Origin: Escherichia phage UPEC06 | Sequence record: MW250786 | DNA: 64,000 bases | Strand: one strand, 5' to 3' | Shown here: one piece after another, positions 1 to 64,000 of the stretch | How positions within the stretch are numbered: the first letter of the stretch is position 1 | Layout of the letters: each line of letters begins with the position of its first letter | Position numbers and translations under genes: made by a program | Notes under the pieces: generated by a model | What the model was told of the DNA's origin: nothing | Databases searched by the model: none | What the model saw: the letters and a program-made list of their open reading frames with translations, nothing else

Positions 1-17
1 CTTGGAAATAACCTCAA

Positions 18-44
18 GGGAGCCTCGTGCTCCCTTTTCTTTTA
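18..44 (+). terminator. Rho-independent terminator closing an upstream + strand gene
   Basis: GGGAGC-ctcgt-GCTCCC hairpin followed by TTTTCTTTT; approx coords. Confidence 0.6.
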
Positions 45-102
45 ATTCTCTGGATATTATGATAAAATACGCTTATCGTCTAATTTTGGAGCAGGAGGAA
101 CA

Positions 103-1587
103 ATGGCGTCCAATTACGGTCTAACGGGTAGTGGATTTAACCTCCCGCCGATGGAAGACTTGATTCAGGAAACGAAGAAAACTTTCAAGAATGAATTTGG
201 TGAAGATTTCAATACCGAAAGTAACTCAGTTGCTGACAAACTCATTTCTATCTTTAACGAACGTGAATATCAACTCTGGTTGTTGATGGGTTCTGTTTAT
301 TACGCACAGACAATGCAAGGTGCAGAAGGTATTTACCTTGACGACCTTTTATCTAAGCGTGGTATTTATCGTAACGGGAAGACTCGAAGCACAGGTCAGG
401 TTCAGTTGACCATTGATTCCACTATCCCTTACAACATGATTTACTCTGCCTCTGCATACACCATCGACAACGATTATCGTCTATCTAACGATGTTCAGGT
501 TGCAGGAAACATTTTTGCTCAGGTCATCCGTGGTTCGGATCTTTCTGTCGGAAGTTACCGATTACAGATCCAGAACATCAATGATCAATCGATCAAGACC
601 ATGACATATCAATTGACAGCCACCACTGGTGCGCCTGTTATCGCATTCTTCTCTGCAATTAAAGATTTCATTGTGGAGAACACTATCCTGTCCAACCGTG
701 ATAAAATCATTATTGATTCCGTAGCCAACTCTATCCACATTGGGTATGATAGTAACAAGAACCTTATCGGCTTGTCAAGCAGAATCGATTTCCGTACTCA
801 ACCATTGGCAGGTACTAGAACTATCACAATGGATGTTAGAGCTACGGAGCCTGGTTTAACATCTCGTGATGCTTTCAGTGTTCGTGGAATAAGTCCGGTT
901 CCGGCGGGTTTCCTTGACTTGACGAACCTGATTGCATTCACCCCAGGGTCAGACGTAGAATCAGATAATGAATACCGTCTCCGTGCAATTGATGCAGTTA
1001 ACACAGGAAAGGCCACTCGTGCAGCGATCCTTTCTGCACTGCTGAACAAAGTTGAGGGTATAGAAAAGGTAAGGATCTTTGCAAACAATACCGACAAGAC
1101 TAACTCTGTTGGTGTACCTCCTTACTCCTTCATGCCTGTTGTTTACGGTGGTAACACTGCTGAAATCAGTCAGGTACTTTACGACACTATCGCGGGTTCC
1201 AACAATACGTCAGGGAGTACTTTCTACAATATCACCACTGAAGATGACCAAGTAGAAACAATCTGGCACACGAAGGCCCAAGCTCGTAACCTGAGTATGA
1301 GAATCAGCTATCGTGGAAGACCTCTTTCTGTTGTCGAAGAAACAACTATCTCAAATAGCTTGATTACTGCGATAAATGGGACTATTATAGCCGGAACTCT
1401 GTACAACGTTCAGTTGGTAGGTACAGTTATCAGTTCAACGGCATCATCTCGTTTCACTCAAGTTTTTGTTGAGATTAAGAACGTAGAAGAACCTGAGTCT
1501 TCCTATGTTGGAACAGATGTATCTGCCGATGTTACTGAAGTATTCGCCCTGTCCGCAGAGAATATTGAATTCCGTCAGATAGTTTAA
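103..1587 (+). CDS. putative baseplate protein (Baseplate-J/wedge-like)
   Basis: 494-aa ORF with GGAGG RBS, first of a same-strand structural block before fibre genes; family call from overall resemblance only. Confidence 0.45.
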   Translation: MASNYGLTGSGFNLPPMEDLIQETKKTFKNEFGEDFNTESNSVADKLISIFNEREYQLWLLMGSVYYAQTMQGAEGIYLDDLLSKRGIYRNGKTRSTGQVQLTIDSTIPYNMIYSASAYTIDNDYRLSNDVQVAGNIFAQVIRGSDLSVGSYRLQIQNINDQSIKTMTYQLTATTGAPVIAFFSAIKDFIVENTILSNRDKIIIDSVANSIHIGYDSNKNLIGLSSRIDFRTQPLAGTRTITMDVRATEPGLTSRDAFSVRGISPVPAGFLDLTNLIAFTPGSDVESDNEYRLRAIDAVNTGKATRAAILSALLNKVEGIEKVRIFANNTDKTNSVGVPPYSFMPVVYGGNTAEISQVLYDTIAGSNNTSGSTFYNITTEDDQVETIWHTKAQARNLSMRISYRGRPLSVVEETTISNSLITAINGTIIAGTLYNVQLVGTVISSTASSRFTQVFVEIKNVEEPESSYVGTDVSADVTEVFALSAENIEFRQIV

Positions 1588-1596
1588 GGAGAAAGA

Positions 1597-2238
1597 ATGG
1601 CAGAGGTTACAGAAAAGAAGGATGTTAACCACATCCATCCTCTGCCTGATTTCGTCAAAGGGGGTATTGATTATTTACCCCCTGAGGTCTTTGAGAATAA
1701 AGATAACATCCAAAAGGTCCTTGAGATCTTCTTGAAACGTCTTGAACTCATCGATCAGAAAGCTGTTGAACTGGCAGAGATGAGAACAATCATCAATGCA
1801 GAGGGCGACACTCTCGACGAGATAGGCAGACAAAATGGTATCTTCCGTAACGGATTGAATGACCCTGAGTACAGGGCTGTTATTATAATCCTTACAGGTA
1901 TCGGATCTAAAAGCGGAACAAGGTCTGAAATAATATCCACACTGAAGCAATTATTCGGCGAAGAGGGTGTGACTACCTACAAGGGTAGAAACTATCGTAT
2001 GGATATCAACATCTTCAACACCTGTGTGGAAGTTGAGCTTATTCTTGACCAAATACTTGATATGCTCCCTCTGGTGACTCACTTGCGAGTTGTGGAGAAT
2101 CAGGGATACCCGTTTGGATTTGAGGGTGACGAACAAGCATTTGGGTGGGCATCCGTCTACGACACTGATCGTACTGGCGCGGGTGGACTTGCAACTTTAG
2201 TTTATGTATCTGACGACGAAGACCCTTGGGGCTTTTAA
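1597..2238 (+). CDS. putative baseplate/tail-associated protein
   Basis: 213-aa ORF 10 nt after previous stop with AGGAG RBS; position between baseplate and fibre genes. Confidence 0.4.
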   Translation: MAEVTEKKDVNHIHPLPDFVKGGIDYLPPEVFENKDNIQKVLEIFLKRLELIDQKAVELAEMRTIINAEGDTLDEIGRQNGIFRNGLNDPEYRAVIIILTGIGSKSGTRSEIISTLKQLFGEEGVTTYKGRNYRMDINIFNTCVEVELILDQILDMLPLVTHLRVVENQGYPFGFEGDEQAFGWASVYDTDRTGAGGLATLVYVSDDEDPWGF

Positions 2239-2250
2239 TGGGAGAATTTA

Positions 2251-3885
2251 ATGGCTAGACCAACAACACCGATTGTTGTCTTTGCGGCACAAGATGTTAA
2301 CCTTCCTGGCACTGGAAGACCTAACAAATCAAAACCGATTGATGACCTTTTAGCGAAGGGCTATGACAAAGGACAAAAACCAGCGGCAGAGGAATTCAAC
2401 TATATTCTTCACCAATCTGGTGCTTGGCTTAACTGGATCGTAGAAGAGAAGTTCCCTGAAGTTGAAGAAGAATATAAGCGACTGATTCAGGAACTCGAAA
2501 CACGAGTAAACAATCAACTGGAAGTTATTCGTGAAGATGTTGCAAACGTAAGACAATCAGTTGCAACCTTGAGAACTTATGTAGAGCAAACTGTTGCAGA
2601 CATTCGTCGTGAGATCACTGCGGTTGATCAGCGTGTTACTCGTTTGTCTCAAGACTTGGATAATGCTGTTTCCAGATTAAACGCCCGTATTGATGAGCTT
2701 GAACCTCGTTTAGTTCCGATCGGTGCAATTCTTACTTGGGCAGGCCAAACACCTCCGGCGGGATTCTTGGAATGTAATGGACAGGTATACAGTACATCTC
2801 AAAACCCGAAACTTTATCAAGTCCTTGGTAGGAACGTAGTACCTGATTATCGTGGATTGTTCCTTCGTGGCTGGGCGCACGGATCTGGCGCTTACGATCC
2901 TGACTCTGGTCGTGCTTTGGGTTCTATTCAAGGTGATGCGATTCGAAACATTACTGGCGCGATGGGTTACGAAAGTATTCGTACTGACCACGGATATCGT
3001 GAGAGTGGTGCACTTTATACGCAATATAACTCAAACTCAGGTCCTGATCACGATCGTAAAAACCCAGCGGGTGATGTTCGATTTGATGCAAGCCGTGTTG
3101 TTCCGACTGCACCAGAAAACAGACCTAAGAACGTCGCAGTGATGTATATTATCAAGACTGATCAGGCACAAGGTACGGGAAGTCTGTCACCAACTGCACT
3201 TGTTACTACGCCGGACACTATTACAAACCGCGTAGGGTTTACTCAAGGGATTTCTGCTCAGGTTCTCCCTGCAAACTTGGCAAGTCAATACCCTGTGACG
3301 TGGACTTCTCAGAACGGTAATGTTGCAACAGTGGATAGTGCAGGTAACGTAAGATTAACTGGTCCAGGTGAAACTAACATTATCGCCTCTATCTCTACTG
3401 GTATCTCTGCCCAAGTTAAAATAGTTTCATATACACCACTGACAGCAATCAGTATCGGTAGCATACCTAGTGTAGAGGTTAATGATTCCGAGGTTATTCC
3501 TGTTAATAGAACACCTGCTAACTCTAACGAGCCTCTCGTGTATTCTACCAGTAATGCTAACGTCGCTGTTGTAACTCAAAGCGGTTACGTATCTGGTGTT
3601 TCTCCAGGTACAGCGGTAATAACAGTTCGTGGGTCTATCACAGGCATCCAAGCCACAAGACAGGTCACTGTAATTCCTGCAACGATTGTTCAGACCATAG
3701 AGGATGTTCGTTTAGGTCTTGAGCAACAGACGACAATGAATGGCGATGATTATACAAATCCTGTGCGTGCTCCGGCGGGTTGTGTTATTACTGGCGTTGT
3801 ATCAGCAGGTCTTGGGTTAAATCAAGGTTATTATAAACCGATCCAGAAGCGTATATCTGGCGTATGGGTAACGGTGGAGGGTTAA
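2251..3885 (+). CDS. tail fibre protein with phage tail-collar domain and C-terminal Ig-like (Big_2-type) repeats
   Basis: Motif LTWAGQTPPAGFLECNGQ...YQVLG...DYRGLFLRGW typical of tail-collar domain; N-terminal coiled-coil; C-terminal VTWTSQNGNVATVDSAGNV Ig-like repeats. Confidence 0.7.
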   Translation: MARPTTPIVVFAAQDVNLPGTGRPNKSKPIDDLLAKGYDKGQKPAAEEFNYILHQSGAWLNWIVEEKFPEVEEEYKRLIQELETRVNNQLEVIREDVANVRQSVATLRTYVEQTVADIRREITAVDQRVTRLSQDLDNAVSRLNARIDELEPRLVPIGAILTWAGQTPPAGFLECNGQVYSTSQNPKLYQVLGRNVVPDYRGLFLRGWAHGSGAYDPDSGRALGSIQGDAIRNITGAMGYESIRTDHGYRESGALYTQYNSNSGPDHDRKNPAGDVRFDASRVVPTAPENRPKNVAVMYIIKTDQAQGTGSLSPTALVTTPDTITNRVGFTQGISAQVLPANLASQYPVTWTSQNGNVATVDSAGNVRLTGPGETNIIASISTGISAQVKIVSYTPLTAISIGSIPSVEVNDSEVIPVNRTPANSNEPLVYSTSNANVAVVTQSGYVSGVSPGTAVITVRGSITGIQATRQVTVIPATIVQTIEDVRLGLEQQTTMNGDDYTNPVRAPAGCVITGVVSAGLGLNQGYYKPIQKRISGVWVTVEG

Positions 3886-3887
3886 TT

Positions 3888-4400
3888 ATGAGAATGAATA
3901 ACTTCAAGCTTTATACACCGGAAGTTAAATCTTTCGGAGAAGGAGTTCAGTATTTTCAGGATGATAAGGGTCGTGATTTCTACGACTCTCGTGCACTATT
4001 CAAAAAGAAATATGTTGTTTTCTTTGATGAGCATAATATTGTCCGTGGCTGGGCAAAGAGTGAAGAAGTTACCCGTCTTCACCCAGGTGGTTTATCTGTT
4101 GTGGATCTTAATACCCTCCCTAAAGATTTTTCTTTGCAAGGTGGTGTTTGGTCATTCAACGGAAAACAGGTAGTTAAGGCAGACTATGATCCTGCTTTTA
4201 GCACCGCTGCAAGAAAGGCTGGCATTCTGCAAGTGATCGGTTCTGTTATCGTTCCGCTTCAGGATGCTGTTGAATTGGGAGATGCTACAGATGATGAGCT
4301 TGAGAAGTATAACGATCTTCGTAAGATGAGAGTTAAAGTCATGCGTATCCCTGATAGCACCTCCCCTGGTGATATCGACTGGTCAGAGTTCACCTTTTAA
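3888..4400 (+). CDS. tail fibre assembly chaperone (Tfa-like)
   Basis: Resembles Tfa/P2 gpG N-region (FDEHNIVRGWAKSEEVTRLHPGGLSVVDL); start moved to ATG 3888 with GGTGGAGGG RBS, track start 3864 overlaps upstream gene. Confidence 0.6.
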   Translation: MRMNNFKLYTPEVKSFGEGVQYFQDDKGRDFYDSRALFKKKYVVFFDEHNIVRGWAKSEEVTRLHPGGLSVVDLNTLPKDFSLQGGVWSFNGKQVVKADYDPAFSTAARKAGILQVIGSVIVPLQDAVELGDATDDELEKYNDLRKMRVKVMRIPDSTSPGDIDWSEFTF

Positions 4401-4410
4401 CCTTAGATGA

Positions 4411-4428
4411 GTCGGGCTTCGGCCCGAC
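4411..4428 (+). other. GC-rich hairpin after fibre chaperone gene, no U-tract
   Basis: GTCGGGC-ttc-GGCCCGAC perfect stem directly after stop at 4400. Confidence 0.4.
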
Positions 4429-4439
4429 TATGGAGACTT

Positions 4440-4772
4440 ATGATTGTTGATATAATGGCAGTTCTTAAAGCACTTTGGGGTCTTTTAACATTTATTTTGC
4501 TGGGTGCACTAAAGATCTTTTACACCGACTTTAAAAAATTAGAGTCACGTCAAAGCGAGCTTGAAAAAGATGTTCTTCGTTTGAAGGAATCTGCGGTTAC
4601 TAAGGATAGTATCGATGCCATTCTTGACCGTAAGATAAAACATATCACTGATACGATCCAGGATATTAGGACCGATATCACAGATATGCGAAAGGAAGCA
4701 AAAGAAGAAAACCACGCTCTACAGAAGGATATTCGAGAATTACTAAACAAAATTATTGAGAACCGCAAATGA
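4440..4772 (+). CDS. membrane-anchored coiled-coil protein
   Basis: N-terminal hydrophobic helix then charged heptad-like region; start set to ATG 4440 with GGAGA RBS (track start 4407 lies in hairpin). Confidence 0.5.
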   Translation: MIVDIMAVLKALWGLLTFILLGALKIFYTDFKKLESRQSELEKDVLRLKESAVTKDSIDAILDRKIKHITDTIQDIRTDITDMRKEAKEENHALQKDIRELLNKIIENRK

Positions 4773-5227
4773 TTACAGCCATAATATATGGCATTTGTTT
4801 CGTAATCCTTGCTACTCGAAAAGAGAGTGGAACAAAGATAATGGCTGGGCTTTGCCTAGCCTATCTCGTATTGGAGAACCTGATCCTTTGGTTCTTCTCT
4901 ACGCAACAATATTTCGACATCACTCTTTATTTTAATGTTCTCTGGACATTGGATTCGATACTGCTTTTCACTATGGGTTGTACAGTGAAAGGATTACGAC
5001 AAAAACTTATCGTATGCCTAAGTATTCCGTTCATGCTTATTCAAGTGTTTGCAATCCAATATCCAGAATTGTTCCCCTTATGGGTTTACGAATTCGCTCT
5101 TAGAGACGCTCACAAATATTTCATAGAAACCTTTGTGTTCGTTTATTCTTGGAAGGATAATACCGTACCGGAATGGATAAGGACAGCAGTGGTGATATTT
5201 CTGGTGCTCATTGCCCATATGGTATGA
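4769..5227 (+). CDS. multi-pass membrane protein
   Basis: 152 aa with 4-5 hydrophobic segments; ATGA overlap with upstream stop. Confidence 0.5.
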   Translation: MITAIIYGICFVILATRKESGTKIMAGLCLAYLVLENLILWFFSTQQYFDITLYFNVLWTLDSILLFTMGCTVKGLRQKLIVCLSIPFMLIQVFAIQYPELFPLWVYEFALRDAHKYFIETFVFVYSWKDNTVPEWIRTAVVIFLVLIAHMV

Positions 5228-5249
5228 ACATTGATAATGAAGGTGATCT

Positions 5250-5510
5250 ATGTTAAAATTTCTCAAAGACCTCGTTACCTCTGCGGTGGAACCAGATAAA
5301 GCTTCCCATACAAAGTTTTGGTCTAACGTAGGTATGGCTGCTATGACTGCCGTCTTTCTATGGTATGGATTCAACAATACATTGCCTGAATGGTATGTGT
5401 GGCTTTATGCTCCTACGGTAGTGGCTCCACACCTTTTGAGTGATCTCATTAACCTCCGCTGGGGATTATCTTTGAAAAAAGATAAAGGCCCTTCTGACGA
5501 AAACAAGTAA
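5250..5510 (+). CDS. small membrane protein (holin-like topology)
   Basis: 86 aa, two hydrophobic segments, charged C-terminus, RBS-like sequence upstream. Confidence 0.45.
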   Translation: MLKFLKDLVTSAVEPDKASHTKFWSNVGMAAMTAVFLWYGFNNTLPEWYVWLYAPTVVAPHLLSDLINLRWGLSLKKDKGPSDENK

Positions 5511-5522
5511 GAGGAGAAAACT

Positions 5523-8500
5523 GTGTCGTCTAATACTGATATATTGGCACTGGTAAGTACCGAAGCAGATCTTGCTGTTGACCAGATCATTGAAGACTCT
5601 CGAAGACTTCATTTGATCGTCAACGGAACTGCAACAGAACAAGCTGTTACAGAAGATGGTAGCTTAATCCCTAGTGTACGTAAAGCGATAATTGATAACT
5701 TTTATTTTAAAACTCCACCGTTACCGTGGAGAAATGGAAGTTCAGTTATTGAATTCAATCAGTTATATGCATTTACCGATGTAAATGGCAACGTAACTTG
5801 GTGGTATGCCCCAGGTGCAACTACCAGCACTCCTGTCGTTATGCGAGACAGTCCAATCAACGACGGTAAGTTCAGACCTTTCTTCGATAAAGGTAACATT
5901 CAAGAAACTTACGCCCCTATCCTTTCCCCTGTTTTTCGTGGAAACCCTACTGTACCTCTTGCTGCTGAAGGTGATAACTCATTTACTATCGCGAACACAG
6001 CTTGGGTTAGTCGAGAAATAGAAAAAGTACGTGGTGAGGTTCTTGAAGAGTCCAGAGGTGAATTCCAAAACATTATCGTTGCAGATGATGCGAGTCTGAA
6101 AGATCTCTATGTAAGTGGAGAAACCATCTTCACTGGCGACAGGATCGCTGCTCTTGATGCCGAGTTATCTTTAAAAAGATTACGAATGACAGGGACAGAC
6201 GCAGAAATCGCATTTGAACAAAATGGCGTTCCACCCCAGGCAGGGTTAACAAAAAGAACAAATATCAAGCCTTTCCAAGTCACCACTGGTGTTGTTGATA
6301 CCGATAATATAACTGCGAGAGAGATCAAGGTTGGAAATACCTCTGTTTCCACGAATTCTCTTGATGTTGATGGATTCATGCAAGGTGACTATCTTCACTT
6401 AGAGGGTAATGCCAATAACGCAGAAGACCGCCCACAACTGATCGTTGACGGTATTGCGGAAATAAATACTCTTCGTGTGACGAACACCATTGAAGGATTG
6501 AAGGCTGACGTTGAAGGTCTGGATATTAATCCTAACAGCATTGTGGTTGAAAGAACTGCGGAGATTAAGGGAAATACAACCCTTGGTGCAGATCTTGCCG
6601 TTACTGGCAATACGGTATTGAAAAATGTAAGAATCGAAGGTACTCTCACGGGTGCTGGAATCGGTGTTGACGGGAAAGACATTTCCCCTCGTAATGTGAG
6701 TGCAACATCCGTTACTGTGGCAGAGAGCTTAAACATTACTGGACCTACTACGGCTTCCGGCGACGTTACGGTAAACAACCTGACGGTTAATGGAACACTC
6801 AGGGCCGATATCGACTTTGGAACTGCTGCTGTTGAATTCCAAGATCTGACTGTGACTAACAAGGCAACGATCAAGGATCTTGAAATCACCGGAAACCTGA
6901 CGGGAGTTACAGTCTCTGTTGATGGTGAAGCAATCTCCCCTTCTTCGGTGACAACCACAGGAAACATCGATGTTGGTAACAACATGCGTGTTCGTGGTGA
7001 TATTACTCTGGACGGTGAGTTAAGTATCCCAAGCTTAGATACTGGGGACATAACGGCTGCTGCAATTGATGGTGCGAGCCTCTCAGTTAGTGGCGACATT
7101 ACCGCAGGAACAACTTCGACCACAACGGTTAACAATCTTGTAGTCACAGGAACCACTACAGGAATCACTGTAACGGGCAATGTTGACGGACAAGACATTC
7201 TCCCATCCTCTGTAGAAACAACGTCTGTAGTGGCCTCTGAGAGAGTTACAACGGCAAACCTGACATCTACAGGTGACACTCAGGTAAATAACCTGACAAT
7301 TACTGGAACTGTAACAGGATTCGATGTAGATCTTACCGGAAAGGACATTCAGGTTAATACCTTGACGGTTACTCGCGGGTCAACTTTTGACGAGGTTACT
7401 GCTAATAACATAACCAACAATCAAAAGATTACCACAGTAGACCTTCAGGTTACTGGAAACCTGACGAATGCAGACGGTGAACAATTCTTTGCAAACGTCA
7501 CTGGTCAAGATATACTTCCTAATAGTGTGCAGTCTGCAACGTCTGTGAGAACTAAAACGCTACGTGTCGAAGAGACTAGCCTATTGGAAGGTGCTGTTAC
7601 CTTAAATGATGGTTTGACTATCACTGGTGGTAATATCACATCTGTTCAAGGTCAAGCAAGCTTCAATGACGTACAGGTATTTGGATCTCTTCTGGACGCG
7701 AATGGTAATGCCTTAGGGACAGCGGAAAGCATAAACGGTAAAGATATCTCTCCTCGTAGCGTTACTGCTCAAGTTGAGATTCAGACTACTGCAATTGTTG
7801 CTACAGGTCAAGCTGAAGTTGGTTCTTTGATTTCAACTGGACAAGTAATGGCAGGAAGCTTAGAGGTTTCAGGGATAGGTAATATTGGTCAGGTTATTAC
7901 CGACGACGTTCGTGCTGGAAAGGTAACTTCTGGTAACACCGTTATTACTCGTACTGTTGGATCTAGCGATCCTGCTCTTGAAGTTCGTGGACCAGGTGAG
8001 ATTCAGGGTGACCTTAATGTAACCGGAACTGTAACTGGTAACATTGACCTTAGCTCTCAAGACGTTAACGTTGCTTCAATGACCTCAACGGGAACAGTAA
8101 ATGCCCTTTCCATTGAGTCTCGTACATCGGTAACTGGATTGTCTGGTACATTCGGTGAAGATTATGAAGGTGCACCTACCTATGGTATAACTTCTCTTTC
8201 CGGCGCAAACATCAACAAGAACCTTCGAGTTGGTGGAAACCTGACTGTTGTTGGTAACATCTCTGGCAATATCGACTTATCTGGAAAGGCGATCGAGCCT
8301 GCATCTTTGTCTACCACGACAGCTACGTTAACGACGGCGAACATAACAGACCTGACTGTAACTGGTCAGTTTAATATCCCGACTGTACCGTTAAATGTTC
8401 AATCCCTTAGTTCTGAAAACGCTATTTCCGCAAGCAAGTTCAGCACCACACCAAAAGAAGTAAGCACCACCTCTTCTTCTTACATCCCAGACGGCTCAAC

Positions 8501-8756
8501 GAGCATATATAACGTAAACGTTATAAATGATGTTGAAGTGAAAGCGCCGATTGGCCTGTTGAGTTCAGGAAAAGGTGAGTCGGTATTCCTCTTCTTTGAA
8601 CAGGATGGTACTGGTGGACATGCGGTAACATTCGGATCGGAGTTTGTTGTGCATGGTACTGAAACCATCAAAACAGATGCAAACACTGTATCGGTAGTTA
8701 ACATGGTTTATCGTGGCAAAGGCCCATTGATTGACGTATTCATCACTCGTCGCTAA
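5523..8756 (+). CDS. long tail fibre protein with internal periodic repeats
   Basis: 1077 aa, GTG start after GAGGAG; many recurrences of GxDISPxSV...TGN.T.. units; Ser/Thr/Gly/Val/Asn-rich fibre-like composition; terminator follows. Confidence 0.75.
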   Translation: MSSNTDILALVSTEADLAVDQIIEDSRRLHLIVNGTATEQAVTEDGSLIPSVRKAIIDNFYFKTPPLPWRNGSSVIEFNQLYAFTDVNGNVTWWYAPGATTSTPVVMRDSPINDGKFRPFFDKGNIQETYAPILSPVFRGNPTVPLAAEGDNSFTIANTAWVSREIEKVRGEVLEESRGEFQNIIVADDASLKDLYVSGETIFTGDRIAALDAELSLKRLRMTGTDAEIAFEQNGVPPQAGLTKRTNIKPFQVTTGVVDTDNITAREIKVGNTSVSTNSLDVDGFMQGDYLHLEGNANNAEDRPQLIVDGIAEINTLRVTNTIEGLKADVEGLDINPNSIVVERTAEIKGNTTLGADLAVTGNTVLKNVRIEGTLTGAGIGVDGKDISPRNVSATSVTVAESLNITGPTTASGDVTVNNLTVNGTLRADIDFGTAAVEFQDLTVTNKATIKDLEITGNLTGVTVSVDGEAISPSSVTTTGNIDVGNNMRVRGDITLDGELSIPSLDTGDITAAAIDGASLSVSGDITAGTTSTTTVNNLVVTGTTTGITVTGNVDGQDILPSSVETTSVVASERVTTANLTSTGDTQVNNLTITGTVTGFDVDLTGKDIQVNTLTVTRGSTFDEVTANNITNNQKITTVDLQVTGNLTNADGEQFFANVTGQDILPNSVQSATSVRTKTLRVEETSLLEGAVTLNDGLTITGGNITSVQGQASFNDVQVFGSLLDANGNALGTAESINGKDISPRSVTAQVEIQTTAIVATGQAEVGSLISTGQVMAGSLEVSGIGNIGQVITDDVRAGKVTSGNTVITRTVGSSDPALEVRGPGEIQGDLNVTGTVTGNIDLSSQDVNVASMTSTGTVNALSIESRTSVTGLSGTFGEDYEGAPTYGITSLSGANINKNLRVGGNLTVVGNISGNIDLSGKAIEPASLSTTTATLTTANITDLTVTGQFNIPTVPLNVQSLSSENAISASKFSTTPKEVSTTSSSYIPDGSTSIYNVNVINDVEVKAPIGLLSSGKGESVFLFFEQDGTGGHAVTFGSEFVVHGTETIKTDANTVSVVNMVYRGKGPLIDVFITRR

Positions 8757-8758
8757 TA

Positions 8759-8785
8759 GAGGCCCTTCGGGGCCTTTTCTTTTTA
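8759..8785 (+). terminator. Rho-independent terminator after long fibre gene
   Basis: AGGCCC-ttcg-GGGCCT hairpin plus TTTTCTTTTT. Confidence 0.7.
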
Positions 8786-8795
8786 GGAGGACAAC

Positions 8796-10031
8796 ATGAT
8801 CCCTTTTCCAATTATTAATTTCGGTGGCAGTGTTCCACTACCTGTAGGCGTTACAATCAAGTATGCAGTAAGTACCAGCACCGGAAATATTTTTATTCTG
8901 CTTACCAATGGGCATCTATATGTAACTGGATCTAATTATCTAAACGGACTTGGTAAAACAGGGACCACAAATAATGCAACTTCGGGATGGTCACTTACTA
9001 ACACAGGTGTTGAAGAAGTTTATGAGGCAGGAACAGAAAGTACACTGTACGGCGGTGTGTGGGTTAAGAAAAATAATAACCACTATGAATATATCTCTGC
9101 TGTAATCTTCCCCACTGTTGACACAACTCTCCAAAACAGTTGGAACGTCTTGCCTGAATCTGCATACATTGTCGATGGCGTAAATATCTTATCTTCCGCA
9201 ATACAAATAGCCAGATCATACGCGATCCAGCCCGACGGCACTGTTTACAGACTTCTTCCAGAGGGACCTCAAGTAGCTTGGCCTGAGAAAACAAAATACC
9301 TGTATTTTGCAAACTATAATGCTATTCGTGTCGAGGTTGACGGAACTTTAAAATACCGAGGCGACAATGGTATAGATCAAGTGGCAGGCACTTCTGCCGG
9401 AACAACATTATCAACTTGGACAACCATCGGGGATTCTTCTGTAAGGTATATTAGGGCAAAATGTGCTCGTGGTCAAGTGGCTAACACGAGTGGCGGTTCA
9501 GGTGCTCAATCTATTGTACTTGTTGTTGCACAGAGGGAAGATGGGTCATGGGATGCAGTTGGATCGGCAGCAAGAGCAGGGATAAACTCAACCAACGTCC
9601 TCGGTCCTAATTTAGCACCTATGACAAGCATTCCTGCTGGAGTTGAAGTTTACCTAACTAACCAGATCAGTTATACAAACGCAAGTGTGAGCACTAGGGC
9701 AGCACTGCAAGTATTCATCTCTGACAGGGTTAATGGAGTTTATCAATCGACAGGTGGACAAGGTGGATACACATACTCCTTATTTAGAGATCTTCCTATA
9801 ACCACCAACGCAACATCTTTTGAAAGCATACATCAAGATATTATAGATGATGGCGGCATTCTCCATATGACTGGCTCATTGGCTGACACTTTCAAAGTGA
9901 TTGTTAGTGGTAATGGTAATCTTTACTGGACAGGGAGAGGTTACACAGGGGCTATGTACCCTGCTGACTTTACGGCCTCTAATACGATAGCTCAGAAGTT
10001 TAACTTGGAAGGTATAGTTATTCCAGCATAA
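8796..10031 (+). CDS. putative distal tail fibre / receptor-binding protein
   Basis: 411 aa, strong RBS AGGAGG, immediately after long fibre gene; no recognisable motif. Confidence 0.4.
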   Translation: MIPFPIINFGGSVPLPVGVTIKYAVSTSTGNIFILLTNGHLYVTGSNYLNGLGKTGTTNNATSGWSLTNTGVEEVYEAGTESTLYGGVWVKKNNNHYEYISAVIFPTVDTTLQNSWNVLPESAYIVDGVNILSSAIQIARSYAIQPDGTVYRLLPEGPQVAWPEKTKYLYFANYNAIRVEVDGTLKYRGDNGIDQVAGTSAGTTLSTWTTIGDSSVRYIRAKCARGQVANTSGGSGAQSIVLVVAQREDGSWDAVGSAARAGINSTNVLGPNLAPMTSIPAGVEVYLTNQISYTNASVSTRAALQVFISDRVNGVYQSTGGQGGYTYSLFRDLPITTNATSFESIHQDIIDDGGILHMTGSLADTFKVIVSGNGNLYWTGRGYTGAMYPADFTASNTIAQKFNLEGIVIPA

Positions 10032-10066
10032 AGAAAAGGCGCTCAAATGAGCGCCTTTATTTTTAT
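10032..10066. terminator. bidirectional terminator at convergent strand switch
   Basis: AAAGGCGCTC-aaat-GAGCGCCTTT hairpin flanked by A-run and T-run, between + gene ending 10031 and - gene ending 10080. Confidence 0.7.
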
Positions 10067-10079
10067 CTAAATTTTACGA

Positions 10080-11255
10080 TCAAAACGGAATATCGTCGTC
10101 AAAATCCATATCATCTACAGACATATTCACATGGCCTTCGATATCAGGTGTAGGTGAATCTTCTGCTGACGGAGTTAACTGCGGTTCCGGCTCAGATTTC
10201 TTTTCTTCTTGCTTAGGGGTTGAAGCCCCGTTACGGATCTTATCTTCCAACTGACAGATAAATCGGAAATTCTCTTCTGTTTTAGCAATAAACGTTTCAA
10301 TGTTATTACTTCCCCAACGGGCAGAAAGAATACCACACTGGCCTAAACGAGCACCAAAAGAATAATCATCCATAGATTTAAACTCTTCGCGAAGTTTTGC
10401 TTTAATGGAGTCCATCGCTGCAAGAACTTGCTCTACAACAATACCCTGATTTACGATCGTTTCATTCGGGAACATCGCATCTGTGATAGACAGTGCATTA
10501 CCTAAACGAATAGGCAGATCGTCTTTACCTTTACCTGAACGTGATCCTGTTCCAGTACTTGCACCTTTTGGACCGTAAGCTTTAAAGCCTGTAACCGTAC
10601 CATCATCTGAACGAACACCTGCAATACGACCACCTTCTGTAATCTGACCCGTCTGTTCATCAGTGAGGTTTACAGTAACTTCTGTGCCGTCTTCCAGCTT
10701 AACAACTACCTTATTGCCTTCGATAGATGTGATATCACCATAAATCTTCTTAGCTGCACCACCAGACGGCTTTTGCTGCTGTTGGGAACCATTTGATTGC
10801 TGCTGTTGCTGACGAGGCTCACGAGCACCGGATGCGTCAGTAATCTTGATACGTGCTTTCTTACCTTCCGTAGAAGAACCCTGACTACCATCTTGTTTGG
10901 TGTAGGTCTTGATAACAACAGGTAAGCGAATTTTCATACCTTCTTTAAGATCAGTGTAACCACCTTCAGGATTTTTAATCTGGAACTGATTCTCATACTT
11001 CAGGTTTTTAACTTCACCTTCACCAAAAGAAATCCAAGCCTGGTCTTCACCTTCTTTCAGAAGAACTGCATAGCGGTGGGTATTGTTAATGCTTTTTTGC
11101 TGACCTGTATTCTTATCTTTAAAGGTGGTAACGCGTGGACTACCATCTTCATTAATACGTTTAATGAGGATACGTTCAATCGTACCTGCTGCAATGTTTA
11201 CTGTGGTATCGGAAACAGCATCGTATACAGCATTGATAACTTTAACTTCAGACAT
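10080..11255 (-). CDS. single-stranded DNA-binding protein with acidic C-terminal tail
   Basis: C-terminus ...DDMDFDDDIPF matches the SSB acidic tip (DDDIPF); Gln/Gly-rich linker. Confidence 0.65.
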   Translation of the reverse strand: MSEVKVINAVYDAVSDTTVNIAAGTIERILIKRINEDGSPRVTTFKDKNTGQQKSINNTHRYAVLLKEGEDQAWISFGEGEVKNLKYENQFQIKNPEGGYTDLKEGMKIRLPVVIKTYTKQDGSQGSSTEGKKARIKITDASGAREPRQQQQQSNGSQQQQKPSGGAAKKIYGDITSIEGNKVVVKLEDGTEVTVNLTDEQTGQITEGGRIAGVRSDDGTVTGFKAYGPKGASTGTGSRSGKGKDDLPIRLGNALSITDAMFPNETIVNQGIVVEQVLAAMDSIKAKLREEFKSMDDYSFGARLGQCGILSARWGSNNIETFIAKTEENFRFICQLEDKIRNGASTPKQEEKKSEPEPQLTPSAEDSPTPDIEGHVNMSVDDMDFDDDIPF

Positions 11256-11338
11256 TTAAATCTCCTTTAACTATTGAACACACCACTTAAGGCCGAGAAA
11301 CTATATTACAACTAACTTATTTGAATTGCAAACAACTT

Positions 11339-11719
11339 TTAGAGATAAACTCGCTTAACTTTTTCATGAACATTATCAAACAAAGTGTTGATCATCTGCA
11401 AGTCTTTAATAAGTTCTTCCGTAAATTGTTCTTCTTTGTGAGCAAACACACGAGAACGGTCAATGTTTACGGGATCTGCACTTTGGTCACCAGACAGGTC
11501 GAAAATGTCGATACCAATACGAGCACGACCTTTTTCAATCTTATTCTCATCATCAATACCATAAACACTCATGATTTGCATTTCACGATCTTCTTCTTTG
11601 TTTGTATAGATGATCGTGGTATTCAGATTCTTAATGCCATCATAAATGTGGATATTACGTGTAGCTGAGATAGGAATCCAATCACCAACCAGATAATCTT
11701 TACCGTCGAAAATACTCAT
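11339..11719 (-). CDS. hypothetical protein
   Basis: 126-aa ORF with RBS in - strand gene array. Confidence 0.5.
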   Translation of the reverse strand: MSIFDGKDYLVGDWIPISATRNIHIYDGIKNLNTTIIYTNKEEDREMQIMSVYGIDDENKIEKGRARIGIDIFDLSGDQSADPVNIDRSRVFAHKEEQFTEELIKDLQMINTLFDNVHEKVKRVYL

Positions 11720-11773
11720 CTTCTTTCCTCTGTTGTTTAAGTGGGGCCATTATGCCCCAAGTAGTACTTTCTG

Positions 11774-12361
11774 TCAAGGACGTTTTGGTGGACTAACGAC
11801 ACCTTTTTTAGATAAAGGTAATTCGTCTGCATCTTTTCCACGAAGAGATTCTAGCCACTCATCTAAAGACAGGGGTACTTTACCATCACCTTTGGACCAC
11901 ACAGACAAGCAATACAGATCGTATGCAGATGGACCTCGATCACCTTTGTCACCATTCGGCCCTTTTAAGCTCTCCAACCAATCCTTTTCGTTCAGTGGGA
12001 TAGCACCTGGATCTTCTTGATGAAGAACTCTTAGGTATGTTTCATAAGCAGACTCTCCACGAGGACCCATTTGACCCTTCTCACCTTGTGGCCCTTTTGC
12101 ATAATCTGCGTACTTAGATTCCAGATATGCAGACTTCACACCTTCAGGGGCAACGGAAACCTTATACAATGACCAAGCTAACAGAGCTATCCAACAAGCA
12201 AACAGTGCAAGCGGATAAGGGATCATTGAAGTAAAGAATGACAGAGCTAAAATTACAACCTTGTTCTTGTGATTACGACGGAAAGCGATGATCACAGGGG
12301 CTAACCAGATAGCAAAGATAACCCACGCAGATAAGATAAACAACCAACTAATGTATTCCAT
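11774..12361 (-). CDS. membrane protein with short collagen-like G-X-Y repeats
   Basis: Two N-terminal hydrophobic segments; GPQGEKGQMGPRGES and GPNGDKGDRGPS triplet runs. Confidence 0.5.
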   Translation of the reverse strand: MEYISWLFILSAWVIFAIWLAPVIIAFRRNHKNKVVILALSFFTSMIPYPLALFACWIALLAWSLYKVSVAPEGVKSAYLESKYADYAKGPQGEKGQMGPRGESAYETYLRVLHQEDPGAIPLNEKDWLESLKGPNGDKGDRGPSAYDLYCLSVWSKGDGKVPLSLDEWLESLRGKDADELPLSKKGVVSPPKRP

Positions 12362-12549
12362 TAAGCCTCCTCGGTATCGTCTTTAAAGTAATCTAACATC
12401 CAACTTTCTACAGGGGTTGCATAGTAACCCGTTCGACCTTTCTTTTGAAACTCCATGATAATTTCATTTGCAATACCTTTTGTGATTGCGATCCCGATCA
12501 GTGCACCACCAGGTCCCATTACTGCATGTGAACTAAGATCATTACTCAT
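12361..12549 (-). CDS. hypothetical protein
   Basis: 62-aa ORF, start/stop abut neighbours. Confidence 0.35.
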   Translation of the reverse strand: MSNDLSSHAVMGPGGALIGIAITKGIANEIIMEFQKKGRTGYYATPVESWMLDYFKDDTEEA

Positions 12550-12841
12550 TTTTAACCCCCTTCATTTTATCTCTTAAACTTTGAGCATCCCACGTATAAC
12601 CTGAGGAGATACCTTTTTCACGTTCACTATCTTTGAACTTGCAAATTACAGATTTTGCTTCACCATCAACAACAACCGCATAACTGTTGTAATAATTGTG
12701 TTGCTTCTTGCAAAATTCGTGTAACTCCTTAACCTCTATTGGCATCAGAGAAGGTAGATTTTTGTATCGCTTTGTCTGATCATCTTCACCATCTCCGCAA
12801 CCAACAAGAAGAAGTATACATAAAATGATTAACCTTTTCAA
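12542..12841 (-). CDS. putative lipoprotein
   Basis: Signal peptide with lipobox-like LLVGC. Confidence 0.5.
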   Translation of the reverse strand: MKRLIILCILLLVGCGDGEDDQTKRYKNLPSLMPIEVKELHEFCKKQHNYYNSYAVVVDGEAKSVICKFKDSEREKGISSGYTWDAQSLRDKMKGVKNE

Positions 12842-12989
12842 TAGCTACCCCCAAAATATTTTGTAATCTCTACTGCAAATATTGTCCCAAGTATAAACCA
12901 TGTGGCACTTAGTACGTTGAAGGGTAAAAACCTTGATCCTGTAAGAGAAACCATAATGAAAAACGTTACAAAAATCTCTGGAGAAATCA

Positions 12990-13391
12990 TCATTGTTTGA
13001 TAGTCCCCTTGGCGATCATCTCGTCAAGTTCATCTTCCGCACGACACATAATCTGATAGATAGTCTCTGGATTGTTTAAGAATTCTGTGTACTTTTTGAT
13101 ACGACAAACTAAACGTGCACGAACTTTACGCTCACGGGCCACATGATTAAAGTAATGTCCCTTTTGTCTGTAGATCCAAGCATAATATACAGTTTTTGCT
13201 CTATTGCGATCACAACCTAAACGTTCAGCCAACAGAGTGTAAGGGTCATTATTAGTGGGACCAAACAAAAATATTTCTGCAAAACTTTCCTTCATGATAC
13301 GAGATTCTTCATCCGTGATTCGCGGACATTCTTCAGAACCGTAGCGTGGGGTTTTAGTGGCATTTGGCTTCTTAGGGTATACTTTACGCAT
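12990..13391 (-). CDS. hypothetical protein
   Basis: 133-aa basic ORF with RBS. Confidence 0.5.
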   Translation of the reverse strand: MRKVYPKKPNATKTPRYGSEECPRITDEESRIMKESFAEIFLFGPTNNDPYTLLAERLGCDRNRAKTVYYAWIYRQKGHYFNHVARERKVRARLVCRIKKYTEFLNNPETIYQIMCRAEDELDEMIAKGTIKQ

Positions 13392-13458
13392 TTCATCACT
13401 CCTCTAATTAAAACTCTTACTCCCGATGTGAGGAGCCTTTCGGCCCCTCTCTTAAATA

Positions 13459-14067
13459 TCAATCACAACTACTTGAAGAACTACTGCTGCTACTGTCAGA
13501 AGAATAACTATCATATGATGATGAGCTATCATACGAACTTGATCGACTTGAAGAACAGTAAGAACTTGAACTACTTGTACGATCTTCACTGGAGGACATT
13601 ACAGCAGCATACGTTGCCACACCACCTAAAGCTGCCACCTGAGGATCAACCTGGCTAGTTCCATATCCATTTGGAGAGTCGCTCATCTTACGTGGTGCTG
13701 CCCGACGTGCCTGATCAATATACTGTCGCTTTGCCTTCGGCGGTAATTTCTTACCTTGAGCATAGGACGGTAATTCAACGCCCTTCAGTTGTTCATTCAA
13801 AGGTTTCGGCGGTGTAGCCTGTGATTTTGGTCGTTCAACAGAGATATCAACAACCTTCATCGTCTTATCCTTGATGTTTACCCCAACCAGTACTTCATTT
13901 TCTTTTAATGGCTTTTCAAGATCGCGTGTTTCAACTGGACCAAATTTAACGCTTGCAGTTTCCTGACGTTGTTCGGCCTGCTTTGCAATATATTTGTCGA
14001 TCGCCGCAGTTTCTACTTCCAGCGGAATAAACAGTGATTTTACCCAAGCAACAAACTTCTTGATCAT
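13459..14067 (-). CDS. hypothetical protein with Ser-rich C-terminal tail
   Basis: 202 aa; C-terminal ~40 residues almost entirely Ser with Tyr/Asp/Cys. Confidence 0.5.
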   Translation of the reverse strand: MIKKFVAWVKSLFIPLEVETAAIDKYIAKQAEQRQETASVKFGPVETRDLEKPLKENEVLVGVNIKDKTMKVVDISVERPKSQATPPKPLNEQLKGVELPSYAQGKKLPPKAKRQYIDQARRAAPRKMSDSPNGYGTSQVDPQVAALGGVATYAAVMSSSEDRTSSSSSYCSSSRSSSYDSSSSYDSYSSDSSSSSSSSSCD

Positions 14068-14288
14068 ACTCTTTCTCCTTTTTCATCAATAACAATCAGT
14101 GGCTCAATAACTAAAAGACGTTGCTTCATAAGACTTTTTATAGTCTCATCAATGTCAGACAGAAGAATATCTTTTTGACCTTCTATCCAATTGAGTGCTG
14201 CCTTTTCTGAAACAAATGCAATACCTTCTTGACCAATATCCCATTCACAGAATACTTTATACACCATCATCCTCTCCCTTGTCAACAT
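14064..14288 (-). CDS. hypothetical protein
   Basis: 74-aa ORF, overlaps neighbours by 4 nt. Confidence 0.4.
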   Translation of the reverse strand: MLTRERMMVYKVFCEWDIGQEGIAFVSEKAALNWIEGQKDILLSDIDETIKSLMKQRLLVIEPLIVIDEKGERV

Positions 14289-14574
14289 TATTCGGATTCA
14301 GTTTCTTTTCTGCGGTCTTCAAAATAATATCCAGCTTTTCAATTTCCTTATGTAAAGGCTCAGATAATAACTTCTCACCAAAAAGCCAGAATTTCTTCAT
14401 GCCTTTCTTAACGCACTTCCCCATAAAGCCCGCGAGGTCTTCTAGTCGCCAAGCGATAAAACTAAATATTGCAGCTAAAAGGTGAATCACGGCCAGCAGT
14501 AAACGATGTGGGTTTAGTACAGCAAGGCACAGGATCATAAAGATTATTTTAGTAAATCCCCAAATAATTTTCAT
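14257..14574 (-). CDS. small membrane protein
   Basis: 105 aa, two hydrophobic helices. Confidence 0.4.
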   Translation of the reverse strand: MKIIWGFTKIIFMILCLAVLNPHRLLLAVIHLLAAIFSFIAWRLEDLAGFMGKCVKKGMKKFWLFGEKLLSEPLHKEIEKLDIILKTAEKKLNPNNVDKGEDDGV

Positions 14575-14957
14575 TCGTAATTAATCTCCACTTTAACAAT
14601 TTCACCAGTTTTATCATTGAATACTTCAATGTCATAGTATTCAACAATGCCTTCATCATCAAAAGAACTTTTTTGTTTGCAAGGTGATACCCAAAAACCG
14701 TGGATTACTGCCTCCTCAAGTCCGTCGGTATGTGATACAACACTCAATGTCGGGTAAGGAACCATAATAGGTTTTACCTCACCACAACCACACGTACAGC
14801 AAAATACTTCATCTTCTTCCAGTTGGTACAATCGCTTTTCTGGAACAAAGGTCAGATGCGCCAAAGGATATTTAGAGACGATAGCATTAATATAAGGTTT
14901 TCCTGCCAAGCTGTCAATAAATTCATTAAACTCTTTTCTATTTTTTGATAAACTCAT
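14571..14957 (-). CDS. hypothetical Cys-containing protein
   Basis: 128 aa, CCTCGCG cluster, overlapping stop/start. Confidence 0.45.
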   Translation of the reverse strand: MSLSKNRKEFNEFIDSLAGKPYINAIVSKYPLAHLTFVPEKRLYQLEEDEVFCCTCGCGEVKPIMVPYPTLSVVSHTDGLEEAVIHGFWVSPCKQKSSFDDEGIVEYYDIEVFNDKTGEIVKVEINYE

Positions 14958-15190
14958 CGAGTACCTCCAAAAATATTTAAAGCTTTAGAATAATCAATGT
15001 GACCTGGAACAGTGTGAGCCTCTTGTACAAGACATTCCCGACAAATACGTGACACAACTGTTGTCTTGATCTCTTCTGTATCGCAGAAGCGAGACAATAC
15101 TTTTGTAACTTGATTGCATTGAGTAATGACAAAATCATGTTTACAACTTGGTTTGTTTTCTTCAGTTTCTTTCTTTTTAAAAGGCCACAT
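14954..15190 (-). CDS. hypothetical Cys-rich protein (possible zinc ribbon)
   Basis: 78 aa with CxH...C...CxxC spacing. Confidence 0.4.
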   Translation of the reverse strand: MWPFKKKETEENKPSCKHDFVITQCNQVTKVLSRFCDTEEIKTTVVSRICRECLVQEAHTVPGHIDYSKALNIFGGTR

Positions 15191-15198
15191 GATGACTC

Positions 15199-15381
15199 CT
15201 ATTCTTCAACTATTTCATATTCATCTTTCAAGAGCATAAATTGATAGTCCTTGCCCTTATTCGCAATAATAGTACCAGACGCGCTTTCTTTTGTCACGAA
15301 AAGAATTGAATCTTTTTGGACACCGTAATACTTAAGTTGCTCAAGCAGTTTGGTCTTCGATTCTAAGATTTTGACTTTCAT
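15199..15381 (-). CDS. hypothetical protein
   Basis: 60-aa ORF, start overlaps upstream stop. Confidence 0.35.
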   Translation of the reverse strand: MKVKILESKTKLLEQLKYYGVQKDSILFVTKESASGTIIANKGKDYQFMLLKDEYEIVEE

Positions 15382-15638
15382 TAGATATCAATTACTACGA
15401 TTTCAAGCATTGAATTTTCAACAGCTTCCTTAAGCTCATCGTATACAATAATAGACCAATCATTATTAAGATTACCTTTGATCAGTTTAGCCACCTGTTC
15501 TAACGAAGTCACAAAAGGTGTGTCACATTCATTATTGGAAAGACTTAACTTTGTGTGCATAAAGCCATCATCATCGGCAGTTTGCCAAAATGAAACAAAT
15601 TCACCACTGACTTTATGTTTTGCTGAGTAAAATTTCAT
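15381..15638 (-). CDS. hypothetical protein
   Basis: 85-aa ORF in compact array. Confidence 0.4.
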   Translation of the reverse strand: MKFYSAKHKVSGEFVSFWQTADDDGFMHTKLSLSNNECDTPFVTSLEQVAKLIKGNLNNDWSIIVYDELKEAVENSMLEIVVIDI

Positions 15639-15809
15639 TTAATTGACCTCTTTCTTTCCGAGATACTCTTTAAGGATTTCGAAAAGTTCTTCAGCTTGGA
15701 TTTTGTCCATAATAACAGAATCTTCGGCATGGTAGATTTCGATAGTGTCGTCAAAGATTGCAACTTGTTTTTTGTCAAACTCTTCAGTTTCTTTTAAGAA
15801 TTTTTTCAT
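15639..15809 (-). CDS. hypothetical small protein (below track cut-off)
   Basis: 56-codon ORF read by eye, ATG with AAGGGG RBS, stop abuts next start. Confidence 0.35.
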   Translation of the reverse strand: MKKFLKETEEFDKKQVAIFDDTIEIYHAEDSVIMDKIQAEELFEILKEYLGKKEVN

Positions 15810-15830
15810 TTATTTATTCCCCTTAGTAGT

Positions 15831-16097
15831 TTATAACTTTTCTTTACCTAAAGTAAGATTGATCTCGAAAGCTTTTGTTGTAGCTTTGTCGTCTTCGTTG
15901 AAGAAATTAAATTGGACATAGCTCTCAGTCGAACTAACAGCCATACCTACAGAGACAGTTCCTTCTGGTACGAGATGCTTATATTCTTCTTTTAACACAA
16001 CGTCGTAAAAATACATCGTCCCACAATCAATTTCATCCCACCCATCAAAAGATTCGATGAAAGCTTTTTCAATACCAACTAAAGTCTTTTCTGACAT
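15831..16097 (-). CDS. hypothetical protein
   Basis: 88-aa ORF. Confidence 0.4.
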   Translation of the reverse strand: MSEKTLVGIEKAFIESFDGWDEIDCGTMYFYDVVLKEEYKHLVPEGTVSVGMAVSSTESYVQFNFFNEDDKATTKAFEINLTLGKEKL

Positions 16098-16120
16098 TAT
16101 ATTTTCCTCTTCGTTTCAAG

Positions 16121-16393
16121 TTAGATATAGTCTACACCAGCTTGTTCCAACAAGTCAAGCCTTAATTTAAGTTCTTTTTCACGATAGTCGGAAACAAGTT
16201 TATCCTTTTTCTTTTCTTCTTCTTCGAACTGGTCGAGTGGAAGAATACGAATAATGTGTTCTGCCTTCATGTAGGATGTTGATCCGATAAGCTGAACATT
16301 ACCATTTGGCAGCAGTCGGCCTTTGATCACCCGATAACGAGGAAACAGATCATATTTGACGATTGCTGTAACTGCCATATTACTCATGTGCAT
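16121..16393 (-). CDS. hypothetical protein
   Basis: 90-aa ORF. Confidence 0.4.
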   Translation of the reverse strand: MHMSNMAVTAIVKYDLFPRYRVIKGRLLPNGNVQLIGSTSYMKAEHIIRILPLDQFEEEEKKKDKLVSDYREKELKLRLDLLEQAGVDYI

Positions 16394-16757
16394 TCTCCAT
16401 GTCAGAAATTCGATCTTCTACCCAACCACGACGGTAAATGTTGAGGTAAGATTTACCTTTTGAACCATGATGGGCATATTCGTCAAAATCAAAATCGAAA
16501 GGTGTCTCGGTGTTAAGACCTGCGTCAAAGAATTGATTCTTCATTTCGAATTGCACTTTCATGTCTGGATCATTTTTACCCAGGAATGAGGACAAATTAA
16601 AACAAAGGCCAGCGCCTCGGTAAAAAGCACCATCTTTTGGTGCACCAATGTCTAACCATTTCTTATATTCCTTGTAGAAATTCAGAAGTTGCGGACTGCT
16701 TTTCATTTTGTTCTCCTCATTTGTTTTGATAGGACTACTATAACATAGTCCTATCAA
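16380..16757 (-). CDS. hypothetical protein
   Basis: 125-aa ORF with RBS. Confidence 0.45.
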   Translation of the reverse strand: MIGLCYSSPIKTNEENKMKSSPQLLNFYKEYKKWLDIGAPKDGAFYRGAGLCFNLSSFLGKNDPDMKVQFEMKNQFFDAGLNTETPFDFDFDEYAHHGSKGKSYLNIYRRGWVEDRISDMENAHE

Positions 16758-16839
16758 CTTGTATACTATTTAATTAAAGATTTTATGAATGCTTGGTAGG
16801 ACCCTTCTTTACATACCCATCTGGATAATAAAAATCATC

Positions 16840-17217
16840 TTATACTCCAAATGTGGATTTGATTTCAGCAATAACCTCATGCACATTGTTTTCGTTTACT
16901 TCAAATGTGTAGGACGTTGGTTTAAGGAACGTCTGAGGTGAAACATTAACAAAGAATTCAAATTCATCATCAAAAATTTCAAAGTATTTTCCCGGTGTTG
17001 ATTCTTGACTTTTGAAAACAGAACCATCTTCCATAGTAACAGAAGAAACAGATTTTTCACCAAGGGTGTATGTTTTTAACTCATCAACAACGAAACTAGG
17101 ACCGTGACGACGTAGTATTTCAACCATAGTTCGGTTGGCCCCGCAAATACCTGCCCGCTTAATAAATAACTCTTCACACCGAGGATTGAGAATATAAGTT
17201 TTTCCTACTTGCATCAT
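16840..17217 (-). CDS. hypothetical protein, paralogue family member 3
   Basis: MxVGKTYxLNP...HGPxF...EDG...E.EF.FF...ETI.xIKSTF shared with the two upstream genes. Confidence 0.55.
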   Translation of the reverse strand: MMQVGKTYILNPRCEELFIKRAGICGANRTMVEILRRHGPSFVVDELKTYTLGEKSVSSVTMEDGSVFKSQESTPGKYFEIFDDEFEFFVNVSPQTFLKPTSYTFEVNENNVHEVIAEIKSTFGV

Positions 17218-17227
17218 AACAACCCCC

Positions 17228-17587
17228 TTATGATAAGTTAAATGTGGATTTGATCAGGTCGATAGTTTCTTGTGCGTTTTGCTCAGATACTGACACCTGG
17301 ATAATTTTAAGATCACTGACCTCTTCGAAGTATTTGAACTCGGATTCACGAAGTTCAAAGTACATTGCCCCGCAGCCCACACTGAATGAATCACACCCTA
17401 CAGCACCATCTTCTGTTGTGATGTTATTAACATACATATCACCTTCGATCATACTCATGTTGTTAACAATAAATCGCGGCCCGTGCTCATCCAGAAAAGA
17501 AACAATCTCGTGATTGTAACTTGGGTCAGCCTTAATAAATTCTTCCACGAATTTTGGATTAAGTTTATAAGTTTTACCCACTTCCAT
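17228..17587 (-). CDS. hypothetical protein, paralogue family member 2
   Basis: Clear similarity to 17599-17973 product; AAGGAG RBS. Confidence 0.55.
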   Translation of the reverse strand: MEVGKTYKLNPKFVEEFIKADPSYNHEIVSFLDEHGPRFIVNNMSMIEGDMYVNNITTEDGAVGCDSFSVGCGAMYFELRESEFKYFEEVSDLKIIQVSVSEQNAQETIDLIKSTFNLS

Positions 17588-17598
17588 TTTTGTTCTCC

Positions 17599-17973
17599 TT
17601 ACGCTAGGTTAAAGGTAGCTTTAATCAAGTCTACGGTTTCTTGTGCATTACTACGAGAGACGGCAACTTGAACGATAACAGGATCTTCATCTTCCCCGAC
17701 TTCTTTAAAGAAGGGAAATTCACTCTCTGCAAGTTCAAAGTATACACCCTTGTTACATTCGCAGCCGTGAAGACTGTCACTACCTAAAGTACCATCTTCA
17801 AATATGACATTGTTAACGTATGTAACATTATCATAAACGTGGGTGGTGTTGACAACAAATTTAGGACCGTGTTTATAAAGAAGGTCAGCCAATTCTTGAT
17901 TGTAGCTAGGGTCCATATTGATAAAAGCTTTTTCTAAGTCTTGATTAAGAATGTAAGTTTTTCCGATTTCCAT
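17599..17973 (-). CDS. hypothetical protein, paralogue family member 1
   Basis: Start moved to ATG 17973 (MEIGKTYILNQ) with GAGGAG RBS; track N-extension lacks RBS. Confidence 0.55.
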   Translation of the reverse strand: MEIGKTYILNQDLEKAFINMDPSYNQELADLLYKHGPKFVVNTTHVYDNVTYVNNVIFEDGTLGSDSLHGCECNKGVYFELAESEFPFFKEVGEDEDPVIVQVAVSRSNAQETVDLIKATFNLA

Positions 17974-18047
17974 CTTTGTTCTCCTCTTCAGTTGATGGAT
18001 ACATCTTAGTTGATGTGGATATGTCTTGTCAATAGCTTTTTGCACAT

Positions 18048-18075
18048 AAAAGAAAACCACCCCGAAGGGTGGTTT
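18048..18075 (-). terminator. Rho-independent terminator after DNA polymerase gene
   Basis: AACCACCC-cgaa-GGGTGGTT hairpin followed by T-run on - strand. Confidence 0.65.
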
Positions 18076-18081
18076 AAATTA

Positions 18082-20736
18082 TCAGTGGCACGCCCCCCAG
18101 TTCATCCCTGTGAGGTATTCACCTGTTATGTGTACAGGAGATTTCATCATTCGTGCTGCTTGCTCTACACAACGAACAACCATCTCTCCAACTGGACAAT
18201 ACATGATCGTGTAGATTCCATTCTCATCAGGATCACACTTAAACTTCCCTTCTTTCACACAATGACCATCCAAGATCATTTTCTTAGCCAAGCAAGCTTC
18301 TACAAATTTCTTCGCGTCAGCTTCGTTGTCAAAGGTCCAAGTCTTCTTGAACTTGTGCGGCACTTCAAGCTGGTATTCATCATGATAGTAAATGATACGG
18401 CGAACACCCTCATCATACCAACCTTTCTTGACCAACTGCCAGTGCAGGAGGATACCCACCAAGTCAAACAGTGCAGCACCACCATTCTGCTGATAAGCAT
18501 TAAGCAATGAGTGTTTGGAACGAGTGTAGATCTTACGTCCATCAAGACCGTAGATGAATCGCTTACCGTTAGCTTCCCAAAACTTCTCTAATGCTTCTTT
18601 ACGACCTTTCAAGCCGATGTTGCTATCCCAGAATGCGTCGATTACTGCCTGGGCTTTCTCAAGAGTGATTCCCAGCATTGATGCAATCTTCGCCGCCTGC
18701 GCCCCGTACATGATTCCGTATGTCACGCCTTTACCTTCACCACGAGAAACCTTCTTCCCTGCCGCTTTGGTATACGCTTCTGCGTTTCGGGAGTGAGCAT
18801 CTCCAGATTCCATGATACGAAGATAAGCGCCACCATCGAAATCATACGCGCCCCATGCCGCGATCATACCTTCCAAGTTTGAACCGTCGATACCTACCTG
18901 ATATTTACCCTCGGAGGCTCTAAACAGTTCACGCATCTCTTTACCGAGAAGAACTTTCTCATCCGGCTTAGGTACGTTTGCTACGATCGTATGCTTACGA
19001 CGACCTGTGTTAGTTATTCCACTATAACGGGCCGGAAGTTTACCGTCAACCCGTAGACGTGGATGGTTAAGCCATCCGGTATCAACCTTCTCTTCTTTCA
19101 GTGGGTCAAGAACAGATCGTCGGTTACGTAAAGACAGCCATTTAACAATCTGTTTAGCCATTTCACCATCTACTCGCTCAAGGTTAGGGCAAAGACCCTG
19201 CTGATCCTTAAGTTGTGGAGATGTTGGTAATGCACGGGCTTTCTTACGGAAGAACTTGAACATCTTTTCTTTATCGGACCACTGTTTAGGGGTGATCGAT
19301 AAGCTTTTCAGAATCAGATCACGATACTCCGTCTGATCCAAATCTTCAATATATTGACGAACAATCAGGTCAACCTCACTATCTGGACGTTGTTTCTTGA
19401 ACTGATCTTTAGTTGCATCCTTTGTACGCCAAATTGTTGGAATCCACCCTGCATCACGGATCAGGAACTTCTTAACGTCGTCCTGGTTACCAATACGCAT
19501 CGGGATCATAATGTCCGGCATCTTTTGTTCTTTGATATCCATCAAAGCACGAGCCATATCTTCCGGCGGCAAAGGAACAAGCCCTTGCTGCTTAACGTTT
19601 TGTGCACGGATAAAATCACCCATTTTGGATTCATCTTCTACACCGTGTTCAACACAATACTTGATCGCGGCGGCAGTAAGAGATCCGTCAGCCTTAAACG
19701 GCTTACTTGGTGCACCTTTAAACTCTAATGCTTCCCAATTGATATTATAACCTAACTTCTCTAACCATTTCCAACCTGTACCGGAAAGAGATCCATCACC
19801 CTTGAAAGGCTTAGATGGGAATGTCGGTTGTGCTGATTTCGACATTTCTTTCTTCGGTAACTTAGGTTCAACCTCTAACTCAATGTCTGTCATCATCTTA
19901 TCGATACGATCACGGAGCTTGAGTGCTTTTTCTTCATCAAATGAAACACCCTGAATCTCTTGCTCAATCATCAGGTAGTCGGTCAGCATACCTCGACGCA
20001 AGGCATTCTTCCAGTTGATCATTTTAAACTTCTTCTGATCTTTGTCTGTTTCATCCTTAAACATGAAGCGTTTATCATCGGGCATGGATTCACAAGAGAT
20101 CTCTTTCATCAGAGCATCCCACACCATTTCGTTGATAATTACGTCTTCAATAATACGATCGCAATATTTCCAAAGTGGAAGGCCACGCCAATCTTCAATC
20201 GCCACTTTCTGGTTGGCTACTCGCATACCCCAAGCTTCAAGCCCGTGAGGGCCTACAGGCTTCATTTTACCTGTGACTGGGTTCTTTACCATCTCGGGAC
20301 AACCACGAGGCAGAGGGCGATCTGGATACAATGTACGAGACATTGACAGTGTATCAAAGATGGTCACTTGTTTACCATTAATCGTACCCATGCAACCAGG
20401 GTCTGCAAACATATCGTAAGTTGTTCCAAGCATCTTCTTAAACAACTGGAGGTCGTAGCCGAAGATGTTGTGGATAGCAATTGCCTTAGGCTCTGTGACA
20501 AACCATTCGTTTAATTCTTCAATAGTGCGAATCTTAAAGTTTTTACCTTTAGATTGGATAAATTTAACAGCTTGATCGTAACCTTCCCGTTGGGGATCAA
20601 GAAAGATGTTCCAGTTATCTTTTTTATACTCTTTAAACAGGACGCAGTGAATGAGATCAACCTCTGTCAACAGGCCGTTAGCTTCCGCATCTCCAATAAA
20701 TAAGCCTTTCATTTTTTCTCCTTCTTTAAACTCCAA
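18082..20736 (-). CDS. DNA polymerase, family A, with 3'-5' exonuclease domain
   Basis: Exo I-like FIGDAEANG; motif A-like VGIDGSNLEGMIAAW; motif B-like RGEGKGVTYGIMYGAQ; motif C-like YYHDEYQLEV. Confidence 0.85.
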   Translation of the reverse strand: MEFKEGEKMKGLFIGDAEANGLLTEVDLIHCVLFKEYKKDNWNIFLDPQREGYDQAVKFIQSKGKNFKIRTIEELNEWFVTEPKAIAIHNIFGYDLQLFKKMLGTTYDMFADPGCMGTINGKQVTIFDTLSMSRTLYPDRPLPRGCPEMVKNPVTGKMKPVGPHGLEAWGMRVANQKVAIEDWRGLPLWKYCDRIIEDVIINEMVWDALMKEISCESMPDDKRFMFKDETDKDQKKFKMINWKNALRRGMLTDYLMIEQEIQGVSFDEEKALKLRDRIDKMMTDIELEVEPKLPKKEMSKSAQPTFPSKPFKGDGSLSGTGWKWLEKLGYNINWEALEFKGAPSKPFKADGSLTAAAIKYCVEHGVEDESKMGDFIRAQNVKQQGLVPLPPEDMARALMDIKEQKMPDIMIPMRIGNQDDVKKFLIRDAGWIPTIWRTKDATKDQFKKQRPDSEVDLIVRQYIEDLDQTEYRDLILKSLSITPKQWSDKEKMFKFFRKKARALPTSPQLKDQQGLCPNLERVDGEMAKQIVKWLSLRNRRSVLDPLKEEKVDTGWLNHPRLRVDGKLPARYSGITNTGRRKHTIVANVPKPDEKVLLGKEMRELFRASEGKYQVGIDGSNLEGMIAAWGAYDFDGGAYLRIMESGDAHSRNAEAYTKAAGKKVSRGEGKGVTYGIMYGAQAAKIASMLGITLEKAQAVIDAFWDSNIGLKGRKEALEKFWEANGKRFIYGLDGRKIYTRSKHSLLNAYQQNGGAALFDLVGILLHWQLVKKGWYDEGVRRIIYYHDEYQLEVPHKFKKTWTFDNEADAKKFVEACLAKKMILDGHCVKEGKFKCDPDENGIYTIMYCPVGEMVVRCVEQAARMMKSPVHITGEYLTGMNWGACH

Positions 20737-20877
20737 CTAGACTAAAACAAAGCCCAGCCGGAGGTATTACCCTTCGGCTAGGTTATCAAAAGTGCAGGTA
20801 TCCTTCATCAATAAAGTAAAGCATAACTAAAATAGCGAATACCCCACCTAAGAAGATTAAACCCAGTAAAGTAGGCA

Positions 20878-21123
20878 TCAGTCTTCTATTACCTCAAATT
20901 CACTACTAAAAGCTACAATAGTCTCACCGTAGCCCATGTTCAATCGGGCAGTTGTAGGTTTGCCATTCCTAGATAGATAGTACACCCTCGCTTCGTAAAT
21001 GTCACCAACTTTTACACCGTAATCCTGTAGGTCTTTGTTATTGATATCTTTATTTTCAGCATTGATTATTCGAACACTGCTGATCTCTGAGTATACAGAA
21101 TTATCTTTCATAGGTATTACCAA
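20878..21123 (-). CDS. hypothetical protein
   Basis: 81-aa ORF. Confidence 0.4.
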   Translation of the reverse strand: MVIPMKDNSVYSEISSVRIINAENKDINNKDLQDYGVKVGDIYEARVYYLSRNGKPTTARLNMGYGETIVAFSSEFEVIED

Positions 21124-21605
21124 TCCTCTTCTGTTTGTTCATACTCGGAAGGGGTGATGAAGTAATTCTGACCCCGCTTGCACTGGTTGAAAGTCCCAAT
21201 ATACCAAGTGCCGATATCCATATTGATGAAAGTTTCTTCGTGAACAAGGATGAAATCAGCAAGATTATTGTCTGACCGTTGAGTTGCTAATAAAATATGC
21301 TCAAAATCTGCTAATGTCATGTTGTAACAGAAACCATCTTCGTCCTCCATAACCGCAACAACAGAACTACGCCCTTGAGTGAATTGACGAAACTGTAAAC
21401 GTAAATGACGATGTTCATGTTCATTCGTCTTCACCTTTTTCCGATTTTCGAAATATTCTTCGGAATAATTTGGATGCCTTAATTTCAGCTTTTCGATCTC
21501 TTCGGTAGAAAGAGCATCCTTATCCCAACCAGTAAACCATTTACCGTTATCATTAAATACCGCAGGGTATTTACGCTTACTCAAATCTTTAAACATTTGA
21601 ATCAT
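21117..21605 (-). CDS. hypothetical protein
   Basis: 162-aa ORF, overlapping neighbours. Confidence 0.5.
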   Translation of the reverse strand: MIQMFKDLSKRKYPAVFNDNGKWFTGWDKDALSTEEIEKLKLRHPNYSEEYFENRKKVKTNEHEHRHLRLQFRQFTQGRSSVVAVMEDEDGFCYNMTLADFEHILLATQRSDNNLADFILVHEETFINMDIGTWYIGTFNQCKRGQNYFITPSEYEQTEEDW

Positions 21606-21975
21606 CTCCTTCAGCTAGGCTACGAATATACTTGAAAATTTCTTCATGATCATTACCAAATGCAACATATCCATTTTCAGCATCAAGTCCATAATTATGC
21701 TCTATTTTCTCTAAAAAGCAATTTCCGTAAGTAATTTTTTCAACCAGGGGATCGGATTCTGAAAAACCCAACCCAAAAGCTTTCCAGTGCTCACGTTTAA
21801 GCTCCACGTATTCCCACGGTTTATCTCCATCGTGGAATAACACAAGGGTGTCTTGATCTTTCTTTTCTACATTGACATGACCATAAAATCCACTGGGCGA
21901 TTTGTTAAATTTCATAATCTTCTCCGTAAATATCTTTAATTTTTGAACTGAGGTATCCAGGATCGCTACCATCAT
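21589..21975 (-). CDS. hypothetical protein
   Basis: 128-aa ORF. Confidence 0.45.
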   Translation of the reverse strand: MMVAILDTSVQKLKIFTEKIMKFNKSPSGFYGHVNVEKKDQDTLVLFHDGDKPWEYVELKREHWKAFGLGFSESDPLVEKITYGNCFLEKIEHNYGLDAENGYVAFGNDHEEIFKYIRSLAEGDDSNV

Positions 21976-22237
21976 ACCACACTTCTACGAAAACCTTTTG
22001 GGAATCCTTCACGATCTTTGCCCCTGCTCTTTCAACCTCCTTGAAGAAAGATTGCAAGATGTGATCATCTAACAGGTTTACCCCATAAGCATCGTGGAGG
22101 GATTTTTCATCGTGAACATACACAACCATCTTACCATCATACGTAACTTGAATGTAATGGTCATCTTCCCAAGTAATAGCCGGAGAATCCGGCTCAAGCT
22201 TTGCAATAACACCAATAGTCAATCGGTTGTCACTCAC
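21905..22237 (-). CDS. hypothetical protein
   Basis: 110-aa ORF; overlaps neighbour by ~70 nt, start may be internal. Confidence 0.4.
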   Translation of the reverse strand: MSDNRLTIGVIAKLEPDSPAITWEDDHYIQVTYDGKMVVYVHDEKSLHDAYGVNLLDDHILQSFFKEVERAGAKIVKDSQKVFVEVWYDGSDPGYLSSKIKDIYGEDYEI

Positions 22238-23451
22238 TCTTTACCCCCTGCGATGCGTAACATTTGGATAGTTTTCTCCAGTTCTTTACGAGGTTTGGCA
22301 ACTAAACGACGTTCGTGTCGCTTCAGGAAGCCTTCTAAGAACTCTAACGGTTTAAAGGATAACACTTCCTGTACTGATTCGTCAACAGCATACTCTTTCT
22401 GGACCATACGATAAACCGGATTTTTTACAGTTACAGGAGTATAACCCTTACTGATCGCCATTTGGGTAACAACACGCTTCTTGCCATCGGTCCATGAGTC
22501 ATCGATCGGGAAAGAATCTTTGCCGTATTTTTCAGAGAATAACTTAACTGCTGTTTTTGTCAAGTCATCCTGATCCTCTTGTGACCGACTTTGACCCCAA
22601 TAATAGCCACCAGAGGTCTTAGCACGACGTTCTGAGAACAAAGCAAGGTCATCGTACTGCTCAAGAGCCAAACGCGCCAGAAGCTCGATATCGTCGCTTT
22701 CTGACAGTAGTCGGTTTGCTTCGTACTTAACCTCAAAAGTATTTGCACTATCACGATCACGGTCGAGAGTAAAAGCTTCCGGCTTAAAGTCATAATCGAA
22801 TTTAAAATTGCCTGGAACACGAGTAACGAACAGTCCATTTACAAACAGGTTGCAGTCACCACCTGTGATAGATCCATCCTCTTCTTCATTTTGGTATTCG
22901 TCCGCAGCATTATACAGTTTAGTATAAGCTTTGCCGCGATCATTCTGAATAACGACTGTACGTTCAGTGGTTGGCGCATAGTTATTCATAATTTCAGACA
23001 TAGCACAATGAGGGATGTTTTCAATGATCACAGTTACAGTATTTGAATCACGGCCTGACAAAGCCTTTTCATGGATATCTACCGCCAAAATATTCTGTTC
23101 GTATACTGTATCATAAACCATATTTGGAATCCAAAGATCATTACCATTTTCGATAACAATGTCTGCACCTTCACGAACAAGCACCAGAAGACCTACTTTC
23201 AGACCTTCACCAAACTTACCGATCTTGCTGTCATCATCACGTTTGGTTGAAACACCCATCAAAAGGCCGGAAACGGGAACAACACCGCCACGAGAGATGA
23301 TTGTGATCTTACCTTGATTACTATCATCTTTACTAAAATAAATATTGAAATCTTCTGTATCGATAGCATTTTGCATTAGTTCACGAGCACCTTGCCACCA
23401 TGACCAGTGACTGACGTAATTTTCAGTGATGCTCAATTTAATCTGTTTCAT
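22234..23451 (-). CDS. putative GHKL-type (Bergerat-fold) ATPase domain protein
   Basis: N-box-like RELMQNAIDT (ExxxNxxD) near N-terminus and Gly-rich IGKFGEGLKVG; motif-level only. Confidence 0.4.
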   Translation of the reverse strand: MKQIKLSITENYVSHWSWWQGARELMQNAIDTEDFNIYFSKDDSNQGKITIISRGGVVPVSGLLMGVSTKRDDDSKIGKFGEGLKVGLLVLVREGADIVIENGNDLWIPNMVYDTVYEQNILAVDIHEKALSGRDSNTVTVIIENIPHCAMSEIMNNYAPTTERTVVIQNDRGKAYTKLYNAADEYQNEEEDGSITGGDCNLFVNGLFVTRVPGNFKFDYDFKPEAFTLDRDRDSANTFEVKYEANRLLSESDDIELLARLALEQYDDLALFSERRAKTSGGYYWGQSRSQEDQDDLTKTAVKLFSEKYGKDSFPIDDSWTDGKKRVVTQMAISKGYTPVTVKNPVYRMVQKEYAVDESVQEVLSFKPLEFLEGFLKRHERRLVAKPRKELEKTIQMLRIAGGKE

Positions 23452-23463
23452 TTATTTGCCCTC

Positions 23464-24180
23464 TTATTTGTTGTATTGATAAATTGCTTCAGCCAAGCCC
23501 CGTGGGGTTAATGACCGGATCATCTTAGTTCTTGCTGACTTACCCCCCAACTTATTCTGCTGATCTGACCAACCAGGTGCAACAGGAACCGGAGAGGTTT
23601 TTGGAATTATAAACCCATTCCCTGTCCAAAGTCCAGTCTTTTTAGGATAAGCATCCCGTGGTTTAATGTACTGAGGAAAATAAGGGTTAACATCATTTAC
23701 CGGAAGATAACCACCATATTCCCAAGGGTTGAAATATACCGTAGGCTTTCGCCATTGTCCAGCTAAAACACTAACGGGGTTCTCGATCATGTAAGGACAA
23801 TCAAAAACAAATTCCGCAAGCCAAGCTGCAATCTTTGCAGTTCTTACCGCCTTGATCTGGAAGAAAGGATCTTTTGCTTTCTTTGATGCAAAGTGACGCG
23901 AACCACTGACAGCCATATCAGTACATGGAGGGTAGGCAAGGATCAGGTCCGGTGATGGCAATCCTAAGTTCTCTACATTTTCCATCCATTCAATATCGAT
24001 AAAAGCGTTAACGTAAGTGATGTTGGGATGAATTTCCTTTACACCTTCATAATCCCCGTGATCAGCATCGTCATAGTTGAAGCAGTAGCATTTGTGCCCT
24101 GCCTTCGCCCAGGGAAGAACATCAATCCCTGAACCAGAAAAGAGACTCCAGATAATCTTTTTATTCATCGTAGCATCCAA
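23464..24180 (-). CDS. short DNA cytosine-C5 methyltransferase-like protein (no obvious TRD)
   Basis: Motif I-like LFSGSGI (FxGxG), motif IV-like PPCT (PCQ variant), motif VI-like ENP; only 238 aa. Confidence 0.45.
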   Translation of the reverse strand: MDATMNKKIIWSLFSGSGIDVLPWAKAGHKCYCFNYDDADHGDYEGVKEIHPNITYVNAFIDIEWMENVENLGLPSPDLILAYPPCTDMAVSGSRHFASKKAKDPFFQIKAVRTAKIAAWLAEFVFDCPYMIENPVSVLAGQWRKPTVYFNPWEYGGYLPVNDVNPYFPQYIKPRDAYPKKTGLWTGNGFIIPKTSPVPVAPGWSDQQNKLGGKSARTKMIRSLTPRGLAEAIYQYNK

Positions 24181-24473
24181 ATAGTGGTTAATTTACAAAT
24201 ACACCAGAAAAGTCCGATCAGTGTAGCTAAAGTAATAACACAAGTCAATGCTATAGGTAAGAATATCGTCATAATCACTGCAAAGACTGAAATACCTATG
24301 CTTGCAATAAGATCCGGCACGAAATAGTGAAATGGATCTCTTGCCTTTTTAATGTTGTCCCATGTTATTACTACGGAGCTAAGGACGAGCCAGAATAAAA
24401 AGTACAAAATGCAAGGAAATAAAGTCATGTGTGACTTAACCATATCAAACCACATGTTGTAGAATTCAATCAT
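24165..24473 (-). CDS. small membrane protein
   Basis: 102 aa, 3 hydrophobic helices. Confidence 0.45.
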   Translation of the reverse strand: MIEFYNMWFDMVKSHMTLFPCILYFLFWLVLSSVVITWDNIKKARDPFHYFVPDLIASIGISVFAVIMTIFLPIALTCVITLATLIGLFWCICKLTTIWMLR

Positions 24474-24793
24474 TCAGTTTTCCTCGGTACAGATGCAATA
24501 ACAGCCTTTTCGACGAGATATACAATAAATCTCCCAATCCCTGCCAAAAGGAGAGCAAAGACTGTAAAAGGCAACCCATAAATAAGAACCAAAATCATCA
24601 ATCCAAAACAAGCGGAAAACAGGACTTCTGTGCCCAGCCACATCTTGGAGTAATTGATATAATTATGCCGCAATTTTAAAAACAGTCCAGCAATAGAACC
24701 TACAGAAAATATACCAATCAACCAAGGTGCGGTTACAAATTGACGGCTAAACGCCTCCCAAAAAACAAAAACATTAATGATTGCTTCGATCAT
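24470..24793 (-). CDS. small membrane protein
   Basis: 107 aa, 3 hydrophobic helices. Confidence 0.45.
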   Translation of the reverse strand: MIEAIINVFVFWEAFSRQFVTAPWLIGIFSVGSIAGLFLKLRHNYINYSKMWLGTEVLFSACFGLMILVLIYGLPFTVFALLLAGIGRFIVYLVEKAVIASVPRKTE

Positions 24794-25044
24794 AAACCAT
24801 ACCTCACTTCATATAAGAATTCATCAAGATCTTTACTGTCGTCTGAACCTTCTACTGTCAGTGGCATCAGATGTTCTTTAAGATAATAGCAAAGATTGCC
24901 GGAACTTGTTTCTACTAAACATGTTGTTTTGCAAACCATTTTAACCCTTACCGATAGTCCGGCATCTTCATGGCTGTGGACCATTGCAAGGCAACCATCG
25001 TAAAGCTTATCCTCATAAGGTAAGCAAGGATCTGGATTTTTCAT
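24790..25044 (-). CDS. hypothetical protein
   Basis: 84-aa ORF. Confidence 0.4.
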   Translation of the reverse strand: MKNPDPCLPYEDKLYDGCLAMVHSHEDAGLSVRVKMVCKTTCLVETSSGNLCYYLKEHLMPLTVEGSDDSKDLDEFLYEVRYGL

Positions 25045-25445
25045 TGGGAACCTTCCTCCTCTGCATATGCAATCTTAGTCATGTATTCAATACATTCACA
25101 CTGGACATTGTGGCTATTAAAAACAGCCTTGTCGTTGTAAATAACTTGCCAATAGTCAATGCTTTCAATTTCGGAAAGGTATGCAACACACTCCCCTTTT
25201 GGATTAATAAGTTCAACTCGATCAGTTTCTCGTAATTTCCAACCAGTAGGCAACTGAACAGCTTGTTCCTTAAAAATCATAATATCGTCACGGTGACCAG
25301 TAAATCTTTTAAATGCTCGCAGTAATTCTTTGTATTCACGATACTTCACATAGAGGCCATCCTCTGATTTTTCCATACGGGCTTCATTGATATTGCAATT
25401 ACCATCCATATCCCCAACAAGGTCATAACGATATACAGGTTTCAT
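25041..25445 (-). CDS. hypothetical protein
   Basis: 134-aa ORF. Confidence 0.45.
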   Translation of the reverse strand: MKPVYRYDLVGDMDGNCNINEARMEKSEDGLYVKYREYKELLRAFKRFTGHRDDIMIFKEQAVQLPTGWKLRETDRVELINPKGECVAYLSEIESIDYWQVIYNDKAVFNSHNVQCECIEYMTKIAYAEEEGSQ

Positions 25446-25654
25446 TTTTTAACTTTCTCCTTTTTCTCAGGTTTTACATCGCAAACTTTTTGTTGGTAAC
25501 TGATCGGTGTTACATAGCGCCACGTCTTTTTAAGGTTCTCAACGAGGATTCTCATTTGTTCCTCATCAGCACCCCAGCCTGCGGTATGTGCTATTTCATC
25601 AACACTCATTTGGCATTTAACATACCATCTTGTAACTGTCTTCGATTGTATCAT
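25442..25654 (-). CDS. hypothetical protein
   Basis: 70-aa ORF. Confidence 0.4.
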   Translation of the reverse strand: MIQSKTVTRWYVKCQMSVDEIAHTAGWGADEEQMRILVENLKKTWRYVTPISYQQKVCDVKPEKKEKVKK

Positions 25655-25680
25655 TAGTGTTTCCTTGAGGTCAAGAAATT

Positions 25681-25977
25681 TTATTCAATACCGAGTTCTT
25701 TTGCACTGTAAATATCGTTACCTTCATAACCTTTGTAGTAGATCAGAATATCTTTGACAATCTCTCCTGTCGGTCCGCTCCGGCGGGTACGTGGTCGTGG
25801 TGAGTTTACCAAATAAACTTCACGACGAGTATTTATTTTTGTTGTACGGTGACCTTCGACGAAGGTCAATGTTGTATATGCAGGAACCTTGACAAGAACC
25901 TCTACCTGGTCACCAGCCGTATTCTGTTGTTCATTTGCCATATCGTCTTTAACAACAGTAATCATAAGTTTGGTCAT
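25681..25977 (-). CDS. hypothetical protein
   Basis: 98-aa ORF. Confidence 0.4.
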   Translation of the reverse strand: MTKLMITVVKDDMANEQQNTAGDQVEVLVKVPAYTTLTFVEGHRTTKINTRREVYLVNSPRPRTRRSGPTGEIVKDILIYYKGYEGNDIYSAKELGIE

Positions 25978-25979
25978 TT

Positions 25980-26243
25980 TTATTCTCCCTTGTTCAATGT
26001 GGATACAAATTCGATATATGTTTCTGCATTTCGCTTATGGTAAATCCGAGGATAGCTGTCGGTTACTTTGCTGTATTTGATGTATCGCTCAAGCATACCG
26101 ACAATGCCACCAATGGAATGCACAACAACGCCTTCTTCACCAACAAAGGTAACAACCTCTACGAATGGACTATTGTCATAAGAGCGATTTACAATCAGGT
26201 CGCCGACTTCAAATTCGATTTTATCATTTTGTGAGTAGTGCAT
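25980..26243 (-). CDS. hypothetical protein
   Basis: Track ORF 25980-26663 trimmed to ATG 26243 (MHYSQND) with GGAGA RBS; longer form overlaps helicase and a terminator. Confidence 0.45.
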   Translation of the reverse strand: MHYSQNDKIEFEVGDLIVNRSYDNSPFVEVVTFVGEEGVVVHSIGGIVGMLERYIKYSKVTDSYPRIYHKRNAETYIEFVSTLNKGE

Positions 26244-26304
26244 TTGTTTCTCCTTTCTGTTTGGTATGGGAGAAGTATAGGGGAGTTTAGGAGGGGTGTC
26301 AATA

Positions 26305-26334
26305 GAAAAACCGCCCGAAGGCGGTTTATTTTTA
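26305..26334 (-). terminator. Rho-independent terminator after helicase exon
   Basis: AAACCGCC-cgaa-GGCGGTTT hairpin with T-runs on both strands. Confidence 0.65.
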
Positions 26335-26337
26335 GGA

Positions 26338-27444
26338 TCAGAAAGGCGCGTCATCGTCCCAATCATCCGGCTCTGTGTCCGGCACATCAGGAATATCACC
26401 TGCGGATTCAACGATACTTTGTTGCTCCCATGTAGGTTCTTCTGAAGGTTGTTCCATTTCTTCCATAACCTTCTTGATCTCTTCCTCTTGCTCACGCAGG
26501 AAGTTATCATCCGGCTCAGGAATATCTTCCTCTTTAATATCTGAACGAGTGAGATCACTGTTTTGTTCAGACAGAGGTTGAATCTCTGCTGCCTTAGGCT
26601 TGAAGTCTGGAGAACGATGATCATCTTCTGGATGAGCGGCATACCACTCACGAAGAGTTTCATAAGGACTCTCTAAGAAGCCCTCTGGCGGTTCCAGATA
26701 ATCACCCGTGTCAATGTCATAGAACACAGGGAATTTACCAGCACGACCGTGTTTACGGTCATCCAGAATAACAAAGTAAGAAGTGTTACGTTGTTTCATC
26801 GGGAGTTCTGGATCTTTGTTACGTTCAATACCCCACATATAATAAGTGTTTCGCATCATTGCACGACTGCCAGCAAACTGCGCTGACTGGACTTGACCAC
26901 CAAATTCATGAGGCTTGCCAGATTCAGGCTTATTAAGGTGACAGAAGCAATAATAAGTAAAGCCAAGTTCTTTTGCCAGCTTAGAGATCTCATCCGAGAA
27001 TCGTTCCAGTTCCTGGTTAGCTTCGGAAGCACTCATACCTTGCACAAGACGAGTGATCGGGTCAATAAAGATATCTTCACAACCTTCTACAATCACTGCG
27101 TGACGGATAGCACCTTTCAGTTCATCCCATACTGCACGACCATAGTTGTTATAATAGATGACACTATCACCAACCTCATCTGTAGCTTTGATCAGTTCTT
27201 CTTGCTTAAAGTAGCCACGTTGCCCTTCAAATACTTCATTACCCCAAATGTCACGGAAAGTTCCATCTTCTTGAGGAATCATTACCTTTTCTGCGTTAAC
27301 AAAGTCTTTATGATAACGCTTACCTGCGATCTTTTTACAGGTAATTTCGTTCTCTTCTTCAAACTTAAACACCGCAGCTTTTGACTTCTCAATACCCGTG
27401 ATGTGTTCAACCATTTGGTTAAGAAGTTCAGACTTGCCCATTTT
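26338..27444 (-). CDS. primase-helicase, exon 2 (T7 gp4-like DnaB-family helicase domain, acidic C-terminal tail)
   Basis: Begins at Walker A (K)MGKSELLNQ; CFCHLNKPESGKPHEFGG...ALMRNTYYMWGIERNK resembles T7 gp4 helicase motifs; ends DDWDDDAPF; no own ATG/RBS, track start is TTG two codons after a stop. Confidence 0.6.
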   Translation of the reverse strand, partial: KMGKSELLNQMVEHITGIEKSKAAVFKFEEENEITCKKIAGKRYHKDFVNAEKVMIPQEDGTFRDIWGNEVFEGQRGYFKQEELIKATDEVGDSVIYYNNYGRAVWDELKGAIRHAVIVEGCEDIFIDPITRLVQGMSASEANQELERFSDEISKLAKELGFTYYCFCHLNKPESGKPHEFGGQVQSAQFAGSRAMMRNTYYMWGIERNKDPELPMKQRNTSYFVILDDRKHGRAGKFPVFYDIDTGDYLEPPEGFLESPYETLREWYAAHPEDDHRSPDFKPKAAEIQPLSEQNSDLTRSDIKEEDIPEPDDNFLREQEEEIKKVMEEMEQPSEEPTWEQQSIVESAGDIPDVPDTEPDDWDDDAPF

Positions 27445-28200
27445 CACCGTTATGTTCAGCAAGGTTCGCTACTCCTTGCCCGTTCTCTAAGAACTGCTAC
27501 ATGTCCCCATGCAGACCAGACTATATCTTCAACCCGTAAAACAGGTGCTATGCACTTCGAGCCGCTTGGCCCTACTCTACTCGGTTCAAGAGCTTTGCTC
27601 TTGCCTTTCGATAGTCGTTGCTCCTTCCTCTCAACCGCTTTGTAATCTCTCGAACTGTATCGCGATGAATACCAAAATATTGTGCAATTTCTTTCTGAAG
27701 CATGGTTGTTTTAATGACCATATCATAAACTTCTTTTTCGAAATCATCATCGAATCGGTTTGGGTTTCTTCTTCCCGCTTTCCAACCGTGATCAACATTT
27801 TGCTTTGTAGTCATCCATTCTAGATTACTATCTGCGTTATTTTTCCTGTCTCTATCTTTATGATTAACGACAGGTAGATTATAAGGATTTTCTACATAAT
27901 GTTCAGCCACAAGTTGATGTATAAATCTCCTAGTGACCTTACCATTCTTACTTAATGAAACTCTTAGATACCCTGCACTATTCGTGTCTGGCTTTAGTTT
28001 CTTAAGTTTTCGGTACACATCTCCGCGTCTGGTAATTATGTATTGTTCAAAACCCTTTATTCTTTTCATTTCAACCTCCCTTTTAATGATAACAAAGAGG
28101 TTGAGAGGCTTGGATCAGGATTATCTGTTCTAGACTTCCCCTGAATTCACATAGTATTTAGTCGAGGCATTACTGCCAAGGCTGGCTAGACTTAATGTTT
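27445..28200 (-). mobile_element. putative group I intron (~756 nt) carrying an HNH homing endonuclease ORF
   Basis: Upstream exon ends in U; intron nt 15-20 GCCAGC can pair with exon GCUGGU (P1 with U.G); intron ends in G; phase-0 join restores Walker A; internal HNH ORF. Confidence 0.55.
27572..28069 (-). CDS. HNH homing endonuclease
   Basis: HNH motif VVNHKDRDRKNNADSNLEWMTTKQN, basic helical C-terminus, strong GGGAGG RBS; lies inside putative intron. Confidence 0.7.
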   Translation of the reverse strand: MKRIKGFEQYIITRRGDVYRKLKKLKPDTNSAGYLRVSLSKNGKVTRRFIHQLVAEHYVENPYNLPVVNHKDRDRKNNADSNLEWMTTKQNVDHGWKAGRRNPNRFDDDFEKEVYDMVIKTTMLQKEIAQYFGIHRDTVREITKRLRGRSNDYRKARAKLLNRVE

Positions 28201-29136
28201 ACCAGCACCGATGAAGTAACCTTCACCTGGACGACGACCCAAGGTAAGCTTGGTCATGGTGGGCCAAGGGAACTTCTTGCCGAGTTTAGGGATCTCATGT
28301 GCCTTTTCGCGGAACTGTGAATAAGTCGAGAAACCATCAGGCACATATTCTTTTGGCTTCATTGCAGCCCAAAACAACTGATCAGAAAGACCTTTGTTAT
28401 ACATATCGCAAGGGTCCATATCTTCTGGAATATCCACGACCTTCATTTGTGGAATTACAGAGTATACCGCTGCAACTGCATCTTTACCTTTCATGATCCC
28501 TTTGGCCTTCTCTGCTTCTGTCGCACGGTCAGCATCGAAAGCTACGATAATCTCTTCAAACTTACTCAGAAGCTTATAGTTATTCTTCTGTGATAAGTTT
28601 TGCACGGCATTTGATGTACCGTTAGAGATAGATACAACTGTGAAGTTTGGTTTACGGGTGGAACCATCCTTCGGTTTGTACTTCTCTGTCAATACCTGCC
28701 ACAAGATTGCAGCATCGTATTCACCTTCAGTGATAAAGATCATACGTTTGGAAGACTTATTTGCACCTTCCAGCCCAAACATATCACAAGCCACAGATTG
28801 GAAACCAATAGTTGTAAAGTGACCTTTCTGTTGCTTAGGGATCGTAAGATCACGCTTCTTAAAACCTACAACCTTACCTTCCAATGTGTACGGAAAATAA
28901 TGCGCCTCTGGTGTCATACCGTCTTTAGCTGACAACTTGGTACGAATACCAAATCGTTTAGCTGTCTTTTCGTCGATACCACGCTCAGGGATACTTTTAC
29001 ACGGATAAGTCAATACGTCTTCAACTGTTTCTTCCACACGAGACACACCACCACCATAATTACGTGCTACTGAAGCTTTAGGATTTTTATGTCCAAACTT
29101 ATAACCGCCAAACAGACTTTCGCCAATAGTGCTCAT
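28201..29136 (-). CDS. primase-helicase, exon 1 (TOPRIM primase domain)
   Basis: TOPRIM motifs IFITEGEYDAAIL and IIVAFDADRATE; C-terminal KLTLGRRPGEGYFIGAG resembles the DnaB/gp4 segment before Walker A; no N-terminal Cys4 zinc ribbon. Confidence 0.6.
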
Positions 29137-29293
29137 TACTGCTCCTTGATCATTGTCGCCAAATAAATAGTGTTACCGTTTGAATTAATACCTGTTGTTA
29201 CAGGACCAATCAATTTATAACCGTAATCGTAATGCTTCAGTATAAATTTTTGAAGAGCCAATAGATTTGTATATGATAAGATCTTAACGTCCA

Positions 29294-29569
29294 TCAAAAA
29301 CCTCCAGTTTCTTCATTAAATGCCTGACGTACTTGTGCATCACGGACACGTTCTTCAATACAACGATACACTACTTCATAAGGGATATCAAGAGCAATTT
29401 CTTCACCATCTTCATAAACAGTGATTGAAAAAATATCTAAGTAATCTTCGGCATCCCAATCTGACTCCGCATTTGGAATACCTTTGTACATAACAACCTC
29501 TGCTTCAACAACTACCTCTTTACCGATTGCCTTATGAAAATGTGTGAATTCGAAGTTTACTGTACGCAT
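29294..29569 (-). CDS. hypothetical protein
   Basis: 91-aa acidic ORF. Confidence 0.4.
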   Translation of the reverse strand: MRTVNFEFTHFHKAIGKEVVVEAEVVMYKGIPNAESDWDAEDYLDIFSITVYEDGEEIALDIPYEVVYRCIEERVRDAQVRQAFNEETGGF

Positions 29570-29605
29570 TTTATTTTCTCCTGATAATTTATATTTATTT
29601 ACTGC

Positions 29606-29797
29606 TTACTTTTTGGAAATGATATGTTCTTCACGAACTTGAAGCTTAGTGCCATCTTTCATCTCGACAAGGTAGGCATTGCAAAGAATGTATTCTTGCA
29701 GCATCAAGATCTTACCATCACCTTTCTTACCGTACTTTTCGCCAATCTGATCGAAGCTTACATCATCATTGATTGCGTATTTGAACACATTATTCAT
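29606..29797 (-). CDS. hypothetical protein
   Basis: 63-aa ORF. Confidence 0.35.
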   Translation of the reverse strand: MNNVFKYAINDDVSFDQIGEKYGKKGDGKILMLQEYILCNAYLVEMKDGTKLQVREEHIISKK

Positions 29798-30225
29798 GCG
29801 TATTCAACCTCACTGATCATTTCAAAACCATCATTTTGGATCAGTGTTTTAACAAAGCCGATATTACCTTCTTCTATGTTTCTGTGCAACCACATATAGC
29901 CTTCAGCACAATAAACATTGACACCATAGCCAAGTTTAGCTGCTCGTTCAAAATCACCGTTTTCTTTCTTAACTAAACAACGAACCATCTTTTTCATCAG
30001 TCTTTCCCCCTTGTGTTCAGGAACAACGTGTTTATTGATTACTTTAACAATACGTTCCCGTAATTGTTGTGTATGACCATATTTTGAAAAAGTCTCCATG
30101 ATCTCACCAATATGCTTACTGAATAGGTGAGGTGGGATTTTTAACTTTCCAAGTTGATCCATATCATTCCTCAATAATCTCAAGTTTACCGTTGATAGTG
30201 TACAACGTAGTTGCTTTATCTTCAA
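29794..30225 (-). CDS. hypothetical protein
   Basis: 143-aa ORF, overlapping stop/start. Confidence 0.45.
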   Translation of the reverse strand: MKIKQLRCTLSTVNLRLLRNDMDQLGKLKIPPHLFSKHIGEIMETFSKYGHTQQLRERIVKVINKHVVPEHKGERLMKKMVRCLVKKENGDFERAAKLGYGVNVYCAEGYMWLHRNIEEGNIGFVKTLIQNDGFEMISEVEYA

Positions 30226-30388
30226 TGGCTTTTAAAGCCTGAATGACAGAATCATAAAACTGTTCAGATTCCTTAACTTCTTGTTTGCACTTCTGGATAT
30301 GATCAGCACTAATGTCGCGAAGACTCAGCAGTTGTGCACGGTTCAGTACAGATAGGTCTACAGAAAAATCATCAACTTTAAAACTCAT
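30164..30388 (-). CDS. hypothetical protein
   Basis: 74-aa ORF; overlaps neighbour by ~60 nt. Confidence 0.35.
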   Translation of the reverse strand: MSFKVDDFSVDLSVLNRAQLLSLRDISADHIQKCKQEVKESEQFYDSVIQALKAIEDKATTLYTINGKLEIIEE

Positions 30389-30470
30389 CTATAATCTCCT
30401 TGTTTGTGTTCAGTTACTTTATCATTTTAAGATAAAGATGCAACAAGTTTATTGCATCTTTTTGAATTAT

Positions 30471-31829
30471 TTATTGATCCTTGAAGATACTGGGGAACTT
30501 CTCATGATAGAAGTTTACAACATCTTGGTCAACAATGATATCTTTTACTCGTAAGCGTTTCAAAAGGCGAAGACCTTCTACACTCGTGGCACGGGAGAGC
30601 ATAACATATGCTTGACCAGGTGTGAAAGTACCAAAGCCGAGATCGATGTTTACCTTACCTAAAGTTAAACCTTGTGCCTTGTGACCAGTGATCGCATAGC
30701 CCAACTTGAATGGGTATTGAATGTATTCACCAATAGATTTATCAACAAGAACAGTCTTTTCAACCATCTTCTTGATCATCTTTTTAGTCCCGTCCGGCAT
30801 ATCAACCTCTTCCTCTTCAAGCATCATCTTTTTCTCAGGTACTTGAGCAACGTTGTTCCATGTTGCAGGGCCAATTGGGACCATTTTACCATCAATATCT
30901 ACAACAACGAAGGTTTTTGCGATACGACGAACAATACCAACTGTACCATTGACATAATCAGGGACTTTCTTCTTCTGATCATTATCGTTAACGACAATCA
31001 TCACTTTAAGACCTTCCTTAAGGAAAAGTTTTTCATTGACTGGACGTTCAACAAATTCACCAGTAATACGAGCATTGAACTCATGCTGTTCAGCATTAAT
31101 CTTTGCATATTCTTTGTTGTTGATCTCTTCTGCCAGCTTGTTCGTGGTAGTTAAAGTTACTGCCCCGTCAAGTGGACGACCAAAGCAACGCTGGTTAAAG
31201 AAGTTAACGGCATCAGGGATGTTTTTCCCGATACGAATATTGTTCAGGTGTTCTGCAAACACTGGATCACTTTGGCGATGAACTTTAGGGAGATAAGCAT
31301 AGGTCAGATTCAAAGATTCCCAAGTTTCGCACCCAAAAGGAATTTCTTTCCCGTGCAGTTCACGGAACAAAGGAACCTCTTCTTTCTTAAGTACAGGCTT
31401 GATCTGGAAACCGTCACCAAACATGATGATCTGGAGTCCACCAAAAGGCTTATCGGATTTACGATGGTGGCGAAGTTTCATATCGATTTCTTTCAGTTTG
31501 TCACTTCGAGTCATGCCGATCTCATCAAACACGATACCATCGAGTGCATCAGATGCCATAAGCATAGCTGCCTTTTTAGATTTTGCCTTATAATCCTCAG
31601 ATGTTGTAACCCCAAATGTCAAACCAAAGGCTTTGTGGGTGGTAACACCACGAATGTTTAATGATGCTACACCTGTTGGTCCAACGAACAAGAAACTATC
31701 GGCAAAGAAATCACGAAGTGCTGCGATCATCATACTTTTGCCACTACCACCAGGTCCAGTGATAAAAACGTTTTCACCATTCATGATTGCTTGCATCGCT
31801 GCTTCGTTACCGATCACTGTCTTAGTCAT
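30471..31829 (-). CDS. SF1 DNA helicase, Dda/RecD-like
   Basis: Walker A FITGPGGSGKS, Walker B IVFDEIGM, HRQSD-type motif. Confidence 0.7.
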   Translation of the reverse strand: MTKTVIGNEAAMQAIMNGENVFITGPGGSGKSMMIAALRDFFADSFLFVGPTGVASLNIRGVTTHKAFGLTFGVTTSEDYKAKSKKAAMLMASDALDGIVFDEIGMTRSDKLKEIDMKLRHHRKSDKPFGGLQIIMFGDGFQIKPVLKKEEVPLFRELHGKEIPFGCETWESLNLTYAYLPKVHRQSDPVFAEHLNNIRIGKNIPDAVNFFNQRCFGRPLDGAVTLTTTNKLAEEINNKEYAKINAEQHEFNARITGEFVERPVNEKLFLKEGLKVMIVVNDNDQKKKVPDYVNGTVGIVRRIAKTFVVVDIDGKMVPIGPATWNNVAQVPEKKMMLEEEEVDMPDGTKKMIKKMVEKTVLVDKSIGEYIQYPFKLGYAITGHKAQGLTLGKVNIDLGFGTFTPGQAYVMLSRATSVEGLRLLKRLRVKDIIVDQDVVNFYHEKFPSIFKDQ

Positions 31830-32019
31830 TATTTAGTTCCTCATATTCATATGGGTAGAGTAGATATCCTTTGTTGTCTTTTAGTGCTACAGCTATAACA
31901 CTCTCAAGGTAAAAATCATCGTCATAGTGCATTTCTTCAATTACAAGAATATCACCTTTCTTTGGATGATCATCGCGATCACTGAAATCATTTAGTAGTT
32001 TTATTTTTACGTTTTTCAT
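31822..32019 (-). CDS. hypothetical protein
   Basis: 65-aa ORF. Confidence 0.35.
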   Translation of the reverse strand: MKNVKIKLLNDFSDRDDHPKKGDILVIEEMHYDDDFYLESVIAVALKDNKGYLLYPYEYEELNND

Positions 32020-32200
32020 ATAACATCTCCGCTGCTACAAGGGATAAGATCATTGCCATATACATTACAATGGAAGTCACACTGATCTGAATGAAAACCT
32101 CATCGGTTACATGATCAAAGTAAGCATTCTTTACATATCTTACGCCCACGAGCCAAAATACCATTACTACAGCAAATGTCAGTATCATACGTTTTATCAT
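31988..32200 (-). CDS. small two-TM membrane protein (holin candidate)
   Basis: 70 aa, two hydrophobic helices, charged C-terminus, directly downstream of cell-wall hydrolase gene. Confidence 0.45.
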   Translation of the reverse strand: MIKRMILTFAVVMVFWLVGVRYVKNAYFDHVTDEVFIQISVTSIVMYMAMILSLVAAEMLYEKRKNKTTK

Positions 32201-32712
32201 TTCTTTTTCTCCTCTTTATCTTTATAAAAGATGTGATTTTCTATGGTAACTGTTCTTTTCAGAAGTTTACGCCACACAGGCTTAACCTTCTTAGTGTGAT
32301 AATACAAAGATCCATGCGTTGGGTCAAACCTTTTATACAAAACCTCATTATTTTTTATCTTATGTACAAACTTAGAGATGCTGAGCGCACCCTCCCAGGA
32401 GTCTTTATCTGTTATGCTATAAGAGGATTTAGTTAATGTCCATGAAAACTGAGAGGCTTGATACACAACTCCTTTCATTGTTCTCGGGAATTTATCATTT
32501 TTCATCCGATTCATTGTAACGAAGGCAACAGCCATTTGACCATTTATCGTCTCGCCTCGGGACTCCATATAGACATTACAGGCTAAGGCATTTACAGAAT
32601 TATCCTTTTTCGTACATTTATGAATAACCTTCTGTGCTCTCTCTTTGGCATAAGTGACGCCTGGTGCCAGAGACAGAGTACAAATCAAACCACATAAAAC
32701 TAATTTTTTCAT
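32197..32712 (-). CDS. secreted cell-wall hydrolase (SleB/Hydrolase_2-like), endolysin candidate
   Basis: N-terminal signal peptide; NALACNVYMESRGETINGQMAVAFVTMNRM resembles the SleB-type hydrolase core. Confidence 0.5.
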   Translation of the reverse strand: MKKLVLCGLICTLSLAPGVTYAKERAQKVIHKCTKKDNSVNALACNVYMESRGETINGQMAVAFVTMNRMKNDKFPRTMKGVVYQASQFSWTLTKSSYSITDKDSWEGALSISKFVHKIKNNEVLYKRFDPTHGSLYYHTKKVKPVWRKLLKRTVTIENHIFYKDKEEKKK

Positions 32713-32758
32713 TTTCCCTCCAATTGAGGACCCAGCTTATCACTGGGTCACCCTCTTG

Positions 32759-33145
32759 TCAACTACCTTCGATATGCTTCTGAATTTGATCAGCAATACC
32801 TTTCCACAAACCATTAAGGAAAGGGTTGCTTGTGATGACTTCGCCCAACCAGGGGCCATACAGGCGGTATACGTAGTCATCTGTGATCGCATAGATACTT
32901 CCATCACGTACAGCAAGACCACGTACAAGGGAGGTTGTTACACGACGACCTGCAAACCCCGTCTTTTGGTATTCCAGTTCAGAATGTTCAATATAACCTA
33001 CCAGACTTACCAGATTTTGAGTTCCATCAATTTCAAACCCGCATTTCTTTTCGAGGTCTTCTGAAATCGTACTAACCCCTTCCAGTGCAAAGTTACCACC
33101 GAATTTTAGGCCATACTTAGCTGCCAGTTTATCGTGTGCTGTCAT
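32759..33145 (-). CDS. hypothetical protein
   Basis: 128-aa ORF. Confidence 0.45.
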   Translation of the reverse strand: MTAHDKLAAKYGLKFGGNFALEGVSTISEDLEKKCGFEIDGTQNLVSLVGYIEHSELEYQKTGFAGRRVTTSLVRGLAVRDGSIYAITDDYVYRLYGPWLGEVITSNPFLNGLWKGIADQIQKHIEGS

Positions 33146-33336
33146 TTTACACTTTCCTTGATCAGTTGTTCAAAAGTTTCAACATCCTGAGTGATATGTG
33201 CTGTACTTCCATCACGGAAGACAACAACTGTAGTTTCTTCACCAAAATGATTACCTTGACGAAAGAGAAGAATCTCATCTACACGCAGAGCAACTTTAAG
33301 ACCACCTTCACCTGACAGATTTGCTTTTACGAACAT
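33142..33336 (-). CDS. hypothetical protein
   Basis: 64-aa ORF. Confidence 0.35.
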   Translation of the reverse strand: MFVKANLSGEGGLKVALRVDEILLFRQGNHFGEETTVVVFRDGSTAHITQDVETFEQLIKESVK

Positions 33337-33527
33337 TATAAACCTCCCATACTACGAAGAATAACATCTTTCATACGAATAAGAATTTCATTCTTATCCA
33401 CCTCAGGAAAAATTTCAACCAGTTTAATAAGTAAACTTCTTCCACTTTTATACTCGCCCGATCTTGCAAGGTGCAGAACAGTTCTTGCAAACTCTAACTC
33501 GTCTAAAGGTACTTTTCCTTCAACCAC
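33336..33527 (-). CDS. hypothetical protein
   Basis: 63-aa ORF. Confidence 0.35.
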   Translation of the reverse strand: MVEGKVPLDELEFARTVLHLARSGEYKSGRSLLIKLVEIFPEVDKNEILIRMKDVILRSMGGL

Positions 33528-33781
33528 TCCGCAGCCTCCTTTAAGTTATCAAACACCTTATAAGCAACACCTGTATATTCCGAACTCCAATCGTCACTTG
33601 GATCATAATCCTCGTTAATTTCTTCTACATCGACATGATACTTATTTTCGTAGTCCTTTTCAACAAGAATACGAAGATCATGGTAAACAGATGCTTCAAC
33701 TTGGTCTGCTATTTTATCAAAGTAATCTCGATCTGTCATCTTTATACCCCGCAACGTTGGAGAAAAGCTTCGCAAATGCAC
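33503..33781 (-). CDS. hypothetical protein
   Basis: 92-aa acidic ORF. Confidence 0.4.
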   Translation of the reverse strand: MHLRSFSPTLRGIKMTDRDYFDKIADQVEASVYHDLRILVEKDYENKYHVDVEEINEDYDPSDDWSSEYTGVAYKVFDNLKEAAEWLKEKYL

Positions 33782-33993
33782 AAAAAATCTTCTTTTTCTA
33801 CATTCTTGATATCCATACCGATCTCTTTAAAAAGTTTAGGAAGATCAAGAGCCTTCGCGTCCTTTTCTAACTTGAAGTAGCCGTTCTTATCATACGGAAT
33901 TTTTTGGAGGAATAGAACATCTGGATTATCAGAGCCTTTTGTTTTTGTTGCTAGGTAATCATAAATATCTTCACGAGGTACTGGCTTCTTCAT
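33742..33993 (-). CDS. hypothetical protein
   Basis: 83-aa ORF. Confidence 0.4.
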   Translation of the reverse strand: MKKPVPREDIYDYLATKTKGSDNPDVLFLQKIPYDKNGYFKLEKDAKALDLPKLFKEIGMDIKNVEKEDFLCICEAFLQRCGV

Positions 33994-33994
33994 A

Positions 33995-34426
33995 TTATTC
34001 TCCTGTTAAATTTAACTTATCGCCTTTCCTCATTTCAAGAAAGGCTTTCAAATCTCCAAACTTGGTTTCAATAAATGCCGAACCTGCTGGGGCTTTGTTA
34101 TAATCCCAGTTATCTTTGGCCTCGTCAATATCACCATGTAGGTTCGTGAACTCATTTTTGAACTCGCGCACAGACCACTTGACAGAACGATGACGAGTAG
34201 GGATGTAGTTGGAAACAGAGGCATAACTAAGTCGCTTCTGAACCTCATCAATAATACCCTTTACCTTCAACTCGAACAACTTCCGAAACACGGGGTGGAT
34301 AAGGTCCTCAGGGGCATCTACATACACACGAGTAAGCCCAGGGTGGTGATTGAAGCTGACCTCAATCTTGTTGCGACTCTTACCTTCCCGTACTGTTACC
34401 ATATATTTACCGATTTCAAATTTCAT
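33995..34426 (-). CDS. hypothetical protein
   Basis: 143-aa ORF. Confidence 0.45.
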   Translation of the reverse strand: MKFEIGKYMVTVREGKSRNKIEVSFNHHPGLTRVYVDAPEDLIHPVFRKLFELKVKGIIDEVQKRLSYASVSNYIPTRHRSVKWSVREFKNEFTNLHGDIDEAKDNWDYNKAPAGSAFIETKFGDLKAFLEMRKGDKLNLTGE

Positions 34427-34469
34427 CTATAAAGCCCTCTCTGTTTCCAATGAGGGCAGAATACATGAC

Positions 34470-34664
34470 TTACTCTACCGAGTCAACCGTTTCAACAAAG
34501 ATAATGTTACCATATTTCAGCTTACGGCGGTTGTCACCTTTGTGGGTGTGGTCCACAGGGTTAAATGATCCAATATCATTGGAATGTTTCCAGCCAGATT
34601 TAACAGAAAACTGCTTAACAACAGCAGCAAAATCTTCCGGCTTTAACTCAATCATATGCTCCAT
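34470..34664 (-). CDS. hypothetical protein
   Basis: 64-aa ORF. Confidence 0.35.
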   Translation of the reverse strand: MEHMIELKPEDFAAVVKQFSVKSGWKHSNDIGSFNPVDHTHKGDNRRKLKYGNIIFVETVDSVE

Positions 34665-34751
34665 TACATACTCCTTTCATAAGAAATTTCTCTATAGGGG
34701 CTTCATAGAGTAAAACCCCTATTGATTAAGATAGAACCTATTATCAGTTAT

Positions 34752-35141
34752 TTACTCGTCAACAACTTTCCAACTCCAAAGATAACCATCTTTAGGCATA
34801 GTGGAACCTTTAACAAATATCATTTCGTCATAAAGATCATTTTCGTTAGGCAAATCTTCTAGGAGTTTAAACTCAACATTGTTATACTCATTATAGATGA
34901 TTTGTGCACGGAGTTTCTTGCCTACCTTAATGGAGTTAGTTTCTGATCGAACACATTCAATAATGTATCCCTTTTCATAAGAAATTTCTTCACGAGATAC
35001 CTTATAGACCTTGACCAACGCAGGAAATTCCTTTTGTATTTTCAAAGCTGTATGCTGCGCTTCTTGTTCACTATCATAGCCCTTGAAAAATTTAAAAACT
35101 TCACCTTCCCACTTGATCCAGACTTCATATTCTTTTTCCAT
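34752..35141 (-). CDS. hypothetical protein
   Basis: 129-aa ORF. Confidence 0.45.
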   Translation of the reverse strand: MEKEYEVWIKWEGEVFKFFKGYDSEQEAQHTALKIQKEFPALVKVYKVSREEISYEKGYIIECVRSETNSIKVGKKLRAQIIYNEYNNVEFKLLEDLPNENDLYDEMIFVKGSTMPKDGYLWSWKVVDE

Positions 35142-35151
35142 GTATTACCTC

Positions 35152-35469
35152 TTAAGAAATAAGTTGGATTTTTGGACCTTTTTCTTTTTCTGCTTGACGC
35201 AGGCGTTCACGAACGTAGAGTTCGATATCGGTTGGTCGCCACAATTCAACCATAACCACATCAAAACGATTTTCGTGAGCACCAGGTTGTTTATTCATGT
35301 GGCTTGCCATCAGATCTGCACTCTCTTGATCAGCAAATACAGCTTTTGCGACAATTGCTTTACCGTCTTCAGTTTGTCCCATACTCATGCTTGGGATGTT
35401 GTGACCTGCATCATTATCACGAATAGCAAACACAAGAGTAGTTTCAGCATTTTTCAGAAAGTCAGTCAT
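35152..35469 (-). CDS. hypothetical protein
   Basis: 105-aa ORF. Confidence 0.45.
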   Translation of the reverse strand: MTDFLKNAETTLVFAIRDNDAGHNIPSMSMGQTEDGKAIVAKAVFADQESADLMASHMNKQPGAHENRFDVVMVELWRPTDIELYVRERLRQAEKEKGPKIQLIS

Positions 35470-35683
35470 TAATAATCTCCACGTCAGAATTGATATCAGT
35501 TTTATAAAACAGTCCCAGAGTTTCTGCGACCTCTATGAAAACAGCATCCCCAGATACAACTGCATCAGAGGTTGCGTATACTTTATTATAAATCGGCTGG
35601 CCTGTAAAGTCATAATCAACAACATATTTAAACTTTTGGCCTTTCTTTACATCACGGGCTTTGATCAGCTTAACATTAATCAT
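35462..35683 (-). CDS. hypothetical protein
   Basis: 73-aa ORF. Confidence 0.4.
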   Translation of the reverse strand: MINVKLIKARDVKKGQKFKYVVDYDFTGQPIYNKVYATSDAVVSGDAVFIEVAETLGLFYKTDINSDVEIIND

Positions 35684-36371
35684 CGGTACTCCCTATTTGT
35701 AATGGTACAATACCTAAAGCTTCCAGGCCTGCCTCTACAACCTTACGATTTACAGAAGCTTCGAACTCTGCTTGTGCTTTCGCCTTAACAACCTCGGAGT
35801 TTTCCTTAAACACGTTGATCGCATGTTGAGTGATATCCGGCAGCTTTGAATGAACACGAGTGATCTTATTCTTAAGTTCAGTCAATTCTTTCTTTGTTGC
35901 CTTACCTTTCTCAATAAGTTGCTGGACTTCAATTACGGCTTCCAGATGGTCCTTTAAAAGATCTTTTAAGTCTTTATCCACGTTCAAGCCGATCATGTCA
36001 GAACTATTTTGTTGTCCCTCAATACCAGGAACATATCCATCGCCCTTGATATATCTTAATGTGATTGGTACGCCTTGTCCACTATGGGATGCCACTAACT
36101 CTGCCCATTGGTAAGATGTTAATTCAATCTCAATGATACGAGAGTTTCGTGACGTATAATAAGACGGCAAACCATAAGAGATCTCCTGGTATGCGGTATC
36201 AATACGTAAACAAACACGTTGATTGTGTGTGGTGTCTGATCCGAACATTTCCACATTCCCACCAGTTGGGTGAGTGATTGATGCCAACCCATAAGCTGGG
36301 TGTGTCTGGATTACACGCTCAAATACTCCAGCTTCAGATAATTTTACTTCGGGCTTCATTACGTTTCTCAT
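35676..36371 (-). CDS. hypothetical protein
   Basis: 231-aa ORF, C-terminal half Lys/Glu-rich helical. Confidence 0.5.
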   Translation of the reverse strand: MRNVMKPEVKLSEAGVFERVIQTHPAYGLASITHPTGGNVEMFGSDTTHNQRVCLRIDTAYQEISYGLPSYYTSRNSRIIEIELTSYQWAELVASHSGQGVPITLRYIKGDGYVPGIEGQQNSSDMIGLNVDKDLKDLLKDHLEAVIEVQQLIEKGKATKKELTELKNKITRVHSKLPDITQHAINVFKENSEVVKAKAQAEFEASVNRKVVEAGLEALGIVPLQIGSTDD

Positions 36372-36379
36372 AAAATCCC

Positions 36380-36580
36380 CTATTTTATTTTTACAATGTA
36401 TTTAGAAGTTCTTCGGATTCTTTGGGTCCTTGTCCAAGTTGGGTCAACATACTCTATTTCTGCCAGACCCTTACTCGGGATGATTCTGGTGATAATCCCC
36501 TTAAATATAGTTTTACGATCGTCATATGTAAAAGCTACTTTGTCACCAACTTTGATCTCTGTACCCATTAAATCTTTCAA
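36380..36580 (-). CDS. hypothetical protein
   Basis: 66-aa ORF. Confidence 0.35.
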   Translation of the reverse strand: MKDLMGTEIKVGDKVAFTYDDRKTIFKGIITRIIPSKGLAEIEYVDPTWTRTQRIRRTSKYIVKIK

Positions 36581-36584
36581 ATCA

Positions 36585-36809
36585 TCAACCCCGTCTTTCT
36601 TTCAATTCCTGTAAGAACAACTCATCAGCAAGATTATTTAAACTTTCTGCCAGATTGCGAGCTTGTTCACGAGTGACACGAATACCAACAGAATCACAAC
36701 CTTCGCGATCACAATAGTCAATACCAATCAGAATTTTACCTTTTTCAGTTGAAGGGGTGATGTTAATTTCTGCCTGATAATCTACGCCAATATCCTGGAA
36801 TATCATCAT
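36585..36809 (-). CDS. hypothetical protein
   Basis: 74-aa ORF. Confidence 0.35.
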   Translation of the reverse strand: MMIFQDIGVDYQAEINITPSTEKGKILIGIDYCDREGCDSVGIRVTREQARNLAESLNNLADELFLQELKERRG

Positions 36810-36963
36810 TTTGTATATACCTCTTGTATTTCTGCAATTAATGTTTCAGAGGAACTGGCAATCTCTGCTCGGATTTCCTCTGCTTTTTCTTTGTCTTCAA
36901 ATAAGGTCGGATGAATTTGAGCATCCTCTCCACAATGTAGACACAGTATAGCATAATACTTCA

Positions 36964-37326
36964 TCACTTATTACCTTTTTCTTCTTCATGTGGCTTAACA
37001 ATAATCTCTTCAATAATTTTAGGATCGATGTTTCTAGTATACATAAAAGTATAAAGCGCCGTTTTCAAAGCTGCACGTTTACCATAATAATGCCCTGTGA
37101 TACCGTTCTGTTTTGACAGTTTATAAATCTCTACCATTTTGCTTTCAACTTCTTCGTTGGAGATCTTAACATACTCCACTGCTGACATTTGCTCGATAAA
37201 TATTGCATCGAGGCCGTACAATTTGATATCTCGTTCAACGTATTCTTTGAATCGCTGCCATTCTGCCTCGTCTTTAATAAGATCTGCAATTTTAAAGATT
37301 ACTGGATGCTTGTTTGATTTAGTCAT
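36964..37326 (-). CDS. hypothetical protein
   Basis: 120-aa ORF. Confidence 0.45.
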   Translation of the reverse strand: MTKSNKHPVIFKIADLIKDEAEWQRFKEYVERDIKLYGLDAIFIEQMSAVEYVKISNEEVESKMVEIYKLSKQNGITGHYYGKRAALKTALYTFMYTRNIDPKIIEEIIVKPHEEEKGNK

Positions 37327-37381
37327 TTATTTCCCCTTGTTTGTTTTGATAGGGTCATATTACATGACCCTTGATATGGTG

Positions 37382-37639
37382 TCAACTAAAAATTAAAGAA
37401 ACAACGTGATAAATTACCTGAGGAACAATGATCAGAAAGTATAGATCAACAAACCCTGAGATAAAGTGATAAGCCTTCAGCTTTGTACGTTTACCTTTGT
37501 AAAAATCAGAGGCGATTTTGAAATATTTATAAAGAGTTCTTACAAATGCAAAACCGATCAATCCTAATCCAGTAAGAACCACAACAAACACTGAAAACTG
37601 TACGTCAGCACTAAAAACACCAACAATAAGATCTAACAT
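37382..37639 (-). CDS. small membrane protein
   Basis: 85 aa, two hydrophobic helices. Confidence 0.4.
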   Translation of the reverse strand: MLDLIVGVFSADVQFSVFVVVLTGLGLIGFAFVRTLYKYFKIASDFYKGKRTKLKAYHFISGFVDLYFLIIVPQVIYHVVSLIFS

Positions 37640-37914
37640 TAAATTTCCTCCAAATCAGATTCTACGATATAGATGCCTGGTGAAACTCTATAAGCCCAAG
37701 TGTTAAAAGTACAAGAATACATAATTCCTTTTACTTTGTAAGTTTTATTTGCAAACTGGCTTACAGGGTTAGTGACTTTCACCATTGTGTCACTTGCAAA
37801 CTTAGGCATACCGTGCTTTGAAATTGCTTCACGATCAACTTTGTAAACATCCCTCCCAAAGAACTTTTCTAGTGGGCAAAGATTATTCTCAAAATCAGTA
37901 CCCATAGTCAACAT
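37639..37914 (-). CDS. hypothetical protein
   Basis: 91-aa ORF. Confidence 0.4.
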   Translation of the reverse strand: MLTMGTDFENNLCPLEKFFGRDVYKVDREAISKHGMPKFASDTMVKVTNPVSQFANKTYKVKGIMYSCTFNTWAYRVSPGIYIVESDLEEI

Positions 37915-38161
37915 CTCCTGTAATTACCGAAGTGCTTTTCTTTGTCTTACCATTTGAAGTCTTGATATGAGTATCTGCATGAGGACAATACACCACATTC
38001 AGACTCATATCTCCTGGGTTAGCTTTGAGACGATAAATCTTACAACCTGCCTCTTTCATTTCTTGCGGTAAAATGTAATTAGTAGTCTTATCGACAACAC
38101 CCTTTTGATCACAACCGGAAATGAAACATATCATAAAAATCGCAGCAATAATCTTTTTCAT
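37895..38161 (-). CDS. putative lipoprotein
   Basis: Signal peptide with lipobox-like FISGC. Confidence 0.45.
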   Translation of the reverse strand: MKKIIAAIFMICFISGCDQKGVVDKTTNYILPQEMKEAGCKIYRLKANPGDMSLNVVYCPHADTHIKTSNGKTKKSTSVITGDVDYGY

Positions 38162-38508
38162 TTTACCTCCATCATAAATACTTTAACTTTTCGTACCTCT
38201 AATCTTACTTTATTAGAGCCTTGAAGTCTATTTCTTTTTTCAATTGCGTCATTAATGTCGCCATAGAAGTAGTGATCCTTACCTATTGTTGGTATTCCAT
38301 TGCCGCCTTGCATAGCCAGTGTATACATTTCTTTTCCACCTTGCAACCCTTTTGATACTTTTTCTTCAAAATATTTATTGAATTGGGTTGGTGAAGTGTC
38401 AATTTCTACATCATCTTCCCATCCCATAACTTTATCCCAAAAACGGTCAATCTTGTCAAGAACTTTGTTACTAATCTTTTTAATCTTCTTCAACATAATC
38501 TTCCCCAT
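38158..38508 (-). CDS. hypothetical protein
   Basis: 116-aa basic ORF. Confidence 0.4.
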   Translation of the reverse strand: MGKIMLKKIKKISNKVLDKIDRFWDKVMGWEDDVEIDTSPTQFNKYFEEKVSKGLQGGKEMYTLAMQGGNGIPTIGKDHYFYGDINDAIEKRNRLQGSNKVRLEVRKVKVFMMEVK

Positions 38509-38968
38509 TATTTATTTGGATACCGAAACGATTTTCATTTGAAGAAAAGAAACCCATCTTCATCCGATCAATCTCGTGTTTCATAACTTCCTGCATCGTT
38601 AATTTAAGGATTTCTTTGTTTAATTTTGGCTTAACTTCACGGAGCTTGTCAAGAAGTTTTTCCATTTCTTCTTTTACTTTTTCTTCCTCATTTTCTATCT
38701 CTAATTGGTCCATTGCATCTTTACAAACACAGCAATGGCCCACAACTCTTAAAATATGATTTTGTATAGGTAATGCTTTTCTTCCACAATACCCACAAAC
38801 AATAGACCCACCGGAGTTTCGAGCATCCACTGTCAATGTAGGTTTGGCCCCTTCTGCCTGAGAATTCCAAGTCTTTTTGCCTTGATAATCAAACATAAAG
38901 AATTCGTAGGATCTTTCATCAACGTGATCTTCGAGCATATGTAAAGTTCTTGTATTGAAATGTTTCAT
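38480..38968 (-). CDS. hypothetical Cys-rich protein (possible zinc-binding)
   Basis: 162 aa with CGYCGRK...HCCVCK cluster; first gene of - strand block at divergent promoter region. Confidence 0.45.
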   Translation of the reverse strand: MKHFNTRTLHMLEDHVDERSYEFFMFDYQGKKTWNSQAEGAKPTLTVDARNSGGSIVCGYCGRKALPIQNHILRVVGHCCVCKDAMDQLEIENEEEKVKEEMEKLLDKLREVKPKLNKEILKLTMQEVMKHEIDRMKMGFFSSNENRFGIQINNGEDYVEED

Positions 38969-39004
38969 TTTTAAACCCTCGTTGTTTGTATGAGCTAACT
39001 ATAC

Positions 39005-39018
39005 GAGAACTTGAGAGG
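39005..39018. promoter_or_regulatory. GAGAACTTGAGAGG motif copy in divergent promoter region
   Basis: Same 14-mer as the iteron-like repeats at 47.94-48.11 kb; lies between divergent genes at 38968 and 39089. Confidence 0.4.
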
Positions 39019-39088
39019 AAGATCAATACTTGATTTGTATTTTATTTTCATTATACTGTGCACATCTAAAACAAGAAGGGGATAAGAA

Positions 39089-39652
39089 ATGAGTCAAGAT
39101 AAAGAGTTAGCCATTGCGATATCCGTAGCTGCTTCTGCCCATGTTGACCAAGTAGATAAAGGGGGGAATATCTATATTCTTCATCCTTTGCAGGTGATGC
39201 AAACATTGCAGCAAAAGGGAAGGGAAGATTTAATGGCAGCAGGAGTTTTGCATGATGTGATTGAAGATACTGAAATCACTATGGAACACCTCTTTAAAAA
39301 GGGGATTTCAGAAAGAACCTTAGTGATTGTCGATGCAGTGACAAAGAAACGTAAGCAATCTTCATCTGATTACCTAGAGGGGATTTTAGAGAGTGAGGGT
39401 GCTTGTCATGTTAAGCTTGCGGATCTTAAACACAACTTAGATATTCTGCGAACTTGTAGCACCACAGAAAAAGACTTGCAACGGGTCAGGAAGTATGTAA
39501 CAATGCACTTGTTGATTACGGAGATGGTTGATTGGTATGAAAGTATCGGAAGGTATCTCGATTATTGTGATTCTTTTGCCTATTGTAGCTATCTCGACGA
39601 ACGTAAAGAATTTGTTCAGAAACTTATTAAAAAATGGAAGGAGTTTAAATGA
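39089..39652 (+). CDS. HD-domain phosphohydrolase, SpoT/RelA-hydrolase-like (putative (p)ppGpp hydrolase)
   Basis: Signature AAGVLHDVIEDT with upstream His; 187 aa consistent with a stand-alone hydrolase domain. Confidence 0.55.
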   Translation: MSQDKELAIAISVAASAHVDQVDKGGNIYILHPLQVMQTLQQKGREDLMAAGVLHDVIEDTEITMEHLFKKGISERTLVIVDAVTKKRKQSSSDYLEGILESEGACHVKLADLKHNLDILRTCSTTEKDLQRVRKYVTMHLLITEMVDWYESIGRYLDYCDSFAYCSYLDERKEFVQKLIKKWKEFK

Positions 39653-40182
39653 AAAAGGTATTAAGTATCGAACCTTTCACAACAACATACTTTGACGATT
39701 TGGAACGTTACGGTGATTATGGGGTACAAGACGCTGATGGTTGGAAAGAATTCCCTGAAGAAACAAAAGGCCACATTACAAAGTTAGGTTGTAAGATTAA
39801 TGGATCTGAACCAAAAGGTGTTTACACCATGTTTTCTTTCCTTGAAGCTATGAATCCTACATACAAGGGGGATAGACAATTTGGTTTTTCTTTTGCATCA
39901 TTCCTTACTTGTAGTTGTGGTCATGGTGGTTGTGCGGGCTATCATGATAATGTGGTTATTCGACGTAAAAAGAATACCGTGATGGTCATGGGTAAAAAGG
40001 AAGATGGTTATGACGAAGGTGTTGTATTGACAGGTGAATCTGTTGTATACTTCGATAAAAAGCAGTGGGACGGTGTTCTAGAACACTACCTTAAACTCTT
40101 CAAAGAAAGTCCTGATGGTGTTTTTGAAGATGCGGGTTTTATGTTTACTGGTCGTTGGGGGACTAAAAATTTTTCAAAATAA
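39649..40182 (+). CDS. hypothetical protein
   Basis: 177-aa ORF, ATGA overlap with upstream gene. Confidence 0.5.
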   Translation: MKKVLSIEPFTTTYFDDLERYGDYGVQDADGWKEFPEETKGHITKLGCKINGSEPKGVYTMFSFLEAMNPTYKGDRQFGFSFASFLTCSCGHGGCAGYHDNVVIRRKKNTVMVMGKKEDGYDEGVVLTGESVVYFDKKQWDGVLEHYLKLFKESPDGVFEDAGFMFTGRWGTKNFSK

Positions 40183-40252
40183 TTTAAAAACTTGTTGACT
40201 TAAGAAATAGAAAAGATATACTTATCACATCAAAAACAAGAGGAGATATAAA

Positions 40253-41482
40253 ATGCAAGAAACTTATCAACGTATGGACCAAACCATGTTCAAAAAACGT
40301 ATCAGTGTTCGTGATATGGAATCACTGATTCGCCTGGGGGCTTCCATCGGAAAGACCGTATTCTTTTTTGGTGGTGCTGGTCTTGGTAAGTCTGAAAAAG
40401 TAAAACAGATCGCTGATTCCATGTTCCCACATCGTGTAGGTAATAACCTTTGTGATGTTCGTCTGTCGGATAAAGAGCCACAAGATATCGCAGGTATTCC
40501 GATTCCGATCTCTTATCCAGATCCGAAAACTGGTAAAGAAGTCACTCGTACCGTATACGCAGTTCCAAACTTTTGGCCTACTGATCCTGATTGGGAAGGT
40601 ATCGTGTTCCTGGATGAACTGCCAAATGCACCATTGGGCACTCAGCACTCTGCATATCAGGTTATTCTTGATCACGTTGCAGGTGAGCATAAGTTCCCGA
40701 AAGGTACTGTGTTTGTAGGTGCAGGTAACCGTGATACTGATGGAGCAGGGACTACTTCTATGCCTGGTCCATTGGTTAACCGTATGATCATTGCAGAAGT
40801 TGATTATAATCTGGATGTGTGGATCGAAGACTATGCGATTCCGTTCCGTCTGCACCCGAACATTATTGGTTTCTTGAAGCAGTTTCCAGAGCATTTCTAT
40901 ACTGGTGACGTAGAAAACCGAAGTACTCCGGTTTATTCATCTCCTCGTCAATGGAAAACAGCATCTGACATTCTGTACAAGTATGATGCGGGTGAGATTA
41001 ATGAATTTATCGCAGAGGTTGCTCTTGCAGGTACAGTTGGTGAAGGCTTGGAAGTACAGATCCTTGCTTATCACTTACGTGCTAAAGAACTTCCACCTAT
41101 TGAAGATATCTTCAGTGGTGCAGTGGAAGAACATAAACTTGATCGCAGCAAGAACGACCTTGTTTACGTACTGGCACAAACTGGCCTTCGTCGCATGGAA
41201 GATGAAGTGATGGATAATGATATGCCGGATGATAAGTTCCTTGAACGTGCAGGTAACTTCCTTACGTTCATGTACAATAACTATTATGCGAACAACAAGG
41301 ATACGATGATTGCTTTGATCTTGGGCGTGTTCCGTGGTCCAAACGATAAGCCATCTATCTTGACTGTTAACCCGAAACGTCAGAAAATGATTCCGCTTAT
41401 GCGTAAGAGTTGCCCGACTGTTTCTGCCGCAGTTATGGAATACATGACTCGCTATGGTCAACTGATTAAAGAATTCGAATAA
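40253..41482 (+). CDS. MoxR-like AAA+ ATPase (CobS/RavA-type)
   Basis: Walker A FFGGAGLGKS, Walker B IVFLDELPNA, sensor-like VFVGAGNR; RBS AGAGGAG. Confidence 0.65.
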   Translation: MQETYQRMDQTMFKKRISVRDMESLIRLGASIGKTVFFFGGAGLGKSEKVKQIADSMFPHRVGNNLCDVRLSDKEPQDIAGIPIPISYPDPKTGKEVTRTVYAVPNFWPTDPDWEGIVFLDELPNAPLGTQHSAYQVILDHVAGEHKFPKGTVFVGAGNRDTDGAGTTSMPGPLVNRMIIAEVDYNLDVWIEDYAIPFRLHPNIIGFLKQFPEHFYTGDVENRSTPVYSSPRQWKTASDILYKYDAGEINEFIAEVALAGTVGEGLEVQILAYHLRAKELPPIEDIFSGAVEEHKLDRSKNDLVYVLAQTGLRRMEDEVMDNDMPDDKFLERAGNFLTFMYNNYYANNKDTMIALILGVFRGPNDKPSILTVNPKRQKMIPLMRKSCPTVSAAVMEYMTRYGQLIKEFE

Positions 41483-41562
41483 TCTCTTGACAACGAAAAA
41501 CAGTTAACTTAATATAAGGGCATCTCGAAAGAGGTGTCCTTTTTTAATTTGGAGAAAATGAA

Positions 41563-43095
41563 ATGGCAAAACTGACGATTGAAGAAAGTAACATGATTGA
41601 AATGCAAGTCTCTGAAGCGGAACGTATCATTGAGGCTGCTAGTCTACAACTGATGCGTTTTAAACCCTTCTACGGGGTGATGCTTTCGTCTATGCCTGTT
41701 AAAAAGGCAACTGAGTGGTGCAGTACAATGGCGACTGATGGACGCAACCTATACTATCATCCAGAATTCATTGCAGGTATGACAGAAGAACGTAAAAAAT
41801 TAGTACTCGATCGACTTTCCAAATCTGAGTCCGATCCTAAAAAGCTTAAAGAGGCAACTGAATTTATTAATGTTTTTTATCGACGGAAGACCGCTCGTGA
41901 AGTTGCACTTATTCTTGAGCATGAATGTGATCATGTGATCTCTGATCACGCCTCTCGCGGTAAAGGATTTAATCATGAACTTTACAACATTGCAGCGGAT
42001 CATCGTATCAATACAACGGCTGTGCTTATTCACCAGAAAGGGGATGAGTTAGGTAAAGCCTGGTTCCCTGCCGGAGAGAGAACGGTATTTGATAAGAATG
42101 CTGAATTTGGATTTATGGCCTGGTCTTATTGTGACTTCCGATTCAAAGATATGTATACAGAGCAAATCTATGAAATCTTAAATAAAGAGCAGGACGATAA
42201 AGAAAAATCCAAAGGGGAAGGTTCTGGAAGTGGAAAAGGAGATGGTGAAGAAGGTGATCAAGGCCGTAAAGGTGTTGATCAGCACATGGACCCAAATGGT
42301 GATCCAGAAGATTCAGAAGATGATAGTATCGAAGATGCACTCGGAATCGACCGTAAAGCGAAACCTAAGCAAACAGCAGAGGAACGCCAATATAACGATG
42401 GGGTTATGCGTCGAGCCATTGAGAATGCCGTACAGGCAGCAGGAAGCGGTGCACCGGAAGATGCACGACGTTTTGTAGAGGCGGCAGGTAAACCAAAGAT
42501 TAACTATCTTCGTTTGTTGCGTAAAACTATTGAACGTCTGTTCAAAGATGATGTATCATATCGTCGTTTGTCACGCCGTAGTCACTCGTTAACTCGGACT
42601 CTCCGTAGCTCAGGTTACTTGTCTGGACGACAAACAATTGGTTTACCATCAAAGAATAAACAGAAGACTATCCGTGCAGGTGTTTTCTTTGATGTGTCGG
42701 GATCATTTAACGATGAACTGTTAAGACCAACAATGCGTGAGATTCGTGGATTGTGTAATCTTTACGACGAGTTTGAGGTCACGATGGCTTGCTGGTCAAC
42801 AAAGGTTGGTAACATTGAAACGTATACGAAGAAGAATGTGAATGAGATTGCTAACTATAAGATCAAGACCACATTTGGTACGGATGTTTCTTGTGTGTTT
42901 GAAGCATTAGATGAAATGAAAGACCCTATGGATCAGATCATCATCTATACTGACGGTTACTTTGCTGATGTATCCCAAAAGAAAGATTGGGCCAAAAAGT
43001 ATGGTAAGAATGTTCTTTGGATCATCCTGGGTCGTGGGTCTTCGTTCAATCCACCTTTTGGTAAAGCCATTGATTTTGACAAGTATCTTAAATAA
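41563..43095 (+). CDS. vWA-domain protein with N-terminal HExxH metallopeptidase-like motif (DUF2201-like MoxR partner)
   Basis: HExxH in ALILEHECDHVISDH; MIDAS-type DxSxS in VFFDVSGSF; acidic Gly/Glu/Asp-rich linker; directly downstream of AAA+ gene. Confidence 0.6.
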   Translation: MAKLTIEESNMIEMQVSEAERIIEAASLQLMRFKPFYGVMLSSMPVKKATEWCSTMATDGRNLYYHPEFIAGMTEERKKLVLDRLSKSESDPKKLKEATEFINVFYRRKTAREVALILEHECDHVISDHASRGKGFNHELYNIAADHRINTTAVLIHQKGDELGKAWFPAGERTVFDKNAEFGFMAWSYCDFRFKDMYTEQIYEILNKEQDDKEKSKGEGSGSGKGDGEEGDQGRKGVDQHMDPNGDPEDSEDDSIEDALGIDRKAKPKQTAEERQYNDGVMRRAIENAVQAAGSGAPEDARRFVEAAGKPKINYLRLLRKTIERLFKDDVSYRRLSRRSHSLTRTLRSSGYLSGRQTIGLPSKNKQKTIRAGVFFDVSGSFNDELLRPTMREIRGLCNLYDEFEVTMACWSTKVGNIETYTKKNVNEIANYKIKTTFGTDVSCVFEALDEMKDPMDQIIIYTDGYFADVSQKKDWAKKYGKNVLWIILGRGSSFNPPFGKAIDFDKYLK

Positions 43096-43104
43096 GGGGG
43101 ATCT

Positions 43105-43476
43105 TTGAGCGAGTATACTTACAAGTTATCAGTTGGTAGGCGTGGTGTAGTTATGACTATCAACATGATTAATGAAAGTGCGGAGGCTGTAAAATGGTGG
43201 GCCTCCACCTTTAACGGGAAAGGTTTTACTTTATCTCGCCATAAGATTGGATCAGGAAAGCCGATAGATCTTGTAAAGGAAGACACTTTCCTGTATCCTG
43301 ATCGTATTGCTGATGAAGATATTGATTTCCTGTCTGCTACGGTTGGTAGTCTGTTAGATGAGGAGCCAGATATTGTAAGGTTGCTCTCTTTGCTTACCGC
43401 AATGTGGTCAGCAGGTCATGATGAGGAAAGTATGCATACGATGGTAAGGAATACGTTGAGACGTTGGTCTAAGTAA
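43105..43476 (+). CDS. hypothetical protein
   Basis: 123-aa ORF; track start is TTG, alternative in-frame ATG at ~43153. Confidence 0.4.
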   Translation: MSEYTYKLSVGRRGVVMTINMINESAEAVKWWASTFNGKGFTLSRHKIGSGKPIDLVKEDTFLYPDRIADEDIDFLSATVGSLLDEEPDIVRLLSLLTAMWSAGHDEESMHTMVRNTLRRWSK

Positions 43477-43796
43477 CAACATTTCCTTTATGCCCATTTA
43501 GGCATACAATACTATATTAGATGATAAACCCCTCAACCTGCTCGGTTGCTTCGACGGGGTTTATATATCTATTAAAAAATTAACCACACTCACATTCGTT
43601 CGGTACTTAATTTTTTAAGTCACCACAAAATTGTGTTGACACCACAATCAAACAGGTGTAGAGTTAACAAGAGAAGGAAAGTTAATTGGATAAGTTTTAC
43701 ATATACTGTCTAACATTGGGATTGATCTTCATGATTGTTGGATCAGTGGGTAAAGTTTTACTCAATAGTTTTGGAATTTATTAAGAGGAGATCGTA

Positions 43797-44039
43797 ATGA
43801 GAGTACGTCAACATCGTGGTACATTGATCGAAAGTTTGAAAACTGTTAAACAGATTGAAGGTACAAAACAAGCTCTTGTGGATCATATCAACAAAGAGTT
43901 AGGTAAACCGTTTAACTTCTCTGTTGATTCGATCAGCATTGTGGAAAAAGGAGTTGATGAGCGTATCAACTGGAACAACCATCTGATCCTGATTGATGGA
44001 TTTGGTGTATTTGGTTATTGTGATCAACATCCTGTTTAA
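43797..44039 (+). CDS. hypothetical protein
   Basis: 80-aa ORF with AGGAG RBS. Confidence 0.45.
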   Translation: MRVRQHRGTLIESLKTVKQIEGTKQALVDHINKELGKPFNFSVDSISIVEKGVDERINWNNHLILIDGFGVFGYCDQHPV

Positions 44040-44159
44040 GAGGTGGTTATGGCTATTAAATGGTGGTTGTTTGTAGTTCCTGCAAATGATAATGCAGGCG
44101 GTGATGGTAAACGTGCAGTCGCACAAACCTATGTCTATGGTCGTCATTAAGGAGTTATT

Positions 44160-44567
44160 ATGGATGCTTTTTTGAGTATTGTGTTTGCACTGACAGTGGT
44201 TGATTGGGTATTTATCGGTATCTATCTACTCTGTATTCCTTTTGTGATCTGGTTTTACATTGACCTTTTGGCAGGTACTGGCAAAGTAACTGGAATGGAC
44301 TACTTCATGTTTGTTGTTGTGATTCTCATGGGGCCTTTAGCCTTGTTGTCTTTCCTTATTGCAAACATTGTGGTAAGAGGGGGCGCTATCAAACAAACTG
44401 TTCTTTTAAAGGTGAGTAGAACTGATATTGGTAAGAAGATCATTGTCTGGAACATTACACGTAAGCTTAAAAAGACCAATACCAAATGGGTTAATCCTTT
44501 AGAACGAGCCGTTCAGAAACGTCACAAAGTCTTATTGGAGAGAAAACATGGGAAACGAAATCCGTAA
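44160..44567 (+). CDS. membrane protein
   Basis: 135 aa, 3 hydrophobic helices then basic tail. Confidence 0.45.
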   Translation: MDAFLSIVFALTVVDWVFIGIYLLCIPFVIWFYIDLLAGTGKVTGMDYFMFVVVILMGPLALLSFLIANIVVRGGAIKQTVLLKVSRTDIGKKIIVWNITRKLKKTNTKWVNPLERAVQKRHKVLLERKHGKRNP

Positions 44568-44708
44568 AATCAAGTGGAAGTTTTGGGAATACGCATTGGT
44601 TGTCGCTGGATATCTTTTCGGCTACAATCATGAGGTATACTATGGCGTAAAGCATAATCGAAACATGGCGTACTTCGCGTGGAAGTTTCCAGAGCGTAAG
44701 GAAAAGAA

Positions 44709-45230
44709 ATGAAAGTCACAGAAAGCTTAGTTAAAAAGGTTCGAATAGAAGAACTCCAGGAAGAAAGGCTCGATCCTATCGAGGTTATCATTGAGAACTA
44801 TGATAATGGTAGAGGTAAGATCATAATCACCTCCGGCGGTGAGTCCTGGGTAGGCCAATGGAATGCGATGGGAGGGAGTGTAGAATCCTTTATCCAACGT
44901 GTCGATAATGACTACCTCATAGGGTGTATGGGGCGAGCACCTAAGTTCATTGAAGATAAAGATCAGGACCCTGTTTTCATTAAGAAGATGATCTTGAAGC
45001 AACGCCGGACCGATTCAATAACTAAAGGGCAGGCGAGATGGGCTTGGGATTATACGGAGACGTTTGCCCCTGACCGTGATCATATCCTTCATGGGGTTCC
45101 TTTTGCGCTTCAACCCCTGAGGGAGTTAGAAGAACCTTGGTATCTGGACTGGCCCACAAAAATCAATACAGATTATACTTATCAAAGTAAAATCCTGGAT
45201 GTTGTTCGTAAAGTAATAAAGCCAAATTAA
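44709..45230 (+). CDS. hypothetical protein
   Basis: 173-aa ORF with RBS. Confidence 0.5.
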   Translation: MKVTESLVKKVRIEELQEERLDPIEVIIENYDNGRGKIIITSGGESWVGQWNAMGGSVESFIQRVDNDYLIGCMGRAPKFIEDKDQDPVFIKKMILKQRRTDSITKGQARWAWDYTETFAPDRDHILHGVPFALQPLRELEEPWYLDWPTKINTDYTYQSKILDVVRKVIKPN

Positions 45231-45305
45231 TCACAAGAAGGGGTTGACGAGTGTCGCCCCTTGATTTAAACTTCAGTTATCGAAAGAAAGAGAGGAATCT
45301 AGATA

Positions 45306-45521
45306 ATGACTAAGCTTGTAACTTACGTGTTCGAAGGTGATGCTGTACCAACTGAATTTTTTGAAGATGTTTACAGCAATGATCGTGGAGTGGAACCTTT
45401 AAAGGTTTTACTTGTTGATGTTACCAACTATGGTGATGATATCGAAGTCACAGTGCAAGGAACAACCCAACAAGTCATTGATGAACGTATGAAGTATTGG
45501 GCACTGTTGCTGAAAAAATAA
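45306..45521 (+). CDS. hypothetical protein
   Basis: 71-aa acidic ORF with RBS. Confidence 0.4.
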   Translation: MTKLVTYVFEGDAVPTEFFEDVYSNDRGVEPLKVLLVDVTNYGDDIEVTVQGTTQQVIDERMKYWALLLKK

Positions 45522-45552
45522 AAAGTTATTTTAAATTACATAGGAGAAAGAA

Positions 45553-46173
45553 ATGGCTATCTATGCAAAACTGAAAGAAAGTAAGAAAAGTTATTTTATT
45601 TCAATGGACCCATCTAACCGACGTATGATTGAAAATCATGGTGATCGCTTCATTGTACGACCTTCCGAGAATAACGATTCTTACTTACGTCCGGTGGGTC
45701 CACGTATTGAGGGTCAGTTCTTAACATCCCGAGATATCGAAGAGTATTTTACATTCTTCCCTGAATGGTCAGCAGAGTCAGCAGAATACATCGTTAACCT
45801 AGCGATCCCAAGGGGTAGCGTTGCTATTGATGATCAGTATCTGCTGGGGGATAAATGGGGTGACTACAAGATCAAAACAAGTCATCCAAATATGTGGCGA
45901 CTGTATAACTCCGATAATCCTGACGATTATGTTATGCTTAAGCAAAGTAATTTGGAGAAATACTTCACCTTACAGGAAGATAGCTTAAAGAAAGCATTGG
46001 CTAAGTTTGACAATTACACACCTGCACCTGTAGAAAAAGAACAGGAAGTTGTAGATACGGATGTTTTTGAATTGAAGATTAAACGCACAGTAAGGGTTAA
46101 GGATGCAGAAATCACAGAGGACAATCTGGATCAGTTCATTGCACAGCTTACTAAACTGGTTAAAGGAGAATAA
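45553..46173 (+). CDS. hypothetical protein
   Basis: 206-aa ORF with AGGAGA RBS. Confidence 0.5.
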   Translation: MAIYAKLKESKKSYFISMDPSNRRMIENHGDRFIVRPSENNDSYLRPVGPRIEGQFLTSRDIEEYFTFFPEWSAESAEYIVNLAIPRGSVAIDDQYLLGDKWGDYKIKTSHPNMWRLYNSDNPDDYVMLKQSNLEKYFTLQEDSLKKALAKFDNYTPAPVEKEQEVVDTDVFELKIKRTVRVKDAEITEDNLDQFIAQLTKLVKGE

Positions 46174-46176
46174 AAG

Positions 46177-46491
46177 ATGATTATCGATCAAAGAACGCAA
46201 GTAGTTATTGACAAGACTTTCAGTGTACGTAAAAGTATCATTGCAGACATTAGTCTTGAGCGTATGACCGAAGAGGGTATTGATACTTCTGTAAACTACC
46301 CCTTGATGGAAGAAGACTTCCTACGTAAAATTATGAAACAGGGTTTTACCGACCATGTTCAGATAGAGACGAACAAAGATATGTGGTTAGTCTTTAAACT
46401 GTCTGCCGATACTGATCACGAACAAGAATTCAATGCGGCATTGGCCTGGATTCTTAAATACTGTGATGACAATGACCTAGAGGTAATGTAA
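46177..46491 (+). CDS. hypothetical protein
   Basis: 104-aa ORF, 3 nt after previous stop. Confidence 0.45.
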   Translation: MIIDQRTQVVIDKTFSVRKSIIADISLERMTEEGIDTSVNYPLMEEDFLRKIMKQGFTDHVQIETNKDMWLVFKLSADTDHEQEFNAALAWILKYCDDNDLEVM

Positions 46492-46718
46492 TGTACAAGC
46501 TTCCAAAGAACTTTCGATTCTATCGTGATCTGAAATTAAAGACTGTACTGTTTGTCGAGAATTTAGAGTTGGAGGAGTTTTATGGTTTTGAATGGTATGA
46601 AGGGGATATGGGAGAGATGAACCTCAAGAATGTTCTCGAATTTTGGGGCAATGATGATGGGGAAGGATACAGCCCCACTCCAAAACACGAGCTTTCCCTT
46701 GTTGAGATCAGAGACTAA
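46491..46718 (+). CDS. hypothetical protein
   Basis: 75-aa ORF, overlapping stop/start. Confidence 0.4.
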   Translation: MYKLPKNFRFYRDLKLKTVLFVENLELEEFYGFEWYEGDMGEMNLKNVLEFWGNDDGEGYSPTPKHELSLVEIRD

Positions 46719-46823
46719 CAAAATAAGGGGTCTAAACAGGCCCCTGTAAGCATAAACAAGTACAAGACGATAAATGACCTTACCAAAGATAAAAGGTCCT
46801 CACAAACGCATACAGGAGCTTAC

Positions 46824-47642
46824 ATGGCCTACCGTAAATTTGACCCACTGATCATTTATGAAGTTGTCCCAATGAGTATAGCCAACCCTCATGGTTTGCA
46901 ATCACCTACTCCACTTGATCATAAAACAATGATCAGGAATGCAGAGTACACTTTAAGAGATCTAGAGAATGAGGAGATTGAAAGTGCTGTGCATGGGTTG
47001 AAAGACCTGATCCGTGAACTTGATACGGATGATTCTGTTCAAGAATATATTGAAAAGTCAGAGGCACTAATCACGAAGTTTCATGAATACCGCACTAAGG
47101 TATCTCGTATTCTTGATGAAGCTTTTGATCCTTCATTAAAAGACCCGATAAAGGATGACAAAGCAATACTCTTGCTTAGTCAAATAGCTGACGCTACTGA
47201 CAACATGGACCCTGGTTTTGTAAGAGCTGATCATACCTGTGTAGATCAGTTTCCTTTAGCTTATCTTAAATCCAAAAAGGCATTCGGTAGTCTGGCTTTT
47301 GTCTGGGAGTATGAGAAAGATTCCCTTACTCGTTACATCAATCGGGTAGGTAAGAAAGATATTTCAGTTACATTGAACATCTTCTCTGACGGTTCTTTGA
47401 TGGTTCATAACAACTGGACAAAAGAAAGTATCCTCTTTGGTAAAGAAAGAGATCAGAAATTTAAACTGGTAAACTATATCCGTTTCGCAACAGAGGATAG
47501 TAAAATGGGTAAGTCATTTAAAGAGGAGGACTTTAAAACTTTCTTTGAAGACTGGCTTTCCCCAACAGAAGAAGAGATCCAACTATTCAAAGCTGTGAAT
47601 GGGGATGTTTCGTTCGACCTGTACACACTCTTTAACGAGTGA
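46824..47642 (+). CDS. hypothetical protein
   Basis: 272-aa ORF with AGGAG RBS; last gene before repeat region. Confidence 0.5.
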   Translation: MAYRKFDPLIIYEVVPMSIANPHGLQSPTPLDHKTMIRNAEYTLRDLENEEIESAVHGLKDLIRELDTDDSVQEYIEKSEALITKFHEYRTKVSRILDEAFDPSLKDPIKDDKAILLLSQIADATDNMDPGFVRADHTCVDQFPLAYLKSKKAFGSLAFVWEYEKDSLTRYINRVGKKDISVTLNIFSDGSLMVHNNWTKESILFGKERDQKFKLVNYIRFATEDSKMGKSFKEEDFKTFFEDWLSPTEEEIQLFKAVNGDVSFDLYTLFNE

Positions 47643-47770
47643 TATTTGTTCGCTGAAACAAATTCAAATTTCAGATCCAAAATATATTTGAGATATTTCC
47701 CTGTGATATTTGTTTCATGGGGAATTTTCAGATTTCAATTTGAAATTCTATTTGAGATAAATTTAAGACT
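47641..47770. repeat. short direct repeats (GATATTTGTT, AAATTTCAGAT, TATTTGAGATA, each x2)
   Basis: Interleaved direct repeats in AT-rich non-coding DNA; approx coords. Confidence 0.5.
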
Positions 47771-47938
47771 CCTGCCACCGTGCCCCCTCCATACTGTGTC
47801 ATTCCTGCATACCTGCACCACTAGATCAACTTAGTTGATGCCCCTTCTTACAGACTCACCCTCCAGATTCAATACGTTACTGTTCCAGTATACCTGTGAT
47901 ACAAAGCAAACATACGACACTAGTGACCAAAATAATTT

Positions 47939-48106
47939 GAGAACTTGAGGGGTTTTTCATTTTTAAGATCGTAACCTGAAAGCTGTTCACGAGAACTTGA
48001 GAGGTTTTTCGATACAGCGATTAGGAACTTGAGAGGTTTTTCATTTTTGAGTTTGCATTTGAAATTGAGAACTTGAGCTACAGGCCAGATACTTGAGGGG
48101 TTTTTC
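47939..48106. repeat. iteron-like direct repeats, 4 full and 1 partial copy of GAGAACTTGAGRGGTTTTTC
   Basis: Copies at ~47939, 47991, 48024, 48067 (partial), 48088 with irregular spacing. Confidence 0.65.
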
Positions 48107-48469
48107 AAATTTCAGTTTCATTTCAAAATTGAAAAATTTTTTATATGCACAAAAATATAGGGCTTGTCAAGGTCTTTGATAAGAAATTTTCAGGAGGTGA
48201 GAATTATTCTCATTTGCAGAATAACGGGCAGGGGTGGTGATTGCTTCGTGAAACCGTCCTCATCACCATGAATATATAATAGCACCGTTTTTGATTAGAA
48301 AGCAACAACATTTTAAAAATATTTTTCGGTAAATTTTGGGCGAGCTACCGGCGATCCACCTTACAACCTGGCGGCGATGCCTGGTATGTTAGCCCCGCCT
48401 TTACGCCGTGGGGATGGCGATTGTTTTCCTATGTAAGCATTATGGCCCCTGGCGGGGCCGTTGTCAACA

Positions 48470-48754
48470 TTATTTTTTATCTTCTTGCCAAGTAAGAACG
48501 CCTAACCAAAAATACACGTCGCCCTTAGCGTTCGGTGGTATCTTGCTTTCTTTCCCGCCAGCACACGCCCAAAGGTAACCATCGGTAAACGTATCAAGGT
48601 AGTCCATATCTTCCACCTTTCGATCCGCCAGGTTAAGGATAGTATTAACGTCTAAGCCTGTTGCGCTTGCTACCTGGTAGACCGTGCCACCTTGCCAGCC
48701 TAACGAGTGCATAAGATGCAAAGTAGTAGTAGTAGTAGTGGTGATGGTAGTCAT
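48470..48754 (-). CDS. hypothetical protein in locally GC-rich island
   Basis: 94-aa ORF; N-terminal poly-Thr encoded by (ACT)n-type repeat; only - strand ORF in this region. Confidence 0.4.
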   Translation of the reverse strand: MTTITTTTTTTLHLMHSLGWQGGTVYQVASATGLDVNTILNLADRKVEDMDYLDTFTDGYLWACAGGKESKIPPNAKGDVYFWLGVLTWQEDKK

Positions 48755-48947
48755 AGTATCGCCCTTTCTTCTGTTGTGCGCCCTGGTTGGCGCGGTAAAA
48801 AGACTATAAATGATCTTCCTTTATATAGCAAGGAAAAAGAAATTAAAAAAGATTAAAAATAATGTTGACGTAGTGAATCTGGTAGCGTAGTATTCATCTC
48901 ATCGAACGGCGACATGCCAACAAGTAAACAAATAAAAGGGCAACAAA

Positions 48948-49133
48948 ATGAATAAAAGAATTACAAACGTAAATCCTGGCGAACGTTTCCAACATGAGGG
49001 GCATTTGCACACTGTAGTAAGCAACAAGGAGCATACTGTAAGAGTTAATCGAAATATCTTGCAATTACGTGATCGTTTTGGTATCGTACAGACTTACACT
49101 TTCGAAGCAAATAAAACAGTTAAAACTTTCTGA
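48948..49133 (+). CDS. hypothetical small protein
   Basis: 61-aa ORF after TTGACG/TAGTAT promoter-like pair. Confidence 0.45.
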   Translation: MNKRITNVNPGERFQHEGHLHTVVSNKEHTVRVNRNILQLRDRFGIVQTYTFEANKTVKTF

Positions 49134-49144
49134 GGATTTTTAAA

Positions 49145-49480
49145 ATGGCACTAGTCACTAAGTATTTCATTGAAGGCCAGCAAGCGGCGCAACAAGGTTA
49201 CAGCCGTGTTACTCGTTACAAGAAAGAAGAAAACAAGGTTGAATTTTTCAAAGGGTATGACAGTGTAAACCGTGATGCAATGGTCCTACGCTTCGAATCC
49301 GATCCAGTGGGCAAGCCTGTTACCTCTTACCAGGCATCACCGCAGATTGTTTATGTGGGGACTGTTAAAGAATGCAACGACAAATTGATCACATTGAAAC
49401 AATCGGATCGTGCTGGTTACTTTGTTGTTTACACTGCCGATGGTAAGCCTTACCAGTACGAAAGCAAATATTTTAAATAA
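49145..49480 (+). CDS. hypothetical protein
   Basis: 111-aa ORF with RBS. Confidence 0.5.
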   Translation: MALVTKYFIEGQQAAQQGYSRVTRYKKEENKVEFFKGYDSVNRDAMVLRFESDPVGKPVTSYQASPQIVYVGTVKECNDKLITLKQSDRAGYFVVYTADGKPYQYESKYFK

Positions 49481-49486
49481 AAAGTA

Positions 49487-49543
49487 TTGACAGAAAGAAA
49501 GAAGTAGATTAAATTATACCACGTAACGCCGCAATCGTGCGGC
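49487..49543 (+). promoter_or_regulatory. promoter-stem-loop cassette (TTGACA-17-TAAATT + leader hairpin)
   Basis: -35 TTGACA, 17-nt spacer, -10 TAAATT, then GCCGCA-atcg-TGCGGC hairpin; approx coords. Confidence 0.6.
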
Positions 49544-49570
49544 AATAAAAACTGATAGGAATTGAACAAA

Positions 49571-49783
49571 ATGGCTAAAATCATCATTAAAAAATCCCGT
49601 GTATCTTCTGTTGCTCGCGTCGAAATGGTAAACACTATGCCAGGTTACCGGACTCGCGAGGAAGCCCGAAGCGTTGCAAAACAGATTAAAGCCCGTGGCT
49701 TAACTGTAAGTGCACCGACCAAAACACAAGAAGGATGGAAGGTATCTATTAAATCCGGTACACTGTCGATCAATAAACACTAA
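49571..49783 (+). CDS. hypothetical small basic protein
   Basis: Track ORF starts at TTG 49562; in-frame ATG 49571 follows RBS. Confidence 0.5.
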   Translation: MAKIIIKKSRVSSVARVEMVNTMPGYRTREEARSVAKQIKARGLTVSAPTKTQEGWKVSIKSGTLSINKH

Positions 49784-49846
49784 TAGCCAAAACATTAACG
49801 GGGCAAATTTGCCCCTCACTAAATAACATTATCCAGGAGTATTAAC

Positions 49847-50005
49847 ATGACTAGCCAAAACACTAACATTGAAAAAATCAACATTACGAAAGAGCGTAAA
49901 GCATGGAATGAAACATTGAATCTCAAAGGTAAGAAGCTGAATAAAACTAAACGCGATCGCAGTACAAAGCGGGCCTTTTGTGAATTTACAGCGGATCAAG
50001 AATGA
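49847..50005 (+). CDS. hypothetical small basic protein (below track cut-off)
   Basis: 52-codon ORF read by eye after GGGGCAAATTTGCCCC hairpin and GGAG RBS; stop overlaps next start. Confidence 0.35.
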   Translation: MTSQNTNIEKINITKERKAWNETLNLKGKKLNKTKRDRSTKRAFCEFTADQE

Positions 50006-50301
50006 TGATTAAAGTTATTGCACTTACTGCTTTATTGTGTATGCCGTTTTTGGCGCACGGTACTAAGTTTTACGGTGCTAACTTGATAGATTGTAAAGCT
50101 CATATGCTGGACCATGAAACAGGTAATAAATTTGTTAAGCCCTTCCAGATCAATCCGGCGGCATTTGTTGACGGTGTTTTATATCAGGAAGGTAAAGCCA
50201 CTACGCTGATAATGCACTATGATCCAACAACAAAGAAAGGTAGTCTATCAATCCAGGTTGGAGAGGTGGAAGAGTTTTCCGGTGAAATAGTCTGTAATTA
50301 A
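50002..50301 (+). CDS. secreted small protein
   Basis: 99 aa with N-terminal signal peptide MMIKVIALTALLCMPFLAHG. Confidence 0.5.
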   Translation: MMIKVIALTALLCMPFLAHGTKFYGANLIDCKAHMLDHETGNKFVKPFQINPAAFVDGVLYQEGKATTLIMHYDPTTKKGSLSIQVGEVEEFSGEIVCN

Positions 50302-50307
50302 TATCTT

Positions 50308-50339
50308 GAGGCCCGTCATTGTACGGGCCTTTTTCTTTT
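50308..50339 (+). terminator. Rho-independent terminator
   Basis: GAGGCCCGT-cattgt-ACGGGCCT hairpin plus TTTTCTTTT. Confidence 0.7.
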
Positions 50340-50549
50340 ATGAAAATAATATTGAAAATGTTGTTGACAGTGACAACAAAAAGCGTAGAATGTATCACAT
50401 CAGGACGGGGCAACATAAGTAGACAACTTGTAAGTCGTAAGAAAACCAAGTGACCGTCAAAAATAGCTTGAAATGAAACATAAATAGTAATAAGATACTT
50501 ACATCGAAGGCGGGAATATCTCCCGATTCACAAATAAGAGAGAAATATT

Positions 50550-50822
50550 ATGGCATCATATAGCGCAACAATGATCGTAACGGGCACAACTGGTAAACCT
50601 ATGAGCGGTGGCGGATCATTCGCTAACATCAATATTGACGGGCGTTTATCCCTGGATGCCGCGATCGCCGTAGCGCAAGAAACATTTAAGAAAGAATGTA
50701 TTTTCAACAAGCAAGAGTATCTAGGCTTCGCTATTGAGAAAACTACTCGTTTTGTTGACTATAACAACCCTTTGATGGTTGATACTAACCTAAAAGCGAA
50801 AGATGTAGATTTCTTATTGTAA
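50550..50822 (+). CDS. hypothetical protein
   Basis: 90-aa ORF after promoter-like TTGACA and CGGGA-atatc-TCCCG leader hairpin. Confidence 0.5.
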   Translation: MASYSATMIVTGTTGKPMSGGGSFANINIDGRLSLDAAIAVAQETFKKECIFNKQEYLGFAIEKTTRFVDYNNPLMVDTNLKAKDVDFLL

Positions 50823-50867
50823 GTAATTGACAGCGGCAAGATTTACGAATTTTGTAGCAAATAGTAC

Positions 50868-50926
50868 TTGCAAAGTAATTAGATTAACGTATAATGTTTT
50901 ACATCGAGAGCGGCAATAGTGCCGCC
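50868..50926 (+). promoter_or_regulatory. promoter-stem-loop cassette (TTGCAA-16-TATAAT + GCGGCAATAGTGCCGC hairpin)
   Basis: Consensus -10 TATAAT with conserved leader hairpin ~15 nt downstream; approx coords. Confidence 0.6.
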
Positions 50927-50948
50927 TCACATCAAAGAGATTAAAATT

Positions 50949-51176
50949 ATGGCTATCCTTATTGTTCGTGTATCCGGTACAGTTGGTAACTCCCAAGTTG
51001 TGGCGGTTGTAACCAGCAAAAACATAAATGAGGCAAGCAATGTATTAAACAGATGGGCCGTTGCTAATTTTGGTGAGTGGTCAAGTGTTGAGTATATCGA
51101 ATCTTACCAGGTGCCAACTATTAGCCTAACCGATCTCAATGTTGATCGCTTGTTATGCCTGGATGAATTGATTTAA
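50949..51176 (+). CDS. hypothetical protein
   Basis: Start set to ATG 50949 (MAILIV) after RBS; track N-extension overlaps the hairpin. Confidence 0.5.
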   Translation: MAILIVRVSGTVGNSQVVAVVTSKNINEASNVLNRWAVANFGEWSSVEYIESYQVPTISLTDLNVDRLLCLDELI

Positions 51177-51260
51177 AAAGTAATTGCAAAGTAAGTCGAA
51201 TAAAGTATAATACATTACATCACGGGGAGAAATTATTATCCCCAGTAAGAGGAAACTAAA

Positions 51261-51404
51261 ATGAAAACTTGTCAGTGTGGTAAAAAGTCTATTGCTGGTC
51301 TGCGTCGCGGTGTTGCTTTATGCCAGTATCATTACAATACTCAAGTATGGGGTAAAATGTGGGCTGACCAGGTTGAAGCAGCAAAGAAAGCAAAAAATAG
51401 TTGA
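51261..51404 (+). CDS. hypothetical small Cys-containing protein (below track cut-off)
   Basis: 47-codon ORF read by eye after promoter/hairpin and GAGGA RBS. Confidence 0.35.
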   Translation: MKTCQCGKKSIAGLRRGVALCQYHYNTQVWGKMWADQVEAAKKAKNS

Positions 51405-51457
51405 CAGCAAGAAGAAAAAGAGTAAACTGTATTACGTAGGGCGGCAATAGCGCCGCC
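51401..51457 (+). promoter_or_regulatory. promoter-stem-loop cassette (TTGACA-16-TAAACT + GGGCGGCAATAGCGCCGCC hairpin)
   Basis: As other cassettes; approx coords. Confidence 0.55.
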
Positions 51458-51478
51458 ACATCAAAGAGAGAAATCAAA

Positions 51479-51697
51479 ATGGCTAATATCCGCACCGTGT
51501 TAAAAAATGCAAAAGAAGTTTTATTTTCTGACGATGAATATTTTAATCGCAATATCAAAGGTGTTCGGAACATCGAGGACGTAAAGGATTTATTTGGAAT
51601 CAAAGGTAACGTATATCGTAAAGGATTGCACGGTAATAATTTTGAATATAAATTAGCTGATAGTGATTATAATTTTACACTAACAATCATTAGTTGA
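51479..51697 (+). CDS. hypothetical protein
   Basis: 72-aa ORF after cassette. Confidence 0.5.
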   Translation: MANIRTVLKNAKEVLFSDDEYFNRNIKGVRNIEDVKDLFGIKGNVYRKGLHGNNFEYKLADSDYNFTLTIIS

Positions 51698-51790
51698 AAG
51701 TTTTATCACAGCACTATTGACTTAAGCGGATAGTGCTGGAATAATAACTTTTATCAAGTACTACAAATCAAACAAAGAGAGAATACAATC

Positions 51791-52030
51791 ATGGCTAATA
51801 ACAAAACTTTCAACGGTCACAAAAACAAAACTCATTGGAATGTTTCCTTGTGGATTAATAACGATATATCACTGTATCGATTGGCTAAAGATTTCATCGC
51901 CGATAATACTAATCGTTATGATGCGGCCCGCCACATGATGTTATTTTTAGAACAAATTGGACAAGATAAAACACCGGACGGCTTCAAATATAGTACCACT
52001 GCAATCCGTGCCGCGATGGTTGGAATGTAA
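51791..52030 (+). CDS. hypothetical protein
   Basis: 79-aa ORF with AAAGAGAGA RBS. Confidence 0.5.
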   Translation: MANNKTFNGHKNKTHWNVSLWINNDISLYRLAKDFIADNTNRYDAARHMMLFLEQIGQDKTPDGFKYSTTAIRAAMVGM

Positions 52031-52043
52031 AAAGAAAAAGTAG

Positions 52044-52100
52044 TTGACATAAACAAGCAAAACAAGTAAATTAATCACATCAAGCGGGGAATGGCCCCGC
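52044..52100 (+). promoter_or_regulatory. promoter-stem-loop cassette (GTAGTTGACA-17-TAAATT + GCGGGGAATGGCCCCGC hairpin)
   Basis: As other cassettes; approx coords. Confidence 0.6.
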
Positions 52101-52124
52101 TAAAAAAGAAGAGAGAGAAATCAA

Positions 52125-52460
52125 ATGGGCTTTTTATCTATCGTACAGGCTAACTTCGAAAATGATTTTATTGCTCAAGTTATCAACATTGACAAAGGTA
52201 TCCCAAATATCAATTTTGGTTTCAATAGTGGTGGTTATGAGAGATACCAGTATTTTGTAACTGACGATGGAAGTGTTTTAGGTATCAATACGGTGATGGC
52301 TAATATCCAAAACATTAATTTCAATGATCCCGATGAGCGCTCATTCTATATCGTCGGTGTCCAGGTGAACTACAATGATGACTCTTTAATCGATGATTAC
52401 ACTGGCGAGACGTTAGAAAGTGCTTACAGTGACGAATCAGAAGAAGAAGAAGAAGAATAA
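52125..52460 (+). CDS. hypothetical acidic protein
   Basis: 111 aa, C-terminal SDESEEEEEE. Confidence 0.5.
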   Translation: MGFLSIVQANFENDFIAQVINIDKGIPNINFGFNSGGYERYQYFVTDDGSVLGINTVMANIQNINFNDPDERSFYIVGVQVNYNDDSLIDDYTGETLESAYSDESEEEEEE

Positions 52461-52474
52461 GATTAAAAAAGTAG

Positions 52475-52532
52475 TTGACTGAAAGACTACAAAGAAGTAA
52501 GATAATTAACGAATAGGGGGAACATCTCCCCC
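52475..52532 (+). promoter_or_regulatory. promoter-stem-loop cassette (GTAGTTGACT-17-TAAGAT + GGGGGAACATCTCCCCC hairpin)
   Basis: As other cassettes; approx coords. Confidence 0.6.
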
Positions 52533-52558
52533 GTAAACAAAAGAAAGAGAGATTAAAA

Positions 52559-52741
52559 ATGACAGAACTGATTGCAACTACAAAGATCGAAGGCGTTAAC
52601 GATGTTACTTTGTCCTATGATCCTTCTACTCTGGTTTATGTTGTGAAATATGGCAGAATGATCGCAGAACTTGATTGCATTGATGAGGCTTTCGAAAAAT
52701 ATTTCGAACTTATCAATATTGCTTATGATGACTACCGTTAA
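52559..52741 (+). CDS. hypothetical protein
   Basis: 60-aa ORF after cassette. Confidence 0.45.
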   Translation: MTELIATTKIEGVNDVTLSYDPSTLVYVVKYGRMIAELDCIDEAFEKYFELINIAYDDYR

Positions 52742-52771
52742 CATACAACGCAAAAATAGAAAGGTGATAAA

Positions 52772-52981
52772 ATGATCAATGAAAAAACAATCAATGACGT
52801 TCGAGAGGAAGTTTTAGCCGTTGCCGTAGAATCTGGCGCACGTCAGGCATTTTGGAAAGCTACTGATCTTTACCCTGAACAAGCTGAAAATATTTTAAAC
52901 CAGGTCAGCGTTAAACTCGAAGAGATGGGCAAAGTCAAAACAAGTGAGCGCCTCGACCAAATCATTAAAGAAAGTTTTTGA
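52772..52981 (+). CDS. hypothetical protein
   Basis: 69-aa ORF with AAAGGTGA RBS. Confidence 0.45.
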   Translation: MINEKTINDVREEVLAVAVESGARQAFWKATDLYPEQAENILNQVSVKLEEMGKVKTSERLDQIIKESF

Positions 52982-53045
52982 TTGACTTTTAACATTGCCC
53001 CTATTAGTATTCAGGGGCAAGATTAAAAGAAACAAGGACACAAAG

Positions 53046-53357
53046 ATGAACGATATTGTTAGTATCATAGGTTTACTGGGTATAGGCTACGTCGCCACAT
53101 CAATTACGATGAGTTACTTCAATAAAAGGCGTGATAAAATGTTTTGTTACTTTGAATACCGTTACCGTGGTAAGGTTGGATCATCCCGTGACTATGGTCC
53201 GATGTTAGAGATTGATGCGGTTGGCGCTATGCAGTATCGCCAGTCACTAGGGGCTGAAATAATTTTTGAAGTGTACCGCAGTACAGAAGAAGAGATCCAC
53301 GACATTATTGACGAGCGTCAATATTACCACGAACAACAAACTAAACGCAGGGCTTAA
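53046..53357 (+). CDS. hypothetical membrane-anchored protein
   Basis: Start set to ATG 53046 (MNDIVS); N-terminal hydrophobic helix. Confidence 0.45.
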   Translation: MNDIVSIIGLLGIGYVATSITMSYFNKRRDKMFCYFEYRYRGKVGSSRDYGPMLEIDAVGAMQYRQSLGAEIIFEVYRSTEEEIHDIIDERQYYHEQQTKRRA

Positions 53358-53507
53358 CATATGACTAATACAAACCGACAAAAAATCATCAAAACTAAAA
53401 AACTTGATTTCAATACTTATCAAGAATGCAAGAAGAAAGTAAAAGAAAAGCGAGAGAACAAGCGGCACGAATGGATCACCAATACAATCGATCTTTAATA
53501 ACAATCT

Positions 53508-53531
53508 AAGCCCATTATGTGGGCTTTTTCT
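53508..53531 (+). terminator. Rho-independent terminator
   Basis: AAGCCCA-ttatg-TGGGCTT hairpin plus TTTTCTT. Confidence 0.6.
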
Positions 53532-53545
53532 TATGGAGAACAGAC

Positions 53546-53773
53546 ATGATTAATATTCTTTCACTGACAGAAGTGATCCGTTTCCTCAAAAACAACGCCC
53601 TGGGGACTTCTATAACGTATCTAATCCCGCAAGGTAAAGATTATGCCAGCGTTACACGTTCAATCACCGCTACGGCTTCCAGGGAAGAAATAAAGGTCAG
53701 CGTAAGCCAATTGTTGATTGTTGATCCATCATCTTGCGAGACTATCCAGGCGGTGAAGATAATTAGAAAATAA
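53546..53773 (+). CDS. hypothetical protein
   Basis: Start set to ATG 53546 (MINILS) after GGAGAA RBS. Confidence 0.45.
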   Translation: MINILSLTEVIRFLKNNALGTSITYLIPQGKDYASVTRSITATASREEIKVSVSQLLIVDPSSCETIQAVKIIRK

Positions 53774-53858
53774 TTTAAAAAACTTCTTGCATCCATTATT
53801 GAGGGGGTGTATATTAGTTTCATCAAGACGAGATAAAGATAACCCAAAGGTGATTATT

Positions 53859-54152
53859 ATGTTATACGAAGTTTTTGCTGGATTTTGTTTTTATGGTGCT
53901 GCCGCCGTTCGCCAGTGTGATGATTATGTGGTTGAGTCATTTGATGATCCTTTGGCGTGTGAGATTGTTACTACGGCATACGAGCAAGATCGCCGTTGGA
54001 TTAATCCGGCCTGTATCGCATCGCCTGAGGTTGAACCTATGCCGGAAGGTGAGGAATTAACAGAGGAAGACTTGCAAGAAGTAAAAGAAGTTATGAGCTA
54101 CATGATTGATAATCTGGACGCTGAAAACTTACAACGTGCATTGCAAAAATAA
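53859..54152 (+). CDS. hypothetical acidic protein
   Basis: Start set to ATG 53859 (MLYEVF) after AAAGGTGA RBS. Confidence 0.45.
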   Translation: MLYEVFAGFCFYGAAAVRQCDDYVVESFDDPLACEIVTTAYEQDRRWINPACIASPEVEPMPEGEELTEEDLQEVKEVMSYMIDNLDAENLQRALQK

Positions 54153-54165
54153 TTTGAAAAAGTAG

Positions 54166-54223
54166 TTGACTGAAAGCAACAAAACAAGTAAATTATTCAC
54201 ATCAGGCGGGGAATGGCCCCGCC
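54166..54223 (+). promoter_or_regulatory. promoter-stem-loop cassette (GTAGTTGACT-17-TAAATT + GGCGGGGAATGGCCCCGCC hairpin)
   Basis: Near-identical to the cassette at 52044; approx coords. Confidence 0.6.
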
Positions 54224-54238
54224 AAACAAAAAGAGATT

Positions 54239-54619
54239 ATGAAAATGGCTAAAAATACTAACGTTTGTGATTACGCTGACCTCGTTACTCTGAATGCAGA
54301 TTCTAAAATCAACTTGTCAGATGTGGAAGCGGTACACGTCCTGGCACGCCGTTGGTTCCAACAATCCTACGGTAATACATATTTTTCTTTAAGTGTAGAC
54401 GTGGAGATCGCTGGTAAATTGGTTGAAGTGGTTAGCGTGCCGTTCAAATATGGATATGGTGACCATTTCGATACCGTGGCACTGGAAGAATTTAGCAAGG
54501 TTATCAACCTGGAAGGAAAGGAGTTTTCAGAGTATAGTTACCTTTCCCGTTTTTGCCGTGACAATAACATCCCTGTTTATTCGAACGCTGTTGATGTTAA
54601 ACGCAAAAAAGATATGTGA
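54239..54619 (+). CDS. hypothetical protein
   Basis: 126-aa ORF after cassette (ATG 54239 or 54245). Confidence 0.5.
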   Translation: MKMAKNTNVCDYADLVTLNADSKINLSDVEAVHVLARRWFQQSYGNTYFSLSVDVEIAGKLVEVVSVPFKYGYGDHFDTVALEEFSKVINLEGKEFSEYSYLSRFCRDNNIPVYSNAVDVKRKKDM

Positions 54620-54706
54620 TTATTATTGACAGCACACAAAAAACAAGTAAATTGTATCACATAGAAAGCGGGAACACTTCCCGCTTATATCCTAAAGGTA
54701 AGAGAA

Positions 54707-54958
54707 ATGTTCGAACAAATCAAAACTACAACGGCTAACGTAACGGGTACAGTATCTCACTTCATTAGTGATGAATCGCGGGGCGTTCCTTATTGTGCGG
54801 TGCATGTAAACAAAAATGGCGACTACTGGTTAACGGCGTATGGATCTTATTCTTTCGGACGTAGTGCACACCAAAAGATCCTGGATAAAGTGCAGCCAAC
54901 GGGTAAAAATATTACCGCTGAAATGTTTAATAAATCACTTGCAAAGTTAAAAGCGTAA
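54707..54958 (+). CDS. hypothetical protein
   Basis: 83-aa ORF after TTGACA/TAAATT promoter and GCGGGAACACTTCCCGC hairpin. Confidence 0.5.
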   Translation: MFEQIKTTTANVTGTVSHFISDESRGVPYCAVHVNKNGDYWLTAYGSYSFGRSAHQKILDKVQPTGKNITAEMFNKSLAKLKA

Positions 54959-55259
54959 AGTATAATATATCACATCAGGCGGGGAGTGTTTCCCCGTCAC
55001 AAAATGAAAGGTTAACAAAATGAAAGCAAGCATGATGGTAGCGACTGTAAACATTATCATTGGTAACGGAACTGGACACCACGAAATCATAAAAAACAAG
55101 GCTTACTCTATTAGCTCCCTCAAAAACGACATGCGTTTATCTTTGGGCCAAATCCGCGCTTACTTTCGTGAAGGCTATCAGAAAAAAGTAGCAAATTAAT
55201 AGTTGACGCAAAGGTCATTTTAATTTAATCTATAACAAATCGACAAATGAGGCATAATC

Positions 55260-55562
55260 ATGTTTACCAAAGCAAATGAGTATTTCTTTTTAGATTCACT
55301 TGACGAAAGTATCTTTGTAGCTATGGGCAAAAAGTCAATGGTCTTTAAACGCAAAAAAGATAATGGTGACTTTGAAGATAGCGAAGCCGTGCTAACAGTC
55401 AAGGAAGGTAAAGAACCTGCTACGTCTGTTTTAATCTATACCTTGACCAACGGCGGTGAAGTTATCGCATCAGGTAGTAGCCATCCGATCCCAAAATCGG
55501 AAGTGAACACTGTAATTATTGGTTTTGTTGCAGCTTGTTTCTACGAGGAAAAAAGCAAATGA
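55260..55562 (+). CDS. hypothetical protein
   Basis: 100-aa ORF after TTGACG promoter-like site. Confidence 0.5.
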   Translation: MFTKANEYFFLDSLDESIFVAMGKKSMVFKRKKDNGDFEDSEAVLTVKEGKEPATSVLIYTLTNGGEVIASGSSHPIPKSEVNTVIIGFVAACFYEEKSK

Positions 55563-55723
55563 ATCCGCAAAATTTATCTTATGTAAATTGGCCCAATAAG
55601 GCTGAGAAGAAAGAAAACTTGAAACGTCTGGTTAACTTTTATCGTGAAGCTGATCATAGTAAAGTAACAGCGGTTAAAATGGCAAAGCGCCACCTTAACA
55701 AGCCAGGTACTAAACTAATTTAA
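55559..55723 (+). CDS. hypothetical small basic protein
   Basis: Start set to ATG 55559 (MNPQN), ATGA overlap with upstream stop. Confidence 0.4.
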   Translation: MNPQNLSYVNWPNKAEKKENLKRLVNFYREADHSKVTAVKMAKRHLNKPGTKLI

Positions 55724-55794
55724 AAACTTGTTGACGTTGGCTTGTGCCGTACCTATAATGGACGGCATAGGCAAACGAAATAGGATTTATAGAA

Positions 55795-56001
55795 ATGAAA
55801 AAGAAAATTGTATATAACTTTGTTAGCTTTATTGCGACTACCCTCCTGGCTATTGCAGGGCTATCTTTAATCGTCGCCGTAGGATCTTTGTTTCCTGGGG
55901 CAATAGGTATTAGCATAGCTTTCGCTGCATTGTCTGTTTTTACAGGCTATGCAGGGATTAAAGTTATTTACTGGTCAGAAGATTATAAATATTCAAACTA
56001 A
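55795..56001 (+). CDS. small two-TM membrane protein
   Basis: 68 aa, two hydrophobic helices; after TTGACG-N-TATAAT promoter. Confidence 0.5.
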   Translation: MKKKIVYNFVSFIATTLLAIAGLSLIVAVGSLFPGAIGISIAFAALSVFTGYAGIKVIYWSEDYKYSN

Positions 56002-56391
56002 ATTGAGGTGTAAGGTGTATAAATTATTGGCCTGGGAAACAGAATCATCGTCACCGATCAGCCGGACCTTTTTTGATTTGTGCACGGCTTACAAGCTGGC
56101 AAAGGGAGGATATCATAAGGCCCAGATCATTGATGAATTTAATGTTATCCTTTATGAATTTTAATTAATTCATGCACTTAAAAGAAAGTTATAAAAAGTT
56201 TTAAAAAGTAGTTGCAACAAACATTGGGTAGTAGTATAGTACTTTCAACGGGGCGAGATAGCCCAAAACGAAAAAACTTGAAAGGTGATTATCATGATGG
56301 CAATTTTCTTAGTTTCTCTTCTGGTCGCTGTATGTTCTGCCACTGCTGCCGCTGTACTTTACGATACACGTTACAATGAGGAATAATAAAA

Positions 56392-56610
56392 ATGAATATT
56401 GTCAACATTACAGGAAAAACTGAACTCCTTAAAAATCTTGCACCAGGTGAATCAACTGTATGGATCTGTAACAATGGAGAAGTAGAAAAACAGATGAGAT
56501 TGTTTACCGCCATTTGTTGTCGGCTGAATATGAAGGTCACACAAATCCGATCGATGATTGTTAGTGTGGGAAACATTCCGACTGAATGCATAATTCTTAC
56601 AAAGATTTAA
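56392..56610 (+). CDS. hypothetical protein
   Basis: 72-aa ORF. Confidence 0.45.
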   Translation: MNIVNITGKTELLKNLAPGESTVWICNNGEVEKQMRLFTAICCRLNMKVTQIRSMIVSVGNIPTECIILTKI

Positions 56611-56686
56611 AAATAGCTTTACAACAACGATAAAATCAGTACAATACAAATCAGGCAATAAAGCCGACTAAAGAAAGGTAAAGACC

Positions 56687-56926
56687 ATGCAAACTATTAT
56701 CACTAAATTTCTTCCTCCTACTAATACCCGTGGCGCTCGCATCAAAGCAAAATGTTGGTTGACAGATATCACTATCGCCTATCCGGTAGCCGAGATCAAC
56801 GAAGCCCATAAACTGGCGGCAGAAGTGTTAATTACAAAATTGAAGATGACAACAGATATTGATTGGAATATCGTTGCAAGCGGTGAAACACCGGACGGCA
56901 GCGGCTACGCTTTCATTATCAAATAA
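56687..56926 (+). CDS. hypothetical protein
   Basis: 79-aa ORF with RBS. Confidence 0.45.
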   Translation: MQTIITKFLPPTNTRGARIKAKCWLTDITIAYPVAEINEAHKLAAEVLITKLKMTTDIDWNIVASGETPDGSGYAFIIK

Positions 56927-56935
56927 TCATAAAGC

Positions 56936-56954
56936 GGCGGGAATAGTTCCCGCC
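56936..56954 (+). other. intercistronic leader stem-loop (GCGGGAA-tag-TTCCCGC) without promoter
   Basis: 8-bp GC-rich stem between stop of upstream ORF and RBS of next ORF; same family as promoter-linked hairpins. Confidence 0.5.
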
Positions 56955-56980
56955 TTATTAAAGAGAAAAGAGAAGATATC

Positions 56981-57259
56981 ATGACTATTACTAAATTATC
57001 CACCGAAGAGATCACCAACATTCTGACTACTAATCTTGGAGATTGGAAGCGTGAAGCTGATTTGCAAGCAACCTGTAAACTGAATACAGAGCTAACATCA
57101 GACGATATTGAAACGATCGTCCATGCTGATTTCTATGATGCTTTGCATGATGATTCTATCGTCCTTGAAACGTTGTTAGATAATGCCTGGATCAATCCCG
57201 ATTTGGCGGCGTATGGTCATAGCGCCTTTGTTACTATCCACAATATTTATAACCGTTAA
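56981..57259 (+). CDS. hypothetical protein, paralogue of 58733-59011 product
   Basis: MTITKLSTEEITNILTTNLGDWKREADLQ aligns with MTIAKLSAEEIEQVLTTNLEQWKREADIQ. Confidence 0.55.
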   Translation: MTITKLSTEEITNILTTNLGDWKREADLQATCKLNTELTSDDIETIVHADFYDALHDDSIVLETLLDNAWINPDLAAYGHSAFVTIHNIYNR

Positions 57260-57269
57260 GAGGTGATAA

Positions 57270-57533
57270 GTGGCCCTTTCAACAACAAATAAAGTAATTG
57301 GTGTTATCCCTGGGAGATCAATCAAGGTTGGCGATCTCATACGCTTACAAGTTGCTTCCTTTCCTGGTCCGGCTTATGATTTTTGTCATACCGTTGCGAT
57401 TCAAGAGAATCCGCATGATGTTAACCTCATGGTGATTTGGTACAAGCTGGCAAATGGTCAACTTTGCGAGGATATCATAGGGAAAGATGAGGCGTTCAAT
57501 ATTATGTACCAAAACGGCCCGCTAACGGCCTAA
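57270..57533 (+). CDS. hypothetical protein, paralogue of 59255-59482 product
   Basis: GTG start with AAGAGGTGA RBS; shared PxYDFC...VIWY...DIxGxDE pattern. Confidence 0.5.
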   Translation: MALSTTNKVIGVIPGRSIKVGDLIRLQVASFPGPAYDFCHTVAIQENPHDVNLMVIWYKLANGQLCEDIIGKDEAFNIMYQNGPLTA

Positions 57534-57630
57534 AACGGCGAAAGTATGCAATCACCTTACTTGATACTATTCTACGCCCTGGCTTATCCTGGGGCTTTTG
57601 ATTGGGGTAGAAAATAATTCGAAAAAGTAG

Positions 57631-57687
57631 TTGACGGCAATTAACACTATGGTAAAGTGTACCCCGTAGGGCGGCAATAGCGCCGCT
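57631..57687 (+). promoter_or_regulatory. promoter-stem-loop cassette (GTAGTTGACG + GGGCGGCAATAGCGCCGCT hairpin)
   Basis: As other cassettes; approx coords. Confidence 0.55.
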
Positions 57688-58045
57688 CACTGAAAAAGGG
57701 TAAAATCATGTTAGAAAAAATTTTCACGGTTGTAATCTTAGGTTTAACATTCTTTGTAGGAGTAACTGCAACGATGGCTAATATGATTTTATCTTTCAAT
57801 GGTATTGGTTAAGAGGAAACAACAAATGAAAACTTTCAACGCAACAGCCTCAACAATTGGCTATATTATTACAGTACAGGCCGTGGATCTGGTAGCGGCG
57901 GCAAACAAGATTAAAAAAATGATTCCGACAGATAGCAAATTTTCCGTATGGGAAGTCAAATAATCCTTGACAGTAATTTATTATCTGGTAAAGTCTATTA
58001 TGTAGGGCGGCAATAGTGCCGCTGATAACCGAAGAGAAACAACAA

Positions 58046-58219
58046 ATGATCCCAACTATCTTTTACATATCTCGCAAAGGCATCAACATCCATTGGATGG
58101 AAGATTTAGAGCAAGCTATAGAGTATGCCCGTGGTCGTGTCGCTATCGGCGGCGTAGATATCACCGTTACCGATGAGAACGGGATCGAGTATTATAACAG
58201 CGAAGAAGAAGACTACTAA
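58046..58219 (+). CDS. hypothetical small protein
   Basis: Start set to ATG 58046 (MIPTIF) after promoter, GGCGGCAATAGTGCCGC hairpin and RBS. Confidence 0.45.
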   Translation: MIPTIFYISRKGINIHWMEDLEQAIEYARGRVAIGGVDITVTDENGIEYYNSEEEDY

Positions 58220-58263
58220 TCAACAGGGCGGCAAGAATGCCGCCATATAAAGGAATAAATGAA

Positions 58264-58650
58264 ATGAAACAAGAAATCATCAATACAATTATCGACGGTT
58301 ACAAAGAAGCCTTTATTTTCGCTGAATCAGCAACGGATCAGTACGGGGAGCATATCGATAACCTTGATCCTTATGACTTCTCCCAGGACGCAAACGACCG
58401 GATCGCCCAGGATGTAACAGCCTTCATTAATGCCAATATCGCCGTTATATCTGAGGCAATGTCTGACGGTGCAACAGCGATCCAGATAGGGAATGATTTA
58501 CATCTTACACGCAACGGTCACGGCGTAGGATTTTGGGATCGTCCTGAGATATACACCACGGATACGGGTAACCGTTTGAGTAATGCCGCTAAATTAATGC
58601 CTAACGTGTCAGCTTACATTGGGAAAGATAATCTGATTTATATTGAATAA
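58264..58650 (+). CDS. hypothetical protein
   Basis: Start set to ATG 58264 (MKQEII) after RBS; track start 58237 lies in loop of hairpin GGGCGGCAAGAATGCCGCC. Confidence 0.45.
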   Translation: MKQEIINTIIDGYKEAFIFAESATDQYGEHIDNLDPYDFSQDANDRIAQDVTAFINANIAVISEAMSDGATAIQIGNDLHLTRNGHGVGFWDRPEIYTTDTGNRLSNAAKLMPNVSAYIGKDNLIYIE

Positions 58651-58656
58651 AAAGTA

Positions 58657-58712
58657 TTGACAAGCTGAATCAACCTGATAAGATGTATCACATAGGGGCG
58701 ACAAGCGCCCCG
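58657..58712 (+). promoter_or_regulatory. promoter-stem-loop cassette (TTGACA-16-TAAGAT + GGGGCGACAAGCGCCCC hairpin)
   Basis: As other cassettes; approx coords. Confidence 0.55.
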
Positions 58713-58732
58713 CCTAACAGAGAGATAGAATC

Positions 58733-59011
58733 ATGACCATCGCCAAATTATCCGCTGAAGAAATCGAACAAGTGTTAACTACTAACCTGGAACAATGGAA
58801 ACGTGAGGCAGATATACAATCAGCACAATGGCTTAACGAGAAGTTAACACCGGATGATCTGAGTAAGATTATAGATCCTCAATTCTATGAAGATATTCAC
58901 GACACGGCGTTATCCGTTGAGGATGTACTCGATAAGCATTACATTGCTACTGATTTGCAGGTTTACGGGCGTAAAAACTTTATTACTATTCACGACATTT
59001 ACAATAACTAA
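58733..59011 (+). CDS. hypothetical protein, paralogue of 56981-57259 product
   Basis: See 56981-57259. Confidence 0.55.
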   Translation: MTIAKLSAEEIEQVLTTNLEQWKREADIQSAQWLNEKLTPDDLSKIIDPQFYEDIHDTALSVEDVLDKHYIATDLQVYGRKNFITIHDIYNN

Positions 59012-59046
59012 GGGCGGCAACGCCCTACAACTAAAAGGGTAATATT

Positions 59047-59241
59047 ATGACGTTAGCAACATGTACCGGATCAAAAATTGCTTGCTTTGAGTTTATGGAA
59101 GACTACCACACGACCGCAATCACTAACCAATATATTACAGTGATCACGCGTGACGGTATCGCCTGGCATGTTCCGGTTTATGATGGGGATACCTATGAAG
59201 TCACCGATAGCGACGGCAATACAGCTATCTTTGTTGTCTAA
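59047..59241 (+). CDS. hypothetical protein
   Basis: 64-aa ORF after GGGCGGCAACGCCC hairpin and RBS. Confidence 0.45.
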   Translation: MTLATCTGSKIACFEFMEDYHTTAITNQYITVITRDGIAWHVPVYDGDTYEVTDSDGNTAIFVV

Positions 59242-59254
59242 GGGGGGAAACACT

Positions 59255-59482
59255 ATGCACAATAACATCATTACCGATCGTGCCGCTACTATGCGCCCTG
59301 GCGATCGGGCACGTTTACAGATCGGCGCTTATCCGTTCCCTACTTATGACTTTTGCAAAGTAACCGCTATCGAAAACAATCCGTTCGAACCTGATACCGT
59401 GATCGTATGGTATGAAGGAAGAGGTAATAAATTTGAAGACATTTTGGGGCGAGATGAGTTATTGAATATTCTACGTTATTAA
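59255..59482 (+). CDS. hypothetical protein, paralogue of 57270-57533 product
   Basis: Start set to ATG 59255 (MHNNII) after AAGGGGGG RBS. Confidence 0.5.
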   Translation: MHNNIITDRAATMRPGDRARLQIGAYPFPTYDFCKVTAIENNPFEPDTVIVWYEGRGNKFEDILGRDELLNILRY

Positions 59483-59600
59483 TCGCCGTCTAACAGCCTT
59501 AAGCCTGTTAAGCTATGCAACCCCCTACCTTGTCCAATCGTCGCGCCCTGGTTTATGCTGGGGCGTTCTACGTTACAGCAAAATAATTTTAAAAATACGC

Positions 59601-59659
59601 TTGACGCTCGCCAGGTGAGCGGGTATATTTTATCACGTAGGGCGGCAATAGTGCCGCTC
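59601..59659 (+). promoter_or_regulatory. promoter-stem-loop cassette (TTGACG-17-TATATT + GGGCGGCAATAGTGCCGCT hairpin)
   Basis: As other cassettes; approx coords. Confidence 0.6.
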
Positions 59660-59679
59660 ACTGAAAAAGGTAAATCAGC

Positions 59680-59871
59680 ATGAAAACTATCACCTATCTG
59701 GAATCGAATAATAAATTTTTTGCCCCTGTTGATGAAATCATCGAAGCCCTGGCAAACGGTGAGGGTGTAAATGGCTTGCCTCATGCTCAATTAGTCGGAC
59801 TTGTCAAGGCAAACAAAGAATTAGCCTACTATGTAGAAAACTTTGAAACAGCAGTTATATTTACAAAATAA
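59680..59871 (+). CDS. hypothetical protein
   Basis: 63-aa ORF after cassette. Confidence 0.45.
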   Translation: MKTITYLESNNKFFAPVDEIIEALANGEGVNGLPHAQLVGLVKANKELAYYVENFETAVIFTK

Positions 59872-59951
59872 AGGTTGTATTCATTCCGCAACTGGTTTAT
59901 ATTATTTGTGTAGGGCGGCAATAGTGCCGCTCACTGACTGGAGCTATCATT

Positions 59952-60353
59952 ATGGCCTTTACAATCACCTCTTACACTGACGTTGCCAACATTGCTAAAA
60001 CTTTCGGCCCTGAAGCCCTTAAGTATGCGGTATCCAATGGTAAACTAACGAAAGAGCAATGTTACCTGATTGGAAGCTGTAAACGTTGGGCGGCATCTCG
60101 TAACATCGAGATTGAAAACGTAAATGATGGTAACATCGAGTATAGCGTTGATGCAGTATTCAAGGCCGTGTATTTGGGCGGTATCTATAATACCAACCTT
60201 AATGATGTGCGTATCGTTCGCACTGGTTTTGGGGCTTATGATGTTCCAGTTCGCGAAGCTATGGAAAAAGGTTATATTAATCCAGCTATTTTAAGTATGA
60301 TCATGACTGAGGCCAAAGAACGTAACGAAGTACGGGCCATCCTGGGCCTGTAA
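59952..60353 (+). CDS. hypothetical protein
   Basis: 133-aa ORF after GTAGGGCGGCAATAGTGCCGCTCACTGA element. Confidence 0.5.
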   Translation: MAFTITSYTDVANIAKTFGPEALKYAVSNGKLTKEQCYLIGSCKRWAASRNIEIENVNDGNIEYSVDAVFKAVYLGGIYNTNLNDVRIVRTGFGAYDVPVREAMEKGYINPAILSMIMTEAKERNEVRAILGL

Positions 60354-60451
60354 TGAAATATTAACAGAAAACTATTGACACGGATCGTCAATATGCTAAT
60401 ATTTATCACGTAGGGCGGCAATGGTGCAGCCCACTGGAAAAGGTAAAAATC

Positions 60452-60697
60452 ATGTACCAGACAACTAAAATTGGCAATATCTATCACGATCCTAAAAACT
60501 CACGCGGTACAGCCTGGATCAAGATGCCCAACAACGTTTGGTACTATGCATTAAAAGGCAATACCTTGATGGGCAATCGTTGGAAGTGGATTAAAGAAAA
60601 TAACAACATTATTAACGATGAAAAAATCCAAGAAATGGTAGCAACGGGTAAGGTTGTAATGCAAGAAAACACCGACCGCCTTACTCGTCAATTTTAA
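60452..60697 (+). CDS. hypothetical protein
   Basis: 81-aa ORF after TTGACA promoter and degenerate hairpin. Confidence 0.45.
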   Translation: MYQTTKIGNIYHDPKNSRGTAWIKMPNNVWYYALKGNTLMGNRWKWIKENNNIINDEKIQEMVATGKVVMQENTDRLTRQF

Positions 60698-60706
60698 TAT
60701 CAATAA

Positions 60707-60722
60707 GGGGCGGCAACGCCCC
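60707..60722 (+). other. intercistronic stem-loop with GNRA-type loop (GGGGCG-GCAA-CGCCCC)
   Basis: 6-bp GC stem, GCAA tetraloop, between ORFs and upstream of RBS. Confidence 0.5.
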
Positions 60723-60745
60723 ACCTCGACCAAAGAGAAACAATA

Positions 60746-60952
60746 ATGAGTATTGCAGCGATTAGCTCATCCGACATTAAAAAGGCTTTATCTGTGTTGC
60801 GCTATCACCACCACAGGAAAGTAATCAACGATGAGAGCTATCTAGATTCATCGTTAGAAAGCGATACGTTGGAAGCCATTTCAAAATTATCCGATTTACA
60901 TAAACGCATGACCGAAAGCAACCGATCCGACTTCATAGGGGGCGAAATATGA
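60746..60952 (+). CDS. hypothetical protein
   Basis: 68-aa ORF. Confidence 0.45.
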   Translation: MSIAAISSSDIKKALSVLRYHHHRKVINDESYLDSSLESDTLEAISKLSDLHKRMTESNRSDFIGGEI

Positions 60953-61209
60953 GCATTGCAATGTTAATTAATGCGGTAGAAGAGGCAAAAGCATTAAAGC
61001 TATGTGTTGAACTGATTGATCAACCAGGCGGCGATCTCCTTGTCCAAATTTATCCCCAAAAGGATTATTCTGGCGCTTATAGTTGGTGCTACTCTGACAC
61101 GTTCGGACAAGTAGACATTAAAGCAATAACATCGTTTATCAACAGGGCCATACTTGAGCAAACGATAGAGATTAACGGAATGTTAAAAACACCCTGGCAC
61201 ATTTACTAA
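60949..61209 (+). CDS. hypothetical protein
   Basis: 86-aa ORF, ATGA overlap. Confidence 0.45.
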   Translation: MSIAMLINAVEEAKALKLCVELIDQPGGDLLVQIYPQKDYSGAYSWCYSDTFGQVDIKAITSFINRAILEQTIEINGMLKTPWHIY

Positions 61210-61216
61210 GTTCGAT

Positions 61217-61246
61217 AAAAGGGCTTGACTTGTTCGGCCCTTTTTT
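61217..61246 (+). terminator. Rho-independent terminator
   Basis: AGGGC-loop-GCCCT stem followed by TTTTTT. Confidence 0.55.
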
Positions 61247-61385
61247 GCTATTCTTATCAAACGGGCGGCAACTGGGGACAGGGGAAGGTAATCACCGGAA
61301 GACTTTGGCATATACTGATAGTAAATAACTATTAATACTCACCAAAAATAAAATAAAATTTATTAAATCTTTACAATTCTACGTA

Positions 61386-61680
61386 TTGACACCGGATCAC
61401 CGTTATATTATTATTTATCTCGTAGGGCAGCGAAGCAGTGATGCAAAGTAGTTACTCTATGATGTAAGTTCTGAGAAGTCGAATCCGATAAAGTATCAGA
61501 AAGTTTCTAAGTTTTCGAATCGTCCAGATGAAAAAGGCTGGCAAGTGTTGAGAAAGGGCACGTTGAGTAAGTCCCGAAAAGGGGCGCTCTTAGACACCTT
61601 CTACTGAGATTGCGATCAAAGTGTTAAACTGTGAGAAACAAAAAGAGTACCAGGAAAGAAAAAAAAAAGTTAAAAAGATT
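61386..61680 (+). other. promoter-driven non-coding leader / candidate small RNA locus
   Basis: TTGACA-N17-TATTAT promoter-like pair, then ~250 nt with no ORF above ~10 codons before the next promoter at ~61684. Confidence 0.3.
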
Positions 61681-61755
61681 ATTGACACAAAAGTAAGTTT
61701 TGTACTATTATCTATCTCGTAGGGCAAACATTCAAAACATTAAAAAGGGTACAAA

Positions 61756-62031
61756 ATGTTACAGCTTAACGCTAAATTAGACAAAGAAATCACTGAGTTT
61801 TGGGATATGGTAGTAGCTACAGATGTAGACGGTGTAGCAAGTCCTTACCTCAATAACATCGAGTATCACAATGTTGCAGCTATGAATGCAGAATATGCAG
61901 AAGAAGGCGGCGCGGATAAGTTTGCTAAAAGCAACGGTTTCACTGATGCTAATGATATGATGCAATCAGTATTGTGGCAAGCCCAGGAAGATTTTGAAGA
62001 AAAAACACTTGAATTCGCCAGACGTTCATAA
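61756..62031 (+). CDS. hypothetical acidic protein
   Basis: 91-aa ORF after TTGACA-N-TATTAT promoter-like pair. Confidence 0.5.
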   Translation: MLQLNAKLDKEITEFWDMVVATDVDGVASPYLNNIEYHNVAAMNAEYAEEGGADKFAKSNGFTDANDMMQSVLWQAQEDFEEKTLEFARRS

Positions 62032-62086
62032 TAGAATAATCAAACGGGCCGAGAGGCCCACTAACTGACCTAACAGGATTAATATC

Positions 62087-62356
62087 ATGAATCGCATCGA
62101 TCAGCTTAAAGTAGTTCAGCATATGGCTTACCGTATCCTTGAAGTCCAGAAGGGTAGCAAAAAAGAAGTATGCGAGAAAGCGTACAAGGTATTCAGCCAT
62201 AAATCTGACGATTGGAAATTACAGAAAGTTAAAAAGGCCGATATCCTGGGCTACCTTGAGGATGAGATCCGCCTTGCGGAGCAAAAACAGATTCGTCGTG
62301 ATGAGGCAGAACATAACCAGGCCTGGCAGGAGTGGTTTAAAGGGTATACTAAGTAA
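62087..62356 (+). CDS. hypothetical protein
   Basis: 89-aa ORF with RBS. Confidence 0.5.
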   Translation: MNRIDQLKVVQHMAYRILEVQKGSKKEVCEKAYKVFSHKSDDWKLQKVKKADILGYLEDEIRLAEQKQIRRDEAEHNQAWQEWFKGYTK

Positions 62357-62487
62357 TACTAAAACAGGGGCCATATGGCCCCTTTGTAAATATCCAATTA
62401 ATTTACAATTCTCCCTATTGACAGGCTAGTCAGTTTTGCACTATAGTTAAGTTCCTGGCAGCAAACAACAAAACAAAGGACAACAGC

Positions 62488-62907
62488 ATGAACATCAAAT
62501 CAAATAATCCGGCATACTCTTTCGATAACGCTTTTTGTCACGGTAGCGCCGCCAAAGGTTTTGAAATTGATGGTAAACTGGTTATCGTCAATGTTGATGG
62601 GGAAGAGGTTGCAGTTTATCCAGTGGCAGACGTTAAAAGCCGTTTACAGTGCCGCATGGACGTTAACGAATATCGCCTTGATCCGGTTCGTGTAGTTGCC
62701 TTAGTCCTGGAAGAAGAAATTAAAGCAATGCAGCATAGCAACAAGTTTATCGGTGATGCACAGGACAACATGAAAGTAAGCCGCCACAAAGTTAATGAAG
62801 CACTGAAAGATTTTGGCTTTAAAGACCTAGTTATTAAACGTGATGAAAAATTCCGCTTTCGTAATGATCTGGCAAATCGCTACTATGAAATCTATGAAGC
62901 ACTTTAA
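62488..62907 (+). CDS. hypothetical protein
   Basis: 139-aa ORF after TTGACA promoter-like site. Confidence 0.5.
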   Translation: MNIKSNNPAYSFDNAFCHGSAAKGFEIDGKLVIVNVDGEEVAVYPVADVKSRLQCRMDVNEYRLDPVRVVALVLEEEIKAMQHSNKFIGDAQDNMKVSRHKVNEALKDFGFKDLVIKRDEKFRFRNDLANRYYEIYEAL

Positions 62908-62920
62908 GAGGTAAGACAAC

Positions 62921-62947
62921 AAAGGGCCGCTATTGCGGCCTTTATTA
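62921..62947 (+). terminator. Rho-independent terminator ending the small-ORF array
   Basis: AAAGGGCCGC-tatt-GCGGCCTTT hairpin plus TTTATTAT. Confidence 0.65.
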
Positions 62948-63151
62948 TATCCATCGGCGTGACTCTCCCAACTCTATTAATCCCCTCCCTCATTTGGATC
63001 ATCCTACTCTATCCAACCCTTCTAACTTACTTTACCCATCAATCTAATCAGCTTCCTGAATCTCTCCTATAAAAATCAAAACTAACCTGATAGCTTACCA
63101 CAACAAAACACACAAAGAAAGAACTATTTTGCCCACAAAGAAAGCAGTTTT

Positions 63152-63790
63152 AAAGAGATACCATTGCCAGAGTATGGAGGTGGCGCGACCGTAGGGAGCG
63201 ACACTATAAAACGAGTATACCCCTCCTACCGCTATGCGGTCATCGGTGATAACCGATAACATACTGTTATCTGTTCTCTTCGTTTCCTCGTTTTATAGTG
63301 TCTACTTATAGTAATCTTTTATCCTTTGTCAATACATTATCGAAGATAATATTGAATTATTTAATGCTTTGTTAGTAATTATTTATGCATGGATACTGAT
63401 TATGTATGCAATAAGGATGCAATGGGAAGGCCGTTAGTGTGACCACACAAAGAGGCTGTAGGGTACACAAAGAGGCCGTAAAAGGCTGTATTTGCCCACA
63501 GAATGAACAAGTAAGCAGGGCGGTACGCCAGTTTGCTAGACAAAACTCTCTTCTCTCTTCTCTCCCCAAATAAATTTTTTCTTGCTTTTATTGCCAGAGT
63601 ATGGCGGGGCGCTCAGGCTATTGATGGCCCTGATGGAGTCGCTCCTGCACAGTTGGGATAGTTCATCGTTGGATAGTCACAAGTTGGTATTATTCTTCCC
63701 ACTAGTTGGAACAGGCCAGAACTGGCGGGGCTTGGAGTCGCTCCACTTGTTGGGCGGAAGAAGGGCGCTTGCAGTGCGTATAAGTTGTAT
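63152..63790. repeat. dispersed imperfect repeats in terminal non-coding region
   Basis: ATTGCCAGAGTATGG at ~63152 and ~63590 with a variant GCCAGAACTGGCGGGG at ~63713; GGAGTCGCTCC x2; CACAAAGAGGCYGTA x2 at ~63445-63480. Confidence 0.4.
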
Positions 63791-64000
63791 TATGTTAAAT
63801 GCAGATCGAAATCGGTATTCTAAATCAGATTCAGAAGTCAATAGAAATCTTTAACTTTATTGTTGGGGTAGCACAACATTTTTCTTGACAAGTCGAATCA
63901 AAGATGTATTGCGGATTGAAAATAAATGAAGATAATGCTTGACTTCTTGGATATTTTGAAAACATCGGACCCCCTCTCCCTCCCCCACGGTCGCCGTGCC

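What the first reader, a model, noticed from the sequence alone, without database searches (positions are those of the whole stretch)
16840..17973. Tandem triplication of a small gene directly downstream of the DNA polymerase terminator
Three consecutive - strand ORFs (about 125, 119 and 125 aa) share a clear pattern (MxxGKTYxLNP...HGPxFxV...EDG...FExxExEFxxF...ETxDLIKxTFNL) and each has its own RBS. Such tandem paralogue expansion in phages often marks genes under diversifying selection, but the function here is unknown.
Basis: seen in the sequence. Interest (0 to 1): 0.4.

Follow-up and report, generated by a model that had tools for sequence, protein, structure and literature searches.

The report
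Three Frd.2-family early genes in tandem
Three neighbouring small genes in this rV5-like coliphage belong to the Frd.2 family, otherwise found only in T4-like phages; they look borrowed from such phages and assembled by cassette exchange rather than by one recent triplication, and their function is still unknown.

Summary
Three adjacent minus-strand genes encode clearly homologous proteins: A at 17599-17973 (124 aa), B at 17228-17587 (119 aa) and C at 16840-17217 (125 aa). Pairwise BLASTP E-values range from 1e-42 to 5e-19.

They are not orphans. All three pass the Pfam threshold for PF03197 (FRD2, phage T4 frd.2) and match phrog_622.

The window is a Vequintavirinae phage. Only five close relatives carry these genes. 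Every other homologue whose context I read lies in a T4-like phage.

"Triplication under diversifying selection" is not supported:
- A and B are sisters (93/100 bootstraps), but C is closer to a Mosigvirus Frd.2 paralogue (110 bits) than to A or B (64-66 bits).
- In relative LTH01 the third slot holds a different Frd.2 allele, colinear with a T4-like frd.2 and its downstream promoter/hairpin element.
- dN/dS between orthologues is 0.04-0.30, which indicates purifying selection.

AlphaFold2 models (pLDDT 92) show an SH3/Tudor-like barrel plus a C-terminal helix. They match predicted structures of GoF and MotB.1, with no close solved structure. The family is acidic (pI 4.2-5.3).

My best reading is a set of early-expressed, non-enzymatic binding proteins for host takeover. 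That function is inferred, not shown. This is a new member of a known kind, of modest interest.

The parts
18054..18075 (-). Intrinsic-terminator-like hairpin (9-bp stem, GC-rich, followed by a T-run). It lies just after the DNA polymerase stop codon and marks the upstream boundary of the unit in this phage.
   Evidence: (scan) and the sequence (AAACCACCCTTCGGGGTGGTTT TCTTTTAT).
18003..18032 (-). Sigma-70-like promoter TTGACA-18-TAAGAT (10 of 12 consensus positions), about 30 nt upstream of the copy A start codon. It is the presumed early promoter of the three-gene operon.
   Evidence: This is a consensus match only; transcription was not measured.
17599..17973 (-). Copy A, a Frd.2-family protein of 124 aa. 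Its Shine-Dalgarno and start read GGAGAACAAAGATG at 17971-17984.
   Evidence: Pfam PF03197 E 1e-17, 65 bits against a cutoff of 29. phrog_622 E 1e-20. BLASTP to B E 1e-42. RBS motif.
17228..17587 (-). Copy B, a Frd.2-family protein of 119 aa. Its Shine-Dalgarno and start read GGAGAACAAAAATG at 17585-17598. It is the sister of A.
   Evidence: PF03197 E 3e-20. A+B clade 93/100. AlphaFold2 pLDDT 92.8, pTM 0.75.
16840..17217 (-). Copy C, a Frd.2-family protein of 125 aa, with Shine-Dalgarno GGGGG at 17223-17227. It belongs to a different sub-lineage, closest to the second Frd.2 paralogue of Mosigvirus phages.
   Evidence: PF03197 E 7e-20. 46% identity and 110 bits to Mosigvirus L003 2501-2863. AlphaFold2 pLDDT 92.0. 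The slot is replaced by another allele in LTH01.
16700..16784 (-). T4-type promoter/stem-loop cassette (PeSL-like) that forms the downstream boundary of the array. It comprises an AT-rich lead, TATACA-17-TATAGT (16765-16737), a perfect hairpin GATAGGACTA/TAGTCCTATC (16728-16755), a Shine-Dalgarno sequence, and the ATG of the unrelated next gene (16380-16706).
   Evidence: 84-89% nt identity to T4-like phages, at one to eight places per genome. Aligned with the sequence that follows frd.2 in T4 and lies between the two Frd.2 paralogues in Mosigvirus; the stem covaries between copies. Promoter scan. The hairpin is unique in the window. RNA fold z-score -4.2.

Best explanation
What it is (well supported). 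The locus is a three-gene operon of Frd.2-family proteins (Pfam PF03197, phrog_622). Apart from this small Vequintavirinae subclade (this phage plus A73, W70, A5-4, A7_1 and LTH01), every member whose genomic context I read lies in a T4-like phage. The most parsimonious origin is transfer from T4-like phages followed by local rearrangement:
- A and B form a duplicated pair.
- C belongs to a separate Frd.2 lineage, the type found as a second tandem paralogue in Mosigvirus.
- The array ends at a T4-type early promoter/stem-loop cassette, the same sequence that follows frd.2 in T4-like genomes.
- The third slot is exchangeable. LTH01 carries a different allele there, colinear with a T4-like frd.2 plus this cassette.

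How it most likely works (inferred). The genes are transcribed by host sigma-70 RNA polymerase right after infection, from the promoter behind the polymerase terminator. Each is translated from its own ribosome-binding site. Each product is a small, acidic, non-enzymatic protein: an SH3/Tudor-like beta-barrel with a two-helix insert, then a short linker and a C-terminal helix. I propose that the barrel binds a host macromolecule, more likely a protein of the transcription, RNA-turnover or replication machinery than RNA itself. This would tune early gene expression or host takeover. Three diverged versions would widen or split the range of targets.

Status of each step. Shown: homology, family membership, distribution, mosaic origin, purifying selection and the predicted fold. 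Inferred: early expression, the binding function and the identity of the target.
For: - Family membership: PF03197 at 65-73 bits against a cutoff of 29; phrog_622 at E 1e-20 to 5e-23.
- Distribution: tblastn with B finds 5 records at >=90% identity, all Vequintavirinae. The other 544 records are <60%, and those sampled are T4-like genomes. The same pattern holds for C. An exhaustive profile search of 1.84 billion representatives gives only 49 clusters. All seven contexts read are T4-like. Other Vequintavirinae share only the polymerase gene.
- Composite origin: tree and bit scores. The LTH01 third-slot allele is 46% identical to C and 55% to Mosigvirus paralogue 1, with 74% nt identity over 462 colinear nt including the cassette.
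- Cassette: alignment with stem covariation. Mosigvirus paralogue 2 is flanked by two copies of the cassette, the arrangement that Arbiol et al. 2010 showed can excise as a mini-circle (PMC2839356).
- Selection: dN/dS 0.04-0.30.
- Acidity: pI 4.33, 4.37 and 5.05 for the three copies; family median 4.5.
- Relevance: frd.2 was the only T4 'Fit' gene of unknown function in the CRISPRi-ART screen (PMC11879866).
Against: - No experiment addresses these proteins, and the wild-type function of every family member (Frd.2, GoF, MotB.1) is unknown.
- A T4 frd.2 amber mutant plated with an efficiency near 1 (PMC12152347), so any role may be conditional.
- The promoter call is a consensus match only.
- The tree is neighbour-joining on about 120 columns. 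The grouping of C with the Mosigvirus paralogues has only 64/100 support.
- Protein identity to T4-like homologues is only 35-47%, so any transfer is old or the donor is unsampled.
- GC content does not mark the genes as foreign: 36.5-38.6% against a window mean of 40.3 +/- 3.5.
Confidence: 0.6

Rival explanations
1. One reading: one ancestral gene was triplicated in place, and the copies are diverging under positive (diversifying) selection, for example in an arms race.
For: The three genes are tandem, homologous and equally spaced. A and B are sisters and share the same translation-initiation sequence, GGAGAACAAA[R]ATG. Amino-acid differences between copy A orthologues cluster in the loop at residues 67-76: 5 of 12 differences, by my own post hoc count.
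Against: C is closer to a Mosigvirus paralogue (110 bits) than to A or B (64-66 bits). A+B+C is monophyletic in only 9/100 bootstraps. dN/dS is 0.04-0.30. Paralogue dS is saturated. The third slot is replaced by a different allele in LTH01.
Confidence: 0.1
2. RNA chaperone or RNA-stabilising LSm-like proteins, as proposed for the GoF/MotB.1/Frd.2 family. The barrel would bind phage or host RNA directly and alter mRNA stability or translation. Paralogues could even form mixed rings, as Sm/LSm proteins do.
For: Kim et al. 2025 predict an LSm-like N-terminal fold for Frd.2, and show that GoF(D25Y) stabilises a reporter RNA (PMC12152347). My model matches GoF and MotB.1 models in BFVD. A few LSm or Sm-containing entries appear among non-significant Foldseek PDB hits.
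Confidence: 0.15
3. Anti-defence (counter-defence) proteins. The three divergent copies would act as inhibitors or decoys against variants of a host immune system, which would explain the array and the swapping of the third cassette.
For: The genes appear to be early and accessory. They lie in a plastic region with indels and homing endonuclease genes nearby. They show allelic replacement, a patchy distribution outside T4-likes and small acidic products. This pattern is typical of known anti-defence loci (general knowledge).
Against: In T4-like phages frd.2 is nearly universal and sits at a fixed position between gene 32 and frd. It scored as a fitness gene in a laboratory E. coli strain. Both points suggest a general role rather than a strain-specific counter-defence. 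No similarity to any characterised anti-defence protein was found.
Confidence: 0.15

Closest known systems
Phage T4 Frd.2 (Pfam PF03197 FRD2; phrog_622)
   Same: Sequence family: 30-39% identity over the full length, well above the Pfam threshold. Similar size (119-128 aa), an acidic product, and apparent early, accessory status. The same promoter/hairpin sequence lies downstream of the gene.
   Different: The host genome is a Vequintavirinae phage, not a T4-like one. The location is next to a PolA-type DNA polymerase gene instead of between gene 32 and frd. There are three copies in a row; the T4-like genomes I examined have one or two.
GoF / MotB.1 / Frd.2 'LSm-like fold' family of T4 early proteins (Kim et al. 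2025, PMC12152347)
   Same: The predicted N-terminal barrel is followed by a variable C-terminal part. My model retrieves GoF and MotB.1 models. FeoA-type SH3 domains are among the nearest solved folds, as that paper also reports.
PeSL (promoter-early stem-loop) mobile regulatory cassettes of T4-type phages (Arbiol et al. 2010, PMC2839356; Comeau et al. 2014, PMC4122927)
   Same: The element at 16700-16784 has an AT-rich lead, -35/-10 hexamers close to the PST/T4 consensus TTTACW-N17-TAYWAT, a stem containing AGGA...TCCT (the AGNA...TCNT type), a Shine-Dalgarno sequence and an ATG. It sits at an indel or replacement boundary, and two copies flank a cassette in Mosigvirus.
   Different: It is found in a non-T4-type phage. 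Under my promoter assignment the stem overlaps the spacer and -10 hexamer rather than lying upstream of the promoter. Terminator activity and mini-circle formation were not tested.
SH3/Tudor-like interaction domains (FeoA; CarD, Mfd, UvrD and PcrA RNA-polymerase-interacting domains; EF-P domain I)
   Different: No sequence similarity (6-21% identity). There is a two-helix insertion between strands 1 and 2 and an extra C-terminal helix. The scores are too low to infer a shared ligand.

Membership tests
Pfam PF03197 (FRD2) / phrog_622 | Whole-protein score above the curated gathering threshold (29 bits) | tested here: met
   65.0, 73.1 and 71.9 bits for A, B and C. phrog_622 matches at E 1e-20 to 5e-23 cover nearly the whole profile.
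Pfam PF03197 (FRD2) / phrog_622 | Shared architecture: N-terminal beta-barrel, linker, C-terminal helix | tested here: met
   The AlphaFold2 models of B and C (pLDDT 92.8 and 92.0) have the same order of elements. The best BFVD matches are full-length proteins from T4-like phages.
T4-like frd.2 locus (orthology with T4 frd.2) | Position between gene 32 (ssb) and frd (dihydrofolate reductase) in a T4-like genome | tested here: not met
   Here the genes follow a PolA-type DNA polymerase gene in a Vequintavirinae genome. The T4-like contexts appear.
T4 early genes | Transcription from a sigma-70-type early promoter within the first minutes of infection | tested here: inconclusive
   TTGACA-18-TAAGAT lies upstream of copy A. 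This is a consensus match only, with no expression data.
LSm/Hfq fold proteins | Sm-type five-stranded bent sheet that is closest in structure to Sm/Hfq proteins | tested here: not met
LSm/Hfq fold proteins | Ring-shaped oligomer and RNA binding | not testable with these tools
   Needs biochemistry or multimer modelling. The acidic pI of 4.3-5.05 argues against direct RNA binding.
PeSL regulatory cassette | Composite of an AT-rich region, sigma-70-like -35/-10, a stem-loop, a Shine-Dalgarno sequence and a start codon, repeated within T4-type genomes | tested here: met
   All components are present at 16700-16784. There are one to eight similar places per T4-like genome.
PeSL regulatory cassette | Stem-loop located just upstream of the promoter and acting as a terminator; recombination between copies yields mini-circles | tested here: inconclusive
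   Under my assignment the stem overlaps the promoter spacer and -10 hexamer, and no T-run follows it. Terminator function and mini-circles need experiments.

The most novel reading that the evidence does not exclude
The locus may record gene flow between two unrelated families of large coliphages, Straboviridae (T4-like) and Vequintavirinae. The vehicle would be the T4-type promoter/stem-loop cassette, so PeSL-mediated modular shuffling would not be confined to T4-type phages. The resulting three-member Frd.2 set might then act as a combinatorial (possibly hetero-oligomeric) adaptor system that broadens which host factors the phage can engage.
Probability: 0.25. Interest if true: 0.55.

Novelty: new member of a known kind. 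Interest (0 to 1): 0.35.

Why it matters
Frd.2 is one of the most conserved T4 early genes of unknown function, and was the only such gene scored as important for fitness in a genome-wide knock-down screen (PMC11879866).

Finding the family outside T4-like phages, in three diverged copies and with an exchangeable third slot, offers two things. First, it provides natural variants and an independent genetic background in which to look for the binding partner. Second, it gives a concrete example of a T4-type regulatory cassette marking a cross-family gene transfer.

It does not reveal a new kind of system.

Tried and rejected
- The word-indexed protein search found only the A73 orthologue. The exhaustive profile search was needed instead.
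- The PDB sequence search gave no meaningful hit (best E 0.043).
- PADLOC gave only a chance-level Csm4 match (E 0.006).
- The afdb50 fold library was unavailable.
- GC and GC3 content do not distinguish the three genes from their surroundings, so they were not used as evidence of transfer.
- Paralogue dN/dS is uninformative because dS is saturated or undefined.
- One promoter pattern search used the wrong spacing and missed the element itself, so it was disregarded.
- Plus-strand ORFs overlapping the genes (for example 17244-17513) were treated as spurious: the conserved, family-matching frames are all on the minus strand.
- The neighbouring genes downstream (16380-14067) match assorted PHROGs of unknown function and showed no DNA-level match to T4-like phages.

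Full report
**Observation.** The region contains three back-to-back minus-strand ORFs at exactly the reported coordinates:
- A: 17599-17973, 124 aa counted from the ATG at 17973.
- B: 17228-17587, 119 aa.
- C: 16840-17217, 125 aa.

The proteins align over their full length with 34 invariant columns. Pairwise BLASTP gives E 1e-42 (A-B, 52% identity), 7e-20 (B-C) and 5e-19 (A-C). At the DNA level only patches remain alignable (A-B 66% over 201 nt), so the copies are old.

Each gene has its own Shine-Dalgarno sequence, and the genes are 10-11 nt apart. The DNA polymerase gene (18082-20736, 884 aa) ends in a terminator-like hairpin at 18075-18054.

**Identity.** The genes are not orphans. All three score 65-73 bits against Pfam PF03197 (FRD2, "Bacteriophage FRD2 protein"; threshold 29 bits). 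All three match phrog_622 at E 1e-20 to 5e-23, and there is a weak hit to the goF PHROG. T4 Frd.2 itself (128 aa, phrog_622) aligns end to end at 30-39% identity.

**Whose genome.** The window is 94-97% identical in this region to Escherichia phages A73, W70, A5-4, A7_1 and LTH01, all classified as Vequintavirinae. All five keep three Frd.2-family genes in the same order.
- In A5-4 and A7_1, three or four extra ORFs lie between the polymerase gene and copy A. One of them, in A7_1, is an HNH endonuclease gene.
- A5-4 also has an extra ORF after copy C.
- Other Vequintavirinae share only the polymerase gene, at 66-79% nt identity.

**Distribution of the family.** tblastn with copy B finds 549 phage records. 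Five are >=90% identical, and these are the relatives above. The other 544 are <60% identical, and the sampled rows are T4-like genomes of 160-186 kb, many annotated frd.2/FRD2. Copy C gives the same pattern.

An exhaustive profile search of 1.84 billion representative proteins returns only 49 clusters at E <= 0.001. All seven genomic contexts I read are T4-like. They sit either between gene 32 and frd or, for the most divergent members, at the goF position near gene 39 and rIIA. By parsimony the family is native to T4-like phages and was imported into this Vequintavirinae subclade.

**Not a simple triplication.**
- In a neighbour-joining tree of 37 family members, A and B are sisters (93/100 bootstraps). 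A+B+C is monophyletic in only 9/100. C groups with the Mosigvirus paralogues in 64/100.
- Directly, C scores 110 bits (46% identity) against the second Frd.2 paralogue of Mosigvirus LF82-31, and only 64-66 bits against A and B.
- Mosigvirus phages, and one metagenomic T4-like contig, themselves carry two Frd.2 paralogues. Multi-copy arrays therefore already exist in the presumed donors.
- In LTH01 the third slot holds a different gene (129 aa). It is 46% identical to C and 55% to Mosigvirus paralogue 1. That gene and the sequence after it are colinear with Mosigvirus paralogue 1 and its downstream element (74% nt over 462 nt).
- Window C and the LTH01 allele share 76% nt identity over the first 282 nt. 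They are unalignable in the 3' half, and 91% identical again from the downstream element onwards. This is the signature of cassette replacement or gene conversion.

**The downstream element.** Positions 16700-16784 match T4-like phages at 84-89% nt identity, at one to eight places per genome. The element contains:
- an AT-rich lead;
- TATACA-17-TATAGT;
- a perfect 10-bp inverted repeat, GATAGGACTA/TAGTCCTATC, which is unique in the window and extends to a 13-bp stem in the RNA fold (z = -4.2);
- a Shine-Dalgarno sequence and the ATG of the unrelated next gene.

Homology with T4-like phages stops at that ATG. The same element follows frd.2 in T4, and in Mosigvirus it lies both between and after the two paralogues. 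Between copies the stem changes sequence but keeps its pairing (GGGTAAT/ATTACCC).

These are the components of the PeSL cassettes of Arbiol et al. 2010 and Comeau et al. 2014. Those cassettes mediate indels and replacements in T4-type hyperplastic regions and can form mini-circles (PMC2839356, PMC4122927). One caveat applies: under my promoter assignment the stem overlaps the promoter instead of preceding it.

In addition, GGAGAACAAA[R]ATG occurs at the starts of A and B. A one-base-shorter version occurs at the next gene. Chance expectation in the window is 0.1. This suggests that the duplicated unit included the translation-initiation region.

**Selection.** Nei-Gojobori dN/dS between the window and its relatives is shown below.

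| Gene | dN/dS |
|---|---|
| A | 0.11-0.30 |
| B | 0.10-0.15 |
| C | 0.04-0.08 |
| Downstream neighbour 1 (16380-16706) | 0.02-0.07 |
| Downstream neighbour 2 (16121-16393) | 0-0.06 |
| Downstream neighbour 3 (15831-16097) | 0.25-0.40 |

This is purifying selection. The one hint of local variability is that 5 of 12 amino-acid differences in copy A fall in the loop at residues 67-76, where a cysteine also shifts position. That is a post hoc count and only weak evidence.

**Structure.** AlphaFold2 with a 37-38 sequence alignment gives confident models: B at pLDDT 92.8 and pTM 0.75, C at pLDDT 92.0. The element order is strand 1, two helices, strands 2-4, a variable loop, a short helix with strand 5, a linker, and a C-terminal helix.
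- Foldseek against the PDB finds nothing at E <= 0.001.
- Foldseek against BFVD retrieves many uncharacterised proteins of T4-like phages, plus GoF (E 5.5e-4) and T4 MotB.1 (E 8e-4).

The BFVD result independently reproduces the GoF/MotB.1/Frd.2 relationship described by Kim et al. 2025 (PMC12152347). The fold is best described as SH3/Tudor-like. A specifically LSm-type assignment is not supported by my ranking.

**Function.** Nothing is known experimentally for wild-type Frd.2.
- Kim et al. found that a T4 frd.2 amber mutant plates normally.
- The CRISPRi-ART screen scored frd.2 as the only T4 fitness gene of unknown function (PMC11879866).
- GoF(D25Y) stabilises an mRNA, but wild-type GoF and MotB.1 do not, and the authors regard the mutant as a gain of function.
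- The whole Frd.2 family is acidic: pI 4.15-5.27, with the window copies at 4.33, 4.37 and 5.05 and net charges of -13, -12 and -5. This argues against direct nucleic-acid binding and for protein binding.

I therefore favour small, early, non-enzymatic adaptor proteins that bind a host or phage protein, perhaps in the transcription, RNA-turnover or replication machinery. Direct RNA binding and anti-defence remain as rivals. This step is inference.

**Verdict.** The feature is real, and its family is already known though of unknown function. The new points are:
- its presence outside T4-like phages;
- the three-member array of composite origin;
- the polymorphic third slot;
- the T4-type regulatory cassette at the boundary.

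I rate it as a new member of a known kind, of modest interest.

Noticed in passing
window 16700-16784 (- strand): An 85-nt T4-type promoter/hairpin/RBS cassette (PeSL-like) is shared at 84-89% nt identity with many T4-like phages, at one to eight places per genome. Its stem sequence covaries between copies. Here it drives an unrelated gene (16380-16706, phrog_2510).
   Followed up: yes
window 45553-46173 (+ strand): A 206-aa ORF whose first ~77 residues resemble the Frd.2 N-terminal domain only remotely (hmmsearch E 9e-6; hhalign probability 77%). It is found only in the same five related phages and may be a fourth, distant member of the superfamily.
   Followed up: partly
window 18082-20736 (- strand); L001 7483-10885, L002 5591-8809, L006 3918-6636: The DNA polymerase gene is one uninterrupted 884-aa ORF here. 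In A73, A5-4 and LTH01 it is annotated as two pieces around a ~0.5-kb ORF, which probably marks an inserted mobile element. A7_1 instead has an HNH endonuclease gene directly downstream of the polymerase gene.
   Followed up: no
window 13459-14067 (- strand): This 202-aa ORF ends in a tail of about 45 residues made almost entirely of Ser, with scattered Tyr, Asp and Cys.
   Followed up: no
window 17585-17598, 17971-17984 and about 16704-16716 (- strand): A near-identical translation-initiation sequence, GGAGAACAAA(A/G)ATG, precedes copy A and copy B, and a one-base-shorter form precedes the gene after the cassette. Chance expectation in the 64-kb window is 0.1.
   Followed up: partly
window 17599-17973, residues 67-76 of copy A: Amino-acid differences between copy A orthologues cluster in the variable loop between strands 4 and 5. 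The number of cysteines is kept but their positions change: HGCECNKG here against HDCEGNKC in A73.
   Followed up: no
L003 2053-2863 (Mosigvirus LF82-31) and protein P0004: T4-like Frd.2 paralogues look mosaic. Mosigvirus paralogue 1 and P0004 combine an N-terminal half like paralogue 2 with a C-terminal part (from ~residue 100) nearly identical to T4 Frd.2 (identical in P0004). This suggests recombination between paralogues.
   Followed up: no

What the first reader, a model, noticed from the sequence alone, without database searches (positions are those of the whole stretch)
22234..24180. GHKL-ATPase-like protein next to a minimal C5-methyltransferase-like protein
The 405-aa ORF has a Bergerat-fold N-box-like RELMQNAIDT near its N-terminus and a Gly-rich segment. 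The adjacent 238-aa ORF has C5-MTase motif I (FSGSG), a PCQ variant (PPCT) and an ENV variant (ENP), but is too short to hold a canonical target-recognition domain. A TRD-less C5-MTase-like enzyme could act on a non-canonical substrate or need a partner. Two 3-TM membrane proteins follow immediately downstream.
Basis: inference. Interest (0 to 1): 0.5.

Follow-up and report, generated by a model that had tools for sequence, protein, structure and literature searches.

The report
Phage Dcm-like methylase beside GHKL protein
Two neighbouring genes of an E. coli phage encode a short cytosine DNA methylase, from a family already shown to work on its own, and an ATPase-fold protein of unknown role; they sit together by shared gene order and do not appear to form a two-part system.

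Summary

The functional reading does not hold. The short methylase belongs to a family found in 1,520 phage records and often annotated "Dcm-like". It is 55% identical over its full length to the KarlJaspers Dcm. The near-identical K42 enzyme, expressed alone, puts 5mC on retron Ec86 msDNA and triggers that retron. The catalytic residues are conserved. It therefore needs no partner and no exotic substrate.

The GHKL family sits in replication modules of about 100 phages. Of 17 loci examined, 13 have no methylase nearby and one has only a remnant. Close relatives carry the methylase without the GHKL gene. The function of the GHKL protein is unknown. Its adenine-binding Asp (G1 box) is replaced by Ser. 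Interest is low.

The parts
23464..24168 (-). Short Dcm-like C5-cytosine DNA methyltransferase. It is 234 aa from the ATG at 24168; the mechanical ORF from the TTG at 24180 gives 238 aa.
24127..24141 (-). Motif I-like FSGSG (AdoMet-binding loop), residues 14-18 in TTG numbering.
   Evidence: Present in the sequence. It aligns to Pfam DNA_methylase positions 4-94. The family consensus is LFDxTG, so the FxGxG form is not conserved across the family.
23920..23931 (-). Motif IV PPCT with the catalytic Cys (C86 in TTG numbering, C82 in ATG numbering).
   Evidence: The Cys is invariant in 74 diverse homologues. It corresponds to C82 of the K42 Dcm, which was mutated in the inactive Dcm(mut).
23776..23784 (-). 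Motif VI ENP (ENV variant); the Glu is E133 in TTG numbering and E129 in ATG numbering.
   Evidence: E and P are invariant and N nearly invariant. The Glu corresponds to E128 of the K42 Dcm.
22234..23451 (-). 405-aa GHKL (Bergerat-fold) protein of phage family phrog_6077; function unknown.
23356..23385 (-). GHKL N-box RELMQNAIDT (E24 is the putative catalytic base, N28 the Mg2+ ligand, and D31 is also conserved).
   Evidence: E24, Q27, N28 and D31 are invariant in 28 homologues. The box aligns to the N-box of Topo VI-B and MORC2 and of T4 rIIA.
23281..23295 (-). Degenerate G1 box SRGGV in place of DxGxG; S53 occupies the position of the adenine-contacting Asp.
   Evidence: Profile alignment to Topo VI-B VVDNGIGIP, alignment to T4 rIIA RDFGPG, and MAFFT alignments in which only the two most distant homologues keep DxGxG.
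23191..23220 (-). G2 box / ATP-lid motif GKFGEGLKVG.
   Evidence: G78, G81, E82, G83 and K85 are invariant. The motif aligns to G-x-x-G-x-G of Topo VI-B.
22750..22764 (-). Invariant DRDRD motif (R231-D232-R233) in the second domain; role unknown. It may act as a transducer-type sensor of the nucleotide.
24165..24473 (-). 102-aa predicted ~3-TM protein, immediately upstream (in transcription) of the methylase.
   Evidence: Hydropathy. No family hit. Among the loci examined it is found only in the W70/LTH01 group.
24470..24793 (-). 107-aa predicted ~3-TM protein (phrog_15955, unknown function).
   Evidence: Hydropathy. phrog_15955 E=5.8e-9. Not a paralogue of the 102-aa protein.

Best explanation
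These are two independent accessory genes of the early/replication operon of a Septuagintavirus-like phage, not a two-component system.

(1) The 234-aa protein is an orphan, self-sufficient, AdoMet-dependent C5-cytosine DNA methyltransferase of the short phage 'Dcm-like' family. It has a DNMT3-like compact core and a mini target-recognition region of about 55 residues. Cys82 (PPC) attacks C6 of the target cytosine, and Glu129 (ENP) protonates N3. These residue roles are inferred from C5-MTase chemistry and from the mutated residues of the K42 orthologue. Its likely role is to methylate phage DNA, probably at CCWGG-type sites, to blunt restriction. As a side effect it can trigger retron Ec86/Eco1.

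(2) The 405-aa protein is a GHKL-fold protein made of a Bergerat domain, a second domain carrying an invariant R-D-R motif, and a helical C-terminal domain. It is conserved in the DNA replication/repair modules of many unrelated phages. Most likely it is a nucleotide-dependent, dimerising clamp of the MutL/MORC/rIIA type that acts on phage DNA metabolism or counter-defence. Its adenine-contacting Asp is replaced by Ser, so canonical ATP binding is in doubt.

What is shown: the folds, the family membership, the conserved residues, and the independence of the two genes. What is inferred: the target motif, the biological role of the methylase in this phage, and everything about what the GHKL protein does.
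For: Phage identity and gene order.

Methylase:
- phrog_757 E=3.6e-78.
- More than 2,325 homologues of ~230 aa and 1,016 representatives at 50% identity, present in 1,520 phage records, many annotated as Dcm-like C5-MTase.
- 55% identity, E=1e-87, over the full length to the KarlJaspers 711-bp dcm. C82, E128, K175 and K176 map onto invariant or near-invariant C82, E129 and K176.
- K42 Dcm expressed alone raises 5mC in Ec86 msDNA by LC-MS, is toxic only with the retron, and phages that escape the retron have lost it.
- The Septuagintavirus paper already calls it a cytosine methylase via HHpred hit 3ME5_A.
- CCWGG is not avoided in the window: 105 sites against 71 +/- 8.6 expected.

GHKL protein.

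Independence of the two genes:
- Of 17 GHKL-bearing loci screened by tblastn and HMM, 13 have no methylase within 3-6 kb. These are phiTE, KP13-16, phi1_175008, 4MG, GAP31, Ro1, pEp_SNUABM_01, ABPH49, Vibrio 1.175.O and K408, Pseudomonas Ab18, and two metagenomic contigs.
- PcCB7V has only a remnant of the methylase C-terminus (62-aa ORF; 27 residues match).
- Only three loci have an intact methylase near the GHKL gene (W70 group, CR9, L012). In CR9 and L012 a small ORF lies between the two genes.
- L013 and L014 carry an 83%-identical methylase in the same primase-to-polymerase slot without the GHKL gene.
- In LNA4 the two genes are about 100 kb apart.
- Identity is discordant: CR9 has GHKL 70% and methylase 46%, whereas L012 has GHKL 55% and methylase 81%.
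Against: - No methylation data exist for this phage. The target motif is extrapolated from a 55%-identical orthologue, whose CCWGG specificity was itself inferred from one msDNA site.
- The Pfam DNA_methylase hit is just below the gathering score (21.3 against 22 bits) and covers only the N-terminal 100 residues.
- The methylase-before-GHKL order recurs in three related lineages and as a remnant in a fourth. A facultative functional link in Vequintavirinae is therefore not excluded.
- Only about 17 of some 100 GHKL-bearing genomes were inspected, and only within 3-6 kb flanks.
- The GHKL protein's activity is entirely untested. Its missing G1 Asp argues against a standard ATPase, while the invariant E24, N28 and G2 box argue for a retained ligand site.
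Confidence: 0.8

Rival explanations
1. The two proteins form a functional module. The TRD-poor methylase would need the GHKL protein as a DNA-loading or specificity partner, analogous to the MORC/paraMORC GHKL ATPases linked to methylases in bacterial restriction-modification systems.
For: The genes are 12 bp apart on the same strand, with a ribosome-binding site in between. The same order, with one small ORF between, is seen in CR9 and in metagenomic locus L012, and as a remnant in PcCB7V. The methylase has only a mini-TRD.
Against: Thirteen of 17 GHKL loci lack a methylase. Methylase-only relatives occupy the same slot (L013, L014). About 1,400 methylase-bearing phage genomes belong to groups that have no GHKL homologue. 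The orthologous K42 Dcm is active when expressed alone. Sequence identities of the two genes are discordant between lineages. There is no nuclease partner as in MORC R-M systems.
Confidence: 0.06
2. The short C5-MTase-like enzyme does not make 5mC in duplex phage DNA. Instead it acts on another substrate (tRNA/RNA as DNMT2 does, or ssDNA) or transfers another group, such as carboxymethyl from Cx-SAM.
Against: LC-MS of the orthologue's product matched a 5mC standard. The best structural matches are DNA 5mC methylases (DNMT3B/3A, 3g7u, M.HhaI). The msDNA site is a base-paired CCTGG stem.
Confidence: 0.05
3. The 405-aa GHKL protein is a short rIIA-like counter-defence protein, protecting against prophage- or defence-system-induced abortive infection, rather than a DNA-metabolism factor.
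For: After its own family, the best viral structural matches are rIIA proteins (Foldseek E about 1e-7 to 1e-6, TMq 0.33-0.43). One relative is annotated RIIA. Iyer et al. 2021 (PMC7824862) describe rIIA as an N-terminal GHKL domain plus a variable C-terminus.
Against: hhalign to T4 rIIA covers only 91 columns of the GHKL motifs, with probability 10%. The rIIA PHROG families are different from phrog_6077. The protein is about half the length of rIIA. rIIA keeps DxGxG whereas this family does not. The genomic context is replication/repair genes.
Confidence: 0.15

Closest known systems
Phage K42/KarlJaspers (Bas06) Dcm-like C5-cytosine methyltransferase, the trigger of retron Ec86/Eco1 (bioRxiv 10.1101/2023.08.16.553469)
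   Same: Same short family (234 vs 236 aa) with 55% identity over the full length. The residues mutated in the inactive K42 enzyme are conserved here (C82, E128/129, K175/176 to K176/177). Both belong to phrog_757 and both are orphan phage genes.
   Different: The host phage differs (140-kb Vequintavirinae myovirus vs 51-kb Drexlerviridae siphovirus). With 45% sequence divergence the target motif may differ. Activity is untested here.
DNMT3A/DNMT3B catalytic domain and bacterial C5-MTases (M.HhaI, M.HaeIII, E. coli Dcm; Pfam PF00145)
   Same: Same catalytic fold and the key motifs PC (IV) and ENV-like (VI). Like DNMT3, it has only a very small target-recognition region.
   Different: About 90-100 residues shorter than M.HhaI. 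The Pfam score is just below the gathering threshold and covers only motifs I-IV. Motif VIII (QxRxR) is not recognisable. Family motif I is LFDxTG rather than FxGxG.
GHKL ATPases of the Hsp90/sacsin, MutL, MORC and type II topoisomerase groups
   Different: The G1 box Asp-x-Gly-x-Gly is replaced by Ser-Arg-Gly-Gly-Val in the phage clade. There are no Toprim, endonuclease, CW or client-binding domains. The C-terminal helical domain is unique and there is an invariant R-D-R motif.
T4 rIIA family (N-terminal GHKL domain plus variable C-terminus)
   Same: A phage-encoded GHKL protein of poorly understood function. rIIA proteins are the nearest viral structural neighbours outside its own family.
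   Different: Not homologous beyond the GHKL motifs. Different PHROGs. Half the size. No rIIB-type partner was identified.
Bacterial MORC/paraMORC GHKL ATPases embedded in restriction-modification systems (Iyer, Abhiman and Aravind 2008; recalled from own knowledge, not read here)
   Same: A GHKL-fold gene lies next to a DNA methylase gene.
   Different: There is no restriction endonuclease. The neighbourhood is not conserved across the GHKL family. The methylase is an orphan that works alone in an orthologue.

Membership tests
C5-cytosine DNA methyltransferase superfamily (PF00145 / TIGR00675) | Class I AdoMet-MTase fold with C5-MTase topology | tested here: met
C5-cytosine DNA methyltransferase superfamily (PF00145 / TIGR00675) | Motif IV Pro-Cys with the catalytic cysteine | tested here: met
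   PPCT at residues 84-87. The Cys is invariant in 74 homologues.
C5-cytosine DNA methyltransferase superfamily (PF00145 / TIGR00675) | Motif VI Glu-Asn-Val | tested here: met
   ENP at residues 133-135. E and P are invariant and N nearly invariant.
C5-cytosine DNA methyltransferase superfamily (PF00145 / TIGR00675) | Motif I FxGxG AdoMet loop | tested here: met
   FSGSG is present in this protein. The short family as a whole has LFDxTG, so the motif is not conserved family-wide.
C5-cytosine DNA methyltransferase superfamily (PF00145 / TIGR00675) | Motif VIII QxRxR and a full-size target-recognition domain between motifs VIII and IX | tested here: not met
C5-cytosine DNA methyltransferase superfamily (PF00145 / TIGR00675) | Score above the curated profile cut-off | tested here: not met
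   Pfam 21.3 bits against gathering score 22, covering residues 11-109 only. TIGR00675 16.3 bits against 100.65.
Short phage Dcm-like methyltransferases (phrog_757; K42/KarlJaspers Dcm) | Full-length homology at about 230 aa | tested here: met
   phrog_757 E=3.6e-78 over residues 3-237. 55% identity, E=1e-87, to bas06_0055.
Short phage Dcm-like methyltransferases (phrog_757; K42/KarlJaspers Dcm) | Conservation of the residues whose mutation inactivates K42 Dcm (C82, E128, K175, K176) | tested here: met
   The pairwise alignment maps them to C82, E129, K176 and K177 in ATG numbering. C82 and E129 are invariant and K176 is more than 90% conserved.
Short phage Dcm-like methyltransferases (phrog_757; K42/KarlJaspers Dcm) | 5mC formation without a phage partner; CCWGG-type target | not testable with these tools
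   Shown for the K42 orthologue by LC-MS and msDNA site mutants. No data exist for this phage.
GHKL ATPase superfamily | Bergerat fold | tested here: met
GHKL ATPase superfamily | N-box ExxxNxxD (catalytic Glu, Mg-binding Asn) | tested here: met
   E24, N28 and D31 are invariant.
GHKL ATPase superfamily | G1 box DxGxG (Asp contacts the adenine) | tested here: not met
   S53-R-G-G-V sits at that position. Ser or Thr is found there in all phage-clade members, and DxGxG survives only in distant P0061 and P0062.
GHKL ATPase superfamily | G2 box GxxGxG (ATP lid) | tested here: met
   G78-K-F-G81-E-G83 is invariant.
GHKL ATPase superfamily | ATP binding and hydrolysis | not testable with these tools
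   Requires biochemistry.
T4 rIIA family | Homology beyond the GHKL motifs; same PHROG | tested here: not met
   hhalign covers 91 columns with probability 10%. rIIA hits phrog_612, 2979, 3661 and others, not phrog_6077.
MORC/paraMORC-type GHKL + methylase (R-M-linked) systems | Conserved neighbourhood of GHKL with a methylase (and a nuclease) | tested here: not met
   Thirteen of 17 GHKL loci have no methylase nearby, one has only a remnant, and no nuclease partner is present.

The most novel reading that the evidence does not exclude
The phage GHKL family (phrog_6077), with Ser replacing the adenine-binding Asp but with an invariant catalytic Glu, Mg-binding Asn, G2 box and R-D-R motif, could be a new kind of nucleotide-dependent (possibly not ATP-dependent) DNA clamp. 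In the Vequintavirinae lineages where it follows the Dcm-like gene, it could cooperate facultatively with the mini-TRD methylase, for example by loading it on replicating phage DNA.
Probability: 0.05. Interest if true: 0.55.

Novelty: new member of a known kind. Interest (0 to 1): 0.15.

Why it matters
The practical value is modest.

- The methylase can now be annotated with confidence in the Septuagintavirus genomes, where it is listed as a hypothetical protein. This predicts that these phages carry 5mC, which would give partial protection from CCWGG-type restriction. It also predicts that they will be sensed by retron Ec86/Eco1, which BL21-type strains carry. Both points bear on host range in phage therapy.
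- The GHKL protein is a conserved, uncharacterised gene in the replication modules of about 100 sequenced phages from Enterobacteria, Vibrio, Pseudomonas and Acinetobacter. Its degenerate G1 box makes it a reasonable but not urgent target for biochemistry.
- The main outcome is negative. The apparent GHKL-plus-minimal-methylase system reflects shared gene order in a variable accessory slot between the primase/helicase and DNA polymerase genes.

Tried and rejected
- The GHKL protein itself has no Pfam hit. Only its homologues reach HATPase_c and HATPase_c_3.
- PADLOC gave only weak hits (TmtA E=3e-4; type II methylases and DruM E>=1e-3), which do not support membership of a defence system.
- The 'RIIA lysis inhibitor' and 'chaperon protein htpG' labels on relatives were tested. 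rIIA membership was rejected. Hsp90 similarity is at fold level only.
- The two TM proteins are not paralogues.
- Literature searches for a characterised phage GHKL protein of this family found nothing specific. The held supplements of the Septuagintavirus paper do not annotate it.
- The afdb50 fold library was unavailable, so BFVD was used instead.
- PF25856, listed as a precomputed domain for a few homologues, did not appear in the local Pfam scan and could not be identified.

Full report
**Source and context.** The region 21000-25000 is 97.6% identical to Escherichia phage W70 and 93-96% identical to LTH01, A73, A7_1 and A5-4. These are Vequintavirinae of the proposed genus Septuagintavirus. 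All genes between about 10 kb and 38 kb are on the minus strand. The two ORFs of the finding lie in the block between the primase/helicase and DNA polymerase genes.

**Observation.** Both ORFs and every quoted motif are present. Three corrections apply.
- The methylase most likely starts at the ATG at 24168, giving 234 aa. This ATG forms an ATGA overlap with the stop codon of the upstream gene, and the relatives are annotated at that length.
- The two ~3-TM proteins lie upstream of the methylase in transcription, not downstream. They are unrelated to each other.
- The GHKL gene follows the methylase after a 12-bp spacer that contains a GAGGG ribosome-binding site.

**The 234/238-aa protein: family and fold.**
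- Pfam DNA_methylase matches only residues 11-109, at 21.3 bits, just under the gathering score.
- PHROG 757 'DNA methyltransferase' matches the full length at E=3.6e-78.
- The family is large. There are more than 2,325 homologues of about 230 aa and 1,016 representatives at 50% identity. It occurs in 1,520 phage records, including Drexlerviridae, Dhillonvirus, Webervirus and rV5-like phages, many annotated 'Dcm-like C5 cytosine methyltransferase'.
- An alignment of 74 diverse members leaves C82, E129, P131, P148, Y174, W181 and P189 invariant (ATG numbering).
- About 55 conserved, well-modelled residues lie between the core and the C-terminal motif-X-like helix. The enzyme therefore has a mini-TRD, as DNMT3 does, rather than none.

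**The 234/238-aa protein: published evidence.**
- The Septuagintavirus paper already lists a DNA cytosine methylase found by HHpred (PMC11370258).
- Wang et al. (bioRxiv 10.1101/2023.08.16.553469) found that phage K42, 95% identical to KarlJaspers/Bas06, escapes retron Ec86 by losing a 711-bp dcm gene.
- LC-MS showed raised 5mC in msDNA with wild-type Dcm but not with the C82A/E128A/K175A/K176A mutant.
- Mutating the CCTGG site of the msDNA abolished defence.
- I located the 711-bp gene in KarlJaspers. It is 55% identical to the window protein over the whole length (E=1e-87), and all four of those residues align.
- CCWGG is not avoided in the window: 105 sites against 71 +/- 8.6 expected. This is compatible with protection by methylation but does not prove it.

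**The 405-aa protein.**
- It has no Pfam hit of its own and belongs to phrog_6077, of unknown function.
- 62 homologues were found. In them E24, Q27, N28 and D31 (N-box), G78, G81, E82, G83 and K85 (G2 box), R231-D232-R233 and D268 are invariant.
- 11 of 28 members hit HATPase_c_3.
- The family profile reaches Topo VI-B (E=0.05) and MORC2 (E=0.1). NCBIfam gives a sacsin ATP-binding-like domain (E=1.5e-5).
- The GHKL assignment is therefore sound.
- The G1 box does not fit. The Asp of DxGxG is Ser53, and Ser or Thr is found at this position throughout the phage clade. Only the two most distant homologues keep DxGxG.
- Among viral structures, rIIA proteins are the nearest neighbours outside the family. 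Sequence-profile comparison with T4 rIIA covers only the GHKL motifs (probability 10%), and the PHROG families differ.
- No paper describing this family was found.

**Is the pair a system?** I examined 17 GHKL-bearing loci with tblastn and family HMMs.

| Arrangement | Loci |
|---|---|
| Intact methylase directly adjacent | W70/LTH01 group |
| Intact methylase one small ORF away | CR9, metagenomic locus L012 |
| Remnant only (62-aa ORF, 27 residues matching the methylase C-terminus, just upstream of the GHKL gene) | PcCB7V |
| No methylase within 3-6 kb (13 loci) | phiTE, KP13-16, phi1_175008, 4MG, GAP31, Ro1, pEp_SNUABM_01, ABPH49, Vibrio 1.175.O and K408, Pseudomonas Ab18, two metagenomic contigs |

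- Loci L013 and L014 carry an 83%-identical methylase in the same primase-to-polymerase slot with no GHKL gene.
- In LNA4 the two genes are about 100 kb apart.
- Identities are discordant: CR9 has GHKL 70% and methylase 46%, while L012 has GHKL 55% and methylase 81%.
- Every combination of presence and absence occurs. The adjacency is therefore gene order in a variable accessory slot, which in relatives also holds Lar-like and NinX genes. It is not an obligate partnership.

**Verdict.** The domain calls are right and the proposed significance is not. The methylase is a member of a known, experimentally supported family. The GHKL protein is an uncharacterised member of a known superfamily with an unusual G1 box. 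Interest is low.

Noticed in passing
window 26338-29136 (minus strand): The primase/helicase gene is split here. The N-terminal 314-aa ORF (28192..29136) and the C-terminal 374-aa DnaB_C ORF (26338..27462) flank an HNH_3 endonuclease gene (27572..28069). In phage LTH01 the same protein is a single 681-aa CDS, 98-100% identical to the two halves. This looks like a homing-endonuclease insertion polymorphism.
   Followed up: yes
window 18082-20736 (minus strand); L001:4311-7713: The family A DNA polymerase is one intact 884-aa ORF in the window. In LTH01 it is split at residue 785/786 by a 163-aa ORF. This is the reverse of the primase/helicase pattern, so mobile endonuclease genes differ between near-identical isolates.
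   Followed up: partly
L002:3816-4004 (Pectobacterium phage PcCB7V): The 62-aa ORF annotated 'N-type ATP pyrophosphatase', directly upstream of the GHKL gene, is a remnant of the C-terminus of the Dcm-like methylase (27 residues at 67% identity; family HMM E=4.7e-11). The methylase was lost from this slot while the GHKL gene was kept.
   Followed up: yes
window 23281-23295; alignments A1 and A3: Across the phage clade of this GHKL family, the adenine-contacting Asp of the G1 box is Ser or Thr, while the catalytic Glu, the Mg-binding Asn and the G2 box stay invariant. The three most distant homologues (P0059, P0061, P0062) have a C-terminal extension with an HExxH motif, and P0061 and P0062 keep DxGxG.
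   Followed up: partly
whole window: CCWGG (the Dcm/EcoRII site) is over-represented: 105 sites against 71 +/- 8.6 in dinucleotide-preserving shuffles, and 0 of 100 shuffles reach 105.
   Followed up: partly
L013:6746-7467, L014:5936-6657, L016:4209-4577 and 5504-5905: In relatives, the primase-to-polymerase slot that holds the methylase and GHKL genes also carries Lar-like restriction-alleviation and NinX-like genes. This suggests the slot accumulates anti-restriction accessory genes.
   Followed up: no
window 25980-26663 (minus strand): A 227-aa mechanical ORF overlaps the 3' end of the primase/helicase C-terminal ORF in another frame. Relatives annotate only a short (~87-aa) gene here, so most of this ORF is probably not coding.
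   Followed up: no

What the first reader, a model, noticed from the sequence alone, without database searches (positions are those of the whole stretch)
26338..29136. T7 gp4-like primase-helicase gene appears split by a group I-like intron carrying an HNH homing endonuclease
Seen directly: the TOPRIM primase ORF (28201-29136, - strand) ends ...KLTLGRRPGEGYFIGAGKH*, which is the DnaB/gp4 segment just before the P-loop. The helicase ORF (26338-27444) has no ATG or RBS and begins two codons after a stop with ...KMGKSELLNQ, the second half of a Walker A motif. Joining after GGU (28201) to AAA (27444) is phase 0 and gives YFIGAGKMGKSELL, a complete GxxxxGKS P-loop aligned to the T7 gp4 region. The upstream exon ends in U, the putative intron's last base is G, and intron nt 15-20 (GCCAGC) can pair with exon GCUGGU including the terminal U.G wobble, as expected for a P1 helix. 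The ~756-nt intervening segment holds a free-standing HNH ORF with its own strong RBS. Group I introns with HNH genes are established in phage replication genes, but this insertion in the P-loop of a gp4-type protein is not something I can match to a described case from memory.
Basis: partly seen in the sequence, partly recalled or inferred. Interest (0 to 1): 0.8.

Follow-up and report, generated by a model that had tools for sequence, protein, structure and literature searches.

The report
Self-splicing intron splitting phage primase-helicase gene
A phage replication gene (a T7 gp4-type primase-helicase) is interrupted, inside the codons for its ATP-binding loop, by a mobile self-splicing group I intron that carries its own HNH nuclease gene; this is a real but ordinary kind of phage parasite, sitting at an insertion site I could not find described.

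Summary
The window comes from a Vequintavirinae-like E. coli phage. Its gp4-like gene (- strand) is interrupted by a 753-nt group I intron (28200..27448) that carries an I-HmuI-like HNH gene (28069..27572).

The 3' splice site is after G27448, not G27445. Exon 2 therefore starts GUG (27447). The spliced product is 681 aa with P-loop GAGVKMGKS, and it is 680/681 identical to the uninterrupted gene of phage LTH01.

Evidence for the ribozyme:
- Both halves of the intron hit Rfam RF00028.
- A natural ORF-less copy at the same site in phage W70 scores 70.4 bits (threshold 50).
- Across 10 related introns, 22 of 47 base pairs show compensatory changes.

Evidence for mobility: the window matches LTH01 outside the intron, except for 17 synonymous changes clustered at -43..+86. 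In that stretch it is identical to intron-bearing phages. This is a co-conversion tract.

Related introns sit at two other positions within 12 nt in the P-loop codons of other phages' gp4 genes, and also in nrdA, RNA polymerase and DNA polymerase genes. None of the records fetched annotates an intron, and I found no paper describing one in this gene. Verdict: new member of a known kind. Splicing itself was not tested.

The parts
28201..29136 (-). Exon 1 of the gp4-like primase-helicase gene: 312 codons covering the TOPRIM primase domain and the first half of Walker A (...YFIGAG).
   Evidence: ORF. phrog_239 E=5e-75, profile positions 101-366. 100% identical to intronless LTH01 from -936 to -44 relative to the junction.
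27448..28200 (-). Group I intron, 753 nt. It starts AAACAUUAAG... and ends ...GAACAUAACG (omega-G = 27448).
   Evidence: Exactly absent from LTH01 and A73. RF00028 partial hits. The ORF-less allele in W70 scores 70.4 bits. Covariation.
28181..28206 (-). P1 helix: exon GCUGGU (28206..28201) pairs with the internal guide sequence GCCAGC (28186..28181). U28201.G forms the wobble pair at the 5' splice site.
   Evidence: Sequence. In relatives the guide sequence changes together with the exon: GGCGU/GCGCC, AUGCGU/GCGCAU, AUGGGU/GCCCAU, ACCCGU/GCGGGU.
28166..28177 (-). P2 hairpin GGCA-GUAA-UGCC. The loop is GAGA in A5-4, A7_1 and W70.
   Evidence: Read by hand. Not tested by covariation.
28109..28161 (-). 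5' core: P3 5' strand (28154..28149), P4 (28144..28139 with 28120..28115) and P5 (28135..28123).
   Evidence: RNAalifold and pair counts: P3 has 5 of 7 pairs with compensatory changes, P4 3 of 7, P5 2 of 4.
27572..28069 (-). Intron-encoded HNH homing endonuclease gene (165 aa), lying in the P6 loop. RBS GGGAGG at 28080..28075. Its last ~60 nt overlap P6', P7, P7.1 and the start of P7.2.
   Evidence: Pfam HNH_3 28.2 bits, cutoff 24.8. PDB 1u3e I-HmuI E=2.7e-14. phrog_59 E=6e-40. ORF-less W70 retains the overlapped 3' part.
27448..27622 (-). 3' core: P7 5' strand GACUA (27616..27612), P7.1 (27603..27587), P7.2 (27572..27559), P3' (27553..27548), P8 (27546..27532), J8/7 plus P7' GAAGAUAUAGUC (27530..27519), P9 (27514..27497), P9.1 (27494..27482), P9.2 (27479..27459) and omega-G 27448.
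   Evidence: RF00028 hit at 27497-27683, 24.5 bits. Compensatory changes in P7.2 (4 of 5 pairs) and P9.2 (6 of 7). P8 and P7.1 covariation seen by eye only, because MAFFT misaligned them. Coordinates.
26338..27447 (-). Exon 2: 369 codons plus stop. It starts GUG AAA AUG GGC AAG UCU (VKMGKS), so it holds the second half of Walker A, the DnaB/gp4-type helicase domain and an acidic C-terminal tail.
   Evidence: 680/681 identical to LTH01. Pfam DnaB_C E=5e-6. phrog_239 profile positions 368-658.
27361..28244 (-). Co-conversion tract: the intron plus at least 43 nt of exon 1 and at least 87 nt of exon 2. These flanks carry the sequence of intron-bearing phages inside an otherwise LTH01-type gene.
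   Evidence: Against LTH01 there are 8 differences at -43..-1 and 9 at +2..+86, then none until +437, and none from -936 to -44. Against A7_1 and W70 there are no differences from -138 to +58. All differences are synonymous.
26308..26327 (-). Terminator-like hairpin just downstream of the gene's stop codon.
   Evidence: Conserved in LTH01, A5-4 and W70.

Best explanation
The gp4-like primase-helicase gene is one gene interrupted by a mobile group I intron. The intron has IA-type architecture, with P7.1/P7.2 and an extended P9.

Proposed mechanism:
- The gene is transcribed on the - strand as a single pre-mRNA.
- The ribozyme folds, and the last six exon-1 bases (GCUGGU) pair with the guide sequence GCCAGC to form P1.
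- A free guanosine attacks after U28201.
- The freed exon-1 3'-OH then attacks after omega-G27448.
- This ligates ...GGU|GUG... and restores one 681-aa reading frame with an intact Walker A loop, GAGVKMGKS.

The intron's P6 loop holds a free-standing gene, with its own ribosome-binding site, for an I-HmuI-type HNH endonuclease. In mixed infections this enzyme is expected to cut or nick intronless alleles near the P-loop codons. Repair then copies the intron, together with short stretches of flanking exon, into the recipient (homing).

Shown here: exact absence and presence of the intron among near-identical phages, the conserved and covarying ribozyme fold, the restored frame, and the co-conversion tract.

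Inferred: catalysis of splicing, endonuclease activity, and the cleavage site.
For: (1) Precise polymorphism. LTH01 and A73 have an uninterrupted 2046-nt gene. The window, A5-4, A7_1 and W70 carry the insert at the same point.

(2) Removing 28200..27448 gives a protein 680/681 identical to LTH01, with the conserved GAGVKMGKS. The T7 gp4 alignment passes through the junction.

(3) Ribozyme.
- RF00028 matches both halves of the intron in the window.
- The natural ORF-less allele at the same site in W70 scores 70.4 bits and Roth32 scores 84.7, against a threshold of 50.
- RNAalifold on 10 ORF-deleted cores recovers P3, P4, P5, P7.2, P9, P9.1 and P9.2.
- 97.4% of cells are paired and 22 of 47 pairs show compensatory changes. 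0 of 500 shuffles reach these values, and slid controls give 28-45% paired.
- P1 guide sequences co-vary with the different host exons, always with U.G at the splice site.

(4) HNH. I-HmuI homologue at E=2.7e-14, with the HKD...NN...NLEW motif region aligned. Pfam HNH_3 is above its cutoff.

(5) Mobility. A reciprocal polymorphism also exists: LTH01 has a 772-bp interruption of its split DNA-polymerase gene (not analysed as an intron) that the window lacks.

(6) Purifying selection across both exons in intron-bearing phages: 38-73 nt differences give only 1-8 aa changes, mostly in the C-terminal tail. The gene must therefore still be expressed as a whole.

(7) Related HNH-carrying introns in Vequintavirinae phage CB7 (terL, DNA pol, NrdA, NrdB) splice in vivo by RT-PCR and cDNA sequencing (PMC7344957). 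The CB7 nrdA intron shares 82.6% identity over 91 nt of the 3' core with this one (H18).
Against: - There are no RNA data for this phage, so splicing and the exact junction are inferred.
- The window's own RF00028 scores are below the gathering threshold (24.5 and 18.1 against 50), because the 498-nt ORF splits the model.
- No convincing P10 pairing with exon 2 was found by inspection.
- A second G three nt downstream (27445) would also give an in-frame product, so minor alternative 3' splice-site use cannot be excluded.
- The intron core differs 9% and the ORF 21% from A5-4, yet the flanking exons are identical to A7_1 and W70. A simple single-donor history does not explain this.
Confidence: 0.9

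Rival explanations
1. The intron splices, but at the reader's 3' site (after G27445). Val313 is lost and the product is a 680-aa protein with P-loop GAGKMGKS.
For: The junction is in frame. G27445 could serve as omega-G. The product still fits the GxxxxGK[ST] pattern.
Against: - Val is present in every homologue examined, both intronless and distant.
- Splicing after G27448 reproduces LTH01 at 680/681 residues.
- The ten related introns whose 3' end was located finish ...AACG| or ...UAAG| at the position homologous to 27448. In those relatives only that G restores the frame (KZY1, Z1, VL73, JSF38, L018, L020, L029, L031, L032).
Confidence: 0.05
2. The insert does not splice. It would be a homing-endonuclease cassette that leaves a 'gene in pieces', like mobE in Aeromonas phage Aeh1 nrdA. 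Primase (ending GAGKH*) and helicase (starting at Met of MGKS or at TTG 27462) would be made as two polypeptides that associate.
For: - GenBank annotators called two separate CDSs in A5-4 and A7_1.
- An in-frame ATG exists at 27441, preceded by a weak GGUG.
- The CB7 paper reports one HNH insert (NAPRTase gene) that did not splice.
Against: - The break falls inside the Walker A loop, so neither fragment would carry a complete P-loop.
- The flanking RNA keeps a full group I fold with compensatory changes, and the ORF-less allele passes RF00028. A non-splicing cassette has no reason to maintain this fold.
- U at -1, omega-G and phase are all conserved.
Confidence: 0.04
3. The gene is a decaying pseudogene, inactivated by a dead intron or HEG. 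Replication would rely on other helicases, such as the 452-aa helicase at 30471..31829.
For: A second helicase gene lies nearby.
Against: - Both exons stay open and are under strong purifying selection in four intron-bearing phages: 38-73 nt differences give 1-8 aa changes.
- The HNH ORF is intact in three of them.
- The ribozyme helices are maintained by compensatory substitutions.
Confidence: 0.01

Closest known systems
Bacillus phage SPO1 DNA-polymerase group I intron encoding I-HmuI (and the related I-BasI and I-TwoI introns)
   Same: A phage group I intron in a replication gene that carries a free-standing HNH endonuclease ORF. The window's HNH aligns to the I-HmuI structure 1u3e over residues 2-106, E=2.7e-14.
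   Different: The host gene is a primase-helicase, not a DNA polymerase. The host phage is an enterobacterial Vequintavirinae-like phage. The nicking versus double-strand cutting behaviour and the cleavage site of this enzyme are unknown.
HNH-carrying group I introns of Pectobacterium phage CB7 (Certrevirus, Vequintavirinae) in terL, DNA pol, nrdA and nrdB (PMC7344957)
   Same: Same phage subfamily. The CB7 nrdA intron shares the 3' core sequence (82.6% over 91 nt) and the same helices. Splicing of the CB7 introns was shown by RT-PCR.
   Different: CB7's own primase/helicase gene is uninterrupted. The HNH proteins are only ~35% identical. The insertion site and guide sequence differ.
Unannotated related introns in gp4-type genes of other phages: Klebsiella phages vB_Kp_Z1 and Roth32, oyster Zobellviridae phage KZY1, Erwinia VL73, Vibrio JSF38, and IMG/VR contigs L018, L020, L029, L031, L032
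   Same: Same intron family: shared core, mean column identity 75%. Same host-gene family. Several are also inside the Walker A codons. The L020 HNH is 70% identical to the window's.
   Different: The insertion points differ. The window has GAG|VKMGKS. Z1, Roth32 and L029 have GAGTGV|GKT (phase 2). KZY1, L018, L020, L031 and L032 have ..KMG|KS. VL73 and JSF38 are inserted in the primase-helicase linker. No IMG/VR contig carried the window's site.
T4 td / nrdB / nrdD (sunY) IA2 introns (recalled from established literature; review PMC2988022 was listed but not read in detail)
   Same: Phage group I introns with the ORF looped out of a peripheral helix, the ORF 3' end overlapping core sequence, P7.1/P7.2, homing with co-conversion of flanking exons, and ORF-less variants in relatives.
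   Different: The T4 introns encode GIY-YIG or other endonucleases and sit in nucleotide-metabolism genes.
Inteins in DnaB/gp4-type helicases inserted at the P-loop (recalled from memory, not tested here)
   Same: A selfish element targets the most conserved motif (Walker A) of a replicative helicase.
   Different: Inteins are removed at the protein level and are in frame. Here the insert has in-frame stops immediately after the 5' junction (AAA CAT TAA) and is an RNA-level intron.

Membership tests
Group I intron (Rfam RF00028) | P1 helix between the 5' exon end and an internal guide sequence, with a U.G wobble at the 5' splice site | tested here: met
   GCUGGU (28206..28201) pairs with GCCAGC (28186..28181). 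In relatives the guide sequence changes to match each different exon.
Group I intron (Rfam RF00028) | Terminal guanosine (omega-G) at the 3' splice site, with exon ligation restoring the reading frame | tested here: met
   G27448. Ligation gives a product 680/681 identical to intronless LTH01. The 3' end is homologous to ...AACG| in relatives.
Group I intron (Rfam RF00028) | Conserved catalytic core (P3-P8, J8/7, P7) scoring above the family's gathering threshold | tested here: inconclusive
   The window scores 24.5 and 18.1 bits for the two halves, below 50, because the ORF splits the model. The natural ORF-less allele at the same site in W70 (89% identical over the 282 aligned nt) scores 70.4 bits, E=1.5e-16.
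Group I intron (Rfam RF00028) | Helices supported by compensatory base changes | tested here: met
   22 of 47 pairs have changes on both sides. 97.4% of cells are paired, against 28-45% in slid controls. 0 of 500 shuffles reach these values. P7 is invariant and therefore uninformative. P8 and P7.1 were judged by eye only.
Group I intron (Rfam RF00028) | Guanosine-dependent self-splicing | not testable with these tools
   Only indirect evidence: RT-PCR-proven splicing of related CB7 introns (PMC7344957), and purifying selection on both exons.
Subgroup IA (IA2-like) group I introns | Extra P7.1/P7.2 helices between P7 and P3' | tested here: met
   P7.2 (27572..27559) has 4 of 5 covarying pairs. 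P7.1 is seen by hand in all members: UCCN/N'GGA in the short form, extended to CAAGAGC/GCUCUUG in the window. The subgroup label itself rests on recalled criteria.
HNH homing endonucleases of the I-HmuI type | HNH (beta-beta-alpha-metal) nuclease domain | tested here: met
   Pfam HNH_3 28.2 bits, cutoff 24.8. PDB 1u3e E=2.7e-14, with the HKD..NN..NLEW region aligned. phrog_59 E=6e-40.
HNH homing endonucleases of the I-HmuI type | Site-specific cleavage of the intronless allele and promotion of homing | tested here: inconclusive
   Enzyme activity cannot be tested. The co-conversion tract (-43..+86) in an LTH01-type background is the expected footprint of homing.
T7 gp4-type bifunctional primase-helicase | TOPRIM primase domain fused to a DnaB-family (RecA-fold) helicase domain with Walker A | tested here: met
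   The spliced product matches T7 gp4 structures 5ikn, 6n7i and 1q57 at E=2e-20 to 2e-18, over query residues 51-529. phrog_239 matches both halves. Pfam Toprim hits are below cutoff and DnaB_C is just below (26.5 against 27) on the separate halves.
T7 gp4-type bifunctional primase-helicase | N-terminal Cys4 zinc-binding domain of the full-length (63-kDa) gp4 | tested here: not met
   The alignment to gp4 starts at gp4 residue ~83. The first 50 residues contain a single Cys. In this respect the protein resembles the short gp4 form.
Intein | An in-frame insertion translated together with the host protein | tested here: not met
   There is an in-frame TAA two codons after the 5' junction (AAA CAT TAA). 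The HNH ORF has its own RBS and start.

The most novel reading that the evidence does not exclude
A 12-nt stretch encoding the Walker A loop of gp4-type helicases is a hotspot. One intron lineage has colonised it at three different positions: GAG|V, GV|GK and MG|KS. Two of these sites are occupied in related Vequintavirinae-like phages by introns whose HNH proteins are 70% identical. That pattern would imply movement to adjacent new sites with re-adaptation of the guide sequence, by reverse splicing or illegitimate recombination, and not only homing to a fixed site. It would offer a natural, closely spaced series for testing how group I introns change insertion sites.
Probability: 0.4. Interest if true: 0.55.

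Novelty: new member of a known kind. Interest (0 to 1): 0.35.

Why it matters
- Annotation. In A5-4, A7_1, W70, Z1, VL73, JSF38 and KZY1 the gene is deposited as two or three separate CDSs (labelled 'DNA primase/helicase' or 'hypothetical protein', most with an HNH gene between them), with no intron annotated. The correct product is a single 681-aa protein.
- Biology. The case adds the replicative primase-helicase, and specifically its P-loop codons, to the list of phage genes targeted by group I introns. That motif was previously known as an intein target.
- Evidence of recent mobility. The window phage and LTH01 are near-identical apart from the intron and a short co-conversion tract. LTH01 in turn carries a 772-bp interruption of its split DNA-polymerase gene (not analysed as an intron) that the window lacks. 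These elements therefore appear to be moving among contemporary E. coli phages. This matters for phage-cocktail genome stability and for marker exclusion between co-infecting phages.
- Mechanistically nothing here is unexpected.

Tried and rejected
- Rfam at gathering threshold on the whole window gave no hit, because the ORF splits the model. I resolved this by scoring the natural ORF-less alleles.
- A shifted junction, GG|...C|GGUG, encodes the same protein but violates both the U(-1) rule and the omega-G rule.
- The MAFFT alignment of the cores misregisters P8 by one column and misplaces the long P7.1 of the window group. I left these two helices out of the formal pair count and describe them only by eye. 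One search failed on a mistyped structure string.
- I looked for a P10 pairing between exon 2 and the P1 loop and found none convincing.
- My first regex for the P4 motif and 3' end in the IMG/VR loci missed most of them. This was fixed.
- Intein, gene-in-pieces and pseudogene readings were considered and rejected (see rivals).
- Six full-text literature searches plus the 2014 bacterial group I intron review found no description of a group I intron in a gp4/DnaB-type primase-helicase. The library does not cover most subscription-journal papers, so absence is not proof.
- The weak gyrA-RNA hit at 27261-27325 (E=0.58) was treated as chance.
Full report
**What is in the sequence**

On the - strand the window holds three ORFs in a row:
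- a 314-aa ORF (29136..28192) that ends ...GRRPGEGYFIGAGKH*;
- a 165-aa ORF (28069..27572), preceded by GGGAGG;
- an ORF that runs to 26338 and contains ...VKMGKSELLNQ... near its start.

Family searches identify them:
- Pfam and PHROGs call the first a TOPRIM primase part and the third a DnaB-type helicase part of one family. Both hit phrog_239 'DNA primase/helicase' at E=5e-75. The N half matches profile positions 101-366 and the C half 368-658.
- The middle ORF is an HNH endonuclease. Pfam HNH_3 is above its cutoff. It is homologous to the SPO1 intron endonuclease I-HmuI, PDB 1u3e, E=2.7e-14.

**Where the window comes from, and the natural control**

The region is 93-98% identical to five E. 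coli phages classified in Vequintavirinae:
- LTH01 and A73 have an uninterrupted 2046-nt 'DNA primase/helicase' gene.
- A5-4 and A7_1 have the same interruption as the window.
- W70 has a 283-nt ORF-less version at the same point. It also has a second, 846-nt HNH-containing insert further downstream.
- About 35 more distant homologues (Certrevirus and others) are uninterrupted.

The four-way alignment shows that the insert is exactly absent from LTH01.

**The junction**

That join is in frame but yields GAGKMGKS.
- LTH01 reads GAGVKMGKS. So do CB7, Kashira, pEp_SNUABM_01 and Vibrio phage 11895-B1. Salmonella phage 7-11 has GGGVGGGKT.
- Splicing after G27448 (...GAACAUAACG|GUGAAAAUG) gives a 681-aa product that is 680/681 identical to LTH01.
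- The ten related introns whose 3' end was located finish at the homologous ...AACG| (PPWS1...UUAAG|). In those introns only that G restores the frame.
- The intron is therefore 28200..27448, 753 nt.
- The spliced protein aligns to T7 gp4 structures (5ikn, 6n7i, 1q57) at E~1e-20. IGAGVKMGKS lies over T7's VTSGSGMGKS.

**Is it a group I intron?**

- Rfam RF00028 matches both halves around the ORF. The P1-P6 region at 28229..27977 scores 18.1 bits. The P7-P9 region at 27683..27497 scores 24.5 bits, E=0.0011, and includes the hallmark GAAGAUAUAGUC.
- Neither half reaches the threshold, because the ORF splits the model, and nothing in the window does.
- The natural ORF-less allele in W70 scores 70.4 bits (threshold 50, E=1.5e-16). 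An ORF-less relative in Klebsiella phage Roth32 scores 84.7 bits.
- By hand I placed P1 (GCUGGU/GCCAGC with U.G), P2, P3, P4, P5, P6 (with the ORF in its loop), P7, P7.1, P7.2, P8, P9, P9.1 and P9.2.
- I aligned ORF-deleted cores of ten related introns. RNAalifold independently predicted P3, P4, P5, P7.2, P9, P9.1 and P9.2.
- For those helices plus P7, 97.4% of cells form standard pairs and 22 of 47 pairs show changes on both sides. 0 of 500 shuffles reach these values. Sliding the partners by 1-3 columns drops pairing to 28-45%.
- P8 and P7.1 also covary by eye, but MAFFT misregistered them, so I did not count them.
- Guide sequences differ between family members in step with their exons. Examples are GGCGU/GCGCC, AUGCGU/GCGCAU, AUGGGU/GCCCAU and ACCCGU/GCGGGU.

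**Evidence that the gene is still used, and that the intron moved recently**

- Between the window and the other four phages, the conceptual spliced genes differ at 38-73 nucleotides but only 1-8 amino acids. Nearly all amino-acid changes are in the acidic C-terminal tail.
- Against intronless LTH01, exon 1 is identical from -936 to -44. There are then 8 differences at -43..-1 and 9 at +2..+86, and none again until +437.
- Across that same stretch the window is identical to intron-bearing A7_1 and W70, from -138 to +58.
- All these differences are synonymous. They include the two positions (-1 and -4) that must change for the LTH01-type exon (GCAGGG) to pair with the guide sequence.
- This is the footprint expected from homing with co-conversion of flanking exon.
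- Reciprocally, LTH01 carries a 772-bp interruption with an ORF in its split DNA-polymerase gene (not analysed as an intron). The window lacks it.

**The wider family**

Parts of the 3' core match introns in other phages (H16-H28). A pattern scan of IMG/VR found 16 more. The hosts are:
- gp4-type genes, at several sites:
  - Klebsiella phages Z1 and Roth32 and contig L029 at GAGTGV|GKT;
  - oyster phage KZY1 and contigs L018, L020, L031 and L032 at ..KMG|KS;
  - Erwinia VL73 and Vibrio JSF38 in the primase-helicase linker;
- CB7/phiTE nrdA;
- PPWS1 RNA polymerase;
- DNA-polymerase motif B, by my reading of the flanking codons only.

Three distinct sites within 12 nt of P-loop codons are therefore used. 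The window's site (GAG|V) was seen only in the window, A5-4, A7_1 and W70. L020 is a Vequintavirinae-like contig whose HNH is 70% identical to the window's, yet its intron sits 12 nt downstream. None of the GenBank records I fetched annotates an intron or a joined CDS.

**What is known**

- HNH-carrying group I introns in phage replication and nucleotide-metabolism genes are textbook cases.
- In Vequintavirinae phage CB7, such introns in terL, DNA pol, nrdA and nrdB were shown to splice by RT-PCR and cDNA sequencing (PMC7344957). CB7's own primase/helicase gene is uninterrupted.
- Six full-text searches and the 2014 review of bacterial group I introns gave no description of a group I intron in a gp4/DnaB-type primase-helicase. 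The library is incomplete, so this is weak negative evidence.

**Verdict**

The finding is real and correctly interpreted, apart from a 3-nt error in the 3' splice site. It is a new member, at a new insertion site and host gene, of a well-known kind of element. Splicing and endonuclease activity are inferred, not shown.

Interest is moderate to low (0.35). The most interesting residue is the cluster of three insertion sites in the P-loop codons used by one intron lineage.

Noticed in passing
window 18381/18382 (DNA polymerase ORF 18082..20736, - strand); LTH01 locus L033 29197-29968: LTH01's DNA-polymerase gene is split by a 772-bp insert with a 163-aa ORF (L033 29325-29816). I did not analyse it as an intron. 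The window's polymerase ORF is continuous at that point. This is the reciprocal of the primase-helicase polymorphism.
   Followed up: partly
window 26851/26850 (equivalent site); W70 locus L003 ~2350-3200: W70 has a second, 846-nt group I-like intron with a different 183-aa HNH gene in the helicase part, after ...SRAMMR| (P1 AUGCGU/GCGCAU; RF00028 25.3 bits). The window lacks it and has CGA instead of CGU at the site.
   Followed up: partly
window 27361..28244 compared with A5-4, A7_1 and W70: The flanking exons are identical to A7_1 and W70 over about 200 nt. The intron itself differs from theirs by ~9% in the ribozyme core and ~21% in the HNH ORF (85% aa identity). A5-4 has a shorter downstream donor-type tract. 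A single recent donor does not explain this. ORF or core exchange between related introns, or constraint on the flanks, may be involved.
   Followed up: partly
window 28987..29136 (N-terminus of the primase part): The protein has no Cys4 zinc-binding domain. Alignment to T7 gp4 begins at about gp4 residue 83, and the first 50 residues contain one Cys. It therefore resembles the short form of gp4.
   Followed up: no
window 30169/30170 and 45293..45541: There are two further indels relative to LTH01. The window lacks 219 bp holding a small LTH01 CDS (L033 17940-18158). It also has about 250 extra bp containing a 71-aa ORF (45306..45521).
   Followed up: no
loci L019, L021-L028, L030 (IMG/VR) and L013/L022/L026 (PPWS1): The same intron family also sits in what look, from the flanking codons alone, like DNA polymerase motif B codons (…KAPSFA|AQYGA…, …KAANYA|…YGVGAAK…), with and without an ORF. 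It also sits in the RNA polymerase gene of Pectobacterium phage PPWS1.
   Followed up: partly
window 26274..26327: A bidirectional terminator-like hairpin (26308-26327) lies immediately after the primase-helicase stop codon. It is followed on the - strand by a near-consensus sigma-70-like promoter (TTGACA-17-TATACT, 11 of 12 matches).
   Followed up: no
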